A stretch of 64,000 nt of DNA from a virus. Location of the stretch: positions 10,670-74,669 of IMG/VR virus record IMGVR_UViG_3300045016_000140. One strand, given 5' to 3'. Under the pieces are notes generated by a model. That model did no database searches, was not told the origin of the DNA, and was given only the letters and a program-made list of their open reading frames with translations. The translations under genes were made by a program, and so were the position numbers. Every line of letters starts with the position of its first letter. The stretch's first letter is position 1. Shown here piece after piece: positions 1 to 64,000 of the stretch.

Positions 1-659
1 AAAAGCATAACAAGGAATGCAATGCGAGACTCGAGCAGATTAAGAATCAGGAATCTGTTATCGCTAAGATTAAGGCCGAGGTGAATGAGTATGGGAAGCT
101 AATAGATGAGTTAAACGTCAAATTATCTAGCAATCAGCAGAAGCATGCCCAGTTGCTTGATAGAATTCGTAAGTTGGACACCATATTAGAACACATTAAT
201 TACATTTATAGTGCATATAGCGATAGGCGTAAAATTAAGAGTTATATGCTCCAGGAGTATATTCCATATTTTAACGATAGGTTATCATATTATATGGATA
301 GATTCGAGCTTGATTTGAGGATTGAGTTTACGAATGCTTTGACTGCACAGTCTAATTTGTGGGGGTATAATTGGTTTAGTGGTGGTGAGCGCAAAAGGTT
401 TGACGTCGCAATGATGTTTGCCATGTTTGACGTTCATTCGGTTATGTATGGGCGGCAATGCAACATAATTGTTCTGGACGAGGTTGACGGGCACATAGAC
501 CCGCGCGCTTCTAAGCTATTTGCCAACATCATAAGAGATGATTTTTCGGGTAAGGTTGATTCTGTGTTCGTGATTAGTCAGAGGCGTGACATGCGTGGAG
601 CGTTTCCAGCCGAACTTAAGGTGCGTAGAGATGGTCGACAGTCGCACATTGTTTACTGA
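1..659 (+). CDS. SbcC/Rad50 (T4 gp46-like) recombination ATPase, C-terminal part, truncated by window start
   Basis: Coiled-coil followed by ABC signature FSGGE, Walker B IIVLDE, D-loop-like DGHID; the H-switch position reads ISQ. Confidence 0.85.
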   Translation, partial: KHNKECNARLEQIKNQESVIAKIKAEVNEYGKLIDELNVKLSSNQQKHAQLLDRIRKLDTILEHINYIYSAYSDRRKIKSYMLQEYIPYFNDRLSYYMDRFELDLRIEFTNALTAQSNLWGYNWFSGGERKRFDVAMMFAMFDVHSVMYGRQCNIIVLDEVDGHIDPRASKLFANIIRDDFSGKVDSVFVISQRRDMRGAFPAELKVRRDGRQSHIVY

Positions 660-2283
660 TAAAATATCGCATGACGAAATCATGAAGTATTTTCCGATGC
701 CCAAGCCGCGTCGAGGGCAGCTTGAATCCATAAAATTTGCCATAGATGCGTTTAACGGCGGTAAGAAGTATGTGGTTCTGGAGATGCCGACGGGTAGCGG
801 CAAGAGTGTAATTGGCATAACCATAGCTAAATATTATCAGTCCGCGTATTATCTCACGGTTAATAAATATTTGCAGGATCAATTATCGGTTGAATTCGGC
901 CATGGTGGGAAATATGGGCAGCATTTGGTTGATCTGAAAGGCAGAAATGCTTATGAATGCACATATTATAGGTTGAATGCCAATCAGCAGAAAGATAAGG
1001 ACAAGGCAGAGATCTGGCGTACGCAATATTATAATTGTGCGGAAGGACTCTGCCGTAAACATGGTAAGTCAAAATATGAGTCGTGCATTAGCGAGTCATT
1101 ATGCCCATATTTTGTGAAGGTTGATCAGGCTATGCTTTCGCCCATTTGCTCCATGAATTTTGCCGCATTTCTGCATCAGATACATTTTACTGATAGGTTT
1201 GGCCAGCGGGAGTTGCTGATTATCGATGAATGTCATGCAGCCGAGTCTCAGCTTATGAATTTCATTACTTTAACCATAACGGATTTGGAGCTTGGTGATT
1301 TGAAAATTCCGGAGTATGATGAGCCGGAAGATTATGCTAAGTGGTTATGTGACAATTGTGTGATTGCCATATTGAGCAAGCGTGCGGCTGAAGCGACATC
1401 TAACCAAGACATAAAGCGTGTTGATTCATTAAATGCAACCATTAGCAAAATGAGATGGTTCATTAAAGAGATGAATGACAGCAACCATGATAAATGGGTG
1501 TGTGAGTGTGGCAAAATCACCGGGACTCAGTATAATAAAGTGGTGTTTAAACCGGTGTATGTTAAACGCCAGGCTTTCGATTATTTATTGTCAATGGGTG
1601 CTAGGGTATTGATGATGTCGGCCACCGTGCTCAATGCTAAAGTATTGACTTCATCGCTTGGCATTGGACGCGAAGAGTATGCAGCCAAGAGATTGCCCAG
1701 TTATTTCCCGATTGATAATCGCCCAATATATTATAGACCCGCCGCCAAGATAACTGGCGGGCAAGACAACCAAAATATTTGGGGACCTAAATTGATTTCG
1801 GCCGTTGATGACATACTCGAGACGCACAAAGATGTGCGTGGCATCATACATACGCATAATTTTGCGATAGCTAGGCTAATATTAGCCAGTTCAAACTATA
1901 AGAATAGGCTATTATTCCAAGAGGATTTCATCAATAAGTCCGCGATGGTTGATGAGCATAGACGCAGGACTAACTCGGTAATAATTGCTCCCGCGATGCA
2001 TGAGGGTATATCTTTAGATGATGATCTGAGTAGATTTCAGATAGTGTGTAAGGTACCTTTCCCGAATTTCTATGAAGATAAACAATTGGCCGCCAGGAAG
2101 GAGCTTGACGGCCCATATTATAATTGGGTAGTGGCCTTGAAGCTCGTTCAATCTGTTGGGCGGAGCATTAGAAGCGACACTGATTGGGCTAAGACATATA
2201 TTCTTGATGGATCGTTCATGTGGTGGTATAAGTACAATTCAGCCATATTGCCAGCTTGGTTCAAAGATGCCATTATATGGTGA
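586..2283 (+). CDS. DinG/XPD(Rad3)-family Fe-S SF2 helicase (true start probably about 649-682)
   Basis: Q-motif PRRGQ, Walker A PTGSGKS, four spaced Cys after LKGRNAYEC, DECH, MSAT, QSVGRSIRS. Confidence 0.88.
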   Translation: MTCVERFQPNLRCVEMVDSRTLFTDKISHDEIMKYFPMPKPRRGQLESIKFAIDAFNGGKKYVVLEMPTGSGKSVIGITIAKYYQSAYYLTVNKYLQDQLSVEFGHGGKYGQHLVDLKGRNAYECTYYRLNANQQKDKDKAEIWRTQYYNCAEGLCRKHGKSKYESCISESLCPYFVKVDQAMLSPICSMNFAAFLHQIHFTDRFGQRELLIIDECHAAESQLMNFITLTITDLELGDLKIPEYDEPEDYAKWLCDNCVIAILSKRAAEATSNQDIKRVDSLNATISKMRWFIKEMNDSNHDKWVCECGKITGTQYNKVVFKPVYVKRQAFDYLLSMGARVLMMSATVLNAKVLTSSLGIGREEYAAKRLPSYFPIDNRPIYYRPAAKITGGQDNQNIWGPKLISAVDDILETHKDVRGIIHTHNFAIARLILASSNYKNRLLFQEDFINKSAMVDEHRRRTNSVIIAPAMHEGISLDDDLSRFQIVCKVPFPNFYEDKQLAARKELDGPYYNWVVALKLVQSVGRSIRSDTDWAKTYILDGSFMWWYKYNSAILPAWFKDAIIW

Positions 2284-2307
2284 TCGAGCATAGCTCAAAT
2301 ATACAAT

Positions 2308-4236
2308 ATGGGTAAACAATATATATCAAATCTTGGCATTGTATATCATGATGTCATTTTTGAAGATGAGAAGATAGTTAAACCCGGTCGTATACGCACA
2401 TGGGATTTAAACTATAAGCAAAGAGCGAATACGATTGCCAGAAGCATAAAACGTAATTATGAGCAAGCCAAGAGACATGCCATTCCACAAGTATTCTTGA
2501 GATTTTTGCAACGCAAGCTTAATAAGCCATATATCGATATGAAGAGGCTAGTTGGCTTAGAGCCGCTTAAGACGATAAAGGTTGGCGATAAAGATGTCAG
2601 CGTATCACTGATATCATTAAATGATTTATTGAATATTGAGAATTATGGCGAAGAGTGGGATAAAATATTCTATTATATTAAGAGCATAAAGAGACCTGAC
2701 AGTGTGCACAATATATATCCTGACATTAAAGACCCGAGTCTTGATGCGACAACACATGGGTATGCGCTCACTAGACCGGTGTACATCTATCATGTCCGCA
2801 GCATGCTGGAGGACATTAAAAAATATGCACTAGCGGCCGGACACGCAGAAAATGTACATTTGAAAGATGATGAAAAGCTTAAAGCGCGACAAATTAGTGA
2901 TTTTATGAAGAGCGCCGCTAAATATATGGTTGGCGAGGTAAGGTATAATATCTGTAATAAATTAGAGTCTGGGCTTAGGGCGATCATTATCGATTATTTA
3001 TTCAATGGCAATACAGAAATTGATGAACAGATAGTGAAAGAATTTCTCATGTCAATGGAGATAAAATATCAAGATGGTGATTTAGCAAAATATGCATACT
3101 CTATTAATCATAGGAGGCAGGAAGCTGCCGATAGGTCAGTCGCTGCAGCTCGCGCTAAAGTAGCGAATGCCATAGATAATAAATTCGGTTTAAATGAATT
3201 ACACGACGCCTTGCTTGATATTGAGCAGGAGCATGGTATCAATGCGGCCATCAGCACAATGTCGAGAAAATTAAGTATGTCGCGTGCCAAGCTAATTGAC
3301 ATGCTACATGATGTCTTTGTGAACGTTAAGGGTGGGAAAATCCATTTAATTAGCAATGATCCAGACGAATTGACGATCGCTAAGTTAGCGACTGCCCGGA
3401 AAGCCATGATCAAATCATACTCTACTGGTAAATTGCGTACTGATAAGAAAACTACGCTGCACGTTGGACTTGAGATTGTTCCCGGCAATAAACCGCTAGA
3501 ATCGAAGAAAGAGGCATTCCTGAAGTGTGTTGAGATTTCAGGTAAACCCAAATTAATGGATCCGAAAATTCGTCCAATTGTTGATAAGGCCTTTGATGGG
3601 ACCATTGATGCGAATCATCCTAGGCAGCAGAACATTAACAAATGCAAAGAAATGTACACTAAAGGCTCATTTAATGCAGAAGTAGAAACATATATTGAGA
3701 CAATTAAGAATAAGAAATTCCAAGATAACCGAATATATGGAGATCCGACGCTAAATAAATACACACAATATGTGCGACAAGAAAAAGGAGAAGAGGAAGT
3801 TAGCGGCATAATGGTGGTTGATAGAACGGTTGCAGTTATCGGCATATTTGAGAAAGATCAATATGTGTGTATTGATACGCATGACGGGAAGTTCATACTG
3901 GCAACGGCTGAATATTGGCGCAATAATGGCATCAATATTGTCTCGGGTGATTTAGTGGACATTATGGAGGCGGTGGAAGTACAGCCATCCGAACAAATCG
4001 CATGTAAATTTAGGAAGTCAAATTATTTAATGAGCGATGATGAAATGAAGTTTTCTCTATCGTATGTTGTGCTGCATGAGTGGGTGGATACATGGAATGC
4101 GGTTGTTAAAAAGACCGTTGAAGAGATAAATAATGTGGCGAATGCTTCCATACATATTCCTTTGATCGCTGCCCAGGGTGCGCCTAGCACATCTACCACG
4201 CCTATGCCCGGAGAATTTACGGGCGAGTCTGAATGA
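2308..4236 (+). CDS. hypothetical protein, 642 aa, possibly late/virion
   Basis: Long ORF; CAAATATA motif ends 4 nt before the ATG; no recognised domain. Confidence 0.6.
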   Translation: MGKQYISNLGIVYHDVIFEDEKIVKPGRIRTWDLNYKQRANTIARSIKRNYEQAKRHAIPQVFLRFLQRKLNKPYIDMKRLVGLEPLKTIKVGDKDVSVSLISLNDLLNIENYGEEWDKIFYYIKSIKRPDSVHNIYPDIKDPSLDATTHGYALTRPVYIYHVRSMLEDIKKYALAAGHAENVHLKDDEKLKARQISDFMKSAAKYMVGEVRYNICNKLESGLRAIIIDYLFNGNTEIDEQIVKEFLMSMEIKYQDGDLAKYAYSINHRRQEAADRSVAAARAKVANAIDNKFGLNELHDALLDIEQEHGINAAISTMSRKLSMSRAKLIDMLHDVFVNVKGGKIHLISNDPDELTIAKLATARKAMIKSYSTGKLRTDKKTTLHVGLEIVPGNKPLESKKEAFLKCVEISGKPKLMDPKIRPIVDKAFDGTIDANHPRQQNINKCKEMYTKGSFNAEVETYIETIKNKKFQDNRIYGDPTLNKYTQYVRQEKGEEEVSGIMVVDRTVAVIGIFEKDQYVCIDTHDGKFILATAEYWRNNGINIVSGDLVDIMEAVEVQPSEQIACKFRKSNYLMSDDEMKFSLSYVVLHEWVDTWNAVVKKTVEEINNVANASIHIPLIAAQGAPSTSTTPMPGEFTGESE

Positions 4237-4261
4237 ACGTATTTTAAAGTTAGAGGTACAA

Positions 4262-4702
4262 ATGTTAAACGAGCAAGGCATGACTCCGGTCAATGAGTGG
4301 CTCTCATTAGTTGATAGCACACAACATCAAACCATTAAAGATCAAGTATTACAATTAGACACTACTGGCAATGGCATTGGTTTTATCATATATATAGCAA
4401 TGTGTGATGATTATAATGCCGACGACGGGGCAGTGTGCGGATCGTCGGCCGAGCTTGTTTCTAAGCCGATTGTTAAGCTCAAAGGGTTGTGGCACGTTAT
4501 AATTGACGAAACGTTTTCGGACATATCTGCGGCCATGTTTAGGGCGTTTAGTACACTGCTTAACGAGCACGCAAAGCACGCAAATGACGCAAATGACGCA
4601 AATGACGCAAATGACGCAAATGACGCAAATGCAAATGCAAACACAAATCACGGACCAGGTTATGGACCAGGCTATCCAGACGACCCCGAACAAGGAGATT
4701 AA
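4262..4702 (+). CDS. hypothetical protein with C-terminal AND repeats
   Basis: AGAGG SD before ATG 4262; 9-bp GCAAATGAC tandem repeat near the 3' end. Confidence 0.55.
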   Translation: MLNEQGMTPVNEWLSLVDSTQHQTIKDQVLQLDTTGNGIGFIIYIAMCDDYNADDGAVCGSSAELVSKPIVKLKGLWHVIIDETFSDISAAMFRAFSTLLNEHAKHANDANDANDANDANDANANANTNHGPGYGPGYPDDPEQGD

Positions 4703-5171
4703 GATAGTAGGCCACGATGGCGCGATAATTAGCAATTATACCATATTAAACGATCTAGGAAATTTTGTAAAAGTTAAAAACCTCACAACCGGTAAAATTT
4801 TAGTGATTCACCGCAAAAGAATCATTAAAGATGCATCTCAAGTGTGCATTAAAGCTCAAAAACATAAGAAGCCAAAAGCCCAACAAAATACGATAGACGT
4901 CAGAACGCTTGCCTCGCATGGCGAATTATGGGTAAAGAAGAAGCTTGAATTTGATTATGACGTTGAAGTAAATGGATATTGCCTAATATTTGAGCAACAA
5001 AATACATATATATTTTTTAACACATATAATGGCACATTTGGACGCAAAAATAATGCCCCACCATTTGACGACATCAAACACGGAATAAAAAAGGGATATA
5101 GCTTAAATAATGATGTTGCTGGGTTGCGATCTAAACTTACGTTAAAAGGATATAAATTATTCACGCTCTAA
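4662..5171 (+). CDS. hypothetical protein (start uncertain)
   Basis: Open frame from 4503; ATG 4662 gives a plausible short overlap with the upstream gene. Confidence 0.5.
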   Translation: MDQAIQTTPNKEIKIVGHDGAIISNYTILNDLGNFVKVKNLTTGKILVIHRKRIIKDASQVCIKAQKHKKPKAQQNTIDVRTLASHGELWVKKKLEFDYDVEVNGYCLIFEQQNTYIFFNTYNGTFGRKNNAPPFDDIKHGIKKGYSLNNDVAGLRSKLTLKGYKLFTL

Positions 5172-5195
5172 TAACAGCCTTTGTAAGTTAACATT

Positions 5196-5579
5196 GTGCA
5201 AAATGGATACTATATAGGGTGGAAAGTAAAAGATAAAGAGTACAATATTTGGTATTATCGCGTCGGCATCGCATATCATATAGGGCCAGTAGAAGACAAA
5301 TTAATTGCTCAGTATGGTTTAAATCCTAGATACGACCTGATCAAACACGGATTACATAGCAAGGAAACGTTCGAATGGGGTGAAGGATGCAATAGGAATT
5401 CCGCTATGCAATTAGCTATAGCTATATGTGCGTCAATCTTTAAAGATGACGCTAGAGCTCTAAAAATATATAAGCATGTCTATGAAGATATTATCATACG
5501 CATGCCAGGAGAATGGACATATAAACATAAAGAATTATATGATAAGATTATAGACGTTGAAAACAAATATAGGGTGTGA
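5196..5579 (+). CDS. DUF6166-like phage protein
   Basis: HSKETFEWGEG...QLAIAI resembles the HSPxGFEWGYGGSGPAQLA pattern recalled for this family. Confidence 0.45.
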   Translation: MQNGYYIGWKVKDKEYNIWYYRVGIAYHIGPVEDKLIAQYGLNPRYDLIKHGLHSKETFEWGEGCNRNSAMQLAIAICASIFKDDARALKIYKHVYEDIIIRMPGEWTYKHKELYDKIIDVENKYRV

Positions 5580-5776
5580 GACTTGCCAAATTATATCGTA
5601 AACAGCCAATGGCTTTATCTACAAGAGTGTGGCAGCCGGAAGGACACTCTTTAGGTAAGCCAAAGAAACGATGGTATAATAAGGCTGCTCGTGATTCTAA
5701 ACCATATAGATGGCCAGCCGTTTCATTCCACGGGCAGTCTGAAGGTTGGAAAGAGCATCAATTAGTTAGACAATAA
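5576..5776 (+). CDS. small basic hypothetical protein
   Basis: GTGA overlap with the upstream stop; N-terminus MRLAKLY resembles MRLTSLY at 11130. Confidence 0.45.
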   Translation: MRLAKLYRKQPMALSTRVWQPEGHSLGKPKKRWYNKAARDSKPYRWPAVSFHGQSEGWKEHQLVRQ

Positions 5777-5865
5777 ATCACTTCTAGCTTACTATGGCTA
5801 TACCATATATATTGTGCATTATTTTAAGTCAAATTTATTATTAGAATTCACAACAGGAGCCAGCA

Positions 5866-8676
5866 ATGGCAGTGTATCTAAGCCCAGGCGTTTACACTCG
5901 TGAAATTGACCAGAGCGTTCTACCAAGTGCGCTTGGTGCGCTCAGGCCAGCACTCATCGGCACCGCCAAAAAAGGTCCGATGAATACTCCAACATTAATC
6001 ACCAATGCCCAGCAATTCATTGATACATTTGGTGAGCCAATAACCACCAGCTATCTCGGATATGCTGTATTACAATATCTTGAGGAAGGCACATCTTGCT
6101 GGGTGATGCGAATCGGTGTGGAGTATAAAGATAGCTGGCCAGCCGGACTAATCAGCGACACAATCGACACCAGCGGCGGGAGAAGCCAAGGCTGGGGCCG
6201 AATACCAGTATTCCGCGGCATAGATTACGGCACAATATACTTTCGACAAGTCACCACAGCTAACCCAGTCGTACTGCACACTTCCACAGTTTCCGACATA
6301 ACTTATACCGAAGCAACAGCACCATCATCCGGTCCCTCATGCATTGCGACCTTGATATTTAGTTCAACGGCGTATACCGGATGTGCCGACGCAGTGTATA
6401 CGCTTACAATCACTGGCTTGCCTACGTATGCTCCATTGGAAGGATCGACATATACGGTGACGGACCAGGATGGCGATGTCATTAAGACTGGCACGATCCA
6501 TGTAACGGGCGGCACCGGCACGATCCCAGATGACAGTGTGCCAATCGACATTGGTAGCGGACTTGTTTTCCAGATTAGAGTTAGCAATGGCGTGTCACTA
6601 GGAATAGGCGACACATTCACCTTTAGCGCTAGACCAGACAATAGAACCATGTCGGTGCTGGTTGAAGGCGTCGCTGGCAGTTATGTAATTGCGGCAGGAA
6701 CGTACACCACTGCCGCGTCGCTGGTCTTAGCGATGATAACCGCCACCGGTTCTGGCGCTGACATTACTCCCGTAGTTCTGACGAACAGCAGCGGCACGAG
6801 CGTTCCAGCTATTAGGACCTCGGCCGCCGGAAGATGGTTGCAGCTCACTGGCACATGTGCCTTCGCTACAGAGATGGGTGTCTCACAATATACATACGAT
6901 TTCCCACGAAGTTACATGATTGCCACCAATCCAGCCCCATATTCAATGACCACAAGTAACAATGAAATAGTGATGGACGTCATCAGCAATACTTCAACGC
7001 GGACATTTGATTTCTATGTCGCCACTGGCTCACATGTAACCGTCGCATCGCTGGTTGCTCAATTCAATGCCAACAACACATACAGCGGTGCAACATACTT
7101 TAACGCCGTCGAACTTACCATTCCTGGTGGGACTACCAGGATGGTGGTCACAACGGACGTGACCAATTACATGTCGCAACTCAAGATGCAGGCGACGTTC
7201 GTTTATGTCAAATGCCTTCGATTTACTGACGAAGTCGGCATTGATTACCCATTTACAAGTTTCTATCGTGCCTTCACGGATACTCGTCGCGTTTTACCAG
7301 AGGCAGGGCACACAACTCCGAGCACGCCGTACTCGTGCGAGCTTAACCCATTGAGCGCTCAATGTGCGGTTGACACAGCATACTTTGCGAACATAGTTGG
7401 ATGGGTTGTTGCCAAGTATGCTGGCACATGGTCGAGCAATTATTCCATCACCCTTGAGCCATATGTTGAAGGCACTGGCGATGTAGCCGGAAGATATAAG
7501 ATAACAGTCTACGATAATTATAACCAGCCAGTTGATGTAGTTAGCGATGTAACATTCATTTCTACCGACACAAGATATATCGGCAACGTTGTGAACGCAG
7601 GAAGTACGATTGGCGGTGTAAACGGCAACTCATATTACCAATGGGAGATGAGGCCAGCCGCGCTTATCGACACTTCCGACCCACGATATCCAGGCGCACT
7701 CTATGACAAAGCGTTCACCGGCGGAGCTAACGGCATACCGAGCATCTCGACGTATAGCTCAGAACTTGACAATGCCGTGATTGGTAACCCGGCTACTGGT
7801 TCAGGATTATATGCCCTGCAGAATCCTGAAGCGTATGACTTTAACCTCTTGATAATTCCGGGATTCACGAGCGGTGCAGTCATCGGCCAGGCTCTGCAGT
7901 TCTGTGAAAACCGTGGTGACGTGCTCTTCCTAGTTGACTCACCATATGGCTTGAAGCCACAACAGGTAATTGAATGGCACAATGGCATGCTAGTTAGCGA
8001 TCTAGCAGCAGCCATCAATAGTTCATATGGCGCATTATATTGGAGCTGGCTCAAGATATCTGACCAGTTCAACGGTGGAACAATATGGGTCCCGCCATCG
8101 GGTGCAGTTGGTGCGGTTTTTGCCCGTACGGCCAGGGTTGCTGAGCAATGGTTTGCTCCGGCTGGTGTGAATAGAGGTAGATTGCTTACGGCCATCGACA
8201 TCGAGTACAACCCATCGCTTGGCGAGCGCGATAACCTCTATGGGTCAGGAAACGCCGTTAACCCGATCACTAAGTTCACCCGTGATGGCATAATGATCTG
8301 GGGTCAGAGGACGCTGCAACGGACATCGTCTGCTCTTGATCGTGTGAACGTTAGAATGTTGCTGATCTATATTAAGGTTAACTTGCAGCGCGTCTTGCGA
8401 GCCTTTGTGTTTGAGCCTAACGACAGCATCACGCGAGCACAAATTACGGCAGTGATCAAACCATTCCTGGCGGATATTGCGGCAAGGCGAGGGTTGACAT
8501 GGTATCAAGTGATTTGCGATGTCACAAATAACACGCCCGAACGGATCGATCGAAACGAGTTATGGATTACCGTTCTCCTCCAGCCCACGCGGGCGGCAGA
8601 ATTCTTGGTCCTCAACCTTGTGGTGCTCAGGACTGGCGCAAGCGTGGGTACTTCCGAGACTGTTGCGACTGTGTAA
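5866..8676 (+). CDS. contractile tail sheath protein (T4 gp18-like)
   Basis: N-term YLSPGVYTREID and GTAKKGP; C-term WFAPAG.NRG, IWGQRTL, DRVNVR, FEPND, NNTPERIDRNEL; AGGAG SD. Confidence 0.95.
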   Translation: MAVYLSPGVYTREIDQSVLPSALGALRPALIGTAKKGPMNTPTLITNAQQFIDTFGEPITTSYLGYAVLQYLEEGTSCWVMRIGVEYKDSWPAGLISDTIDTSGGRSQGWGRIPVFRGIDYGTIYFRQVTTANPVVLHTSTVSDITYTEATAPSSGPSCIATLIFSSTAYTGCADAVYTLTITGLPTYAPLEGSTYTVTDQDGDVIKTGTIHVTGGTGTIPDDSVPIDIGSGLVFQIRVSNGVSLGIGDTFTFSARPDNRTMSVLVEGVAGSYVIAAGTYTTAASLVLAMITATGSGADITPVVLTNSSGTSVPAIRTSAAGRWLQLTGTCAFATEMGVSQYTYDFPRSYMIATNPAPYSMTTSNNEIVMDVISNTSTRTFDFYVATGSHVTVASLVAQFNANNTYSGATYFNAVELTIPGGTTRMVVTTDVTNYMSQLKMQATFVYVKCLRFTDEVGIDYPFTSFYRAFTDTRRVLPEAGHTTPSTPYSCELNPLSAQCAVDTAYFANIVGWVVAKYAGTWSSNYSITLEPYVEGTGDVAGRYKITVYDNYNQPVDVVSDVTFISTDTRYIGNVVNAGSTIGGVNGNSYYQWEMRPAALIDTSDPRYPGALYDKAFTGGANGIPSISTYSSELDNAVIGNPATGSGLYALQNPEAYDFNLLIIPGFTSGAVIGQALQFCENRGDVLFLVDSPYGLKPQQVIEWHNGMLVSDLAAAINSSYGALYWSWLKISDQFNGGTIWVPPSGAVGAVFARTARVAEQWFAPAGVNRGRLLTAIDIEYNPSLGERDNLYGSGNAVNPITKFTRDGIMIWGQRTLQRTSSALDRVNVRMLLIYIKVNLQRVLRAFVFEPNDSITRAQITAVIKPFLADIAARRGLTWYQVICDVTNNTPERIDRNELWITVLLQPTRAAEFLVLNLVVLRTGASVGTSETVATV

Positions 8677-8693
8677 AGACGTATTTAAATGAT

Positions 8694-10436
8694 ATGAATG
8701 AAACTTCAAACGCCCCACTAATTGATTTTAGTGGGGCGTTTTCATATCCGAAAACAACATGGGTGAATATCAAATGCGTGAAATGCGACATTGTGCAGTA
8801 TCGTAAGATAACATCTGTCCGTAGCAATCTTAAAAGGAATAGTAATCAATATATATGTCATAAGTGTGCCATCACAGATCCAGAATATGTTCAAAATAAT
8901 TTGATCAAACATCCTAAGACTGGTAGCAAATGGGATTCTAAGATAGATGTTGTCTGTTCTGGGTGTCAGAAGAAGTATAAGATTACTTATCGTGGGTATA
9001 TGCAAGCTGGCGGGAATGGGAAAGTCAGGTGTAGGTCTTGTGCAAATTCCGAGGCGCATGCTTCTGGGAAGTTTAATATATATGACGAGGATTTCAAGAA
9101 TAAGTTGAAGGAGAATAGTGAAAAGTTCTGGGACGAGAATAGGGGTAGGTGGCGGCAGAAGATGGGGCATATGTTTGACAGCGAAGAATATAAGAGATTA
9201 ATGAGTGAATATGGTAAGAAGCCGTGGTCTGACCCAATATATCGTGAGAAGATGTTGCAGTTATGCGATAACCCGGAACATAGAGCTATGATTAGTGAAC
9301 GATTTAAAAAGATGTGGGCAGACACTAAATTTCGCGATAGGATGATGAAACTATATGGCACTAGTGAATGGCGTAAGACAGTAAGTGATGCCGGAAAAAT
9401 TCCTTGGAGCAACCCAGAATTTAGGGCTATGAAGATTAGAACTGCTTCTGATGACGGGAAGAGAGCTTGGCTTGTCCCAGGTTTTCGTGAGAAGATGGCC
9501 ATTGTTCGATCTCAGCAGCCTAGATGTTCTAGTTTGCAGCTGACGTTATATTCTATTTTGGATGATTTAGGCGTTAAACATTATAGGGAGTATATGGATA
9601 AGCCAGCGGATAAGGAATGTATTATTGGGCCGTGGACGTTCGATAGTGTGGTCATTCGGCCTGGGCAGAAAGATTTATTAATTGATGTGAATGATGAGTA
9701 TTGGCATGGTAGTCCTAAGGTTATAGCCAAAGATGCGGCTAAGGCTTCTTATGTCGCCAATAATTTATCTCATAAGTATGAGCTAAAGTATTTGTGGGGT
9801 AACGATTTTATTCAGAAGGATAAGGTTGTTGAAACCATTAAATATTGGCTTGGCATCACTAAGATGCAGGCTATTGATTTTGATTTCAAGACAGTGGCGA
9901 TTAAGCCATCGCCGTCTAAGGATTATAAGCCGTTGCTGGCTAAGTATCATTATCTTCCGAATGCTGGTAGAGGTGGGATTGTATATGGTGGATATATCGG
10001 GGAGGTTTTAGTGTCTGCTTGCGTGTTTTCACCTCTTATTCGTCAAAATATTCATGATAAGCTTGGGTGTGCATATTCTGAGGCTTGCGAATTATCTAGG
10101 TTATGTGTTCATCCGATGTACCAGAAGCATAATTTTGCCTCTTGGTTTGTGAGTAGGTGCATTAAGTCATTGCCCAAGAAGTATAGAGTTGTTGTATCGT
10201 ATTGTGATACTACTTTTAATCATAACGGAGCTGTATATAAGGCTTGTAATTTTGAATATGCTGGTGAGATTAAGCCTGATTATTGGTATGTCGACGCTGA
10301 TGGTTGGACTATGCATAAGCGGACTTTATATGGCCGGGCTGTGAAGTTGAGGATATCTGAGGCTGATTTTGCCAAGAAGTATGGCTATATTAAGGTATAT
10401 GGTGGTAAGAAGTTGAGGTTTATTTATCGGAGATGA
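8694..10436 (+). CDS. fusion: Zn ribbons + W-x-D/N-P helical repeats + Vsr/DUF559-like nuclease domain + Mom-like acetyltransferase (start uncertain, alternative GTG about 8763)
   Basis: CxxC pairs; repeated W.DP.Y/W.NP.FR units; IGPWTFD...LIDVNDEYWHG; C-term YHYL, ELSRLC, ASWFVSRC, SYCD...HNGAVYKACNF. Confidence 0.75.
   Translation: MNETSNAPLIDFSGAFSYPKTTWVNIKCVKCDIVQYRKITSVRSNLKRNSNQYICHKCAITDPEYVQNNLIKHPKTGSKWDSKIDVVCSGCQKKYKITYRGYMQAGGNGKVRCRSCANSEAHASGKFNIYDEDFKNKLKENSEKFWDENRGRWRQKMGHMFDSEEYKRLMSEYGKKPWSDPIYREKMLQLCDNPEHRAMISERFKKMWADTKFRDRMMKLYGTSEWRKTVSDAGKIPWSNPEFRAMKIRTASDDGKRAWLVPGFREKMAIVRSQQPRCSSLQLTLYSILDDLGVKHYREYMDKPADKECIIGPWTFDSVVIRPGQKDLLIDVNDEYWHGSPKVIAKDAAKASYVANNLSHKYELKYLWGNDFIQKDKVVETIKYWLGITKMQAIDFDFKTVAIKPSPSKDYKPLLAKYHYLPNAGRGGIVYGGYIGEVLVSACVFSPLIRQNIHDKLGCAYSEACELSRLCVHPMYQKHNFASWFVSRCIKSLPKKYRVVVSYCDTTFNHNGAVYKACNFEYAGEIKPDYWYVDADGWTMHKRTLYGRAVKLRISEADFAKKYGYIKVYGGKKLRFIYRR
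8708..8742 (+). terminator. intrinsic terminator-like hairpin after the sheath gene
   Basis: 14-bp perfect stem AAACGCCCCACTAA / TTAGTGGGGCGTTT. Confidence 0.75.
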
Positions 10437-10473
10437 CCTGGTTCGCTAGTTTGTAATTCAAAATAGATGGTCT

Positions 10474-10926
10474 GTGGAGCGTAGTATGAATGATGCCCTG
10501 GTTGCTAATGCCATTTTTGGATCGGTTGACAATCTGCGGCTGCTTCTGGTCAAGAGGTTGGAAATTGCTCGAGCAAAGGTGAAGCTACTTCCTCAGCAGT
10601 TAGAAGATCGTTGTCAGATGGGCACACAGGGCTTACCTTCGTGGTCAGAACTTCAGGCGCGACCTGAATTGCTCGACAGTGAAATGCTTTCACGCTTGCT
10701 GGCTGGGTTGCATTGCGGGTTGGACGAGTTGCTCGGCGGCGAAATTTCGGCTTATCTGGCTTTTAACATAGTGGGATCTGGGGCATTGCCTAGGCCACTT
10801 TTCATTCTTATGCAATTGATTGAAGAGCTCGATGCTCGGGCCGTCCCGCGATCACGATTGCGTCAATGGTGGGATTGTCAGGTGGCTAATGTTCATCGAT
10901 GGCTGGGTAGACCTCGATGGAGGTAA
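10474..10926 (+). CDS. hypothetical protein (GC-richer than flanks)
   Basis: Open frame, Leu-rich; GGAG SD before ATG 10486. Confidence 0.45.
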   Translation: MERSMNDALVANAIFGSVDNLRLLLVKRLEIARAKVKLLPQQLEDRCQMGTQGLPSWSELQARPELLDSEMLSRLLAGLHCGLDELLGGEISAYLAFNIVGSGALPRPLFILMQLIEELDARAVPRSRLRQWWDCQVANVHRWLGRPRWR

Positions 10927-10980
10927 TTATTGGTCGTCTGATTCGTCAGCCTGTGGTCTAGCCTGCGATATTAGTTTTGG

Positions 10981-11104
10981 ACACCTTTGGCTAGAAATAG
11001 AATCAACCATAATTAAAAGTCTAGAATATGCATATTATTACGCTCGATCGAGATATTTTGGATGCCCTTGGCCAGAAGCAGAACTAATTATAGCTCAAAA
11101 CTAA
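10981..11104 (+). pseudogene. degenerate 3' remnant of a 26-aa WPEAE repeat gene
   Basis: Translates to HLWLEIESTIIKSLEYAYYYARSRYFGCPWPEAELIIAQN*, matching the repeats of the gene at 11591-12538. Confidence 0.65.
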
Positions 11105-11129
11105 AGGTAAGGTTAATCAAACCTAATGT

Positions 11130-12538
11130 ATGAGACTCACCTCCCTATACCTCGAAGCCATAAACTATACATCGCACAAACCACAACTAGATTCACTAGC
11201 CAAACAATTTGGCAAAACCCCACAAGAAATAATTGTATTAGTAGAACCCATCACGGATGTTGTAAGATATGTAGAATGGATACTTAGACAACTCAAAACG
11301 CACATAATTAGACTCCCAGAAGACACAGATAGGATTAAACAACTATTAATAGATTTTGATCATTATAAATCTATAGGTTCAGCCAACATTAATAAAGATA
11401 TAGGATCCTATAAAACCATCCATGACCTAGAAACCGTAATCGATAAACTCAAAGGTGTAGATCTTAAAGGTCGGGCAGAAACACGCCAAGAGTATCGAGC
11501 GGGAACACAATGGGTCAACGAAAGCCAAAACTACAAAATTCTCAAAATCACAACACCCGAGGCTGCCGCCCACTACGCCACAAATACTAAATGGTGTACA
11601 AGCAAACTAGAGACAGCAAAAAATACCTTGAGAGAGGACCACTCTACATAATCTTTAAAAAATTAGACGGAAAACTTGAGAAACTTTACCAATACACACA
11701 TAATTATTCACGATTTATGGATATACTAGATAGGTCAATACGGCCAGATGAAGAAATACAGCAATTAATCAAACCACCGCTAAGCTCCGAACCAGTAATT
11801 CTAGTTGGATTTTGTGTGCTTATAGATTCTCGTTGGCTCGAGGCAGAATCAATCATAGCTAAAGACCCAATATCGGCATACTATTATGCTCTAGATATCT
11901 TAGAACGTCCCTGGCCAGAAGCAGAACCAATCATAGCTAAAAACCCAAAATGCGCACACCATTACGCTATGTATGTCTTGAAACGTTCCTGGCCAGAAGC
12001 AGAACCATACATAGCTCAGAATCCATTCTGGGCATACCATTATATTTCGGATGTCTTGAAACGTCCTTGGCCCGAAGCAGAACCAACCATAGCTCAAAAT
12101 CCAGAATGTGCATACCATTATGCTCAGAATATCTTGAAAGAGCGTTTCTCTGAAGCAGAATCAACTATAGCTCAAGACGCATACTTTGCATACCATTATG
12201 CCAAAGATATCTTGAAAGGACGTTTCCACGAAGCAGAACCATATATAGCCAAGGATCCGGAATGGGCGTACTGGTATGTCCGAGATGTCTTGAAACGTCC
12301 CTGGCCAGAAGCAGAACCATACATAGCTAAAGACCCAGAATGGGCATACTATTATGCTCAAGATGTCTTGAAACGTCCCTGGCCAGAAGCAGAACCATAC
12401 ATAGCTAAAGACCCAGAATGGGCATACTATTATGCTCAAGATGTCTTGAAACGTCCCTGGCCAGAAGCAGAACCAACCATAGCTAAAGATCTAAAATGTT
12501 GGACTCAATATAAACAACGTTTTAATATCGAAAATTAA
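11130..12538 (+). CDS. WCT-motif protein with nine 26-aa repeats, split by a -1 frameshift at 11618-11624
   Basis: Frame 0 ends ..TKWCTSKLETAK; -1 frame continues KYLERGPLYII; the same WCT..YL..GPLY motif is contiguous in the paralogue at 42958. Confidence 0.7.
11830..12500 (+). repeat. 78-bp (26-aa) coding tandem repeat, about 9 units
   Basis: Unit RPWPEAEPYIAKDPEWAYYYAQDVLK; the last two complete units are identical in protein sequence. Confidence 0.9.
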
Positions 12539-12587
12539 TCAAACCTAAATATATGAAACTCACCCCCTTATGCCTTGAAGCCATAAA

Positions 12588-12770
12588 CTATTGATTGTCT
12601 AGCTCGCCAGCTTGTGATATCAATTTTTGTATACTTTTTATGGAGTCTGGATATGTTATCCAGCCTACGATTATTTCGGCGTCATGTTTTGATAGGGTTG
12701 GGCCAACTATATTTCCATCGAATGTAATTACATACTCGTCACCATCCCAATGTACCGCTTCTATTTTCAT
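12588..12770 (-). CDS. small hypothetical protein
   Basis: Starts 1 nt after the rmlB stop, co-oriented. Confidence 0.55.
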   Translation of the reverse strand: MKIEAVHWDGDEYVITFDGNIVGPTLSKHDAEIIVGWITYPDSIKSIQKLISQAGELDNQ

Positions 12771-12771
12771 G

Positions 12772-13782
12772 TTAACCTTGAGGTTTGTAGTCGCGGTATT
12801 CGCCGCTCTTTATGCGCTGCCACCATGGTTGGTTGTCGACATACCATTTGATAGTTCGTGCGAGGGCATTTGGCCATTGGGATCTAGTTGGGCTCCATTT
12901 GAGTTCGCGTTCGATTTTACTGATGTCCGAGGCGTATCTCAGGTCATGTCCTGGCCTATCGGGCACCATTTGAACCATGCTTTCATCTTTGCCCATGATG
13001 TTTAGGATTTCGTGAACGAGTTGTAAGTTTGAGCGTTCATTATTTCCACCAATGTTGTATGTTTCACCGGCTTTGCCGTGCTCCATTACTGCCAAAATGG
13101 CTTCGGCGTGGTCATCAACATATATCCAATCTCTCACGTTTTTGCCATCGCCATATAGCGGTATCTTTTTGCCTTCAATTAGGTTGGTTACGAATAATGG
13201 TATTGCTTTCTCGGGGAATTGATATGGCCCGAAGTTGTTTGCGCATCTGGTTACGCAGATGTTCATTCCATATGTGTTGTGGTACGCCCTGGCGAGCATA
13301 TCTCCGGCAGCTTTGGTGACAGCATATGGGTTGCGGGGGTTAAGCGGAGTTTGCTCGTTGAATTTGACGAATGAATTATCTAGGTCAAGAGAGCCATAGA
13401 CTTCATCACTGCTTACGTATACGAATCTGCAAGAATTGTCTTTTACGGATCTCCAAGCGTCGAGCAGGCATTGTGTGCCGAGCACGTTGGTTTCGACGAA
13501 TGGTCTAGAGTCTACTATGGATCTGTCGACGTGACTTTCGGCGGCCAGATGTATGATGGCGTCACATTCTCCGACTATTGATTTAACCAGATTATATTCG
13601 TTGATGTTGCCATATACGAATTTGTATTTGGGGACTTTGACTAGGTTGGCTAGGTTTTCGGCGTTCCCGGAATATGTTAGGGCATCCAGGTTGATTATCT
13701 TATGTTGTGGTCGATTTCTAATTATAAATTTTATTAGGTTTGAGCCTATGAAGCCACAACCGCCTGTTATTAGTATTTTCAT
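12772..13782 (-). CDS. rmlB: dTDP-glucose 4,6-dehydratase
   Basis: GGCGFIGS, LDALTYSGN, HLAAESHVDRSI, SSDEVYG, YAVTK, NNFGPYQFPEK, YGDG.NVRDW, DRPGHDLRY. Confidence 0.95.
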   Translation of the reverse strand: MKILITGGCGFIGSNLIKFIIRNRPQHKIINLDALTYSGNAENLANLVKVPKYKFVYGNINEYNLVKSIVGECDAIIHLAAESHVDRSIVDSRPFVETNVLGTQCLLDAWRSVKDNSCRFVYVSSDEVYGSLDLDNSFVKFNEQTPLNPRNPYAVTKAAGDMLARAYHNTYGMNICVTRCANNFGPYQFPEKAIPLFVTNLIEGKKIPLYGDGKNVRDWIYVDDHAEAILAVMEHGKAGETYNIGGNNERSNLQLVHEILNIMGKDESMVQMVPDRPGHDLRYASDISKIERELKWSPTRSQWPNALARTIKWYVDNQPWWQRIKSGEYRDYKPQG

Positions 13783-13797
13783 ATAATTATGTACTTG

Positions 13798-14394
13798 TTA
13801 GGTGTTTAAGTTGCTTATGGTTTCTAGTGTTTTAGGATTTATTCCTTGATTTTTTAATGTGTTGGCTATGTTTTTGTCGTTTATTGGCAACGCTTTTTGC
13901 CATATTTTAACATATAATTGCATTATCTGGGCTATTTCTTGCTTTTGGATGTCGAGCGTCACGTCTTCCCAGGTAGAGTTTGTGAAGTTACGGCCTCCAG
14001 TTATCCCTAGGGCTTCGCCTGGGCCATATAGCGCTATGAAGCATTTGAGGTGCATGTTTGCGGTATATTTCCATTGATAGTTTGGCCATTTTTCGGCGTG
14101 GTTTATCAATCGGATTAGTTGTTTTGTATAGTTGATCTCGCATGATTGGCAGTTTCTTTTATTGCATGACGCATAGTCATTGATTCCGACCAGAATTTGG
14201 ACTTCTGTGGTTTTCGGTATGGCTTCTAATATCTTACCTATATCGTTGGTATATTTTTGGCCCCATTCGTTTGTGTAGCGTCCGTCCGGGAGTATTCCGG
14301 CGTATACTCCATATGTGGCTATATATATTTTAGCCGGTTTTTGCTGGATGAGGGCGTGGATGCGGTCTGTGTGGTCTTTGAGCGTTAGGTACAT
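13798..14394 (-). CDS. phospholipase D-superfamily (HKD-type) nuclease-like protein
   Basis: Single HLKCFI...GGRNFT motif, matching HxK...GSxN. Confidence 0.6.
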   Translation of the reverse strand: MYLTLKDHTDRIHALIQQKPAKIYIATYGVYAGILPDGRYTNEWGQKYTNDIGKILEAIPKTTEVQILVGINDYASCNKRNCQSCEINYTKQLIRLINHAEKWPNYQWKYTANMHLKCFIALYGPGEALGITGGRNFTNSTWEDVTLDIQKQEIAQIMQLYVKIWQKALPINDKNIANTLKNQGINPKTLETISNLNT

Positions 14395-14472
14395 GGCTGT
14401 TTGTGCAAATACTTTGAGGCTTGGAAAATCCCAGCAAATATAGAGTAGTTGTAAGCTTTAAAGGAGCAATCT

Positions 14473-15063
14473 ATGCCAGGCTTTTCAATCAATGGCATCA
14501 ATGATGCTAATTATGCTAGTGGCGAATCGACTATGACGAATAAGGTTGAGCCACGGCGTACACATAGGTGGTATTTTGAAACTATTGGTCTGTCTCCTGG
14601 TAATGTTGTGTCTTTACGTGGTGTGTCTGCATGGGATAAGAGCATTCAGGTTGTATTGAAATCAGCTGCCAGGCCTTCATTTACGCTTGAAGAGACTGTG
14701 ATGCATCACAATCAGGAGCAAGTGTATTTTGCCGGTAAGCAGTCATGGGATGCCATTACGCTTACGTGGTATGATATTGAGCAGCCGCCCGATGTCAGCA
14801 AGGCTATGTGGTATTGGATTAATAGCATTACCAATATTAATGCTGTTCAGGTGCATTTGCCATCGCTTTATAAGATTGACGCTCGATTAGCTATGGTCAC
14901 TGGTGAAGGCGCGGTCAACGAGCGATGGAATTTGTATGGTTCCTGGCCTCAGACATCGAACTGGCAGGCTTTGGACTACACGAATAATGAGATTCAGACG
15001 ATTGAGGTTAAGCTGCGGTATGATCGTGCTGAACGCGATCAGACCGTTGGCGTTTCCAAGTAA
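14473..15063 (+). CDS. tail tube protein (gp19-like), paralogue 1
   Basis: EPRRTHRW, RPSF, YFAGKQSWDAITLTWYD, W.LYGSWP, LDY, LRYD; AAGGAG SD. Confidence 0.85.
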   Translation: MPGFSINGINDANYASGESTMTNKVEPRRTHRWYFETIGLSPGNVVSLRGVSAWDKSIQVVLKSAARPSFTLEETVMHHNQEQVYFAGKQSWDAITLTWYDIEQPPDVSKAMWYWINSITNINAVQVHLPSLYKIDARLAMVTGEGAVNERWNLYGSWPQTSNWQALDYTNNEIQTIEVKLRYDRAERDQTVGVSK

Positions 15064-15065
15064 AT

Positions 15066-15773
15066 ATGCCCGGTTTTAGCATAACTAATGACGAGATAGA
15101 TAAAGGTCCGTCTAACCGTACGGAAATTGTTAGATCGCACCGATGGCGCATCACTATATTTGGGTTGTCAACTGAATCTCTCGTTAACGATATGTTTAGC
15201 TTCTTTGTGCAATCAGTGACTAGACCATCATTTGAGTTAGATAAAATTGTAGTGCATCAACAGCAGCAAGAAATATATCTTCCTGGCAAGGTCAGATGGA
15301 GCCCTATAACAATAAAATATTATGAGCCCATGTATAATGCTGGCCTAGCTAATGTTAACCAAACTTCTAGTGGATGCCCTTTGACTGGTACGTTGAGTAC
15401 TTGGTTTGACAAGATAGTGAATGGTTATAATTATATTTTACAGCGGAACAAAAAGAGCATAGACATAGTTGGTGGTGGGTATAAGAAACATGTTAGAGTT
15501 GATTTGCTAGATGGCGAGGGTGACAGTTATTATTATTATAAGTTATTTGGCGCATGGCCCATTAAGATTGAGCCGTCAGAATTAAATTATACGAGCAGTG
15601 AATTATCAAGCGTTGTTGTCACTTTATCATATGATTGGGCCATTGAATGGTCGATTAAGCCTGAAAATCCTAGGTCAACGTGGTCAATACATGAAACTGT
15701 AAAAAATAAGGAAGTTGAGGATTTGATTGAAGTTGAGCATCAGCGGAATATAGCTAATTTTACTGCTTTTTGA
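15066..15773 (+). CDS. tail tube-like protein, paralogue 2
   Basis: MPGF start, HRW, RPSF, YLPGKVRWSPITI, LFGAWP, LNY, VTLSYD. Confidence 0.75.
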   Translation: MPGFSITNDEIDKGPSNRTEIVRSHRWRITIFGLSTESLVNDMFSFFVQSVTRPSFELDKIVVHQQQQEIYLPGKVRWSPITIKYYEPMYNAGLANVNQTSSGCPLTGTLSTWFDKIVNGYNYILQRNKKSIDIVGGGYKKHVRVDLLDGEGDSYYYYKLFGAWPIKIEPSELNYTSSELSSVVVTLSYDWAIEWSIKPENPRSTWSIHETVKNKEVEDLIEVEHQRNIANFTAF

Positions 15774-15780
15774 GGTGTTT

Positions 15781-16473
15781 ATGCCAGGGTTTCATATAGG
15801 TACTGATAGGGATATACCTCACGGCCCAGCCAATTTTGGCGATGGCATGCGCGATTGGCGATTGATGCCGCCTTTGACCGAAGGATATGACGCCATATAT
15901 ACATATACATGGGATGTGTCACAAATACCATTTGATGTCAGTACGGCCAGTAATCAACAAACAATGAATATGGATATGTTGCGTAAGGTTTATCTTAGAG
16001 ATTGTACATTGCCAGAGTATACCATTGACGAGGAAATTTATCAATCACCAAGTACTAAATATAAGTATGCTAAGGGTATAACATGGTCAGATGTGAAGAT
16101 AACATATTATGATACGTTTGGATTATATTTATATTTGGATAATTTAAAAAGTAAAGTTTGGACTCCGGCATATGGCGTCAAACCAGCGGTTGAATATAAA
16201 TTTGAATCCGTCATTAATGTCTATATAGCGGATGCAATTGAAGCTTTTAGGTGGACGTTAGTAAATAGCTGGGTAAAGTCTATATCGTGGGCTGATTTAA
16301 CATATGTTAGCAGCGACATGCATATGGTAACCATAACATTGGCATATGATTGGGCCATATTAACTGGCGATAATGGTATACCATCCGCAACACCAGCAAC
16401 GGCATTAACGCCGGTGGTGGTTCCGCCAATGGCAATTCCGCCGCGAACCAGGCAGGTTCCTACGATGTTTTAG
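15781..16473 (+). CDS. tail tube-like protein, paralogue 3
   Basis: MPGF start, TLP, WSDVKITYYD, W.LVNSW, LTY, ITLAYD. Confidence 0.7.
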   Translation: MPGFHIGTDRDIPHGPANFGDGMRDWRLMPPLTEGYDAIYTYTWDVSQIPFDVSTASNQQTMNMDMLRKVYLRDCTLPEYTIDEEIYQSPSTKYKYAKGITWSDVKITYYDTFGLYLYLDNLKSKVWTPAYGVKPAVEYKFESVINVYIADAIEAFRWTLVNSWVKSISWADLTYVSSDMHMVTITLAYDWAILTGDNGIPSATPATALTPVVVPPMAIPPRTRQVPTMF

Positions 16474-16530
16474 AATTGGTGTGGTAAATAATTTCGACAC
16501 ATTGTGCACGTTAATGGTAAAGGTAAACCA

Positions 16531-17448
16531 ATGGCCAATGAAAAAGAAATCCCTGTCGACCCACTGGCTCCAGTGAATGCTCCCAAAATCGCATTGCCGC
16601 CTGGCGCGTTGACGCCGCAGCAGATATTTGATAAAATTCAAACTAGCAAGGAGGAATTAATTCCGTGGGAGGAAGTAACCCTACCAAGTTTGGGGTTGTA
16701 TTATGGAGGCGCATTGCCGGACGGTAAGGTTTACGTTCGAGCCATGTCAATGCAAGATGATAAAGTATTTGCTACCCAGCGATTGGCACAATCTGGGCAG
16801 ACTATAGATTATATTCTTAGGCATTGTGTTAAATTGCCGGATGGATTTGATACGGCCAATATGATAATTGGTGACCGGCATTTCCTTCTATTTTATCTGA
16901 GAGGAATTACATACGGTAATGAATACGAGTTTGCCGTAAAGTGTCCCGATGCTGATTGTGGGGCTTCGTCAGTTCACAAGTATGATTTGAATAATTTGGC
17001 GCAGAAAATACGCAGGGCGAAGCGTGAATTGGGTCCTGAGCCATTTAGGGTGCTTATGCCGTTTATGTCGGAGCAGTTTAAACAAGAGGTGTGGGTTAGC
17101 GTTCGGTTTTTCCGCGGTGGCGATATAACGGCTGCGATGAACAAGCAGAGGAATGTACGTCGCGTTGGTGGGCGTGTGGGCGTTAATGAGTTGGTGGCTG
17201 AGAATATTGCCATGGCGATTGTCGACTTCATGGGCGAGAAAAAGGACGCCGCTTCTATTCGCAATATGGTTGATAATTTGCATGGCATTGATAGCGCTAC
17301 TTTGAGGCAGTTTTTTAACGATTATGCTCCTGGCATTGACACAATAATCGATCTCGAGTGCCCAACTTGCGGCAATCAGTTTAGGGTTGATTTACCAATC
17401 ACTGAAAACTTTTTTCGATCAAGTGGAGCCCGAAGAGCTGGAGAATAG
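16531..17448 (+). CDS. baseplate hub assembly / tail chaperone (T4 gp26-like) with CxxC motifs
   Basis: VTLPSLG.YY, GDRHFLLFYLRGITYG.EY, CP..DC, CPTCG, C-terminal ENFF. Confidence 0.75.
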   Translation: MANEKEIPVDPLAPVNAPKIALPPGALTPQQIFDKIQTSKEELIPWEEVTLPSLGLYYGGALPDGKVYVRAMSMQDDKVFATQRLAQSGQTIDYILRHCVKLPDGFDTANMIIGDRHFLLFYLRGITYGNEYEFAVKCPDADCGASSVHKYDLNNLAQKIRRAKRELGPEPFRVLMPFMSEQFKQEVWVSVRFFRGGDITAAMNKQRNVRRVGGRVGVNELVAENIAMAIVDFMGEKKDAASIRNMVDNLHGIDSATLRQFFNDYAPGIDTIIDLECPTCGNQFRVDLPITENFFRSSGARRAGE

Positions 17449-17710
17449 ATGGAAAGCTCTGATGGAAGAATGCTTCCAGCTTCACACATTTTGCAAGTTC
17501 AGTTATTCTGAAATATTATTTATGATGCCGCACGAAGAACGAAGATGGTGGTTAGAAAGATACCAGAAACATTTTGAGGAAGAGGAAAAGAAAGCTAAGG
17601 GCTCTCACACTCCTGGGTTGCCACCCATGCCACGTATGCCTTCGACGCCCTCAATGCCTTCGGTGCCTTCAATGCCAAGCGCGCCCAAGCCACCCATCTT
17701 ACGTAGATAG
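17423..17710 (+). CDS. small gp51-like hub assembly protein with Pro-rich tail (start uncertain)
   Basis: F.YSEIL.M..EERRWWL pattern typical of the small gene following gp26-like chaperones. Confidence 0.55.
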   Translation: MEPEELENRWKALMEECFQLHTFCKFSYSEILFMMPHEERRWWLERYQKHFEEEEKKAKGSHTPGLPPMPRMPSTPSMPSVPSMPSAPKPPILRR

Positions 17711-17724
17711 GTCAAAAATATTGT

Positions 17725-18504
17725 ATGGCTTACAGTAGAATAAGTGCGCGTCGAGGCTCAGTGGTTGATCTCGATATGACGTTTTACAGGGGCGGTGTGG
17801 CCGCCGATCCTGTTTTATATAGAGTAGAGATATTTCGTGGCTCTGTCGAGGCTGCGAACATTGTGGCTGCCTTTCCGATAGCTGAATATGGCACGTCATC
17901 GTATCCAGCGCCAGTCACGCAGTTGCACTCTGGCTCTGGCCATTGGACGGGGCATTATAGATTATCTTGGACTGTCCCAGACACCATTGTCGTGCCAGAT
18001 ATTTATTTTGACGTATGGTATTTCTTTAGCACAGACCCGCGCGTTGGGACCGAGGGCTTTGAACCATATCTTAGCCAGCTGCTAGAGTCTATACAGAGAT
18101 TCTGGATATATCCAGATCAATGGTATGCTGATGGTGGGCTTGATACGATTAAATTTGGATTTGAGCCCATGGACGTTAAGTTTAGGAAGCCGGAGGTTAG
18201 ACCGCTTGAAGTTGGTTTGATGCCATTGCCGCTATATGATTATAATTATAATCTGGTAGCTCCAATAATTCCTTATCTTACAGCCACTATCACCATTACG
18301 ACTGAGGCTAAGGAGACTATTGTAGATGCCGCTGCGTGTACGATTAAGCTTCGCCAAGGTGCGTATAGGGCTAATCCATATGTGATAAGTTACAATCTTA
18401 CAACTAGCAATTTTTATATTGGAACATATGAGTATAGAATTACTCTGAATATGCCGGATGGCACTACCAGAGTGAGCCCAACATATTATTTGACGATATC
18501 GTGA
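17725..18504 (+). CDS. putative virion structural protein (beta-rich)
   Basis: CAAAAATA motif 4 nt before ATG; Tyr/Thr/Pro-rich; located in the tail cluster. Confidence 0.5.
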   Translation: MAYSRISARRGSVVDLDMTFYRGGVAADPVLYRVEIFRGSVEAANIVAAFPIAEYGTSSYPAPVTQLHSGSGHWTGHYRLSWTVPDTIVVPDIYFDVWYFFSTDPRVGTEGFEPYLSQLLESIQRFWIYPDQWYADGGLDTIKFGFEPMDVKFRKPEVRPLEVGLMPLPLYDYNYNLVAPIIPYLTATITITTEAKETIVDAAACTIKLRQGAYRANPYVISYNLTTSNFYIGTYEYRITLNMPDGTTRVSPTYYLTIS

Positions 18505-18530
18505 TTTCTTGACAAGTATTGTAATTTCAG

Positions 18531-19529
18531 ATGAAGCAGGTACCTCGCGAAAATATTATACAATGGATTGTCACCAATTTCCCAGATCACAAGATCAGGA
18601 AGAATGGTGAAGAGTATCGCATAAACAATCCATTTGATGGTGATACTGGATATCATCTAGAGATAAGCGTTGATAAGGCTGTCTGCCATGATTGGCGCGG
18701 AGATGAATGGGCGCATGGCGGCAAGCCAACATTTATTAGATTAGTTCAACTATATAAGAAATGCTCATATGCTCAGGCAATGGAGGAAGTTGTTGGTCAT
18801 GTAAATTATATTAGTGAATATAAGCGCGGCATGCTAGAAGATAAGGTAGAGCCTGAAAAATCTGGCATAGAGCTTCCAGAAAATTGTAAACCAATCATTG
18901 AATCTAATGGCCAGATTGTTAAATATATTGTCGGGTGGTTAAAATCGAGAGGTGTCGATGTTGACATGATTAAGAAATATGATATTAGGCATGCTGGGTA
19001 TGATGTAATTTGGCCATATTATGAGTATGATATGCTGGTGTACTGGCAGGCTAGGCATAGCATTAATAAGATGTTCAGGTTTCCACCAGAGTCCACCGGA
19101 GTATCGAAAGGTATGTTTATATATGGTTTTGATTATGTTGAGCCAAGTGATTATATAATTATTACTGAGGCAATATTTGGTGCACATACTCTGGGAGGGC
19201 AGGCCGTGGCCACTGGCGGGGCTGATATGACTACTCGTCAGGTCTTGAAGATTAGAGCTTTAAACCCCGTCAATGGCATTATATTAGCTCCAGATAGCGA
19301 TGAGGCTGGTTTGAAGAGCATTATTAGGAATTTTGGGCTTTTGAGCCCATATTTTCAGAAGATTCATTTTGCTCTACCGCCACCTATTGAGTTTAATGAT
19401 GCGTATGTGAAGGATTGGAATGAGCTTGGTCAAGCTATAGGGTTTAATAATGTGCGGAAGAGATTTGAGGATTGTATTAAACCTATTACGATGAAAGCCT
19501 TAGATGGTTTTGCCATGGGTATCTTCTAG
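18531..19529 (+). CDS. DNA primase-like protein (TOPRIM)
   Basis: WLKSRG, YWQAR, ITEAIFGA, APDSDEAG, KDWNE; the N-terminal Zn-binding region lacks the usual Cys set. Confidence 0.75.
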   Translation: MKQVPRENIIQWIVTNFPDHKIRKNGEEYRINNPFDGDTGYHLEISVDKAVCHDWRGDEWAHGGKPTFIRLVQLYKKCSYAQAMEEVVGHVNYISEYKRGMLEDKVEPEKSGIELPENCKPIIESNGQIVKYIVGWLKSRGVDVDMIKKYDIRHAGYDVIWPYYEYDMLVYWQARHSINKMFRFPPESTGVSKGMFIYGFDYVEPSDYIIITEAIFGAHTLGGQAVATGGADMTTRQVLKIRALNPVNGIILAPDSDEAGLKSIIRNFGLLSPYFQKIHFALPPPIEFNDAYVKDWNELGQAIGFNNVRKRFEDCIKPITMKALDGFAMGIF

Positions 19530-19820
19530 CGGTATGTCGTATGTGCTTATTATCTTTACTCTGTCTAGCCTGAGTGATTTGTAGCCTTTCATTGCTCCTG
19601 GGCAGTTATTTCGTATCCATTGTGTTTTGCCCGACAATGGTAGTTTCTCTAGTTCCCTACTGCCTAGTTTGATGATTTTGCTGTCGCTTGGGGCTATGTC
19701 TTTTAGGTGTAGGCAGCATAGTAGGTTTTCACGTTCTGCCAATGGATATATTAGCATGTGTTCTATTCGGTGGCCTGTTGTGTATGCGCACCAGAGTAGT
19801 TTGTGCATGTGCTGCCCCAT
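19500..19820 (-). CDS. hypothetical protein
   Basis: ATG-initiated ORF converging on the primase. Confidence 0.5.
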   Translation of the reverse strand: MGQHMHKLLWCAYTTGHRIEHMLIYPLAERENLLCCLHLKDIAPSDSKIIKLGSRELEKLPLSGKTQWIRNNCPGAMKGYKSLRLDRVKIISTYDIPLEDTHGKTI

Positions 19821-19834
19821 GAATTATTATATTA

Positions 19835-19890
19835 TGTTTGAGGGTGTTTGAGGGTGTTTGAGGGTGTTTGAGGGTGTTTGAGGGTGTTTG
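19835..19890 (+). repeat. intergenic 10-bp tandem repeat AGGGTGTTTG, 5 copies plus a partial
   Basis: Perfect copies at 19841-19890. Confidence 0.95.
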
Positions 19891-19950
19891 GTAGCGTTTG
19901 TTTAAGGAGAATGCTGGAGTAATGTAAATAAAATATAGAGTGGGTGTTTT

Positions 19951-21444
19951 ATGGCTGTTTTAGATAGTACGGTATGGGACATTGATTTATATATTGGCAA
20001 TTCGGCTATCAATTTTGGCAATAGTTCATCGAACAGCGGCAATCCAGATAATGTCGAGAAATTTGAATGGGCGAGCTATTTAAATTCTGGGTATACAATT
20101 AGGGCAACTGTGCTATCTCCCAATTGGCAGACTTTTGCCACTTTAATGGATGATTTTTACAAGTCAGTTAGGCAGACTGAGAGCCCTGTGGTTGTTAGGT
20201 TTAGAATCGGCTGGCGCAGTAGTGGGTCTGATTTTGACTTAAAACACACCCCATGGCGCACTGCTATATTGACAGACATTAATAGCTATGGTAGTGCTCA
20301 TTATGGTGCACCATTTGAATTTGTAGCAATTGATCCAATATCGTACTTCATTAATCGTGGCATGAAGGATGCTGGGAAAGTTTATAGGGGCAAAATTGGT
20401 GGTGACGATGGCGTGATACGCAAGGTATTGGATGAATATATACCATCGCACTTAAATATCGTCACTGATGAGTCTGTGAAGCGTAGCGATATTGCCAATG
20501 GGCGTTCTATACAAATCAATAAAACAGTTGGCGACACCAATGATCCACCATCCGTTTATGGCATGATGCATCAGAATGCTAAGTCTTTTATAATGTCGCT
20601 TCTTGAATGGTCGGCGTCATTCACTCCGAATCAAACGTCATGGATTGTGTCATGTGGTGAAGACAATGATGGATTAAATATTTCGATCACTGAAAGCTAT
20701 ACCCCTGTCGACAAGTTACTAAGGCGTAAATCTGGACCTAATATCAAGCCTTCTGTGCCCATTTTTCAATTTGGTGGGGCTGTCAATAAAACCGCTTCTA
20801 ATGTACGTAAGTGGAAGTTTGAAGGCAATGCGATGACCGCTACTCTGTATACAGTTTTGACCACCAGCGGGATATCGTCAGTGTCTGGGCAATATTATGA
20901 TGATGATACGTTAAGCGTACGCAATTATAATCCACAGACTGGCGAGGAATTTTACTCTGGGGATGTAATTGTTAATGACCGTATGACGCCAAATAAGATT
21001 AATCCGAGCACTGACATTAAGAGAGCGTTTGATCGCCCATTATATGAGGATTATGGTTGGACGCATATTCCATCGTTAGTCGAACCTAGCGCTGGCGATC
21101 TTGGACCATATAAGAATTATATTTCTGGTAAGGCCAGACAAATATATTTTAACATGCTGCGGTTTATTAGCCGGATGGATATTCAGGCGCAAGGCGAACC
21201 GACCTTGTATGATTCTTATGATCTTGGTAGGATGTTTATTACATTGCAATTTCCGGCGGATCAGCCAGCGAGTGATTGGCGGTCTCCGTTTGACGGCAAT
21301 TGGATTCTAGATGGCTGGCATCACAGACTTGGGCCTCATGGTTGGACGACAGATGTTAGTATGTATAGAATTGATTGGAATGCGTTCGCCTATCCTGGAT
21401 ATGATGGGTATGGTAATATTACTAGGCAACTAGAGCTGATGTAA
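19951..21444 (+). CDS. putative baseplate hub protein (gp27/gpD-like)
   Basis: Position before the tape measure; C-term GEP...DGNWILDGWHH...WTT resembles hub proteins. Confidence 0.45.
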   Translation: MAVLDSTVWDIDLYIGNSAINFGNSSSNSGNPDNVEKFEWASYLNSGYTIRATVLSPNWQTFATLMDDFYKSVRQTESPVVVRFRIGWRSSGSDFDLKHTPWRTAILTDINSYGSAHYGAPFEFVAIDPISYFINRGMKDAGKVYRGKIGGDDGVIRKVLDEYIPSHLNIVTDESVKRSDIANGRSIQINKTVGDTNDPPSVYGMMHQNAKSFIMSLLEWSASFTPNQTSWIVSCGEDNDGLNISITESYTPVDKLLRRKSGPNIKPSVPIFQFGGAVNKTASNVRKWKFEGNAMTATLYTVLTTSGISSVSGQYYDDDTLSVRNYNPQTGEEFYSGDVIVNDRMTPNKINPSTDIKRAFDRPLYEDYGWTHIPSLVEPSAGDLGPYKNYISGKARQIYFNMLRFISRMDIQAQGEPTLYDSYDLGRMFITLQFPADQPASDWRSPFDGNWILDGWHHRLGPHGWTTDVSMYRIDWNAFAYPGYDGYGNITRQLELM

Positions 21445-21454
21445 GGTAAGCAAA

Positions 21455-24109
21455 ATGGCCGAAACGCCAGCATATGACATAAATAAAGATGCATTGTCTG
21501 ATGCCATACAGATGACAGCGCAATTACATACTGGCTATTCACAAATAGTTGGATCTCTAGGGCAAGCTTATGAAATTCAAGATCAACTATTAAACAGCGC
21601 CGTGAACCTTAAGAGTCAAGTCCAAGACCTTTATAATACTGTAGACGTGGTACGCAGATCATGGGGTGATTTTCAGACCGATTTCGCGCGAATTAATTAT
21701 GATGCGACAAAGTTGAATAAAGATCAAATTATAGCCAATCAGAAACAGATAGAACAATTAAATCAAATGCTTAATGATGCCGAATTGAAAGAGCATTTGC
21801 ATTATAAAGAAGTCGATGCTTTAAGGACGCAACTTGTAGAACGCATGAAGATTAACAAAGCGGCTGTTGAAGCCAATTCGCTGATGAGCCGATTTGGCGT
21901 CATTATGAAGAACATCGGGCTTGAAAAAGTGCATGATAGCATTAAAGGATTTACCACATTAAAGGGAGTGATGGCGTATCTGGTTCTGCAAATAAAAGGT
22001 TTAATTGATATGGCCGATAGATATAGATATATTAACAATCAGATGTATGGCAATACTGTTGCCATGGCCAGGACAGTCGCCAGGGTGCAGATGCAAGCTG
22101 GCGTGCTCGCCGATGAGGCACGGGCGGCGTATGAGGCCTTGCGTGATGTTGCCATAGATCCAACAATTATTGAGGCATCTGCCAGGGCATTGGCTGAATT
22201 CGCGGCCGAGACGGGTATAGCTGCTGAGGTTGGCGCATTATTTGCCAAGAGAGTTGAAGCGATGGGAATGTCGTCCCAGGTCGCTCAGATGCAATTTAAT
22301 TATATTAGGGCTTCGATGCAGAAGTTTGGTTTGACAGCCCATGATTCTGCGGCCATAATGGGATACATGAACAAGAACATCTTCTTATTAACCAATATAA
22401 TGGGTAAAGCTGGCGTCGCTAAGTTTGGCAAAGAATTCGCGTTGTTGTCTGGTTTTGTTAAGGTGACCGGTGGCGATATAGCTGAATTTGTCAGTCTAAT
22501 GGAGGAAATGACTGAGAATGCCGAGAAGTTTATAGTTGGCATTGGCAGTGCGTTCATGCTTGGAGACCCAGCCGAGAGAATGGCTGTGCTGATGGATAGG
22601 TCCGGGGCCATGGTGGACCAGTTAGCGGGGATACCAGCCGTTTTTAGGCCCGGAATATTTAGGGATATGTTTGGCGTCAGTATTAATCAGGCTGAGCAGT
22701 TTAAAAAAGTGGCCGAGTTTGTACGCACGAAATATGGCAAGAGTGTTCAAGAAGTAATGAGGGATTTGCGAGTTGGCGGTAAAAGCGCCGCCGAGGCGAT
22801 GGCACAATTAAATAAGGAATTTCAGATTGCGGAATTGGTCACAAGACGCACTGCCTCTGGTGGTTATGATTATAAAGTTGCGCTTGATACGATAAACATG
22901 GCTGCTCGCGAATTGGTTGGTAGAGTGATAGAGCCGCTTGTGAGGCTATTAGATAAACTAGCACAGATGTGGCTGATGCTTAATGAACCTACGAAAAAAG
23001 CCATTGGCGTCATTGGTCTTGCGGTTGTTGCGTTTATAACATTAACGTTCATTGTGATTAGGGTAATGAGAACGATTGCGTTGTTTCAATCGGTTTTTGG
23101 CATAGCCTCAAGAGCAATGGCTGCTGACGCCGCTGTTACTAGCGCTGGCGTTGCCACCGGTGCTCAGACAATGGGTAGGGCTATATCGTGGGATATAATT
23201 GCGAAGATAGCCGCCTTGGCAGTGGTTGTTATGGCCATTGCAACTGCCATATGGATGCTGGCTAAGGTTCCAAGAGATGCATTAATTGACATTGGTTTAT
23301 CGATTGGAATTGTAGCAATTGGATTGGCTGTGATTGGGTCGGCAGCGACGGGGGCCGCTGTGCCATTATTGGTGTTAGCGCTAGTGGTGGTTGCCATTGG
23401 TGCTGCCATATGGTTGGCGGCCACTGGCATTTCTAGTATGGCTATGTCGTTGGCTGAATTGAATGGCGTTGATGTATGGGGTTTGGGTTTTGCGCTTGGT
23501 GCGCTCGCTGCCGCTATGGTTGGACTGGCGACGGTTACTCCATTCTTATGGATCAGTTCATGGTATATGGGCGGGGTCGCGCGGTCAATCAAGACGATGT
23601 TAATGGCGGCGCAAAGCAACGCCGCAGGAATAAATGTGCTGAAGACTTTCGCCGAATCTATTACAATGATTATGAAAGGCGAGAACTTCCTATATACAAA
23701 TAGGTTGAAAGAATTAGCCGTCGCCTTATCTGATTCATTTGGGATGCTTAGTAATAATCTCAAGACATACGCTTTTGACATTGAAAATGTAGCGTCTAGA
23801 ATAAACAGAGCAATAAGTAGTGCGACTGAAAAGCTTAAAGAATTTAATGCGAATCAGCCGAAAGCAGTAGCTTCCGAAATAAAGGTTGGCTTTGATGTTA
23901 GTACATTGGATGTTCAGAAAGGGCAGATACATAGTATGGATAATTTAAGTAATGCCATCAATAAATTATTAGACAAGATTAATAGTATTGATATAGCCGG
24001 TAGCAAAAATACGGTTGGCAGCATTCTCGGTGAATTGAAGAAATATTTACCGACCATGGCCGAACAGAAGGATACTCCCCTTGGGAAGCCACAGGGTAAT
24101 TGGGCTTAA
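21455..24109 (+). CDS. tail tape measure protein
   Basis: 884 aa, helical, Ala/Gly-rich with long hydrophobic segments, within the tail/baseplate cluster. Confidence 0.75.
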   Translation: MAETPAYDINKDALSDAIQMTAQLHTGYSQIVGSLGQAYEIQDQLLNSAVNLKSQVQDLYNTVDVVRRSWGDFQTDFARINYDATKLNKDQIIANQKQIEQLNQMLNDAELKEHLHYKEVDALRTQLVERMKINKAAVEANSLMSRFGVIMKNIGLEKVHDSIKGFTTLKGVMAYLVLQIKGLIDMADRYRYINNQMYGNTVAMARTVARVQMQAGVLADEARAAYEALRDVAIDPTIIEASARALAEFAAETGIAAEVGALFAKRVEAMGMSSQVAQMQFNYIRASMQKFGLTAHDSAAIMGYMNKNIFLLTNIMGKAGVAKFGKEFALLSGFVKVTGGDIAEFVSLMEEMTENAEKFIVGIGSAFMLGDPAERMAVLMDRSGAMVDQLAGIPAVFRPGIFRDMFGVSINQAEQFKKVAEFVRTKYGKSVQEVMRDLRVGGKSAAEAMAQLNKEFQIAELVTRRTASGGYDYKVALDTINMAARELVGRVIEPLVRLLDKLAQMWLMLNEPTKKAIGVIGLAVVAFITLTFIVIRVMRTIALFQSVFGIASRAMAADAAVTSAGVATGAQTMGRAISWDIIAKIAALAVVVMAIATAIWMLAKVPRDALIDIGLSIGIVAIGLAVIGSAATGAAVPLLVLALVVVAIGAAIWLAATGISSMAMSLAELNGVDVWGLGFALGALAAAMVGLATVTPFLWISSWYMGGVARSIKTMLMAAQSNAAGINVLKTFAESITMIMKGENFLYTNRLKELAVALSDSFGMLSNNLKTYAFDIENVASRINRAISSATEKLKEFNANQPKAVASEIKVGFDVSTLDVQKGQIHSMDNLSNAINKLLDKINSIDIAGSKNTVGSILGELKKYLPTMAEQKDTPLGKPQGNWA

Positions 24110-24121
24110 TAGGAGTATGTT

Positions 24122-25075
24122 ATGCCGTTAACTGAAGTTGATCAGCGAATGTTACAAAGAGCAAGATTAACGCTTGATATGAACATCGCGAACATTACAT
24201 CAAAAATTGTGAAAAGAAATGATCCAGTCGTCAAAGCTCCGACTACGGCCCCGGCCCCGGCTCAAACTCAACCCAGCTCATTTTGGAGAGCATTGACTGC
24301 AATCCCCGATATAGGTACAGTCTCTGCGATCACTGCGGCTGGTGTGGTCATTAAAAAATTGACAAATCCGACAGACGCCAAAAAAGAAACTGCCGACATT
24401 ACTGAATATGAACACAGCACCACCAGCAAGACAGTGCGCATACCGTTTCAATATCCAGTGATTATTGTTAGTGACAATAAAGAAGGTGACTGGAAAGAAT
24501 TTCAAACTCGTCAAGCGGAACCAATCGCGATATATATGGGTGGTAAAGCGAGAACCATAGAATTAAAATGGTCATATATAATTAATAATGAAACGTGGCC
24601 AGATAATTTTGTGAATGTGCAGACTTGGGATGCTAGAACAATATCGACGATTGTGAAATTGCTTAGAGGACAATTTTATACTTCTGCTCTAAGTGGATTA
24701 ATCGTACGATTTTGGGCTTATGACATAATTGGACCAAATACAGGTATGTCGTATACATTTAGAATGGATTCTTTAAAGATAAGTCATAGCGACACCATGG
24801 TGTGTTCAGATATGAGCATAGAAGATCAAAAAATACAAATTATGGTAGCGGGATCGCCAGGCGAAGCACAAGTGCCAATTAAGACTTTTTATACATACCC
24901 ATTGAGAACAGATATAGCGGCTACGCTTAAATTTTATGTTAATTCAATGCCCAAGGATGAAAATGTGTTTGGTGAAAGCTACAAACCTGGTGCCGGTGAG
25001 AAACTTAGTAGTGAATCTGCCATAAAAGTTATCGAGCTCGGCATGCCGGTTCCCAATGAAATAGAGTGGTTTTAA
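24122..25075 (+). CDS. baseplate/tube initiator-like protein
   Basis: PFQYP...R.AEPIAIY.GGKARTI.L; lies between tape measure and wedge genes. Confidence 0.5.
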   Translation: MPLTEVDQRMLQRARLTLDMNIANITSKIVKRNDPVVKAPTTAPAPAQTQPSSFWRALTAIPDIGTVSAITAAGVVIKKLTNPTDAKKETADITEYEHSTTSKTVRIPFQYPVIIVSDNKEGDWKEFQTRQAEPIAIYMGGKARTIELKWSYIINNETWPDNFVNVQTWDARTISTIVKLLRGQFYTSALSGLIVRFWAYDIIGPNTGMSYTFRMDSLKISHSDTMVCSDMSIEDQKIQIMVAGSPGEAQVPIKTFYTYPLRTDIAATLKFYVNSMPKDENVFGESYKPGAGEKLSSESAIKVIELGMPVPNEIEWF

Positions 25076-25368
25076 TGGCAATAGATGTAACATCGCGATT
25101 TAAATACACGCCCTATATAAAATTTGGCGGCCAGACCACATATGGACTTTGGGTAAAACCACGATTCATGACCGCCGCAAGATATACAACATATAAAGTA
25201 TATAGTGGAATGGGTGGAAGATTAGATTTAATATCAGACGATGTATATGACACCCCAGATTTATATTGGGTAATAGCGATGTTCAATAATGTACGAACGC
25301 TCAATTGGCCGCCGGTTGGCGTAACTATAAAGATACCACTAAAGGAGGATATACTTTACGAGTTCTGA
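25075..25368 (+). CDS. LysM/gp53-like baseplate wedge protein
   Basis: SRF, GRLDLISDDVYDTPDLYWVIAMFN, G..IKIP. Confidence 0.75.
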   Translation: MAIDVTSRFKYTPYIKFGGQTTYGLWVKPRFMTAARYTTYKVYSGMGGRLDLISDDVYDTPDLYWVIAMFNNVRTLNWPPVGVTIKIPLKEDILYEF

Positions 25369-27583
25369 CCCAGCCCTCAACAATATCTGGAATTCATTCG
25401 TAGAGAACCGAAACCAAAGGATAACCAATCGGTTCCCGGGTATGTATCGCGCAATTGTGGTGGAGACTAATGATCCACTACAAATGCACCGTGTGCGGTT
25501 CAAATGTCCAGAACTGCATGATTATAATACTAAAACGGAAGATTGTCCATGGGCCGTTCCCGCCAATGATCTTGGCACCAAAAGATGTGGAAGATGGTCA
25601 TACCCATGCATAGGCGACTGGGTGTGGATACAATTTGAGAAAAATCATCCATATGGTCCGGTTTGGACTGGATTTGCTGACCCAACAAGGCGTAAATTCT
25701 ATACACTGCCATCCATAAGCGGCCCGACGCCACGACCAGTGGATGCGCAAGGTACGCCATTGGATGAATCACCGGATGATTATGATGTAGACTATCTTCC
25801 GGCCGACGGGCGGCCGATGTCTCACGGTTGGCAGGATAGATATGGCAATCTTGATATGCATAATTCAGTTGGGTTCTTCCCGATTGAGCATGCGGCTTCA
25901 CCGCCAAGGAATCTAGATACTGACAATATAGGCGGTAACTCTAACGCTAGATTTGTGCAGCAAGAGAATGCTCCAGTTGCAAATAACCCGGATTCTAAAT
26001 ATATGTTGAGGATGACCAAGTACGGCCATATGGTATTGCAGTCCGACTCCGGGTATTTGTGGCAGAATGAATTCAAAGGTGATTTTGAGCAGGATGAAAC
26101 GTTTGAGATAAATAGATGGAAATATTATCAAAGATTAATTCATGAGGATAAACCGTCTGGACATGATGAACGAAGATTGATGTTGTTAACTAGATATGGT
26201 CACAAATTTGAATTAAGGGATGTTGGGTGGAATATATCTCGCAGTGGTGAATTTGGTCCCTCTGTCTCGCTGTCCAGCGGTGCCAAAGATCAACGGTGGA
26301 TAAAGTTAAGGTCTAAGGGTGGGCATTTAATTGAACTATGTGACATTGGATCTGATCCGATGAATGATGAATATGTTCAAAGAAGCCTAATGGATGAGTT
26401 AGATGGAACTAAGATATATATGCGATTATCAGATAGAGCAATATTGACGGAAGATGAGTATAATAATACTCCGGCCAATAATCGTGAGATGATTGTTGTT
26501 GGGGATAAAGAGGAAAAGTTTGAATCTGACGCCAGGTTTATTAGGATGGTGACCAGGTCGGGCATTAAAATGGCGATAGATGACAGAGGCAGCGACAGCA
26601 CAAAAGCGCAAGATAAGAATTTGGAGAATGATAAGATTGGCACTGGTGTGCTCATTAAAGGCAGGGCCACACCGGCTGGTAGAATACTTGATTCAGATGG
26701 CGTCCATACTGAGAATTCATATCCTAATAAATCTGGCGATCCGGTTGGATATTATTGGCAAATAAATGAACATTCCGATTATAATTGCACTGATTGGGGA
26801 AGTCCGCTTGGGCAAGTTATTGAAATGAACGACAATGATGAGGTACTAACAATTTGCACTGGGCTTGTTGATTTGCCATCTAAGTGGGAGGGTCTGGAAG
26901 ATAATGAATTTTTGCTATATACTGCCAATGCAATGGAACCAATGGCCAATACCCATCATTTAGTGTTGAATCATCGCAATGAATTCATAAGATTAAAGTC
27001 TAGGGCTGGCCATGGCGCAGCTCCATATGCCACCGATAAAACGCCAGTTGATGGTGAATTCCAGGGTTTGGAAATTCATGACAGTGCGGCGTCACCATGG
27101 GTTGAATTAGTTGATTATCAGCACCGTGGGCTATGGTTTAGCGGGCAATATGGCATCGGTGTGTTAAGGGCGAAGGCCGACAAGGATATAATTATATGGT
27201 ATGATGATACCAATGACAAGATAGTGATTAGGAATAATACTGACAATGGACGCGTCCAGATATATTGTGCTGGGAATGTCGATATAGTTAGCGATAAGGA
27301 TGTCAATATATCTGCGGCTAACGATGTGAATATCCAGGCTGGTGGTAGTGTTAGATTGAAGGCTAGCGCCTTGTCGGGTGATCCGGGTTTGGCTACGTTA
27401 AATGCGTTGTCTTTCGACACTAATCGTGATGTTATGGGTATGTCTATTCTTGGGTTTTTCCCGCAGATAAATAATGGTGATGGCGGTCCTCCTGGTTGGG
27501 CATGCGGTAATGGTGAGGATATGGAGAATGTGGATGTTGAATCAGTTCCAGACGTCGTTGAGCCTGATGATAGAGCTACATAA
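25358..27583 (+). CDS. baseplate central spike (gp5/VgrG-like OB-fold); first ATG at 25442, SD-supported ACG at 25358
   Basis: RFPGMYRAIVVETNDP...RVRFKCP...WAVP...P.IGDWVWIQFE..HP..PVW.G; C-terminal beta-repeat region. Confidence 0.8.
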   Translation, partial: TSSDPALNNIWNSFVENRNQRITNRFPGMYRAIVVETNDPLQMHRVRFKCPELHDYNTKTEDCPWAVPANDLGTKRCGRWSYPCIGDWVWIQFEKNHPYGPVWTGFADPTRRKFYTLPSISGPTPRPVDAQGTPLDESPDDYDVDYLPADGRPMSHGWQDRYGNLDMHNSVGFFPIEHAASPPRNLDTDNIGGNSNARFVQQENAPVANNPDSKYMLRMTKYGHMVLQSDSGYLWQNEFKGDFEQDETFEINRWKYYQRLIHEDKPSGHDERRLMLLTRYGHKFELRDVGWNISRSGEFGPSVSLSSGAKDQRWIKLRSKGGHLIELCDIGSDPMNDEYVQRSLMDELDGTKIYMRLSDRAILTEDEYNNTPANNREMIVVGDKEEKFESDARFIRMVTRSGIKMAIDDRGSDSTKAQDKNLENDKIGTGVLIKGRATPAGRILDSDGVHTENSYPNKSGDPVGYYWQINEHSDYNCTDWGSPLGQVIEMNDNDEVLTICTGLVDLPSKWEGLEDNEFLLYTANAMEPMANTHHLVLNHRNEFIRLKSRAGHGAAPYATDKTPVDGEFQGLEIHDSAASPWVELVDYQHRGLWFSGQYGIGVLRAKADKDIIIWYDDTNDKIVIRNNTDNGRVQIYCAGNVDIVSDKDVNISAANDVNIQAGGSVRLKASALSGDPGLATLNALSFDTNRDVMGMSILGFFPQINNGDGGPPGWACGNGEDMENVDVESVPDVVEPDDRAT

Positions 27584-27611
27584 TTAACCAAATATATTTA
27601 AGGATAGACCA

Positions 27612-28241
27612 ATGAGTGAGCCAGAAAACATTTATGAAATAATGGCATTGGTGGAATCTGGCGATGCTTGGCAGAATCCATATGATGGCAAAGGCGCTGA
27701 AGCGTCTTCGTATTCAAATCAGATAGCATCTTATTTCAATAATCCACTTGTAATATTTCCAGCCAAGGATGCTTTGATAGCCGACGTTAGAGCGGCGGCA
27801 AGTACGGTCGCTAATGTAGAAAATGCGGTAGCTCAGCAGATTGATAATATAACTCCATTATTCGGGCAATTGGCTGCATATGAAACATATCAGCGGGCCT
27901 CTGAGGCGTGTGATATGGCTAATAAGGCATTTGGATTAGTGTTAAATTTATTGTCCGCTAGGGATGTTGATAGTGTGTTGCAAAATATGCAGGCCTTATT
28001 GCAATTGTTTAGGATAGATTCCTCGTTCATCACCAAAGTGAACGAAATATGGTCTAAAATAAAAGCCGATACAGTAGAGTTAAATAACATCATCAATACT
28101 CAAGAGAATGCTTGGAATGAAATATATAGTTATATAATGAATTATGCAGTTGCCAAGATGATATATGTGCAGAAGCATCCGTGCGTTAAGTTGGTCGAAA
28201 ATATAATAGCGACCGATGACTTGAAGAGGTTGTTGCCGTGA
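27612..28241 (+). CDS. hypothetical helical protein in baseplate cluster
   Basis: CAAATATA motif upstream; GTGA coupling to the next gene. Confidence 0.55.
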   Translation: MSEPENIYEIMALVESGDAWQNPYDGKGAEASSYSNQIASYFNNPLVIFPAKDALIADVRAAASTVANVENAVAQQIDNITPLFGQLAAYETYQRASEACDMANKAFGLVLNLLSARDVDSVLQNMQALLQLFRIDSSFITKVNEIWSKIKADTVELNNIINTQENAWNEIYSYIMNYAVAKMIYVQKHPCVKLVENIIATDDLKRLLP

Positions 28242-28924
28242 TAGTGCGTACGCCAACAGGATTATATTCGACGGTGCTTCCGAAGTCAAATTCGGATGAT
28301 ACCAGCGTTGTGTATACCATTAGCAGTATGGACCCTCCTCGCTCTACTCTGGCGTTTAACATGGTTCCAGCCGGGGCTCAGACGCTGGTTAATGATATAC
28401 ATGTTGAAGATTTAACGTCAATAGTTGGTGAATTATTATTCACCATAGATTATAATAGTAATTCTATTCTAGCGCAGGATAATAGGGCTGTGGCCGGGAT
28501 GCTAGTCACCCAGGATACTGACAAGAAATTACCGGCTCAGAACGTTGAGATAGGCAATAGTTTACAGTACGTTGACTATGACGTTGTTGGCATAGATAAT
28601 ACGATTAATATAGACGCTAATGTTAAATCAATTTCCAATGGTCTTTTGAAGGATATTAAAGCGTTGCAGACTCAGAAGTCTAGGCTTGAGACGGACGTAA
28701 GCAGTTATCAGAAAATTGTCACGGAAGCTAGTAGAGTGCTCCTAGCTTTGGATGTTGTTAAAGCGCGTGGTGGGAATGTTACCAGTGAGTATAATACGAT
28801 AACGCGCAATATGAATTCCGCGATATCGGCTCGTGACGTTGCTAGTAATAATATTGAAAACATTAATGCACAGATTGCTGAGTTGCAAGATAGCATCAGA
28901 GACTTATCTTACTTAATGAGGTAA
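28238..28924 (+). CDS. hypothetical protein with C-terminal coiled coil
   Basis: Coupled ORF with heptad pattern at the C-terminus. Confidence 0.55.
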   Translation: MIVRTPTGLYSTVLPKSNSDDTSVVYTISSMDPPRSTLAFNMVPAGAQTLVNDIHVEDLTSIVGELLFTIDYNSNSILAQDNRAVAGMLVTQDTDKKLPAQNVEIGNSLQYVDYDVVGIDNTINIDANVKSISNGLLKDIKALQTQKSRLETDVSSYQKIVTEASRVLLALDVVKARGGNVTSEYNTITRNMNSAISARDVASNNIENINAQIAELQDSIRDLSYLMR

Positions 28925-28925
28925 A

Positions 28926-29327
28926 ATGGCAATCATAGCTCCACAATATATAGGATATAATCCACCAATATTCGGCGGGCATCAGAATATATTGTCTAGG
29001 CAAGCTGGCGATAGGTTGATTAAAAATGATTTGCTACAATTATTGTTAACGTCATTCGGTGAAAGGGTTATGCGTCCCAGATGGGGGACGGCATTGCGCA
29101 CGACCGTGTTTGATAACATTGCCGTTGAGAATCTAGATAGTCTGGTCGCAAGTGTTGCTTCTTCAATCAATAGCATTGATGACAGAGTGGCTGCTACGGT
29201 AAGCGCGCACATCGTTGAGAATCAGGTAGTGGTGACGGTTTCCGGGTATTATACCGATTTGCCGGAGAAGAGGTTTGAGATAGAGTTAGGATTCCCGGTT
29301 GCCAGCGTGGAGAATAATAATGGCTGA
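28926..29327 (+). CDS. baseplate wedge / sheath initiator (gp25-like)
   Basis: IKNDLLQLLLTSFGERVMRPRWGT.L...FD. Confidence 0.88.
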   Translation: MAIIAPQYIGYNPPIFGGHQNILSRQAGDRLIKNDLLQLLLTSFGERVMRPRWGTALRTTVFDNIAVENLDSLVASVASSINSIDDRVAATVSAHIVENQVVVTVSGYYTDLPEKRFEIELGFPVASVENNNG

Positions 29328-31248
29328 GACAGCAACACTATTTCAGTTGCCAGTTGACCCGGAGCAGTTCGGCGTCCTGCTGCCGCCAGCTGAATTGCGT
29401 AAGATAGACTTCTCGGCTCTTGAGTTTTCAACTGCTCGCCGGGCCGTCATCGAGTATATTAAAACATACTATAAGGATGATTTTAACGATTTTGTGAGCA
29501 ATAACGGCGTGATAATGTTGGTTGAATTATTGTCATATCTCACTGCTTTAATGTCGATGCGCGCTGATGTGCTATCCAATGAGGCGTTTCTGCCAACTGC
29601 CCAGAGTGAGAATGCGATAGTTAACCATCTGGCCTTGATTAGCCAGAAGATCCGGCGAGCTACACCCGCTTCGATTGACATGGAATATAGTGTAGTCACG
29701 CAGATAGATGCTGACATTAATATTCCGGCTGGGTTAACATATCAGGTTCGCGGCGAGGATGGTGTTAACATAAAGTATGAAGTATATCGCGCACCTGGTG
29801 ATTTTACATCTCCCATTACTATACCAGCTGGTAAAACGGGCGTTATTGCCCATGGGCTTGAAGGCACTACTAAGACGTATACGGTCAAATCTGATGGGTC
29901 TGCCAATCAGCGCATTGTCATGGTTGGTAATGACATATTGGAAGAACCGATTACTATACTCGTTAAAATTGGCAATATAACATATACATGGGATAGAGTG
30001 GATTTTATAGAGACAGCTGGGCCGACCGATAAATCTTATGAAGCAAGATTCTTTCAGGATGAGCTTGACATAGTGTTTGGTAATGGGACGTATGGTGCAA
30101 TTCCAGACAATAATTCAACGATTACTGTGCGATATCGTACTGGCGGTGGAACGCGTGGTAAGATAGGTTCTGGCGTGATCGATGAAACCAGACCAATCAT
30201 TCCAGCATACCCATATACTGCTCCAGTGCAAGTGCGTGCGCGTAATATAAGCGCTAGCATTGGCGGAACGGATAAGGAAACTCTCGAGGAAGCCAAGGTG
30301 CGTGCTCCGCGAGATTTTGCCACCAGGGATTCCGCCGTTACTGCACTAGATTATGCACATATTATAAGTTCATTTTCCCATCCAGTATTTGGATCGGTCA
30401 GCAAGTCGCTAGCTACCATCAGGACGTCTTTGAACACCAATAGGGTGGAATTGTACGTGCTGGCCTCCGGCACTGACGATGTGCCGGTTGCACCGACCGC
30501 TGGATTGAAGAAAGCCATTGAGACATATCTTGGTGGATTGAATGTTATGACCGACCAAGTCGTGGCCTATGACGGTCTATTAAAACCAATTGATGTAAAG
30601 ATGACGGTCGTTATCGCCAGGAACGCGGATGCTTCGAGTGTGAAAGTTAAAGTAGCTAATGCTATAGATTCATTTTTCAATATATCTAAATGGGATATGG
30701 GCACACCATTATATGTTTCTCAATTGTATGAGTTGATACAGGCGATAGATGGCATAGTCTATTTGAACATTGATTTACCTAAAGACAATGTTGTGCAGGT
30801 CGATGCAGTTGTTAGTCGTTATAGTGTGTCTGGCAATATTATTGACATCACCCCTTATAATGCCACCGTCGGTGAGCAGATAATTCTTGTCATTCAGGGT
30901 ATAGATGGGGGTGGGGGTGGCAGCGGGAGTGGTAGCGGTAGTGGTAGTGGTAGTGGTAGTGGTAGTGGTAGTGGGACTAGTGGTGGGCCATATACTCTGT
31001 TAGTTAATGTTGTTACGCCGAGCGACATAGCGTCCGACGTGGTTAGAGCGTGGAGTACCGACCCAGTGTTGCGGTCGATACCAATTACTGGTTATGTGAT
31101 GTACGCCAGAGTGGAATCGAGTGTTAGCCTAACTATTTCCTCGAATAGCAATGCTATGGTTTTCTTGCCATATAAGGTTGGCAAGAATGAATTGATCATA
31201 CCTGGTAATATTCAGCAGCAGTATTATTATGAGAAACAGCAGCGTTAA
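29320..31248 (+). CDS. baseplate wedge protein (gp6/baseplate J-like) with internal Gly-Ser linker
   Basis: NEAFLPTAQ, FGNG.YG.IP, YRTGGG, GGTDKET, AVT..DY. Confidence 0.88.
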   Translation: MAETATLFQLPVDPEQFGVLLPPAELRKIDFSALEFSTARRAVIEYIKTYYKDDFNDFVSNNGVIMLVELLSYLTALMSMRADVLSNEAFLPTAQSENAIVNHLALISQKIRRATPASIDMEYSVVTQIDADINIPAGLTYQVRGEDGVNIKYEVYRAPGDFTSPITIPAGKTGVIAHGLEGTTKTYTVKSDGSANQRIVMVGNDILEEPITILVKIGNITYTWDRVDFIETAGPTDKSYEARFFQDELDIVFGNGTYGAIPDNNSTITVRYRTGGGTRGKIGSGVIDETRPIIPAYPYTAPVQVRARNISASIGGTDKETLEEAKVRAPRDFATRDSAVTALDYAHIISSFSHPVFGSVSKSLATIRTSLNTNRVELYVLASGTDDVPVAPTAGLKKAIETYLGGLNVMTDQVVAYDGLLKPIDVKMTVVIARNADASSVKVKVANAIDSFFNISKWDMGTPLYVSQLYELIQAIDGIVYLNIDLPKDNVVQVDAVVSRYSVSGNIIDITPYNATVGEQIILVIQGIDGGGGGSGSGSGSGSGSGSGSGSGTSGGPYTLLVNVVTPSDIASDVVRAWSTDPVLRSIPITGYVMYARVESSVSLTISSNSNAMVFLPYKVGKNELIIPGNIQQQYYYEKQQR

Positions 31249-31990
31249 TCCTATTATGTATAATGCTATACCGCATGTTACTGATTTCGCAACCCACACT
31301 GTTTCTGCCGATTGATTTGGCCGCTAGTAAGACGTTCCCACTGCCAGAGAATGGGTCGAAGACTAAACCGTCTGGCGGGCACATTGCGTTTATCCATATT
31401 TTTAGCAAATTAATCGGTATTTGTGTGCTGACGCCTTTGATTCTTTCTTTATGTGTTCCGGCAATCCTGGGCATTATGAATACATCGTCTGGGCATTTAC
31501 CGCGATTGTCGGCTCTCTTATCATTGTACTTTAGTTGTCTGAATGATTTTACGGCTACGGATGGAGCGTCGAAATAATATTTATGTTTATTTTTAGTATA
31601 TCTTAATATGTGCATTTTGGATTTGGTGAATTTCTTGCGCGTGTCTAGTTTGCCACTTTGCCCAAATCCGTAATGCCATATTATCCAATTTTGGCGGTGT
31701 AATTTACTAGACCTACATATCATGTCGATATCTGATACATATTTGTCGTCCATACATATCAATAGATTACCGGATTGCTTGAGCATTGATACGGCCATGG
31801 TTATCCACTCTTCTGTCCATGTCAGATATTTAATCGGCGGCAGATTATCATTTATATCTAGGTAGACATGGTTGATGTTGAATGGCGGATCTGCGATTAT
31901 CAGGTCCGGGGACAGCCCATAGACTGGCATGAATTGTAGAGCGTCAGCGTGGTGGCAGGTTATTTGGGGAGTTTGATTTGTTTGGTTCAT
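31196..31990 (-). CDS. N6-adenine/N4-cytosine DNA methyltransferase (beta-class order)
   Basis: Motif IV ADPPFN precedes motif I DPFSGSG; GCEI. Confidence 0.9.
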   Translation of the reverse strand: MNQTNQTPQITCHHADALQFMPVYGLSPDLIIADPPFNINHVYLDINDNLPPIKYLTWTEEWITMAVSMLKQSGNLLICMDDKYVSDIDMICRSSKLHRQNWIIWHYGFGQSGKLDTRKKFTKSKMHILRYTKNKHKYYFDAPSVAVKSFRQLKYNDKRADNRGKCPDDVFIMPRIAGTHKERIKGVSTQIPINLLKIWINAMCPPDGLVFDPFSGSGNVLLAAKSIGRNSVGCEISNMRYSIIHNRINAAVSHNNTAAEYYQV

Positions 31991-32235
31991 GCTGTTAATT
32001 CATCACTTATCATGAGTTTGCGTTTCAGATATCTTGCCAATTCACATCCAGCTGCCGCACAGTTATATGTTGTACCCTTGTGGAATATTAGTGGTGATTC
32101 TAGGGTTTTATCGAATATTATCATTACGGCTATAGCCACATCATTGTCTGAGTTTAATTGTTTTTGTATTGGATCATATTTTTGGACGGCTTCTGGGATT
32201 TTTGGTTTCTGTTCAGTATTTTCAGCTGTAGCCAT
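31987..32235 (-). CDS. small hypothetical protein
   Basis: GGAG SD 6 nt before ATG 32235; ATGA overlap with the methyltransferase. Confidence 0.55.
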   Translation of the reverse strand: MATAENTEQKPKIPEAVQKYDPIQKQLNSDNDVAIAVMIIFDKTLESPLIFHKGTTYNCAAAGCELARYLKRKLMISDELTA

Positions 32236-32869
32236 GTCTAGCTCCGGCATAAGTACCATTGCTCATGCTCGTAGTGATTGTGAGGCCAGAATTTATAAAT
32301 ATTTCAAGTATTGCCAGGCTGCATTTGGCGCTGCCGGAATGAAGATATCTTTTCCAATAGGTACTGACCCCAAAAAAACATATAAATGGCGATATTTGGA
32401 ACATTTTGTTAAGAAAATAGATGAATGGGGAGTAAGTGATATAGCCGTTAAATCGATTATATTCTCAATAGTTAAATACTGTAAAGACAATAGGATATTA
32501 TATAGCAAAGGCATGGCCATCTTATCGATGGATAATATATTAGATATAGGTTATAGAGATATGCAAATGAACCATGAAATATTTAGACAAGCTTGCGCCG
32601 TACTTAAGATGAACCAGAGATTTGTGAATGAACATGGAGGTATAGATAATATAAATATAATTAAATGGTATCAATCCGGTGGGGTGTCAAAATTATATAT
32701 AATATTTTCAAAAAGATGCTTGAAGGCATTACGCGGCGTGTCGGAAGCACATAGATTAATGGTCCCGTCATATGATGAACTATGGCGCATTAGACAGAAA
32801 TATGTTATGATTAAAGAGATCCGAGAGGCAGCCAAAAGATATCTGGGTGACGACTGTAATGTTAGCTAG
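32234..32869 (+). CDS. hypothetical protein (start uncertain)
   Basis: Open frame overlapping the helicase start. Confidence 0.5.
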   Translation: MSSSGISTIAHARSDCEARIYKYFKYCQAAFGAAGMKISFPIGTDPKKTYKWRYLEHFVKKIDEWGVSDIAVKSIIFSIVKYCKDNRILYSKGMAILSMDNILDIGYRDMQMNHEIFRQACAVLKMNQRFVNEHGGIDNINIIKWYQSGGVSKLYIIFSKRCLKALRGVSEAHRLMVPSYDELWRIRQKYVMIKEIREAAKRYLGDDCNVS

Positions 32870-34436
32870 AATAGTTAATAATAAAATAATCAAGCTTGAG
32901 CAGATCTCACAGGCTGAGGAGAATTTGATCATTAAGGCATTCTCAGTCAGGAATCCGAAGGCTATGTATATTGATATGCACGGTGGGTCATTTGATGGAT
33001 GGTATAGGAAGTATAATAGTTATAGAAAGGTTATGAGTAGAGCTTTGCTAGGTGAATTGCGCGAGGTGTGCGCTGTATATCGATTGCCATTGACTGTCGT
33101 CGATGATAGGCCGCCCGCCGAATATCCAGCGCCTGACCCAAATAGCATCACCAAGGATTTGCTGTCCGGCATCCAGCTTTATGACCATCAGATGAGAGCA
33201 ATTAAGGCTGCGTGCAGAGCGGAAGTTGGATTAATAGATATTAAAGTAGGAGGAGGTAAGACCGACGTTGCAGCTGGGATAGCCAAGATAATGAATTGCC
33301 CGACAGTCATAATCTGCGATCAGACTATAGTAATTGAACAGATCAAAGCTAGACTTGAATTGCGCAAAGTCGCTGAGGAAGTTGGGCTGTTCTGTGCCGG
33401 AAAGCGGCCAAATAATCAACTAATAGTTGTTGGGTTAATACAGTCACTGGATTATCCAGTTCAACCTCCTGCCAAGGTCGAGGATGATACGCCAGAGTCC
33501 TATGCCAAGAAGATAAAGGCGTTTGAGACTAGGCGTAAGAATGCCAGGGTATTGCAAGAGTTGGTTAAAAAATGTGATCTGTTAATGGTTGATGAGGCCG
33601 ATAAGGCGTCTGGCCCACAATTTTCGAAATTGTTCAGGCATTGGTTTAACGGTAGGCGTCGATATGGTTTCTCTGGCACATGTTTTGATCCGGCTAAGCC
33701 TGTCCAGAATCTAGTTTTGAAGGAGAGGCTTGGTTCAGTGATCGCTAAGGCTAGTCGGGCTGAGCTTGAGGCGATTAACCAGATTATACCAGTTAGGTAT
33801 AATATGGTTGTAGTTGGCGATCCTGGCATGAAGTATGATAGAACAGTATATGATATTGCCAAGAAAGAGCAGATAATTGATAACAAGGAATTTCATCTTA
33901 AAGTTGCCGGAATAGCTAAACATGCTTCCAGAAATGAGGGGGATGGTGTGCTGATATTAGTAGAGGATATAACGCTAGGGACCGCTTTACAGGAAATTAT
34001 ACCGGGCTCGGTTTTTATATATGGCAATACAAATAGTGAAAATAGGTGGAATGCCATACACGCTTTTGAGAGGCGTGAGATTAAAGTCTTGATAGGTGGA
34101 AAGATAATCAAGCGTGGTCTTGATTTAAAGGGTGGATGCGAGAGCCTAATTATTGCCACTGGCGGCAAAATGTGGTCTGACTTTGACCAGAAAGTCGGCA
34201 GGGCCATCCGTAAGAATAAGAGGGGCTTTTCGTATGTTTATGATTTCTTCATGATGGGTAATAAATATCTATATGAACATTCTAAAAGTAGATTGAAGAA
34301 CATAGTCGCAATGGGCTATAGAGCAAATGTGGTATGGGGTGATAAAATTATTACAGCTAGGCAGTTTATTAAGTCAAAATATCGTATGCCAAGCCAGAAG
34401 CAATTAGATGCAAAATTACACATATCCAATAGCTAG
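32859..34436 (+). CDS. SF2 DNA helicase (UvsW-like)
   Basis: LYDHQ, VGGGKT, VDEAD, FSGT, RGLD, QKVGRAIR. Confidence 0.88.
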   Translation: MLARIVNNKIIKLEQISQAEENLIIKAFSVRNPKAMYIDMHGGSFDGWYRKYNSYRKVMSRALLGELREVCAVYRLPLTVVDDRPPAEYPAPDPNSITKDLLSGIQLYDHQMRAIKAACRAEVGLIDIKVGGGKTDVAAGIAKIMNCPTVIICDQTIVIEQIKARLELRKVAEEVGLFCAGKRPNNQLIVVGLIQSLDYPVQPPAKVEDDTPESYAKKIKAFETRRKNARVLQELVKKCDLLMVDEADKASGPQFSKLFRHWFNGRRRYGFSGTCFDPAKPVQNLVLKERLGSVIAKASRAELEAINQIIPVRYNMVVVGDPGMKYDRTVYDIAKKEQIIDNKEFHLKVAGIAKHASRNEGDGVLILVEDITLGTALQEIIPGSVFIYGNTNSENRWNAIHAFERREIKVLIGGKIIKRGLDLKGGCESLIIATGGKMWSDFDQKVGRAIRKNKRGFSYVYDFFMMGNKYLYEHSKSRLKNIVAMGYRANVVWGDKIITARQFIKSKYRMPSQKQLDAKLHISNS

Positions 34437-34462
34437 TAAATATAATAACAAAATGGAAGCCC

Positions 34463-35341
34463 ATGATACCCAAAATACCAGAAGTAGTATATGTCAAATC
34501 AAATAGCGATAGAAAATTATATTTTGACAACAATGTGGTCGAAGATTTATTACTAAAATACGTATGGGGTGGATGTACTGAAGTAGCATTACGCGACCAA
34601 ATCATGTCTCATGCCAATGAACTTATTAAGCAAGTCATCAGAGCTCACAATTTGCACAGGATATACCCAGGTAGTGAAGAGTCAGCCTTCGGAGATTTGG
34701 CCCAGACCGCCTGGATACAGATTGAGCGCACATTATATAAGTATAGGGCTAGACCGCATTGCGCGAATTGCTATAGCGCTCAAAGCCCGAATAGATCATG
34801 CCTATATAATTTAAAGGACGGCGAATATGGTATTATTAGTCCAATCAATATCATTAAGTTGAAGTTACGATGTCCCAAATGCCATAAGGTGCCTGATAGG
34901 ATACTATATAGAGGTATATCAAAGATATTTAATCTATGGTCTCAGATATCTCGTACTGTGATTCTTGCATATATTAAGAAGGAAAGTAGGGATAAGAAGA
35001 ATAGTGAAACATATCGTGGGTATTTGGATTATCGCCACAAGCCTAATAGTGTATGTTTTAGAAGATTTATGGAAGAGGCCGAGGAGCTATTCAAATATAA
35101 CTCTGGTTATGTTAAGATCTTGGAGGCCCTTAAGAAGCTTTCAGAGTCTGATGACAGGCCATATGATGGTTTGATTAGTAAGCTTGTGACGATTTCTGGA
35201 ATGCCTAGATCGCAGATAGTTAGCTTCTTAAAAATGGTGAGGTTGCAAGGCGATGTGTTCACAGATTCCCCGATCAACGAACGTCCGAGATACAGGGTCA
35301 GGAACCCGGACCCAGACCCGGTCGAAGAAAATATTGAATGA
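34463..35341 (+). CDS. gp55-like late sigma factor with inserted Zn ribbon
   Basis: LYFDN, region-2-like DLAQTAWIQIERTLYKY and KIFNLWSQISRTVILAYIKKE, interrupted by CANC...CPKC. Confidence 0.6.
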   Translation: MIPKIPEVVYVKSNSDRKLYFDNNVVEDLLLKYVWGGCTEVALRDQIMSHANELIKQVIRAHNLHRIYPGSEESAFGDLAQTAWIQIERTLYKYRARPHCANCYSAQSPNRSCLYNLKDGEYGIISPINIIKLKLRCPKCHKVPDRILYRGISKIFNLWSQISRTVILAYIKKESRDKKNSETYRGYLDYRHKPNSVCFRRFMEEAEELFKYNSGYVKILEALKKLSESDDRPYDGLISKLVTISGMPRSQIVSFLKMVRLQGDVFTDSPINERPRYRVRNPDPDPVEENIE

Positions 35342-35993
35342 AGCGCTCCCAAAGAGCACTCATGAGCGACTGCATAGGACGGTCAGGCCAAAGAAACCAA
35401 TATCTGATAGAAATTTGATCCCAGTAGTCAAGCGCAAATCAGATACTAATCCGAGGCAAACAAGTCGTGGGGACGCTAATTATAAAGGCGATAAGCATGA
35501 GAGATTGCGCAAGAAATTGGCTAAGATAGCGCGTCGCAAGATTGCTGACAAGATTACTGAATCGGTAGAGTATCTGCGTAAAGCCATTGAACTTAAAGAT
35601 CAGGATGTTGTGGCAGGATTCTGGGAGTGCAAGCATCCCATCACTGTTTTGAGAATATTGGATAAGCTTCCATCTAGGTGGGATAATGTCCGTAGGTCGC
35701 TGAAGAAAATGCGTATCGTGAGTCTTGGGGAGTCTAAGAAGATTGGCCCGTACGCTGCCATGATTAGTGATGATGCGGCCGTGAAGGTAGTGAAAGAACG
35801 GGCTATGCGAGATGCCTCTATTGTCTCCAAGTATTTTCCAGTGGTATGGATTGAGTCAGTCAGCAATGATGTGTCGAAGCTTGCAATGTTTAATATTATA
35901 GTTTCGGATACGTATAGTGATGCTTTTTGCAATGCTTTAAATGAAGATAGGGTTGTTACATTTAGTCGAGACTCGCAGGCAAAGATATTTTAA
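35335..35993 (+). CDS. hypothetical basic protein (start uncertain)
   Basis: Open frame overlapping the sigma stop; Lys/Arg-rich N-half. Confidence 0.5.
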
Positions 35994-36005
35994 CGGAGAT
36001 AGCAA

Positions 36006-36908
36006 ATGGACTTAGAACTACGATCGGTGGATGCGGATGCTTTTGGCAATGTTCCTGAGGTTCCAGCAGAGCCTGATGCCGGAATGGTGAATTTTGATGC
36101 TGATTTATCGGCTGACTTGCCTGACGCAGTAGCGATTGCTCAGGATGAGAGTGGGGAAGATGAAGGACCTATTCTAGCCATGACGTCCAATTTATTGTCA
36201 TTGTTTGTGTCTACTTTATGCGGGAAGCTTGAACCCGAGATTGATAAGGATTCCGTCATTGCCAATGTGGTTTCTAAGATTTGTGATTTATGCTCGTGCG
36301 ATAAGCCGATGACTGTTGCCGCATGCAGTGAGAGTCTTGTGCAGGCTATTGATAATGCAATTGCTGAAGTTGTCGCTGAAGCTGCCGCTAAAGATGCCGC
36401 TGAAGATGCCGCTGAAGCTAAAGATGCCGCTGAAGAAGATGCCGCTGCCGCTGAAGCTGGTGCGGGCAATTCCACCGTCGCATCGATATCACCTCAGGGG
36501 GCTTCAGATATTCTGCCATCCGAGCCAGAGTCTATGATTGAATCAACTAAGTCGGAGGTAGAGGACCTAGGCCTTTCTCCTAAGACTGACCGACGCATAC
36601 GCCCGGTAATTGATGAACAAATAGCTGCTCCGACGCTTTGTTCTGAGACCACAAAATTACTAGAGGTTATTGTTCCAGGAAATAAGATTAAGGTAGCTGG
36701 AACTAAGAATAAAGATATGGTTATGTTGGAAGGTGCGGATGACGCTGAATCTGTGGCGGAATCGATTAATGTTGTGATCGGATCCAAGAGCTGGCTTGGT
36801 AACCATGGATATACTATAATTCAAGGATATGATGTAGCGAATGCGGTGAATATAGGCGGTAGAAAATATTTACTATTTAGCACTCCGGAAGATATTGAGC
36901 ATGCATGA
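36006..36908 (+). CDS. acidic hypothetical protein
   Basis: GGAG SD, CAAAGATA motif upstream, DAAE repeats. Confidence 0.6.
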   Translation: MDLELRSVDADAFGNVPEVPAEPDAGMVNFDADLSADLPDAVAIAQDESGEDEGPILAMTSNLLSLFVSTLCGKLEPEIDKDSVIANVVSKICDLCSCDKPMTVAACSESLVQAIDNAIAEVVAEAAAKDAAEDAAEAKDAAEEDAAAAEAGAGNSTVASISPQGASDILPSEPESMIESTKSEVEDLGLSPKTDRRIRPVIDEQIAAPTLCSETTKLLEVIVPGNKIKVAGTKNKDMVMLEGADDAESVAESINVVIGSKSWLGNHGYTIIQGYDVANAVNIGGRKYLLFSTPEDIEHA

Positions 36909-37032
36909 AGCTGCGATTGTATTTAAATGCGGGAGGCTATCGAATCATCTAGCCAATCGCAAGGAGTAACAAAGTGTATCTGAAGGTTCCATCCATACCG
37001 GGACCACTCATTTCGAGACTTAACTATACTTT

Positions 37033-37560
37033 ATGGTGACATATTTCTCAGAATTAAAACGATCAATGGAATGCTTAGCTGAGGATAAGCAGACGGTCTT
37101 TATTGGCTGCAATACCAAAAACTCTTATCGAGCAAATGGTACGTTAAAGGACGTGCCGGATTGCCAGATTATTGAGACGCCTGTCGCTGAAAATTTAATG
37201 ATGGGATTGGCAATAGGGATGAGCTTAGAAGGCCATAAACCCATCGTCTTTTTTGAAAGATTTGATTTTATTTTAAATGCCTTTGATGCCATCATTAATC
37301 ACCTGGATAAGCTCGCGGACATATCCGACGGGCAGTTTGTGCCTAAAGTGATCGTTAGAGTGTGCGTTGGTAGAAGGACGACGCCGTTGTTTTCAGGTTG
37401 TACGCATACCCAGGATTTTACGGAGCAAGTTAAGGAATTGGTGCATTTCCCGGTCATAAAATTATTGGATAAAAATGAAATATTTGATGCTTATATGCGG
37501 GCTTATCATTCTACACAGAGTTATATGATTATTGAAGAAAATGATCTATATCGTACGTGA
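37033..37560 (+). CDS. TPP-dependent enzyme, E1-beta/transketolase pyrimidine-binding domain only
   Basis: ETPVAENLMMGLAIGMSLEG.KP, FDFILNAFDAIINHLDK, HTQD. Confidence 0.85.
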   Translation: MVTYFSELKRSMECLAEDKQTVFIGCNTKNSYRANGTLKDVPDCQIIETPVAENLMMGLAIGMSLEGHKPIVFFERFDFILNAFDAIINHLDKLADISDGQFVPKVIVRVCVGRRTTPLFSGCTHTQDFTEQVKELVHFPVIKLLDKNEIFDAYMRAYHSTQSYMIIEENDLYRT

Positions 37561-37585
37561 TGTTAAATATATCAAATATAACAAT

Positions 37586-38635
37586 ATGACGTCAAACATA
37601 TATAGTAATTTTAAGCTGGCTTGGTTTAATGACAAATTGATTTCCTTGAGGGATGGTACGGTTACTGCGCCTATATATGTTAGAATTAAACCAATCAATC
37701 GTTGTAACCATAATTGTTTCTTTTGCGTTTATCGCTCGGAATTATCCAATATGCATAATGAGATGAATGATCTTGATCGGCTTTCTAGGGAAAAGCTACT
37801 TGAGATATTGGATGATTTTAGAATAATGGGTGTAAAAGCGGTAACTTATTCTGGAGGCGGTGAGCCGTTGATTCATCGCGATATAGTTGAGGTTCTTGAT
37901 AAAACTAAAGCAAATGGGATTGATCTATCCATCATAACGAATGGCCAATTATTGAGCGGAGATCGGGCTGCGGCATTAACTGATGCTAAATGGGTTCGTA
38001 TCTCAATGGATTACTATGACGCTGGATCTTTCATTCAATCAGGACGTGGTACAGCTCGTACTTTTGACGCCATAATTAAAAACATTGACGATTTTGCGAG
38101 ACGCAGAAAGTCAGGTTGCAATATATCTGTTAATTTTATTATAACCAAAAATAATTATCATCAGATCGAATATGCCACCATCTTGTTGAAGAACCTCGGC
38201 GTAGATAATGTACGATTCTCGCCAGTTTGGTTTGACGATTTTCTAGCGTATCACGAACCAATTCGCGAGCAAGTTTTAGCAAATTTGCAGGCCGCCAAGA
38301 AACATGAGTGCGATACTTTTAAGATATACCATAGTTATCGGATCGAGAAAGACCAGATGAGTAGGACTTATCATAAATGTTTTATCCAGCAGATCATCCC
38401 AGCCATCGGAGCCGATTATAATGTCTATAATTGTCACAACAAATCCTATTCTTTTGATGCCATTATAGGCAATATCCGTAATCAATCTTTTCGACAGATG
38501 TGGTTCAGCGAAGAGACCAAGAAGCATTTTATGGAGTTTGACGCAATGAAATGTTGTAATTGTCAGTGCGCTAATGATGCCAAGAATAAATTCTTGCATG
38601 ACATAATTAGCGCTTACGGAGACAACTATGTTTAA
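37586..38635 (+). CDS. radical SAM protein with SPASM/twitch domain
   Basis: CNHNCFFC, SGGGEPL, ITNG, RISMD; C-term C...YNCH...IGN.....F..MW...CCNC.C. Confidence 0.9.
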   Translation: MTSNIYSNFKLAWFNDKLISLRDGTVTAPIYVRIKPINRCNHNCFFCVYRSELSNMHNEMNDLDRLSREKLLEILDDFRIMGVKAVTYSGGGEPLIHRDIVEVLDKTKANGIDLSIITNGQLLSGDRAAALTDAKWVRISMDYYDAGSFIQSGRGTARTFDAIIKNIDDFARRRKSGCNISVNFIITKNNYHQIEYATILLKNLGVDNVRFSPVWFDDFLAYHEPIREQVLANLQAAKKHECDTFKIYHSYRIEKDQMSRTYHKCFIQQIIPAIGADYNVYNCHNKSYSFDAIIGNIRNQSFRQMWFSEETKKHFMEFDAMKCCNCQCANDAKNKFLHDIISAYGDNYV

Positions 38636-39263
38636 TTACACCGCCGATGAATTGAAGAATTTTGAGAAAGATGTAATTGAAATATTTCGGGAAGGCATCT
38701 TACCTTTTGCGATTCATTTCTCAGATGGCAACGAGGACCAGTTGATTGAGATCTTTAGGGAAATCAACGACGATGATTACGTCTTTTCGACCCACCGTTC
38801 CCATTACCATTATCTTCTAAAGGGCGGTCGGCGCGAAGATTTAATTGACAAGATCAAAAATTGTAAGAGTATGTATGTTTTTGACAGACGGATTAAGTTT
38901 ATTACGTCATCCATTGTGGCTGGAACGTGTTGCATTGCCGCGGGTGTCGCTTTTAGCCTCAAGCTTAATGGCAGTCCGAATAAGGTATGGTGCTTTGTTG
39001 GAGACGGGGCGGAAGATGAAGGCCATTTCTATGAAGCGGTGAGGTATGTGGAGAATATGCAATTACCATGTATTTTCATCATCGAGGATAATGATAGGAG
39101 CGTTGGCTCATCAAAAGAGTTACGTGGCAGTGCGTATTCTGTGCCTTGGCCTAAATGTGTCAGGCGATATCATTACGTTGCCACCATGCCCCATGGCGGC
39201 CCGGGTCTTAAGGAAGTAATTGCGTTTAACAAGGAAGTGGTAGATCGCTATGGAGTTCACTGA
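38628..39263 (+). CDS. TPP-dependent enzyme, E1-alpha-like (short)
   Basis: STHRSHYH and TPP motif GDGAEDEG...IEDN. Confidence 0.85.
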   Translation: MFNYTADELKNFEKDVIEIFREGILPFAIHFSDGNEDQLIEIFREINDDDYVFSTHRSHYHYLLKGGRREDLIDKIKNCKSMYVFDRRIKFITSSIVAGTCCIAAGVAFSLKLNGSPNKVWCFVGDGAEDEGHFYEAVRYVENMQLPCIFIIEDNDRSVGSSKELRGSAYSVPWPKCVRRYHYVATMPHGGPGLKEVIAFNKEVVDRYGVH

Positions 39264-39981
39264 TAAAATTTACGCTCCAATTTGGGGAACTCATCTAGGC
39301 GATTGCATTATGACCTTGAATTATATTTCTAATGAGAGCGAAGCCATAGGCAAATGTGTCCGACTATCCGATCATTACGTTAAATTCAACGCTGCTCGCG
39401 ATATCGTTAAGCGGCGTGTTTGCCATAATTACTATGAAATTGAGAAGATAATACAAAATGGCAAATTCCATATTGTTAAAGACGATCCAAATCATTGGTG
39501 TGACCGGAGCGAAAAGTCGTGGCATAAGTATCGGCATAGGCCGTTCCTATTGAACAAACACCAGTTCGTCAAGAATAATTCTAGGCAAATTGGGTACCAA
39601 TTTAGAGCAAGATCCAGAGCCAGTGTCAAGAATTTTCCGAGCGTGGAGATAGAAAATCTGGTTCTAAAATCATTTGTTGACGCTGGTTTTACCCCGGTTA
39701 TGTTGGGTGCTCCGATGACGCTCGATCAATGTTCACAAGCGATGTCGAAAGTGGAGATTTTCGTTGGCGTAATGAGTGGGATGGCATGGATTGCTGCGAC
39801 GACGAGAACGCCAGCCATTATTGTTAGAAATTCAATGCCATCATTTGCTATTTCACACATTATGGGATATCAATCATTCATCTTTTGTCAGGATTACGTT
39901 GAAGTGATTGATGCCATAAATAAATATGGCCAGAATCGTGATTATTATGATCAAAATTGTCATAAAATTGAGAAGGTGTAG
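39250..39981 (+). CDS. putative glycosyltransferase (GT9/heptosyltransferase-like)
   Basis: HLGDCIM near N-term; LDQ...MSKVEIFVGVMSGMAWIAA..TP resembles the GT9 F.G.DSG..H.A motif (diverged). Confidence 0.55.
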   Translation: MEFTDKIYAPIWGTHLGDCIMTLNYISNESEAIGKCVRLSDHYVKFNAARDIVKRRVCHNYYEIEKIIQNGKFHIVKDDPNHWCDRSEKSWHKYRHRPFLLNKHQFVKNNSRQIGYQFRARSRASVKNFPSVEIENLVLKSFVDAGFTPVMLGAPMTLDQCSQAMSKVEIFVGVMSGMAWIAATTRTPAIIVRNSMPSFAISHIMGYQSFIFCQDYVEVIDAINKYGQNRDYYDQNCHKIEKV

Positions 39982-40048
39982 TTGTGAAATTCTAATATTG
40001 CATTATGAGAACGTAGAATAATGTGCCAGCCCGCATGTATTTTTATGG

Positions 40049-40307
40049 TATGAAAACAATCACTTTTAACGAAACAGTTGCGCTCCCGTTCTTTCGCAAA
40101 TCCATAAAATACGCCGCTCAGGCTGGCTGGGGATTGGATCTTATTCGCCAGGCGTTTATTAAGTGCGGATGTGATAAATCTATAAATGGTTCGCCGCTCT
40201 CAAATAGCCATATTTCAAATTTTTTGCGTAAGAAACTGAATGTGCGCATGGTTAAAGCTTACGTAAAAAAGAATTATAAGGGCAAAAATTGGCGGTCATT
40301 TGTATAA
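40049..40307 (+). CDS. small basic hypothetical protein
   Basis: ATG 40049 in an open frame. Confidence 0.45.
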
Positions 40308-40515
40308 TTATAATATCTTAAATATCATATATAATATTGGCCAGGGTGCCAGGTGTGCTTGTCAGGGTTAGGTTTTGAGTAGCAGCACCTGGCGTCTCCG
40401 TATATTGTAGGAATACAGTGACCACGTCTCCGTTGGATAAGTTGATGGTTGACGTAGCTTTGTGACTGCGCCGTATGCTAACGTTATTGTCTGATTGCTA
40501 TATTTTATTTGAATA

Positions 40516-42441
40516 TTATCTAGGTGCTTTAATGGTGTGTTTCCGGATTTTGGAGATGGGTATAGTTTGGTTTGAGGATATTAATTGTTTAGAGAACTTC
40601 GCTAATTCAGCTTCTACCGTTTCTTGTTTATCCATTTGGAAATCCATGATGTTTGATGACAATGGCGGGAGAACATTCGGATCATTGCTTGAAATTGATA
40701 AGGCCTTTAGCTGTTCTTCTTTGGCCGGGCCAATATCGGCACTGATTCCCGGTAACATATTCATTGTTTTTGTGTTTGCCGGTATAAGCGCCATCGGGTC
40801 ATTATCAGAGAAATCAGAGGCGGCCACGAAAGCCAGCCCGGCTGCTATTACGAGATCGTCGAAATTGCCCCTGCCTGGCTGTGCGCCAGTCTTATTGGTG
40901 TCATATCCAGTGGCAGTTCTTTGCCTAATATATAATTGTAATTGTTTCCATAGTCTATCGCTTCTAACTTTGTACCCGGCCTCTTCGTCTTCGGCTATAT
41001 AAGTTATCAGTGCTTTGTTAATAGTTGGCTTTGACGCCTCGCTAGTATAGAAGCCAGTTTGTGCGCCGATTTTCTTTCGCCATAAATTCGGGTACATTAG
41101 GCTGTTTTCGATGTCTTGAATAACTCCTTCACCGTAACTATTGCGTTCGACGCAGACGATGGCGTTGTTATAATATCTCCCGAGATAGTCAATTATATAC
41201 GCTAACATTTTTAATTGTACTCTACCCATATATTCTGCCACTTGAGCCATTCCATCTATATCCCATATTGATATTGCCGAGTAATCGTTGTTCTTGCCGG
41301 TTGATACATCGACCCCTATTGTATATTTATGGCCTTTGTTGCCTCCCACCAATTTGCCATTCTGTAATTTTGGAGGTGTTCCTTTTATTGGTTCTTGCCA
41401 TACCCATAATCCTTCGGTATCATCGATGCCTCGCATGTCTAATTCTATCTTATCGCCAGTTATTGGATGGTTATAAGTTATGGGTTGTGTTGAAGTTCTG
41501 GGGGTGTCTACCTCTTTGACGTGTTTACCAGCTGTCTTGATGGCTAGGGAGCTTAAGACCGTACCACCCGATCCTATGAATTCTCCCAATAGTTCTTGTT
41601 TGAATAGGTGGCTTTCACCTTTGGATGCTAGGGCTTTATATTCATTTTCTAGCCATGGCGACCAGTATGGCCCATATTTTTCTAGCTCTTCTTTTGCCAT
41701 GCATTCTCGTATGTCATCTCTTGGGGCAATTCTAATTGTTTTCCCGGTCATTTTGTCTTTCCATGATAATATCCAATCCATATCCCACCAATTTATCTCT
41801 ATTGGGCTAAATACTCCTAATCCTTCCTTGGCATTTACCCATTCCCCCCAATACCAGTTGCCAACGCCGCATGGTGTTGATATGACTATTACGCGCCCGC
41901 CGTGAGTTATTGTGCTCCAGCCGGATGCCCATACGTGGTCCATGTCTGGGATGAATGCGGCTTCGTCTATTATATTAAGAGATGAGGCATTTGCTCTCAA
42001 TGTGTTCTTGGAAGTTGTCAATGAACGTATTATGGAGCCATTATTAAATCCAATTTCATGTTCATTTACTTTAGACAATTGCCATATATCGTGCATCCAT
42101 GGCGGTAGGTAATCATATATAAACTTTATATGCTTAGCCAGGAATTCCTTGGCGTCTAGGTCTCGCTTGGACATTATCAATATGGTCTTATCGCTGAACA
42201 TCATCGCTGTCCATAGGGCATAAGCCCCGGAGAGAGTGCTAATCCCCAGCTGTCTACATTTTTTGAACAACACGAACCTATTCTGGGTGAACATGTCCAG
42301 AGAATGTTTCTGATAGCTGAATAGTTTAAATGGCAATATCCCGGCATTTGAATGCTTAACCTTGCAGCATGACTGTATGAAATATGCCGGTGATTGCTTA
42401 CATTTTGTTACAAATGCATATAGTTGTGTTTTGTCAATCAT
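40516..42441 (-). CDS. terminase large subunit (T4 gp17-like)
   Basis: LFSYQ, KCRQLGIST, IIDEAAF, ISTPCG, IGVDVSTG..DYS, VERN, DDLVIA. Confidence 0.93.
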   Translation of the reverse strand: MIDKTQLYAFVTKCKQSPAYFIQSCCKVKHSNAGILPFKLFSYQKHSLDMFTQNRFVLFKKCRQLGISTLSGAYALWTAMMFSDKTILIMSKRDLDAKEFLAKHIKFIYDYLPPWMHDIWQLSKVNEHEIGFNNGSIIRSLTTSKNTLRANASSLNIIDEAAFIPDMDHVWASGWSTITHGGRVIVISTPCGVGNWYWGEWVNAKEGLGVFSPIEINWWDMDWILSWKDKMTGKTIRIAPRDDIRECMAKEELEKYGPYWSPWLENEYKALASKGESHLFKQELLGEFIGSGGTVLSSLAIKTAGKHVKEVDTPRTSTQPITYNHPITGDKIELDMRGIDDTEGLWVWQEPIKGTPPKLQNGKLVGGNKGHKYTIGVDVSTGKNNDYSAISIWDIDGMAQVAEYMGRVQLKMLAYIIDYLGRYYNNAIVCVERNSYGEGVIQDIENSLMYPNLWRKKIGAQTGFYTSEASKPTINKALITYIAEDEEAGYKVRSDRLWKQLQLYIRQRTATGYDTNKTGAQPGRGNFDDLVIAAGLAFVAASDFSDNDPMALIPANTKTMNMLPGISADIGPAKEEQLKALSISSNDPNVLPPLSSNIMDFQMDKQETVEAELAKFSKQLISSNQTIPISKIRKHTIKAPR

Positions 42442-42476
42442 ATTTTCTCCGGTAAATATATTTTATAGGAGGATAT

Positions 42477-42908
42477 ATGGCTGACACTACCAAGAATGAA
42501 GAATTAAAGACCATGCTGGACGAGTTGGATAAGCCGGAGACCATCTCCGATGTAGAACAACCCACTCCATTACCCACAGTATCTACCCCGCCTACATCTA
42601 CAGATATAGAGGCGATGGTCAGCAATTTTAATGACATTAAAAGTAAAATATTGAAGCAAATGGATGGCGATAGGGCCATGATTATGGAAAATATAAACTT
42701 TATAGCTGCAAAAGCGCAGGGAGATGATGCCAAGCAATGCCATATAGAGGGATTATGCTCATTATTAGCCACATTGGCTGGCACGAACGCTGATGGCGTA
42801 AAACTAATGGATTCTATGGCCAAAATGGTCTCGGCTTACAAGACGGTAGCTCCATCAATCGGTAAAGATAGCGTCAATTTGAGGGATTTGCTTAATTCTG
42901 AGATTTAG
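42477..42908 (+). CDS. small helical protein divergent from terL (possible terminase small subunit)
   Basis: AGGAGG SD; function inferred from size and position only. Confidence 0.4.
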   Translation: MADTTKNEELKTMLDELDKPETISDVEQPTPLPTVSTPPTSTDIEAMVSNFNDIKSKILKQMDGDRAMIMENINFIAAKAQGDDAKQCHIEGLCSLLATLAGTNADGVKLMDSMAKMVSAYKTVAPSIGKDSVNLRDLLNSEI

Positions 42909-42957
42909 TGAATAATTATTAATTCAAATTTATTAATAAGGAGCCAAAGGAGCAGCC

Positions 42958-44106
42958 ATGGAATTCGTGGAAGCCATTAACAACATTCTAGAGGCATTTG
43001 AATCATTTCAGCCCGACGATGTTAAGAAGTATAAGTTAATAGAGTTAATAGGGTCGGCGGATCGTCCTGGTGTGTTGCTTGGTCCGCGTAGTGTATGGGT
43101 TTTAAAGGATAAATTATCTGATCTAAATGCAGCCGCCGCGTGGTTTAAGGCATTTGAAGATATATGGGATCCAACTCCAGGAAAGTCCTATGCCAGGTTC
43201 TGGGCGAACACTATGGCGCGCGGGTTTAGTCTTGGCCATGATCTAGCGGCCATAGCGCGCGATCCGACGGCTGCGGAAGATTGTATTGCTATTAGAGAAG
43301 CGCTGGTTAAATTCGCGTCATTATCACGTACGGCTAGATGGCCAGCTGATAAGCGCGACATAATGATGTATATTGGACAGCCAGCACAATTAATAAGGGA
43401 CGTCGCACAAATTGAAACTGCTGAAATTCCATTGAGTAAGCGGCAGGAACGACTGGCGGCCGAGAAATCTGGCATTGAGCAAGCCAGTCAGTTTATAAAC
43501 AGTGGTTTTAAGATAGTTCTTGAACATCCAATAATCGTTGGCAAAAGCGCATCGGCTATAATTCCGCCATATAAGGCTGGCGATCGTAATAAGGAGAATA
43601 CCATATATTGGATTATTGAATTATCTGAGCCCGAGGCTTTGGCGTATTGGACTAGGGCAGAGACTAGTGGTGATACCACATGGTGCACAAAACATCTATA
43701 TGATGAAGTGCATGATAAAGAAAGTTTCGAGAAATATAAACAATATCTTAACTATACATACCCAGCTTGGCATCCAAAGTCTGGCCAGACACGCCGTCTT
43801 GTAGCTTTTACAGCTGGCGACGAGTCGCTTGGATATCCACTTGTTGCTGCTCATTACTTGTCTACTGGTTCAGGCCCATTGTATCTGATATGCAGGAAAA
43901 ATCTCGTCAATAATCCAGATGTTGCCAGTGGGTATCGGCTGCTACTCATCGCCAATCGGGAATATAAAAGCAAGGATAATTATCAGATGCGTCGTGTGAG
44001 TTGTACGTTTGATATGGCTCTGGCTGATTGGCGTAGATCTCATGGGCCAAGCAGCATTATTGGTAGTTTGCGAGAAATGTGCCATGATTATGAAGGTAGA
44101 CTATAA
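42958..44106 (+). CDS. WCT-motif protein, paralogue of the 11130 gene
   Basis: KRDI..Y...L, DTTWCTK, HYLSTGSGPLYLI. Confidence 0.6.
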   Translation: MEFVEAINNILEAFESFQPDDVKKYKLIELIGSADRPGVLLGPRSVWVLKDKLSDLNAAAAWFKAFEDIWDPTPGKSYARFWANTMARGFSLGHDLAAIARDPTAAEDCIAIREALVKFASLSRTARWPADKRDIMMYIGQPAQLIRDVAQIETAEIPLSKRQERLAAEKSGIEQASQFINSGFKIVLEHPIIVGKSASAIIPPYKAGDRNKENTIYWIIELSEPEALAYWTRAETSGDTTWCTKHLYDEVHDKESFEKYKQYLNYTYPAWHPKSGQTRRLVAFTAGDESLGYPLVAAHYLSTGSGPLYLICRKNLVNNPDVASGYRLLLIANREYKSKDNYQMRRVSCTFDMALADWRRSHGPSSIIGSLREMCHDYEGRL

Positions 44107-44115
44107 GGTGAGCCA

Positions 44116-46674
44116 GTGGCTAATATTTTGCTTGAGAGAAAATTGTCGGTGCAGCCCGGAGACCTTATAGTTGTTCCCGGTCTCGAGCCAACGTCGGTAT
44201 TAACATCTCCTGTTCTGGATCAACAATTAGCTTTGGCAGGATTGCAGGGAAAATGTACTGTGCCGTTGGCTATGGCGTTGCAGGCTGTGCCTGGTTCTAG
44301 GGTTGAATTCTTTGAAAATACTGGTAGGTTTAATAAATTCTTTGTGTTACCGCCGGTGGATTGTGCTGGCGGGCATAGTATTGATTGGTATGGAGTGTTA
44401 AGAGATGTCGCGGTGACCGGCGTACTACCGATTTGGGAGAGTTCATCCTCATCCTATTCCAGTTCATTCTCGTCCTCCAGTTCGTCATTATCTTCCAATT
44501 CATCCTCGTTCTCGTCTAGTTCATCCTCCAGTTCATCATCTAGTTCATCCTTTAGCTCATCCTTATCTTCCAGTTCCTCGTCATCGAGCTCCAGTAGCAA
44601 ATCAAGTAGTAGTAGCAGTTCTAGTTCCAAGTCTAGTAGCTCTAGTAGTTCTAGTAGCTCTAGTAGCTCTAGTAGCTCTAGTAGCTCTAGTAGCTCTAGT
44701 AGTTCTAGTAGTCGATCCAGTGCTTCTAGCTCCAGTTCTAGCAAATCAAGCTCTAGTTCTAGTAGCTCTAGTAGCTCTAGTAGTTCTAGTAGCTCTAGTA
44801 GCTCTAGTAGTCGATCTAGTGTTTCTAGCTCCAGTTCTAGCGGTTCTAGTGTTTCTAGCTCCAGTTCTAGCAAATCAAGCTCTAGTTCCAGTAGCTCTAG
44901 TAAATCTAGTAGTTCCAGTAGTTCCAGTAGTTCCAGTAAATCTAGTTCGAGTTCAAGCAGCTTGAGTTCTAGTAGCTCTAGTAGCTCTAGTATCTCTAGT
45001 AGCTCTAGTAAATCAAGCAGTTCTAGTAGTTCTAGTAAATCAAGTTCGAGTTCAAGCTCTAAATCGAGCAGTTCCAGTAGCTCTAGCAAATCTAGCAGTT
45101 CAAGCAGTTTGAGTTCCAGTAGCTCTAGTAAATCAAGCAGTTCCAGTAGCTCTAGCAAATCTAGCAGTTCAAGCAGCTCGAGTGCATCCGGTGGAGGTGG
45201 ATGGACTGACATTTCGCCGCCCGTAGGCGCTGTGGTCATCTATGTGTCGTCAAGCCTGGGCGATGATGGTGACACTGGTGGCATCGCCGATCCTGTGGCA
45301 ACGATTGCTAAGGCGCTGACATTAGTCCGTGATGGCTACCCGGACCAGATTCTATTGAAGTGTGGGGACACATGGTCTGAGACCCTGGAAGATTGGGACC
45401 TCAGCGGGCAGGATGCCACACACAGGTTCGTGGTGGCGACCTATGGATCAGGGGATAGGCCGATCTTGGAATGTGGGACCAATGCTGCCGTGACTCGTGG
45501 GGCTAATGTTCACGACGTGGCGTTTGTCGGCCTAGATTTCTATGCAGATACACGCGATCGCACGGTGCCGGGCTACAGCAATAATGGGGCCGACGGAGGC
45601 ATCTATTGGCTTGGTAGCGCAACGAGGTTGTTGTTCGAGGACTGTGTAATCAGATGGTTCAAGGGCAACGCTATACAGGGCTACCCGACTACCTCCGATG
45701 TGGTCGCGGGCATCAGCTTCCGCCGTTGCATGTTCCTGGACATGTGGTGTTCCGATGCCCACTCGCAGGGTTTGTACATGGGTTATCCCGGTGATGGGAC
45801 TAGTGGCGGTCCAACGGACATCCTCATCGAGGAATGTCTATTTGATGGCTGTGGTTGGGCGTCCGACGCGTCGTTGCGATCGGCTTTCAATCATTCAATT
45901 TATTTAAACAATGCTTGCGGTCTTGACGACGCGATTGTCCGCAAGAATATTATCCTGCGTTCGTCTAGCCATGCCATGCAAGTCCGGGCCGGTGGAAGCA
46001 CGACTGACAACTTATGTGTAAGCAATGCTATCGGCATTCAAGTCGGAATTGGCGACGATCCTAATCCCGGAGGGGTTACGGGAACCATAACGGACAATGT
46101 GATCTTGGACGGGGAGGACATTGGTGCTACCCCGTTGGCATTTGGAATCGTCGGAGGCAACATCAGCACTCTATCTGCCACTGGCAATATCATCGCTCAT
46201 GATCTATCCGCCGACCCTTACGGCCGGGGGTTTGATTTGGGCGATTCAATCGGTACAGTCTCAGATAACATAGTGTATGACTGGCGCAACCCAGTGCAGC
46301 ACTACGGAGTCCCGGATGACATCGAGTACAGCAGCAATGAGTTCCAGGAAGTTGCCGCTGGCGAGGCTTTGGTATGGTTGGACAGCACCCAGGGCGGTGC
46401 GACGTTCGTTGGGAATAACTACTACTCGCCGTCGCTGCAGTGGTACGTCAACGGCAGTGTTCTAGATCAGAGCGATTGGGAGTTGATCGATACTACGGGG
46501 ACGTTCGTGGAGCGTGCATATGTGAATCCGGATATAAGTCTGGCTGATGTTTTGGGTGTGGCGGATACTGCTGCCGCTGCTGCGCTGTTGCGTTCACGTG
46601 GTCGGGGTGAATGGGATACGGATCAGACCGCTGTAGCGATTAATGCGGTGATCCGGGCTGGGTTCGTATATTGA
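44116..46674 (+). CDS. Ser-rich stalk plus right-handed beta-helix (pectin-lyase-like) domain, candidate virion fibre/depolymerase
   Basis: About 250-residue poly-Ser tract; C-term IYVSSS.GDD, TIAKA, LLKCGDTW, YGSGDRP and repeated NII/NVI beta-helix rungs. Confidence 0.7.
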   Translation: MANILLERKLSVQPGDLIVVPGLEPTSVLTSPVLDQQLALAGLQGKCTVPLAMALQAVPGSRVEFFENTGRFNKFFVLPPVDCAGGHSIDWYGVLRDVAVTGVLPIWESSSSSYSSSFSSSSSSLSSNSSSFSSSSSSSSSSSSSFSSSLSSSSSSSSSSSKSSSSSSSSSKSSSSSSSSSSSSSSSSSSSSSSSSSSSRSSASSSSSSKSSSSSSSSSSSSSSSSSSSSSSRSSVSSSSSSGSSVSSSSSSKSSSSSSSSSKSSSSSSSSSSSKSSSSSSSLSSSSSSSSSISSSSSKSSSSSSSSKSSSSSSSKSSSSSSSSKSSSSSSLSSSSSSKSSSSSSSSKSSSSSSSSASGGGGWTDISPPVGAVVIYVSSSLGDDGDTGGIADPVATIAKALTLVRDGYPDQILLKCGDTWSETLEDWDLSGQDATHRFVVATYGSGDRPILECGTNAAVTRGANVHDVAFVGLDFYADTRDRTVPGYSNNGADGGIYWLGSATRLLFEDCVIRWFKGNAIQGYPTTSDVVAGISFRRCMFLDMWCSDAHSQGLYMGYPGDGTSGGPTDILIEECLFDGCGWASDASLRSAFNHSIYLNNACGLDDAIVRKNIILRSSSHAMQVRAGGSTTDNLCVSNAIGIQVGIGDDPNPGGVTGTITDNVILDGEDIGATPLAFGIVGGNISTLSATGNIIAHDLSADPYGRGFDLGDSIGTVSDNIVYDWRNPVQHYGVPDDIEYSSNEFQEVAAGEALVWLDSTQGGATFVGNNYYSPSLQWYVNGSVLDQSDWELIDTTGTFVERAYVNPDISLADVLGVADTAAAAALLRSRGRGEWDTDQTAVAINAVIRAGFVY

Positions 46675-46801
46675 TCAGGCCAGTCGATGGAGTAATTCAT
46701 AATGCAGATTAATGTCTATGATAGTGCAACGTTGCGTGAAGCATTAATCCGCATTGTGAAGTATTTGACGAGTTTTTTGATCGTTAATCACCAACTAGCT
46801 A

Positions 46802-47233
46802 TTAATCTTTTGCAATCTGGCAGATAGCTGAAAAGTGATCCATCTCATGCTGGATTATTCTGGCCTCTAGGCCTTCTGTTCGTATATTGTGTTTTATCCA
46901 GTTTTCGTCGTAATAGTTTACCGATATTGCTCTTGACCGTGAGACGCTGCCCGTCAATCCCGGGTATGATAAGCATCCTTCAATTCCGAGTACGTGTTGT
47001 GGGCTTGCCCAGACTATTTCAGGGTTAATTATAAAATATCCGTATTTACGGTGTGTCCAGATGTATGCTACTTGTTCATTAATTCCTATTTGCGGGGCGG
47101 CTAGCCCCACGCCATTTGGCGTGCGTGCTAGGGCTTCTTTGATTCCATATATCCACGATATATCTGATTCTGGTTTGACCAGCATACTTGGTGTTTTGGG
47201 GAGTTGTGGCCCCATTAGTATTATTGGTGCCAT
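46802..47233 (-). CDS. def: peptide deformylase
   Basis: GVGLAAPQIG, INPEI, EGCLS, QHEMDH. Confidence 0.95.
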   Translation of the reverse strand: MAPIILMGPQLPKTPSMLVKPESDISWIYGIKEALARTPNGVGLAAPQIGINEQVAYIWTHRKYGYFIINPEIVWASPQHVLGIEGCLSYPGLTGSVSRSRAISVNYYDENWIKHNIRTEGLEARIIQHEMDHFSAICQIAKD

Positions 47234-47240
47234 GTTTGCC

Positions 47241-47903
47241 CTAATTTATTGGCTGGCCATACTTTCTTAGAAATACTTTGAGCTTGAATTTATCTGATGT
47301 ACTTAAGCCTTTCCACAATACGATATTGTTGATGAGTTTAGACATCCATGCTTTTACGATGTCGTTGGCTGACATGCTTGCTTTTTGGCGTGGCATGTTT
47401 TTAATTGTGTCTATTATGTCCATAAAGGTTTGGCTTGTGAGTCGTTGCTTGTCGAATTTAAAGAATGGTTGGATAATTTCGTCGGCATTGGCTATGTATT
47501 TTCTATGATTTGCGCCTATGCCAGCGAGCACTACATGTATTATACCAGATAATATTACTATCGATACTAGTTCCATGCTATATAGTGATTTGTATTGTTG
47601 AAATGCGTTGTGCATATAAATGTTTTGCGCGGACAGTAATGCATTGATATCAATTGGTGGGTCTATGGTTATTTGTGAACCTATTATGATGCTCATTGGG
47701 TCTGCACCATGGAATGTATCGTTATAGTCATCATATATGTTTCGAATCTGTGGGTCAGCAAGCTTGGCTGCGATTGCATTGATTTTATCGTTAGATAATT
47801 GTATTTCATGCGCCAAGTCAGTGCCAGTTAATGTTATGCTATGTAGCCGATAATATGAATTTGGTGCGATAAACACATCATATTCGAAAGATAATTTGTA
47901 CAT
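47241..47903 (-). CDS. hypothetical protein
   Basis: Minus-strand CAAAAATA-TAAT-ATG at 47915-47901 supports this start. Confidence 0.55.
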   Translation of the reverse strand: MYKLSFEYDVFIAPNSYYRLHSITLTGTDLAHEIQLSNDKINAIAAKLADPQIRNIYDDYNDTFHGADPMSIIIGSQITIDPPIDINALLSAQNIYMHNAFQQYKSLYSMELVSIVILSGIIHVVLAGIGANHRKYIANADEIIQPFFKFDKQRLTSQTFMDIIDTIKNMPRQKASMSANDIVKAWMSKLINNIVLWKGLSTSDKFKLKVFLRKYGQPIN

Positions 47904-47954
47904 ATTATATTTTTGCCATTGTCTAGACGGGACAAAGATTATTGTCTTTCCAAG

Positions 47955-47962
47955 TAAATATA
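47955..47962 (+). promoter_or_regulatory. candidate late promoter TAAATATA (representative of about 18 YAAAnnTA sites)
   Basis: 4 nt before the portal ATG, no SD; the motif recurs upstream of most structural genes. Confidence 0.65.
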
Positions 47963-47966
47963 CTAT

Positions 47967-49823
47967 ATGAGCTGGGCACTGTTTGATAGAATTCGTGCGT
48001 TCGCCAGGCAGGCTGGAGTATATCAGCAAGAGCGGTTACTGCAAGATCAGACGTCTCTTGAGAGAATGATTGCAAGCGGGCAGTTCTTAAATTTCTCTCA
48101 GCAACAATCGTTATTAGACCAGACGAATTTACAGATCAATCGCCTAGAGCGGTATAAAGATTACGATCAGATGAGTGAAGTGGGTGAGATTGCTTTATGT
48201 CTCGATTTATATGCAGATGAGTCTTCGCTGGTTGATCCGGAATATAAGCATACAATCATAATCAAGGCAAAGTCTAGGATTATAAAGCGTGAGCTAGAGG
48301 ATTTGTTCTTCGGCCGATTGCTTATAGACAATAATATTCGGGCGATGGTCAGATATCTTTGTAAATACGGTGATGCCCCATTTGAGATTGTACCAAACCA
48401 TAAGCGAACTGGTGTGGCTTCGCTGAAGTTTATGAATGTTTATAACTTTACGCGCATAGAGACCAAGTTCGGCGATCTAGTGGGTTTCTTTTTCCAAGAT
48501 GAGGTTATGACCGAGCCCACATTTTTACATCCATGGCAGACGATGCATATGCGGTTATTGAGTTATGAAGATATTTTTGCGCCATATGGAATGTCAATAC
48601 TTGAAGGTGGCCGCAAGGCCTTTAAGCAGCTGAGGCTTATGGAAGATGCCGCATTAATTTATCGCATTACGCGCGCCCCGCAGAAGAGAGTGTTTACAAT
48701 ACCCATTGGCCTCATACCCACCAAAGAGGTCCCGGAGTATCTTCAGACCATTGCTCGTCAGTTTAAGAACATGAGGTTTTATGACCAGAGGACTGGCACC
48801 TTCAACGAGAGATTCTCACCATTGATTCAGGAGGATGATTACTTTTTACCGCAGCGTCCCGATGGTAGTGGTCCGAAGATTGATACATTGCCTGGCGCTG
48901 AGAACTTAGACCAGATTGCTGACATTGAATATTTTAAGAAGAAGATGATTGCGCCAATGAAGATACCCTTCAATAGAGTTGGGATTGGCGAAGGTGGGGA
49001 TGATAGCAAGTCGGTGGCCTCGCAAAATTCAGAATTTGCTAAGGCTGTACAATGGGTGCAGCGAGAGGTGGCGATGGGTTTGACTAAGGTTGCCATCTGC
49101 CATCTTGCCATGGCTGGGTTCACTGCCGAACAGCTGAAAGAGTTTAGTGTTTTCATGACGGCCACGAATGCTATTGATGAATTATATAGGATGGAAACCT
49201 GGAATGGTCGGACTAGGGTTATGGCGGATTTAAAGGATTTGGGATGGTTCCCGCCAGAGTGGATTGTTAGTAGATTTACCGATCTTAGCCCCGACGAGAT
49301 TCAGGAGTTAGAATTAGAAACTAAAGAAGGAGAAGGGGAAGAGGGAGAGGAGATGGGCAAGGGCATGCCGGGGCTTCCCCCAATAAGCGGGCTATTGGAG
49401 CCTGATAAAATGGATAAGGTCGAGGGTGATAAAGAGGGTGGGGATAATATGGATAATGAGGATGGTAAGGGTGGTGAGGGTGGTGGGGGTGATAAGAATG
49501 CGCCGAAGCTGGAGATCGCAGATAGTGTCATACCAGGGTATGATCATAATCTCGAGAAACGTGTGATTGTGGAGTCTAAAGGTCTAAATAAATCTGGCAA
49601 ACTTAATCGCACTCGTGATGAAATATCAGATAACATTCCGTATAAATATTTCAGCGTGAATAATGAGTTAGCTGGCTTGCCAATTGGTGAGGGTAAAGAA
49701 AGACCATCGTTAATCGACGAAAAAGTAGAACAGGAAGTCAAGGAGGAATATAAGAGATTAATGATAAATGATGGAAATGAGGTAGTGGATGATACAATTA
49801 CATCTAGCGATACTCCATCTTAA
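47967..49823 (+). CDS. portal protein (T4 gp20-like)
   Basis: RYKDYDQM, LDLYADE, R.LCKYGD, PYG.SILE, LMEDAALIYRITRAP.KRVF, EDDYFLP.R, IDTLPG, DIEYF. Confidence 0.93.
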   Translation: MSWALFDRIRAFARQAGVYQQERLLQDQTSLERMIASGQFLNFSQQQSLLDQTNLQINRLERYKDYDQMSEVGEIALCLDLYADESSLVDPEYKHTIIIKAKSRIIKRELEDLFFGRLLIDNNIRAMVRYLCKYGDAPFEIVPNHKRTGVASLKFMNVYNFTRIETKFGDLVGFFFQDEVMTEPTFLHPWQTMHMRLLSYEDIFAPYGMSILEGGRKAFKQLRLMEDAALIYRITRAPQKRVFTIPIGLIPTKEVPEYLQTIARQFKNMRFYDQRTGTFNERFSPLIQEDDYFLPQRPDGSGPKIDTLPGAENLDQIADIEYFKKKMIAPMKIPFNRVGIGEGGDDSKSVASQNSEFAKAVQWVQREVAMGLTKVAICHLAMAGFTAEQLKEFSVFMTATNAIDELYRMETWNGRTRVMADLKDLGWFPPEWIVSRFTDLSPDEIQELELETKEGEGEEGEEMGKGMPGLPPISGLLEPDKMDKVEGDKEGGDNMDNEDGKGGEGGGGDKNAPKLEIADSVIPGYDHNLEKRVIVESKGLNKSGKLNRTRDEISDNIPYKYFSVNNELAGLPIGEGKERPSLIDEKVEQEVKEEYKRLMINDGNEVVDDTITSSDTPS

Positions 49824-49881
49824 CGATCTACAGCAAATATATAGTTAGTGAAAGGTTTTATCTTAACCCTAGGAGCGTGTC

Positions 49882-52800
49882 ATGCGGAATCAAGGGAATG
49901 AAGGTCGTCCCGCCACATTTGGTTCTGTGGCCATGGACAGCCGGAAACTCTTGTCGCTGATTAATTCCTCAGCGCAGAGTCAAGTCAAAATCTTCGAAGA
50001 GGCCGTTCAGAAGCTTGGGCAAAGCCAGAATGCCGATTGGCGTCTAGTTGCCCTACAGACGAATAAGGTCATATTCGAAGATGTTAAAACTAGTCAATAT
50101 TACACCGCCGATCATATTCGTGAGAAAGGCGGTCGCATAAATATTACGAACATTAATAGTATTACCATTACTGACACTGAGAAGGCCCCCATATTTGAAG
50201 CAGTATGCCAGCAACTGGTTAATGCCATTGAAACTGGTGACCCATCACAGATTGAGAAAGTTTATGATAAGATGGCCGCCAACCGCTTTCGTGGCCAAGC
50301 GGTTCCGGCGAGTGGATATGTTAGGACTAAGGATGGGGTAGTGCGCAAAGTCCAGATTAATGAGGGTGTGGTACACCCCAACATATCTGAGCTCGCGCTT
50401 AGGATAGTCGAACACATCGTCGATAGAGTGAATATCGCCGAAGGTAAGATTGAGGGTTCATTCAGGACTTCCGATATTAACCTGGATATTCCGGAGCTTC
50501 TGGTTCGCCGGGCCATAGCCGGAAATATGCGTAAAGTAGCCCAGAATGCATATATTAATGAGAATTTCCAGAAAATTATTAAGGGTATAGCAGGGTATAT
50601 TTCGGCTGATAAGCTTGAGAAGGCAGTGGAGTGCGCAACTGGATTATTGACTGAATCGCAAGAATTCTGCCTGCTTGATCGCGGCCAGATTGGGACATTA
50701 ATTGGGGATACCTTGGCTGCATGTGGGGTGTTTAATGAAGCGCTTGCTAATGATGTGGCTACTCTCGTATACAAGACGAATTTGAAAGTCAATCATGCTC
50801 TAATCATAGAGGCCTGGAAAAAGACTGCACAGAAGGCCGCTAATTCGATTATGCTGGAGAATGTCGCAATCCTGGAGGAGTCAAAAGATTTCGAATCTGA
50901 TTATGACGAGTTCCTCGATGCCATATTTGAGGGTGCCGAAGATAATCGCAGGCAAGCCGCTTTGAATGGATTGAAGAATTTGCAGAATGAGGTCGCTGAC
51001 GATCCAAAACTTGCCGAGGAAGTTAACCTTCTGATTCAAAAACTTGGTGGTAAGAACTCTGATAGTAACGACTTGATGGAAGCCGAGGATTTGTTATCGA
51101 AGGTTGCGGCAGATGTTAATACATCCAATACGCTGAACGAGTTTGACCAGATGCCTGGTTCTGAGGCTGCGCAAGAGCCGGTTGTTCCGGCTGCTCCATC
51201 TCCGGCGGCTCCGGCTTCGATTAGTACCGGTGCTCCGGGCGGCAGTGTGACCAATATTACTATTAACACTGCTGCTGGCGCTGGCACGGCTGCCGCTCCA
51301 GTTGCTCCAGTTGCTCCAGTTGCTCCACCCGCTCCAGCTGCCCCACCCGCTCCAGTCCTTCCACCCCCTCCTGGAGGTGAGGAGGAGCCGCTTGACCTTG
51401 ACAAATTATTGAGTGGCGAGGAAGAGTCTGAGGAAGGCGAGAAAGAGGAAGGCGAGAAAGAAGGGGAAAAGAAAGAGGAGATTCCAGAGTCTAAGGAAAA
51501 GATTGGTGAGCCGATGACCGAGGACGTCGAGAAAGCTCGAGCTTTCTTTGATGCCATCGGCATTGACAAAGATGGATCATTTACGTTTAAAGGTGAGCCA
51601 GTCGTAGCTGGATCAATCACTGAAGCCGAAGATGATGAACGGGTTGATTCGTCTGAATACCATATTCCAGAGGGATTGGAAGAGTTAGATATTAATCACG
51701 AATATGGGCCAGTTTCGGAAGCATCCGTATCGCCTCAGCAGGTTGCGAGTGCCGCCAAAAACATGAAACAGATAGCTGGCAAATTTGGACGGCGCAATAA
51801 ACCAACTTTAGCTGATGCCACATTAGCTGCTAGTGAAGAAATTGAGAAAATCGCCGGGCATGAGACACCTGAACAGAAATCTGCCAAGAAAGACGAGATT
51901 ATTTCTCAAATTGCTAAAGCCGACGCGGGCATCAAGGAAGATCAGCGGAAGACAATCTTTCATCGTAAGATGCGCGGTTTGAAGCGTTCATCGATTTTGG
52001 CGCTTTTGAAAGAGGGTAAGTTCAGCTGGCTCGGCAAATCAGGTGATGGTGTTCTTGGTGAGTTCAAGGGCGTTAGGTTTGTGTTCGATCATGCCGAGCC
52101 AGCTGTTTTACTAAGCGAAGACGGCAGCATTGAGCTAGATATCCCTGCCGAATTAGTTGATGGCGCAAAATATTTCTCTGAAATCTCGGATGATGAAGCC
52201 GAAGCTGACGGATTTATTGAATGGCTAGATAAGAATGTTACGCAATTAGCTCCGATATCCAATGATGAGGCAAAAGCAATCGATGAAGCTGTTGCTGAGT
52301 TGACGGTGAATCCTGGTGACGAGGTGCGGATCAAAGTTGGGTCAGGTGATGAAACAGCTAGCGTGAAGCCAGTGGTTGAACCTGTAGCTGGGACAGGGTT
52401 GGATGCATCACCAAAGCCACCGCCTCCGCCCGCCACCCCAGCTGAGCAAGAGCCAGCGATAGTTGATGCCAGCCCGCTGCCTGATGATGAAGTTAGTGCG
52501 GCCGATATGCCAGCATCTGAACCTGGTGAGATAGATCGAGATATCCCGCCTTGGGAGGGTAGTGAGGCTGCCGAGGCCGAGGAGACCGAGGAGGCCGGAG
52601 AGGAAGCGGCTGAGGAAGAGGAAGCTGCCGAGGCCGAGGAGGAAGAGGCCGAGGAGGGAGAAGCCGAGGAGGAAGCTGCTGAGGCCGAGGAGGAGGAGGC
52701 TGCCGAGGCTGAGGAGGAAGCTGCCGAGGCTGAGGAGGAGGCTACCGAGAAAGAGGTAGAGGAATCCAAGGCTGAAGAAATCAAACCGATTATTGAAAAA

Positions 52801-53115
52801 GAAGAGAAATGCGTGGATATTTGCAAGATCTGCGATTGTGACCCATGCAAATGTTGCAAGAAATGCGAATGCCATCCATGCAAATGCTGTGGGAAATGCA
52901 AATGTTATCCGTGTGAATGTCCGCAAGAGGGCAAACTTCCGGCAGCTTTAAAGAAGTACCAATTCAAGAAGGGCAAGGTTGGGAGCGCAGCTGAGAAACC
53001 AGCTGAGAAACCAGCTGAGAAACCAGCTGAGAAACCAACTGAGAAACCAGCTGAGAAACCAGCCAAGAAACCAGCTGGGAAACCAGCCAAGAAACCAGCT
53101 GAGAAACCAGCCTAG
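49882..53115 (+). CDS. large acidic head-associated protein (prohead core-like) with Pro/Ala, Glu/Ala, Cys-rich and PAEK repeat segments
   Basis: Between portal and protease; CAAATATA motif and AGGAG SD; many I/L-x-E sites. Confidence 0.6.
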   Translation: MRNQGNEGRPATFGSVAMDSRKLLSLINSSAQSQVKIFEEAVQKLGQSQNADWRLVALQTNKVIFEDVKTSQYYTADHIREKGGRINITNINSITITDTEKAPIFEAVCQQLVNAIETGDPSQIEKVYDKMAANRFRGQAVPASGYVRTKDGVVRKVQINEGVVHPNISELALRIVEHIVDRVNIAEGKIEGSFRTSDINLDIPELLVRRAIAGNMRKVAQNAYINENFQKIIKGIAGYISADKLEKAVECATGLLTESQEFCLLDRGQIGTLIGDTLAACGVFNEALANDVATLVYKTNLKVNHALIIEAWKKTAQKAANSIMLENVAILEESKDFESDYDEFLDAIFEGAEDNRRQAALNGLKNLQNEVADDPKLAEEVNLLIQKLGGKNSDSNDLMEAEDLLSKVAADVNTSNTLNEFDQMPGSEAAQEPVVPAAPSPAAPASISTGAPGGSVTNITINTAAGAGTAAAPVAPVAPVAPPAPAAPPAPVLPPPPGGEEEPLDLDKLLSGEEESEEGEKEEGEKEGEKKEEIPESKEKIGEPMTEDVEKARAFFDAIGIDKDGSFTFKGEPVVAGSITEAEDDERVDSSEYHIPEGLEELDINHEYGPVSEASVSPQQVASAAKNMKQIAGKFGRRNKPTLADATLAASEEIEKIAGHETPEQKSAKKDEIISQIAKADAGIKEDQRKTIFHRKMRGLKRSSILALLKEGKFSWLGKSGDGVLGEFKGVRFVFDHAEPAVLLSEDGSIELDIPAELVDGAKYFSEISDDEAEADGFIEWLDKNVTQLAPISNDEAKAIDEAVAELTVNPGDEVRIKVGSGDETASVKPVVEPVAGTGLDASPKPPPPPATPAEQEPAIVDASPLPDDEVSAADMPASEPGEIDRDIPPWEGSEAAEAEETEEAGEEAAEEEEAAEAEEEEAEEGEAEEEAAEAEEEEAAEAEEEAAEAEEEATEKEVEESKAEEIKPIIEKEEKCVDICKICDCDPCKCCKKCECHPCKCCGKCKCYPCECPQEGKLPAALKKYQFKKGKVGSAAEKPAEKPAEKPAEKPTEKPAEKPAKKPAGKPAKKPAEKPA

Positions 53116-53199
53116 AAGACAGCTAAGATTAAAAATCCAGCAACTTATGGCTTCCAGTGATACGCCTGTATTGTGTCGGTATATTGATCCTGGAGATTT

Positions 53200-54258
53200 T
53201 TGATCGTGGAAGCCAGTGACACTGACAAAATCATGACTTCTTCGCTCTTCGACAATATCGCTCGCGACATGAAAATTGTGCGCATTGGCGCAACCGACGC
53301 ATGCGCCCGCACTGACGCATGGCAAGACTTGCGCCGGATGATTCTGGAATGCGAGCCGATGTACCCTCGCATTAGTCGTTGGATCGATGAGCGAGTGCAA
53401 CCAAGCCTAATGGCAAAGATTAGATCGGCATTTATCGCCTATTACCAAGGGCGGCCAGTTGTGAGTTGTGTGGTCAAGCCGGGGAGGAATGCTAAATTCT
53501 GTCACTTGCGAATTGCCACGGAATTTCAGGACGCCAATATTGGTGACCTGTTCTTCGCATTGATGACACTGGAGGTTCGGCGCGCTCGATCGATTCATTT
53601 TACGCTACCCTTGAGCCTTTGGTCGGAGAAGAAACCGTTTTTCTCTTCATTCGCGTTCTCTCAGGCCGAACGGAGCCACCGGCAATATCGGTCATCCGAT
53701 GACGAACTCCACTGCTCAGCATTCACTGGTGAAGTTTGGGCATCAGCCTTGTCTAAAATCATTAAGTTGCGTGCGGGCAATGCGGGTAGCGATATGGTGA
53801 TGAGCGTCAAACCGCGATTCGCCTCAGCCATTCTGTCCGGGCATAAGAAAGTCGAAGTGCGCAAGGGGATGTCCGATCGATGGATTGGGAAACGTGTGAC
53901 CCTCTATTCCACTGCCCCTGACAGTAGCATGGTGGGCGAGGCCATGATTGCGGACGTGATCCGTCTGCCATGTGATGATGCTTGGCATCGTTTCGGCTCG
54001 GATATGGGTTGTACGAGGGCCGAATATGATGATTATACCCGGGGATGTGATCGTGTCTCGGTAGTTGTCTTGGAGAGGGTGCATCCTTACATGCCGTTTT
54101 CGTTGCAGACAATGCGGGAACTGGTGGATCGTTCTGTGCGGCCACCTCAGAGTTTTGCCGGAGTAAGCGGTGACTCCCCCTGGGCACGCGCGGTGACTGT
54201 GGCTAGCCTTATGCGTGGCGACCCTCAGGCACTGATTCCCCTGGGGGATTTTGAATAA
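53200..54258 (+). CDS. GNAT-like acetyltransferase + ASCH domain fusion
   Basis: AKFCHLRIATEFQDANIGDLFF (GNAT motif A-like); MSVKPRFASAILSGHKKVEVRK, LYST.P, G.A.I, PPQSF (ASCH). Confidence 0.7.
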   Translation: MIVEASDTDKIMTSSLFDNIARDMKIVRIGATDACARTDAWQDLRRMILECEPMYPRISRWIDERVQPSLMAKIRSAFIAYYQGRPVVSCVVKPGRNAKFCHLRIATEFQDANIGDLFFALMTLEVRRARSIHFTLPLSLWSEKKPFFSSFAFSQAERSHRQYRSSDDELHCSAFTGEVWASALSKIIKLRAGNAGSDMVMSVKPRFASAILSGHKKVEVRKGMSDRWIGKRVTLYSTAPDSSMVGEAMIADVIRLPCDDAWHRFGSDMGCTRAEYDDYTRGCDRVSVVVLERVHPYMPFSLQTMRELVDRSVRPPQSFAGVSGDSPWARAVTVASLMRGDPQALIPLGDFE

Positions 54259-54528
54259 GGAAATCATAATGATTCTTAGGGCAGACGAATCGGTGACTAG
54301 ATCACCAACGGTTGTCTTTCTGGAGCCTGTGTATTGGATTAAGCGGCCTGTAGGTACGGTTGCAGATACGACTGGAGATTTGGACGCGATTAACGCGCGA
54401 TTCGACGGGAATGAATTCTTGCGTCTGGCCGAGTTGAATACCTTGAGATTGATGGGTAAGCCGCGTCTGTGATGCGGGGATTAAGTTGAAACTCAGCCAC
54501 AATCCGCTGGCAAAAATAAATCAGGAGT

Positions 54529-55179
54529 ATGTCAATGTCAGCACTAACGGTCGCGACCAATGTAATCAGAACCATTACACCATTGACTCTGCTTGAGAGT
54601 GCCACAATTGATGCCCAAAATGGCAAGAAAGTATTGAGAATCACTGGTATATTTCAAAAGGCGGATGAGAGGAATCAGAACGGGCGTGTGTACCCGCTTA
54701 GCGTCATGCAGGAAGCCGTTGACATTATACAGCCGGATATTAAGAAGCGGGCCGTGGTAGGTGAGTTTGACCATCCGTCTGACGCTAAATTGCACCTTGA
54801 TAGAATTAGTCATGTCATAACAAAATTGTGGATGGAAGGTAAGAATGTATATGGTGTGGCTGAAATTCTTGAAGATATGCCATGTGGAAAGATGCTTGCC
54901 ACATTGTTTAGGAACAATATACAAGTTGGCATATCATCTCGTGGCGTTGGCGAGATGGAGGAGGTTAATGAGGGGCAAGAGAGGGTTCAGAGGATATTAA
55001 GTGGGTATAGGATTGTGTCGTTTGATGCGGTGGCCGAGCCGAGCATTGCTTCTGCGGTTTTGCAATTGATGGAGGGCAAGAATATATTGTCGAATAAATC
55101 ACTCATTGTTACACGCAAGAATCGTTCGTCAGAGGCTGCTCTCGTCAGCGAGATTCGTAAATGGCTCAGATTTAGTTAA
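54529..55179 (+). CDS. prohead core protease (T4 gp21-like)
   Basis: GIFQKAD..NQNGRVYP, GEFDHP, GISSRG.G, FDAVAEPS. Confidence 0.93.
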   Translation: MSMSALTVATNVIRTITPLTLLESATIDAQNGKKVLRITGIFQKADERNQNGRVYPLSVMQEAVDIIQPDIKKRAVVGEFDHPSDAKLHLDRISHVITKLWMEGKNVYGVAEILEDMPCGKMLATLFRNNIQVGISSRGVGEMEEVNEGQERVQRILSGYRIVSFDAVAEPSIASAVLQLMEGKNILSNKSLIVTRKNRSSEAALVSEIRKWLRFS

Positions 55180-55358
55180 TTCTTGCATTTCCTCTTGCAT
55201 TTTCAATATTGATTGTGTATTTTGCTTGTTTAATTGCGGATCATCATAATCATAATCATAGTAGTTACACGTCATGTGATCTGCGCGCTTCAATGCCAAT
55301 ATATCAAATTTGTATATATCATGCGCTCTGCGCTTGCGCAATGTCTTTATATGCCTTC

Positions 55359-55709
55359 TTAGCCCATGATCTCTAGCCATAGTACGTCTCTGTCTGTTGT
55401 TGTGAGTTGGATCATGTGTCTGAAATAATATCGGTGCTCTGGGAGGCTGCTTAGCCTTAATGGTTTAATGCCTGGCCATATATTCGTGAATACGTGGCAA
55501 TATTTGTTGTGTGTGAACACTATTCCTATGCGTTCGTATCCAGTATTGAAACGTACGACCGCAAAAATGGACGCTTCTAATCCTTCGCGATTATCATAGA
55601 TGTCATATATCTTGCCTTTTGAATCATATGATATTGGCTGGATGTGCTCTATAAAATCGATATGCCACTTGCTGCTGTTGCGGAATGGTTGCCAGTTGAT
55701 TTGTCTCAT
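55359..55709 (-). CDS. hypothetical protein
   Basis: ATG-initiated ORF filling the gap between head genes. Confidence 0.45.
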   Translation of the reverse strand: MRQINWQPFRNSSKWHIDFIEHIQPISYDSKGKIYDIYDNREGLEASIFAVVRFNTGYERIGIVFTHNKYCHVFTNIWPGIKPLRLSSLPEHRYYFRHMIQLTTTDRDVLWLEIMG

Positions 55710-55748
55710 GATTAGTTTTTCATGGCAAATATATCTTGGAGGTATACC

Positions 55749-55961
55749 ATGACTTTTGCCGATCGTCTTATAGTCAGATTAAGCAAACTGTTAATTGAAG
55801 CTCCTGAGACTTCGCCTTCCGCTCCACCAGCTCCGGTCGCTCCACCCGCTGCCCCACCAACGAAAGCACCGGCGAAGCCGAAACCAAAGAAGAAAATGCC
55901 GCTTGATCCCAGTCCTTGGAGAGTTCCGCGTCCGGCCATTGATCCACAGCCGCAAAATTGA
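55749..55961 (+). CDS. small Pro/Ala/Lys-rich late protein
   Basis: CAAATATA motif, GGAGG SD, N-term ending LLIE. Confidence 0.55.
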   Translation: MTFADRLIVRLSKLLIEAPETSPSAPPAPVAPPAAPPTKAPAKPKPKKKMPLDPSPWRVPRPAIDPQPQN

Positions 55962-55964
55962 GGT

Positions 55965-57236
55965 GTGCTAATGCTTGAAAGTTTTGAAAATAGGGTCGTG
56001 GCTATATTGGAAGCCAAGCTTGAGGGTGATGACATTGCTTCTGGCAATAAGAGGTTTTGGAATGATTTACCTAAATTGCAACATATGTTTAGTAAGCATC
56101 CTATATTAGCTACATATGGATCTTCATTGGCGGCCGGGGCGTATAAGTATACTAATGAGCAATTGCGCAAACATAACGCCAGTGTTCGTGAAGCAATGAG
56201 TATATTTTATGCCATTGCACAGATTGAGAAGGATCATCATGCTGCATTGGAGAAGCTTGCAGCGCAATTGGCTTATCAAGTTCTTGGTTTTCCAATAGAA
56301 AATATTGATGCTAAGATTGTCTTAGATCAGGATGAGATTGAAGCTAATGAAGCTGGCGAGCTTGAGGTGCCTAAATTCTCCGAAGCTGATGAGGAATTGC
56401 GTAAGCATGTGAATAAGAGGATTACAATGCATGCTATGACGCAGGGTTCTGCAGTTCATGCATATATGTCAATATATGGTATGGTCAAGGACGAGTTAAA
56501 AGCAATTGATGGGCGGCTTGAACAATTATACTATAAGCTGGCTGTTGGATCTGTTCATCAATATTGGGTGATTGATTTGGAGCAATATCTTCAAAGTCTA
56601 CTTGGTGCGAGGGTTGGTTCATCCAGGCTTATTTTCCCAGAGGATGGAGAGGCAGGATTAGAAAAGCCGGAAGAACCAGAAAAGCCAGAGCCAGAAGAAT
56701 CAGAAGAGCCAGAGCCAGAAAAGCCAGAGAAGCCAGAGTCTAGAGATGTAATAGTAAAGGCTAGAGCTGTATGCTTCCCAATATTAGTCCAAGAGGTATT
56801 TAAAGGTGTAATGCAGGCTGCAACAGCTCACGGTTTACAGCAATATGATTCCAAAACTCTTAAAGTTATTTATGCTAACGCCGATAAAGTTGAGCATGAG
56901 CCATTTTTGATACAAGTTGGGCATGAATTATGGCGAAAATTTACTGCAATGGTTAAATCGGATAAGCATATGCCGCCGCTGCACCAGGTGATTATTGCTA
57001 TGTCTAAAATGGAGCCAGATGAAGTGCATGACATTGTAATGAAGTGCCTCGACGATCAACCAGATAAAGCAGTTGAACGATTGCGCGAATTAGTGGATTT
57101 TGGAGATGAGCCTGAAGAGTATAAGGATTCTGAAGGATATGAGGAGCCTGAGGAATATGAGGATTCTGAGGGCAGGCTCGAGTCTGATGAGCCAGATCAT
57201 GACGAGCCGGATGAGTCAGACTTACCGGAAGACTAA
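55965..57236 (+). CDS. hypothetical head-region protein with acidic repeats
   Basis: 423-aa ORF with EPEKP and EPEEY repeats. Confidence 0.6.
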   Translation: MLMLESFENRVVAILEAKLEGDDIASGNKRFWNDLPKLQHMFSKHPILATYGSSLAAGAYKYTNEQLRKHNASVREAMSIFYAIAQIEKDHHAALEKLAAQLAYQVLGFPIENIDAKIVLDQDEIEANEAGELEVPKFSEADEELRKHVNKRITMHAMTQGSAVHAYMSIYGMVKDELKAIDGRLEQLYYKLAVGSVHQYWVIDLEQYLQSLLGARVGSSRLIFPEDGEAGLEKPEEPEKPEPEESEEPEPEKPEKPESRDVIVKARAVCFPILVQEVFKGVMQAATAHGLQQYDSKTLKVIYANADKVEHEPFLIQVGHELWRKFTAMVKSDKHMPPLHQVIIAMSKMEPDEVHDIVMKCLDDQPDKAVERLRELVDFGDEPEEYKDSEGYEEPEEYEDSEGRLESDEPDHDEPDESDLPED

Positions 57237-57562
57237 TGTTTCAAAGTCCAGATCAAATTGCCGACAGCATCGGTCTGAATAAAAGATTAATTAATACTAT
57301 ATGGGATTCAATAAAAATATTCATCGTAGATGGCGCATATGTCAGAGATAATTATGATGCTGATTTTCTATTAGGTGGCCATTATGTAGTATATAAATTT
57401 ATACCGGAGAATGAAATTTGGATAGAAGCAGCCGATGATATGGAGGAAAATCTTGCTCATGAATTATTTGAATTATTATTGATGAAGTATTGTAAAATTG
57501 GATATAATGAAGCTCATTTAAAAGCATTATCGATTGAGAAGGTTCTCAGGCAAGTAAAATGA
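57236..57562 (+). CDS. hypothetical protein (LAHELFE, possible metal-binding motif)
   Basis: TAATG overlap with the upstream gene. Confidence 0.55.
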   Translation: MFQSPDQIADSIGLNKRLINTIWDSIKIFIVDGAYVRDNYDADFLLGGHYVVYKFIPENEIWIEAADDMEENLAHELFELLLMKYCKIGYNEAHLKALSIEKVLRQVK

Positions 57563-57849
57563 CCAAGATTTCTAAATATGCCGCTAGAACATCCATTATA
57601 TGCAGTAAATGCCATAAGACTCATGACGTCACTGTTGGAGCTATATATAAGCAGCGCATGCGCGGAAATGCAAATTATATATGTAAATCATGTTCAGGCA
57701 TAGCCGGATGGGATGATGAAGCGAAAGCTGCCGCGTCCGCACGGACTAGCAAGAAATGGCGTGACCCAAAATATGCTGGAACTATATCTGGCAAGGCAAT
57801 AGCCAGGCAGATTAAGAAAATAACTGGCGATTTAAAATTACCGCAATAA
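57559..57849 (+). CDS. small Zn-ribbon + W-x-DP repeat protein related to the N-terminus of the 8694 fusion
   Basis: CSKC...YICKSC...KKWRDPKY versus CVKC...YICHKC...KKPWSDPIY. Confidence 0.6.
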   Translation: MTKISKYAARTSIICSKCHKTHDVTVGAIYKQRMRGNANYICKSCSGIAGWDDEAKAAASARTSKKWRDPKYAGTISGKAIARQIKKITGDLKLPQ

Positions 57850-57902
57850 TTCCTGTCAAATATAATTTAGCGTGGACAACATTCATCCATAGGAGAGCCG
57901 AC

Positions 57903-58139
57903 ATGGTAAAACTCAGTGGGATAACAACCCTAGGTGCTGGCTTCAAAGGCTTAAAGCCAGTTAATAAGAAATGTGGCTTAGGGAAGCATGCGGGTGGTTC
58001 GGCTAATAGGCCCGCGAAAGCTGGAAACGCAAAAGCGGTTAAATTCCCGACTGCCAAATCAGCATTTAAGACCATAGGTGGACGTGGCCTAGCAAAAGGC
58101 CGAGTAATGGTGGCTAGTAGAGTTGGCATGGGACGGTAA
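57903..58139 (+). CDS. small highly basic (K/R/G/A) protein
   Basis: AGGAG SD, CAAATATA motif upstream, no acidic residues in 78 aa. Confidence 0.6.
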   Translation: MVKLSGITTLGAGFKGLKPVNKKCGLGKHAGGSANRPAKAGNAKAVKFPTAKSAFKTIGGRGLAKGRVMVASRVGMGR

Positions 58140-58206
58140 ACGGAGTAATCTCCTAATCCCATACTAACCGTGTACATCTGAACTCAAAAATACTTAGGAG
58201 CAGACA

Positions 58207-58893
58207 ATGGACAAAATCAAAACGTTGCTCGAGCAAGCAGGCCACTCCAAGGAGCTGGTCGAAAAGATCTTAGCGGCCTTCGTTGAGAAGGAAGCTGAAA
58301 TCCGCAAGAATGTCATCGACGAATTCAAAGCCCGCAATGAACAGGCCAAGAAAATATGCATTGAGGAAGTTGAATCATACAAGAAAGAACTTGCTCGCAA
58401 GGTGAGAATCTGGTGCGAATCACGCGCCCAGAAAGTTGAACAGCAAATAGCGAAACAAGTGGCCATTAGAGAGTCGGCTGCTGAAACCAAGCTGGCCAAA
58501 ATCACAGCCCTCCTAGAGGGCATCCAGCCAAATGGTGACAGCCAAGCAGACCTCCAGGCCTTGAAGATGCAACTTGACAACCTCAAGTTGCAGGTCAAGA
58601 CGCTCACCGAGCAGCGTCAACAGGCAGTCGAGAAAGCCAACAAGGCTAACGAGATTGCCGAGAAAGCCCTCAAGAAGAATAGAGCATTGGAATCCATGGT
58701 TGCTGATTCCAAGCCTATCCCTGAGGCAAAAGAGGACGAGAAAGCTGAGAAAGACGAGAAAGACGAAAAGCCAGCTGAGTCAGCAACCACTCGGATGGTG
58801 TCTGAAAACACCATCAAAAAGCCAGCTGCACCCAAGCCCCAGGTCGGTCCTGGCGGCAACTTCAGCATCGAAGCCATCGCAGACGCGATGTAA
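58207..58893 (+). CDS. prohead scaffolding protein (gp22-like)
   Basis: Coiled coil directly upstream of the MCP; AGGAG SD; CAAAAATA motif. Confidence 0.7.
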   Translation: MDKIKTLLEQAGHSKELVEKILAAFVEKEAEIRKNVIDEFKARNEQAKKICIEEVESYKKELARKVRIWCESRAQKVEQQIAKQVAIRESAAETKLAKITALLEGIQPNGDSQADLQALKMQLDNLKLQVKTLTEQRQQAVEKANKANEIAEKALKKNRALESMVADSKPIPEAKEDEKAEKDEKDEKPAESATTRMVSENTIKKPAAPKPQVGPGGNFSIEAIADAM

Positions 58894-58906
58894 TTGAGAG
58901 AAAACA

Positions 58907-60460
58907 ATGCACGTGAAACCAATCACTGAATCGAAAGACGCGACCCTCCAAGCGTTGGAAGGTCACAAGAACGGAATGATCCGGAGATGGAGTAAAGTGC
59001 TTGCCAAGTGCACTGAGGTCCCCCAAAAGAAATGGGGACTCATGGCCACGCTGTTCGAGAACCAGCACAAGCACATGGATCCGGCGAACCGGTCAATGTT
59101 GACTGAAGACGTGACCACGACTAACAACATTGCCGACTTCACCCGATTCGCCCTCCCGCTCATCCGCAAGAGCTACTCCAAGCTCATCGCCGACAACATC
59201 GTTGGCGTGCAGCCGATGAGCCAGCCCGCCAGCCTCGTATTTTACATCCGATACCGCTACGCCCTCAATAAGGGCCAGACGGTGGCCGGAACGCAGATCA
59301 TGCGTCAAAACACATCTGCCGCATTTGCACGGCAGAACGGCTGGGCACTAGACCCCTACTATTCCAGCCAGTACGTACGCGATGAAGCCCTCACCATCGG
59401 TACCGCATCAGGCGGCGGTGTGGACCTCACCGGCACATTGGCCCACAGGCCAATCCTGGCTGGCACGGTGGTTGTTAACCTATACGAGAGCACTAGGTTC
59501 AACCAACAGTGCGACTACAATCGTCCACTAATTCAAGTTTCGTTTGGCGCTGACGGTCACGTCGATACCTGGGTCCTGGACGATAGCCAGACAAGCGCTG
59601 GAACCTCGGGTATGACGGTTGATACTACGGCCAGCTTCTTCAACACGGCCACTGGCGCAGTGGATGTGAACATCGACCCAGGGTCGGTGACGATCACCAG
59701 CGCCAACTATACTGCCACGGTCAGCTATGAGTACGACCTGGAAGCCAACCCATTCCAGCCTGAGCTGACCCTCAGCATCGACTCGGACTCGGTTGCGGCC
59801 ACAACTCGTAAGCTCAAGACATCTTGGTCGCTTGAAGCTGCCCAGGACCTCAAGGCAGTTCACAACCTCGATGCCGAGCAGACCATGACCGACGTCATGG
59901 CCGACGAGATGGTTGCTGAAATTGACCGTGAAATCATTAACGACCTGATCATCGGCGCTGCAGTCCGTGCGACTCACAACTTTGCCACCGCTGCGGGTGC
60001 CAGTGTGAACTTCACGGATCGCAACATTGCCTTGCTTTACAAGGCCCTCGAAGTCGCGAATATTATCCACCGGTTGACCCTTCGTGGCCCAGCCAACTGG
60101 ATAGTTACTTCGAGCGATATTAGTTCCAAGTTTGAGCAGCTAAACGATTTCCGTGCCAGCGATGCCCTCCAAAAGGAAGGTGTGGACATCGGCATCATGA
60201 ATGCTGGTACAATTCAAGGTAAGATTAAGCTGCACAAGGATCCTTTATTCCCCAACTGCAAGATCCTAATGGGATACAAGGGGAACAGCATCCTCGACAC
60301 AGGTTACATTTATTGCCCATATATCCCACTGCTCAGCACGCCGACCGTGCTGGATCCCAATAGCTTTGTGCCTAATAAGGGCATTATGTGCAGATATGGG
60401 AAGAAACTTGTGGAAGATGGAGGATTATTCTATGGGACTATCACCGTATCGTCCCTATAA
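58907..60460 (+). CDS. major capsid protein (T4 gp23-like)
   Basis: LFENQ, LPLIRK, IVGVQPMSQPASLVFY.RY.Y, TRKLKTSWSLEAAQDLKAVHNLDAE, EIDREII, GYKG, YCPYIPL, KGIM.RY. Confidence 0.97.
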   Translation: MHVKPITESKDATLQALEGHKNGMIRRWSKVLAKCTEVPQKKWGLMATLFENQHKHMDPANRSMLTEDVTTTNNIADFTRFALPLIRKSYSKLIADNIVGVQPMSQPASLVFYIRYRYALNKGQTVAGTQIMRQNTSAAFARQNGWALDPYYSSQYVRDEALTIGTASGGGVDLTGTLAHRPILAGTVVVNLYESTRFNQQCDYNRPLIQVSFGADGHVDTWVLDDSQTSAGTSGMTVDTTASFFNTATGAVDVNIDPGSVTITSANYTATVSYEYDLEANPFQPELTLSIDSDSVAATTRKLKTSWSLEAAQDLKAVHNLDAEQTMTDVMADEMVAEIDREIINDLIIGAAVRATHNFATAAGASVNFTDRNIALLYKALEVANIIHRLTLRGPANWIVTSSDISSKFEQLNDFRASDALQKEGVDIGIMNAGTIQGKIKLHKDPLFPNCKILMGYKGNSILDTGYIYCPYIPLLSTPTVLDPNSFVPNKGIMCRYGKKLVEDGGLFYGTITVSSL

Positions 60461-60511
60461 TATTTTGTTGACGATTAGTAGTTGATTGACAGTTGATTGA
60501 CTAGAATTGAG

Positions 60512-60539
60512 AAACCCCACCAGAAATGGTGGGGTTTTT
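60512..60539 (+). terminator. intrinsic terminator after the MCP
   Basis: AAACCCCACCA-GAAA-TGGTGGGGTTTTT. Confidence 0.85.
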
Positions 60540-60597
60540 AATATGTATATGCACAATATTTTAGTGTATTTAAACATTATAACTTTTGGGAGCAAAA

Positions 60598-62667
60598 ATG
60601 AAACGTAGGCAGTTTAATGTTAATGTTGTACGCGATTTAGTTGAAAATCAAGGTGTTTCGTTGAGTAAAGTGGCGGCACAACTTGGTACTGTTGTGTCTG
60701 TTATATCTAGTTATTGTAAAAGACATAATATTATAAGTAAACATATGGATTCCATGCAACAAAAATGTCTTCCGATCACGTCTATAAAGGTTAGATATGA
60801 TGCTGGCGAGAGTATTCATAGTATGGCAAAAGAATTTTCTGCACCGGCTGCTAGGATTAAACGGCAATTATTGAAGAATTATCCTGGCATGGAATTTCGG
60901 ACATTTGATCAGGTATGTGAATCTAATAGGCCATCTGCTTTGAACAATATAGAAGAATTCAAGAAATTGGCCGATAAGCATTCGTTTAGAGAAATCGCAA
61001 AATTGTTAAATGTTCGTGCCAATACTGTCTGTCATATCGCTAGGAAATTTGGAGTATCTTCTAAATTCGAGTCAATTTCGGCAGAGATTCCTGATGATAT
61101 ATTATATGAATTATATGAAAATGCTAGTATGTCATCTTCACAAATATCTAAATTATATAATCAGCCAGTTGGAGTAATATTACGCAAGTTAAGGAATGCC
61201 GATATTAAAATTCGTGAAAGCGGTGGTAAGACTAGACCATCGAAGCATGTGGCATTGAACGATGCAGCTTGGTTATATGAACAATATGTGGTTTTAAAGA
61301 AAAGTATGTCTGACATTAGAGATATTGTTGGAACGAATGTCGGGAACATTTCGCATCATCTTAAAAAATATGGTATCCCTATTCGCACGAAGGATGAGGT
61401 ATATGGGCGTTTGAGAGAATCTGGCGTTAATTCTACTTGTTTGACTGTGAAGACAAAGTGGGGCTTGTTTCATTGCGATAGTAAATTAGAAGCTGATTAT
61501 CTTAGAGCTATTGAATTGTCTGCCGGGAGTGTGCAAAGGAATGTTGAGCCATTGATGTGCGGTGGTTTGTTATATTATCCTGATTTTATTGTTGATGGGT
61601 CGTATGTTGAAGTTAAACCCAAAGAGGGGACTTTATATCCTGGCGTTAATAGGCAACGTTTAACTAGACAATTTTTGATTGCCAAGAAAAACAATATTGA
61701 TTTAAAGATTTGGTGTGATAAAGGCTATTATGATTATGTTTTGGAGGATGTCGATAAATATTATTGTTTAAATTGGAAGTTAATATTTAATGATGCTGCA
61801 GAATGTTCAAAATGGCTTTATGAATATGGTTTTCACGGTGTTTTATACCCGATAAACGATTTAATACATGGCATTAAAAACAGCATTGTTTGTAAACAGG
61901 GTTACGAGCTAAATGCTAATGTCCAGAATGAGTTTGCTTTAAGACTAATTAGACACTTTTCACAGCATTATTACTATTCTACGCATAAAGGATATAATTC
62001 AGTGGCTGATGCATGGTCTGAAGGTAATTATAATATATTATTGAATGCTATTAGAAAATTATGGGAGAGTAAACGGGAGATTAATTTATATGGATTAATA
62101 TCAGTAATACACAAACACTTTAAAGATTATGCAACTGTTTCGATATTTAAGCCATGGATCGCCAGGACCATTTATAATAAATATATCCCAAAAGGAGGTA
62201 CGGTCATAGATCCATGTATGGGTTGGGGTGGGAGATTGATAGGTAGCATTGGTTTGCCGATAAATTATATTGGTTATGACATCAACCCATTAGTTATTGA
62301 GTCACACCAGAAATTAACTAAATTTCTCGGTGGTCATTTGTTAAATGCTCCACAATTTAGTATTAATGACTCATCACTAGTTAATTTTAGTAAGGCTGAT
62401 TTGTTGTTTACATCCCCACCGTACGACGACACTGAATTATATTATGGCATTAACTCTTATGGCATAATATCTGAACCAATTTACAATAATATTTTTGCGA
62501 AATTTGATGGTATAGTTGTGTTAAATGTGCCGAAGCGACATTCAAAATTATGTGTTGACATTGCTTCGAAATATAATTATAAGTTAATTGAGGAATTGCA
62601 GATGAAGACTTCTTCGTTTATGGGCCGCGAAAAGACGTATGAGCCAATTCTTGTATTTAACAGATAG
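60598..62667 (+). CDS. multi-HTH + PD-(D/E)XK (TnsA-like) nuclease + DNA methyltransferase fusion
   Basis: About five HTH-like units; DSKLEADY...YYPDFIVDGSYVEVKP; FKP..A..IY, DPCMGWGGRL, GYDIN, FTSPPY; GGGAG SD. Confidence 0.8.
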   Translation: MKRRQFNVNVVRDLVENQGVSLSKVAAQLGTVVSVISSYCKRHNIISKHMDSMQQKCLPITSIKVRYDAGESIHSMAKEFSAPAARIKRQLLKNYPGMEFRTFDQVCESNRPSALNNIEEFKKLADKHSFREIAKLLNVRANTVCHIARKFGVSSKFESISAEIPDDILYELYENASMSSSQISKLYNQPVGVILRKLRNADIKIRESGGKTRPSKHVALNDAAWLYEQYVVLKKSMSDIRDIVGTNVGNISHHLKKYGIPIRTKDEVYGRLRESGVNSTCLTVKTKWGLFHCDSKLEADYLRAIELSAGSVQRNVEPLMCGGLLYYPDFIVDGSYVEVKPKEGTLYPGVNRQRLTRQFLIAKKNNIDLKIWCDKGYYDYVLEDVDKYYCLNWKLIFNDAAECSKWLYEYGFHGVLYPINDLIHGIKNSIVCKQGYELNANVQNEFALRLIRHFSQHYYYSTHKGYNSVADAWSEGNYNILLNAIRKLWESKREINLYGLISVIHKHFKDYATVSIFKPWIARTIYNKYIPKGGTVIDPCMGWGGRLIGSIGLPINYIGYDINPLVIESHQKLTKFLGGHLLNAPQFSINDSSLVNFSKADLLFTSPPYDDTELYYGINSYGIISEPIYNNIFAKFDGIVVLNVPKRHSKLCVDIASKYNYKLIEELQMKTSSFMGREKTYEPILVFNR

Positions 62668-62790
62668 TGCCTATAAATTTATGACCGAAGAATCTATATT
62701 GGTGCTAATTTAATTCGTGAGAGGATTATTCTATGGGACTATCACCGTATCGTCCCTGTAATATTTTGTTGAGGCCGTTCTGAAGGCTCC

Positions 62791-62824
62791 AAAAGCCCAT
62801 ACATGAAAGTGTATGGGCTTTTTT
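62791..62824 (+). terminator. intrinsic terminator after the second MCP-end copy
   Basis: AAAAGCCCATACAT-GAAA-GTGTATGGGCTTTTTT. Confidence 0.85.
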
Positions 62825-62869
62825 AATGTATTTGAATGGCAAGAAATTAACCAACATTTTAGCGAATTT

Positions 62870-63622
62870 ATGGTCAAAGAACCAATAAAATATTGGACTA
62901 AATCTCGTGCTAAATTAACGCCAGAAAAACGATATAGAATTAATCAATATTATTGTAATAGCTGGCGAACATGGATTACAAGAAAAGTGTATTGCGCTAT
63001 CCATGAGGATTCGCGATCCGGTAGACTTGCATCAAACATATGCGTGTCATATATTATGAAAATGCATAACGATAATCAATGTTGTGCAATTTCTAAAACT
63101 AAATTAACGCATGATAAATCACTATACTCATTATCTATAGATAGAATAGATAATACTATTGGGCACATTAAAGAAAATGTGCAGCTTGTTAGCATGGCAA
63201 TTAATTTGGCTAAGAATAGGCATACTGATTTGGATGTGCGTGAGTTAATAGATAATATATGTACGCCAATTTTCAGTCCAGTAAAATTGTCTAGGGATTA
63301 TGCTTCTACATGTGTTAGAAATGCAATTGCTTTTGACATTCGAAAGCATCGTTTGCATAATATTAATACTGATTATGTTTTACAATTGTATGCGAGGCAG
63401 GGTGGTATATGTGCTTTATCTGGCATTAAACTGGCCTGTTATGCGCATCCAATGTTTAGCATGTCAATAGATAGAATAGATAATGCTATCGGGCATATTG
63501 AGGGTAATGTTAGATTAATTTGTAAATCATTAAATAGAGTTAGGGGTCTGAGGCCGGATTCGGAAGTTCTAAAGTGGTTGAATGATGTTAGGAGAGTCAA
63601 TGGATACGAAATTGTTGTGTGA
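62870..63622 (+). CDS. tandem two-domain His-Me finger (HNH-like) endonuclease (start uncertain; open from 62813)
   Basis: Twice CA(I/L)S...L...S(L/M)SIDRIDN.IGHI..NV.L....N. Confidence 0.75.
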   Translation: MVKEPIKYWTKSRAKLTPEKRYRINQYYCNSWRTWITRKVYCAIHEDSRSGRLASNICVSYIMKMHNDNQCCAISKTKLTHDKSLYSLSIDRIDNTIGHIKENVQLVSMAINLAKNRHTDLDVRELIDNICTPIFSPVKLSRDYASTCVRNAIAFDIRKHRLHNINTDYVLQLYARQGGICALSGIKLACYAHPMFSMSIDRIDNAIGHIEGNVRLICKSLNRVRGLRPDSEVLKWLNDVRRVNGYEIVV

Positions 63623-64000
63623 CGAATATACATCTGGCAAGACTATATCACAAATATCTAAAAGATATGGAATATCCATGGCCAATCTAAGTAGGTTATT
63701 TAGAAAGCAAGGCGTTAAACGTAAAAAATATGAATTAGACAAAGATTATTTTGAATTGCATAGAGGTTTATCAAATAGGCAGATTAGTGAGGCCACTGGC
63801 ATTAGGCTTGGTCGCGTTAAGCATTTACGATATATCGCCTATAACGGGCAAAAGAAATCAAGTGGTGATTTTACGAATTTAGTTCCAAAGGTTAACAAAG
63901 ATTTAATCGATAAAGATTGGATATATACAAAATATGTCGTTGAGAAATTAGGCGCGCCTGCAATAGCTAAAATATTGGCTGTTAAATGTAGCGACATTTA
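63600..64000 (+). CDS. multi-HTH protein truncated by window end, similar to the N-terminus of the 60598 fusion
   Basis: Manual translation MDTKLLCDEYTSGKTISQISKRYGIS...LIDKDWIYTKYVVEKLGAPAIAKIL; compare LNDAAWLYEQYVVLKKS; GGAG SD; absent from the ORF track because it has no stop. Confidence 0.7.
   Translation, partial: MDTKLLCDEYTSGKTISQISKRYGISMANLSRLFRKQGVKRKKYELDKDYFELHRGLSNRQISEATGIRLGRVKHLRYIAYNGQKKSSGDFTNLVPKVNKDLIDKDWIYTKYVVEKLGAPAIAKILAVKCSDI

Follow-up and report, generated by a model that had tools for sequence, protein, structure and literature searches.

The window analysed here comprises 64,000 nt of a 74,669-nt viral contig and ends where the contig ends. Its source is an uncultured lake jumbo phage. 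Towards the right end, the gene of a Gp23-type major capsid protein (MCP) is arranged as gene core, tail copy, terminator, nuclease gene and second tail copy, with further genes downstream (Table 1). The closest MCPs (67–74% amino acid identity) come from uncultured phages of 250–400 kb. The GC content of the capsid gene is 0.54, compared to 0.34 downstream, and its GC3 drops to 0.39 over the final 18 codons. The ORF is complete without splicing, and a search for group I introns in positions 58000–64000 returned no intron family at E-values up to 1. Between the MCP gene and the following 689-aa ORF lie the stop codon, a strong terminator, a 126-nt spacer and a separate ribosome-binding site.

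Table 1 Features behind and including the capsid gene, in window coordinates.
Feature	Position	Strand	Description
MCP gene, Gp23 type, 517 aa	58907–60460	+	Pfam PF07068, E 6e-76
Repeat copy 1	60420–60471	+	last 41 nt of the capsid gene (13 codons and stop) plus 11 nt; in-frame tail
Terminator 1	60511–60539	+	13-bp stem, GAAA loop, T run; RNA fold -30.3 kcal/mol, z -6.9
689-aa fusion gene	60598–62667	+	HTH array, PD-(D/E)XK, SPPY methyltransferase
Cassette tail, 53 nt	62668–62720	+	TATAAAT motif, 10-codon mini-ORF; ends at non-homologous junction with copy 2
Repeat copy 2	62721–62772	+	putatively displaced capsid tail, non-coding; in-frame TAA 9 nt upstream
Terminator 2	62791–62825	+	13–14-bp stem, GAAA loop, T run; RNA fold -26.6 kcal/mol, z -5.9
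Gene with two EndoVII/HNH-like repeats	62870–63622	+	phrog_3322, 5e-26; phrog_1035 (endonuclease VII), 6.5e-23; two stretches each
HTH-array gene, cut by contig end	63600–64000	+	Pfam/PHROG HTH matches

The two copies of the 52-nt direct repeat are spaced by 2301 nt and agree at 51 of 52 positions. The lone mismatch (A at 60457, G at 62758) is a synonymous CTA/CTG difference at Leu517. The similarity ends abruptly at both borders. In the window there are two instances of the 37-nt exact core, whereas 100 shuffles gave none, and this is the only long, dispersed, near-perfect repeat of the window. Both terminators were found by RNA folding; a simple consensus scan detected neither. An initial annotation of this DNA had described the repeat, its spacing and its single mismatch, as well as a distinct GAAA-loop terminator and nuclease gene(s) behind each copy, and our coordinates, alignment, folding and domain searches agree with it. 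Its proposal that each cassette restores the capsid C-terminus does not hold: copy 1 alone does so, while copy 2 lies behind an in-frame stop codon. Judged by reading frame, copy 1 is the functional capsid tail and copy 2 a non-coding relic. The initial annotation had also proposed to search for further copies beyond the window; in the whole contig, the core again occurs only twice. Since the copies are nearly identical, the window itself gives no sign which of them is foreign.

The 689-aa protein begins with an array of about five HTH modules (residues 1–265, HTH profile matches), followed by a TnsA-like PD-(D/E)XK nuclease domain (~280–395), a helical linker and a class-I SAM amino-methyltransferase (~500–689) with the motifs DPCMGWGG and SPPY. 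In the AF2 model (pLDDT 85.8), the chain stops ~80 residues past SPPY and contains no separate target-recognition domain. A Foldseek search with this model retrieves methyltransferases and the type IIG enzyme BpuSI (rank 5), and the nuclease part reaches a TM score of 0.71 to TnsA_N clusters in an Atlas structure comparison. The nuclease domain belongs to a family used by homing endonucleases, with its predicted catalytic residues intact. Residues E298, D329, E338 and K340 are invariant in 15 homologs, and both active sites, nuclease and methyltransferase, are conserved in all of them. The cassette is rich in AT. In natural populations, the gene also occurs as a nonsense allele, S129*. The 53-nt cassette tail has no counterpart behind the homologous genes of relatives.

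The gene behind copy 2, with two EndoVII/HNH-like repeats, has no Pfam match and contains an internal 47-nt repeat. Its longest ORF starts at 62813, with an ATG that sits inside the descending arm of terminator 2; homologs align from about 62885. These homologs lie directly behind the MCP gene in the related loci L010, L012/13, L078, L080 and L023. The truncated HTH-array gene is a weak paralog of the fusion (24% identity to residues 129–251, E 0.003). As already observed in the initial annotation, no integrase is visible; the ORFs of 56–64 kb include no integrase or recombinase family.

We compared the locus with about 160 related jumbo-phage loci (94 distinct loci for tail copies, 77 for architectures). 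Nuclease cassettes behind the capsid gene occur in 15 architectures, which have changed at least 40 times along the MCP tree. The nucleases are of the HNH, PD-(D/E)XK or LAGLIDADG type, often fused to methyltransferase or Mom modifiers. The PD-(D/E)XK module accounts for 10 changes in 10 rows and LAGLIDADG for 8 in 8. In one presence/absence pair, with an MCP nucleotide identity of 94%, L077 has lost the cassette kept by L074 and L076; all that is left of the HNH gene are 12 codons. This sequence comparison supports the site behind the capsid gene as a hot spot, a recurrent cassette entry point with fast turnover of its contents. The initial annotation had proposed to look for empty sites and different cassette numbers in relatives; the L074/L076–L077 pair differs by presence or absence of the cassette. 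Its reading of the MCP 3' end as an attachment or homing site stands as far as recurrent entry is concerned; nothing points to site-specific attachment. What is seen is consistent with break repair or homologous recombination.

In relatives, ORF689-type genes begin +110 to +180 past the capsid stop (L008, L011, L038, L073, L127, L156), and HNH261-type genes begin at +67 to +250 (L012, L078, L010, L023). Both units of the window lie at the spacing usual in relatives, which gives the arrangement the appearance of two alternative alleles placed one behind the other. To the right of ORF689-type genes, each relative has a different context. No relative with MCP identity above 74% was found, and therefore no true empty site or donor is known for the event in the window.

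Scars of this kind recur. Diverged second copies of the capsid tail are found behind cassettes in three other lineages: L004/L003/L083, L044 and L092. The copy in L004/L003/L083 lies at +2057 and starts at the same Gly-Leu codon as the repeat of the window. It is identical at 20 of 26 nt, and the encoded peptide is unchanged; since all six differences are synonymous, the copy came from another capsid allele. In L092, the tail, the terminator and the start of the next gene recur at +3209, while L044 has a tail remnant between two nuclease genes. The stop codon and terminator are duplicated in L149 and L157. Three of the four lineages have the left border of the tail copy at -39, -41 or -47, and the repeat lengths vary by lineage (26, 29, 52 and 136 nt). 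Coding-tail copies are present in only 4 of the 94 distinct loci; about 90 have cassettes without duplication. The stacking of units made of capsid tail, terminator and nuclease, as proposed earlier, thus extends to at least three other lineages and does not describe most relatives. The last 38 coding nt of the window are closer to MCP tails that precede an ORF689-type gene than to the remaining tails (0.645 vs 0.562, p 1.6e-5); over the 300 nt before them, the same groups do not differ (0.716 vs 0.717). An all-pairs test of tail sequence against cassette type was weak (p about 0.03), and the link is null for HNH, LAGLIDADG and Mom cassettes.

The 2301-nt unit is probably a free-standing cassette of the homing-endonuclease type that was copied into the capsid 3' end by break repair or recombination. 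It would comprise copy 1, terminator 1, the nuclease-methyltransferase gene and the 53-nt tail. The donor would have been a closely related, co-infecting phage with a different gene set behind its capsid gene. We infer that cleavage by a nuclease, near 40 nt ahead of the capsid stop, set off the event, and that the 689-aa protein was the nuclease responsible. Double-strand-break repair or recombination would then have copied the cassette into the capsid-gene 3' end. The incoming DNA would bring a terminator together with the final 13 codons and their stop, which keeps the capsid protein intact, and the resident tail (copy 2), terminator and HNH cassette would be displaced downstream. The right join at 62720/62721 is non-homologous, and the left join is seamless because it falls within shared capsid sequence. 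Since copy 2 and the capsid gene body provide homology to related alleles on both sides, further spread of the unit by ordinary homing would be possible, as would its loss if one repeat recombined with the other. We count the conserved E/D/ExK residues, the HTH array, the AT-rich cassette and the natural nonsense allele in support of homing. The geometry of the repeat, the usual spacing of both units, the turnover at the hot spot, the loss in L077, the recurring tail copies and the resemblance of the window's tail to those before ORF689-type genes also speak for it; the lack of a close relative, the near identity of the two copies, the weak all-pairs test and the small number of loci with coding-tail copies speak against it. 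The gene also shares features of the homing type: a modular DNA-binding domain, the position directly behind the MCP gene and sporadic presence in relatives. It counts against homing that the rebuilt capsid target is not recoded, unlike in the fungal cases considered below. The fused methyltransferase would presumably shield this target.

A product identical to a homing insertion would also be expected from a nuclease-independent unequal (illegitimate) crossover between co-infecting strains, with the nuclease genes as bystanders and the repeat as a plain recombination scar. Both units resemble complete native alleles, the right junction has no clear microhomology and the right contexts of ORF689-type genes vary as described, all of which would suit such an origin, as would the heavy recombination among T4-type phages (PMC2988022). 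Random events, however, would have no preference for the capsid-tail spot, but the tail copies adjoin nuclease cassettes in four lineages, with three left borders within 8 nt, and one of them stems from a foreign allele. We consider this origin rather unlikely. Another view, compatible with homing, is that the 689-aa protein acts mainly as a single-chain, restriction-modification-like weapon against unmodified competitor or host DNA, with the phage's own genome methylated and with location and repeat secondary. The combination of PD-(D/E)XK and amino-methyltransferase in one chain, the match to BpuSI, the conservation of both active sites and further nuclease-modifier fusions in the same genome and clade are in its favor. 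The unrecoded capsid target also speaks for it, since another form of self-protection would be needed. The protein nevertheless lacks a C-terminal target-recognition domain and carries an HTH array as found on homing endonucleases; the gene is sporadic on the MCP tree, and its nonsense allele is tolerated in nature. We regard the weapon as a possible, although not the probable, main role.

A dedicated site-specific stacking system, integron-like or based on an attachment site, in which a recombinase adds cassettes at the capsid tail, appears very improbable. Direct repeats do bracket the cassette, and units are stacked in several lineages, but there is no integrase or recombinase among the ORFs of 56–64 kb, the borders and lengths of the repeats vary by lineage, most cassettes have no repeat and the repeats contain no inverted-repeat core. 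It is even harder to credit an assembly artefact in which the capsid tail, common to two strains whose cassettes differ, led to their being merged. The contig stops 1.2 kb past copy 2, k=31 unitigs cannot resolve the path order and contigs are thin near copy 1 in three runs. On the other hand, the Logan unitigs (k=31) of four lake-water runs end precisely at the 37-nt core, which is the behavior expected of a true repeat, and the linear order accounts for every in- and out-edge of the repeat node. The cassette tail is physically linked to copy 2; in run X5, a contig (60875–62845) extends from the cassette across copy 2 into terminator 2. The 52-nt repeat is shorter than one read. In addition, a 76.5-kb contig, recorded in several sources, encodes both the 689-aa and the 269-aa proteins.

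The initial annotation did not recognise the target-duplicating form as described, but precedents exist in fungal mobile endonuclease ORFs (mORFs) and in one-sided homing of T4. Fungal mitochondrial mORFs form gene hybrids with a C-terminal duplication, in atp6 of Allomyces macrogynus and in atp6, atp9, cox2 and nad3 of Glomus (PMC3630166). As in these, the window shows the order of gene core, inserted C-terminus, endonuclease gene and displaced native C-terminus, with the host protein intact. The exclusively synonymous differences between the two tail copies of L004 are likewise expected of an other-allele origin. Unlike the fungal examples, the nuclease gene of the window is not in phase with the host gene, from which the stop, terminator and its own ribosome-binding site separate it; the host gene is a phage capsid gene, the copies are 98% identical and not recoded, and the nuclease, instead of being LAGLIDADG or GIY-YIG, is a PD-(D/E)XK enzyme with a fused methyltransferase. 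One-sided homing in T4 proceeds by illegitimate double-strand-break repair (PMC2988022; Parker, Belisle and Belfort 1999, as cited there). T4 segD, between genes 23 and 24, resembles the window in placing a nuclease gene directly behind a Gp23-type capsid gene. The T4 seg/mob genes are also intergenic and sporadic, with hairpins at the gene start, and one-sided homology leaves junctions without homology (PMC2988022). They differ in being GIY-YIG or HNH genes without modifier domains, and segD is on the opposite strand. We found no report of a duplicated capsid tail for the seg/mob genes, nor a description of this layout for phages.

If homing is correct, the arrangement shows how a selfish nuclease gene that uses neither intron nor intein can enter the coding end of a phage gene that is both essential and highly expressed, by means of a spare C-terminus and terminator. 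Fungal mitochondria have arrived at the same solution, so that this would be a case of convergence. The likely cut site, ~40 nt ahead of the capsid stop, is marked by the displaced tail, and with it the specificity of an uncharacterised nuclease family becomes open to direct testing. Judging from the nuclease-modifier fusions at the hot spot, homing endonucleases may be linked to single-chain restriction-modification enzymes. Such fusions may shape competition among co-infecting jumbo phages, and they could yield long-site nucleases that come with their own protecting methylase. More tentatively, large T4-like phages might harbor a class of self-protecting homing cassettes, although we would not expect this on balance. 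Such cassettes would join an HTH-array nuclease (PD-(D/E)XK, HNH or LAGLIDADG) to a fused modifier (amino-methyltransferase or Mom), target the last ~40 nt of the capsid gene, use a replacement tail with terminator as left arm and the displaced tail as right arm, and stack serially, with the modifier shielding the unrecoded target.

Other known nucleases share parts of the arrangement. Barth, Dunham and Seed 2023 (PMC10448857) describe HEG islands near essential phage genes. Similar to the window, these are enriched beside capsid, terminase and RNR genes and display DNA-binding repeat arrays, domain swapping and genetic-exchange boundaries. They differ in being made up of T5orf172 and IPA-HNH genes; the paper does not use the word methyltransferase, and we found no duplicated host-gene ends described there. 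Type IIG and IIC enzymes (BpuSI, MmeI) have an N-terminal PD-(D/E)XK domain followed by a gamma-order amino-methyltransferase in one polypeptide, as does the 689-aa protein, which carries the N-terminal HTH array instead of their C-terminal target-recognition domain. Its gene differs further in that it belongs to a phage, adjoins a structural gene and has a sporadic distribution. The gene after copy 2 resembles F-CphI and other EndoVII-motif homing endonucleases of cyanophages (PMC6083498) in its PHROG endonuclease VII match and its free-standing position beside a conserved gene. Unlike F-CphI, it consists of two tandem putative nuclease repeats, with the motif SIDRIDN..GH in place of DHDH.

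The last codons of the major capsid protein (MCP) gene are present twice in the window. As claimed in the initial annotation, a 52-nt repeat recurs 2301 nt downstream with 51 of 52 nucleotides identical, and the CTA/CTG mismatch lies in the final MCP codon and is synonymous. Copy 1 consists of the final 13 codons of the MCP, the stop codon and 11 nt. Outside the 52 nt, the similarity between the copies ends abruptly on both sides. The 37-nt exact core occurs twice in the window and is absent from shuffles, the repeat is likewise found twice in the whole 74,669-nt contig, and it is the sole long dispersed repeat within the window. Each copy is followed by its own terminator, a 13-bp GAAA-loop hairpin with a T run that differs between the two (z -6.9 and -5.9), again as first described. 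Copy 2 lies outside any gene, with an in-frame TAA 9 nt upstream. The GC content changes from 0.54 in the MCP gene to 0.34 downstream. A GC3 drop in the capsid tail was set aside as evidence because the tail of at least one relative (locus L004) drops similarly, as counted by eye. Two junction features were also considered, microhomology at 62720/62721 and a motif common to the window and L004, and both are too short to count.

A T run with a GTATTTGA-like motif follows both terminators of the window. It is also observed behind the MCP terminator and second terminators in many relatives (L149, L092, L157, L137), and could serve as a signal where each cassette begins, a cassette being the nuclease gene or genes behind the MCP gene. 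For the HNH gene behind copy 2, the longest ORF begins at an ATG within the descending arm of terminator 2 (62813-62825). Read-through transcripts would hide this start codon at 62813, and homologs suggest that the ATG at 62870 is the real start.

We used Logan k=31 contigs of four lake-water sequencing runs to check the assembly. The contigs break exactly at the 37-nt core, and all four edges of the repeat node agree with the linear order. A single contig of run X5 spans the cassette, copy 2 and terminator 2, and a 76.5-kb contig, recorded in several sources and reaching about 1.9 kb past the window, holds both the 689-aa and the 269-aa protein. The repeat is also shorter than the read length. 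Its unitig depth is 42, compared to about 80 expected from the sum of in-flows; since no arrangement gives 42, we treat this value as technical. An assembly artefact is extremely improbable as the source of the repeat. In runs X3, X5 and X6, the Logan contigs stop or thin over window positions 60100-60875, an interval running from the MCP 3' end through copy 1 to codon 90 of the cassette gene, with both flanks covered. Run X1 carries a T for G at 60399 (G498V). The thinning and the variant may reflect strain microdiversity at the junction.

The window is the final 64 kb of a linear IMG/VR contig from lake-water metagenomes that is about 20% complete by estimate, and both share the same end. 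The best GenBank tblastn match of the Gp23-type MCP is found in a 595-kb uncultured phage (39.6% identity). The MCPs of about 160 loci in IMG/VR and JGI metagenomes share 66-74% identity with the window MCP, and many of these loci lie on 250-400 kb contigs. With no close GenBank phage and this set of metagenome loci, the phage belongs to a T4-like jumbo-phage clade that is uncultured. The 50,697 phage records searched gave no megablast match to 58900-64000, and a 26-mer from the repeat was not found in IMG/VR. As the nearest MCPs are only 74% identical, the phage records, IMG/VR and metagenomes searched contain no empty site or donor allele for the insertion in the window.

The gene behind copy 1 encodes a 689-aa fusion protein. 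Residues 1-265 form about five HTH modules, followed by a TnsA-like PD-(D/E)XK domain, in which E298, D329 and E338-x-K340 are invariant in 15 homologs. A helical linker leads to a class-I SAM methyltransferase domain that contains the motifs DPCMGWGG and SPPY; the latter (motif IV) suggests N4-cytosine methylation. The chain stops about 80 residues past SPPY and thus has no separate target-recognition domain, so that targeting presumably falls to the HTH array. Pfam alone yields only sub-threshold HTH and N6_N4_Mtase matches, GenBank phages match only the methyltransferase part, and the PADLOC defence models gave no informative match. In an exhaustive HMMER search, only 39 cluster representatives reached E 1e-30, some 20 of which are full length, and Foldseek places the type IIG enzyme BpuSI at rank 5 for the model of the protein. 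A nonsense allele, S129* (C>A at 60983, codon 129), is fixed in the run X3 contig, and ENA and JGI assemblies record it as split proteins of 128 and 554 aa. Being a natural allele, it indicates that the gene is dispensable in nature. Copy 2 is followed by a gene for a putative nuclease with two EndoVII/HNH-like repeats (phrog_3322, phrog_1035 and structural-atlas lookalikes) and by a second HTH array, the final gene, truncated by the contig end. The initial assignment of nuclease genes to each copy is in line with these matches.

In most of the roughly 160 related loci, the MCP gene is followed first by a gene with an HNH, PD-(D/E)XK or LAGLIDADG module, often fused to the methyltransferase core seen in the window or to a Mom domain. 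A comparison of cassette content across relatives, as proposed earlier, reveals varying gene sets: where at least 2.6 kb of downstream sequence is available (77 distinct loci), 15 architectures occur, and the MCP tree, a quick one with many weak branches, requires 40 changes or more. On this tree, the PD-(D/E)XK module changes 10 times in 10 rows and LAGLIDADG 8 times in 8, the scattered pattern typical of mobile genes. Full-length homologs of the 689-aa protein stand directly behind the MCP in L008, L011, L038, L073, L127 and L156. The same position is taken by homologs of the HNH gene in L010, L012/13, L023, L078 and L080, where a homolog of the 689-aa gene (ORF689-type) comes next. Since both gene types occur directly behind MCPs, each half of the window layout looks like a complete native allele. 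The order of the two types is permuted between phages. L077 has lost an island of about 1.9 kb that is present in L074 and L076 (94% MCP DNA identity), with the first 12 HNH-gene codons remaining.

A nucleotide screen of 80 relatives detected no other exact repeats of at least 16 nt. Diverged tail copies were found by protein-level, blastn and PSSM screens. In L004 (identical to L003 and L083), 26 nt at +2057, behind a LAGLIDADG-methyltransferase gene, encode GLYYGVVTV, the MCP-tail peptide, and have a PSSM score far above the reverse-strand control. The copy is identical at 20 of 26 positions, and all six differences are at synonymous third positions. A local duplicate decaying neutrally would have changed at other codon positions too, so that this codon pattern identifies the copy as derived from a different MCP allele. 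L092 has a second copy of about 136 nt at +3209, downstream of a Mom fusion and a C5 methylase, that includes the tail, the terminator and the beginning of the following gene. In L044, a LAGLIDADG gene and a Mom fusion flank a tail remnant, and the stop codon and terminator are repeated in both L149 and L157. The left borders at -41 (window), -39 (L004) and -47 (L092) all fall within the conserved E-D-G-G-L codons.

The final 38 coding nt of the window MCP are closer to the tails of MCPs with an ORF689-type gene behind them than to other tails (0.645 vs 0.562, p 1.6e-5); the 300 nt preceding the tail have no bias towards such loci. An all-pairs test of tail against ORF689-type cassette is weak (p ~0.03) and is null for the other cassette types, giving no general link between capsid tail and nuclease type. 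At most, these results hint that tail and cassette travel together.

Gp23-like matches 5-7 kb downstream in relatives were rejected as tail copies; the match in L149 (14706-15092) is a 128-aa ORF with an N-terminal Gp23 motif, 50% identical to MCP residues 85-132. A reading of such ORFs as gp24-like vertex genes was withdrawn. Similarly placed MCP-like matches in short ORFs are present in L006, L012/13, L066 and L080. These ORFs may derive from the front part of the capsid gene, either as fragments or as small paralogs.

The window contains, in a phage capsid gene and at a hot spot of the clade, a nuclease cassette that carries a capsid C-terminus and encodes a nuclease-methyltransferase fusion; it resembles the mobile endonuclease ORFs (mORFs) of fungal mitochondria. 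The data fit acquisition by recombination at a break about 40 nt before the MCP stop codon. The left end would pair through MCP homology, the copied tract would run from the tail through the terminator into the nuclease gene, and the right end would be joined to the resident tail without homology. Fungal mORF hybrids (PMC3630166) have the same geometry, but the copies in the window are not recoded, so that the capsid-tail target is restored in full. Should the 689-aa nuclease cut at this target, the carrier genome would need protection, for which the fused methyltransferase is the obvious candidate. As a rival to homing, the 689-aa protein may be a restriction-modification-like weapon against competitors, a reading that in part overlaps with it.

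The initial annotation viewed the MCP 3' end as an attachment or homing site with stacked cassettes. This interpretation is supported in part: the site is indeed a cassette hot spot. No recombinase was found among the ORFs of 56-64 kb, in agreement with the reported absence of an integrase, and repeat lengths and borders vary by lineage, which makes an attachment-site system unlikely. No intron RNA or Rfam family was found in 58000-64000. T4 one-sided homing (PMC2988022) has the same geometry as the homing-type insertion proposed here. In T4, a nuclease gene likewise follows the capsid gene: segD (GIY-YIG) lies immediately after gene 23. Islands of homing endonuclease genes (HEGs) close to capsid genes are documented (PMC10448857). 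The form was initially thought to be undescribed; this holds for phages in the literature searched, but the geometry itself is known from fungal mORFs and T4 one-sided homing.

Elsewhere on the contig, the 580-aa ORF behind the tail sheath gene looks like a second nuclease-modifier-type fusion adjoining a structural gene; no copy of the sheath-gene tail is found behind it. A LAGLIDADG gene and a possible PurZ gene adjoin each other in the contig bases upstream of the window (L164). The window also contains four long tandem repeats.

Features of the contig (window positions unless prefixed with L164)
Feature	Position	Strand	Description
Tail sheath gene	5866-8676		directly before the 580-aa ORF
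580-aa ORF	8694-10433	+	C-terminal Mom domain PF25680, E 1.5e-19
Tandem repeat	11750-12580		in-frame 78-nt unit x8
Tandem repeat	19825-19904		10-nt unit TGTTTGAGGG x6, intergenic array
Tandem repeat	44547-45200		in-frame Ser-rich 9-nt unit
Tandem repeat	52950-53150		in-frame 12-nt EKPA-type unit
MCP ORF	58907-60460		Gp23-type, Pfam E 6e-76
Copy 1	60420-60471		52-nt repeat
T run + motif	60535-60556		follows terminator 1
689-aa ORF	60598-62667		HTH array, PD-(D/E)XK, methyltransferase
Copy 2	62721-62772		52-nt repeat
T run + motif	62819-62838		follows terminator 2
536-aa LAGLIDADG protein	L164:786-2393	-	Pfam: LAGLIDADG only, C-terminal half without match
Adenylosuccinate-synthetase-like gene	L164:2463-3734	+	possible PurZ; adjoins the LAGLIDADG gene
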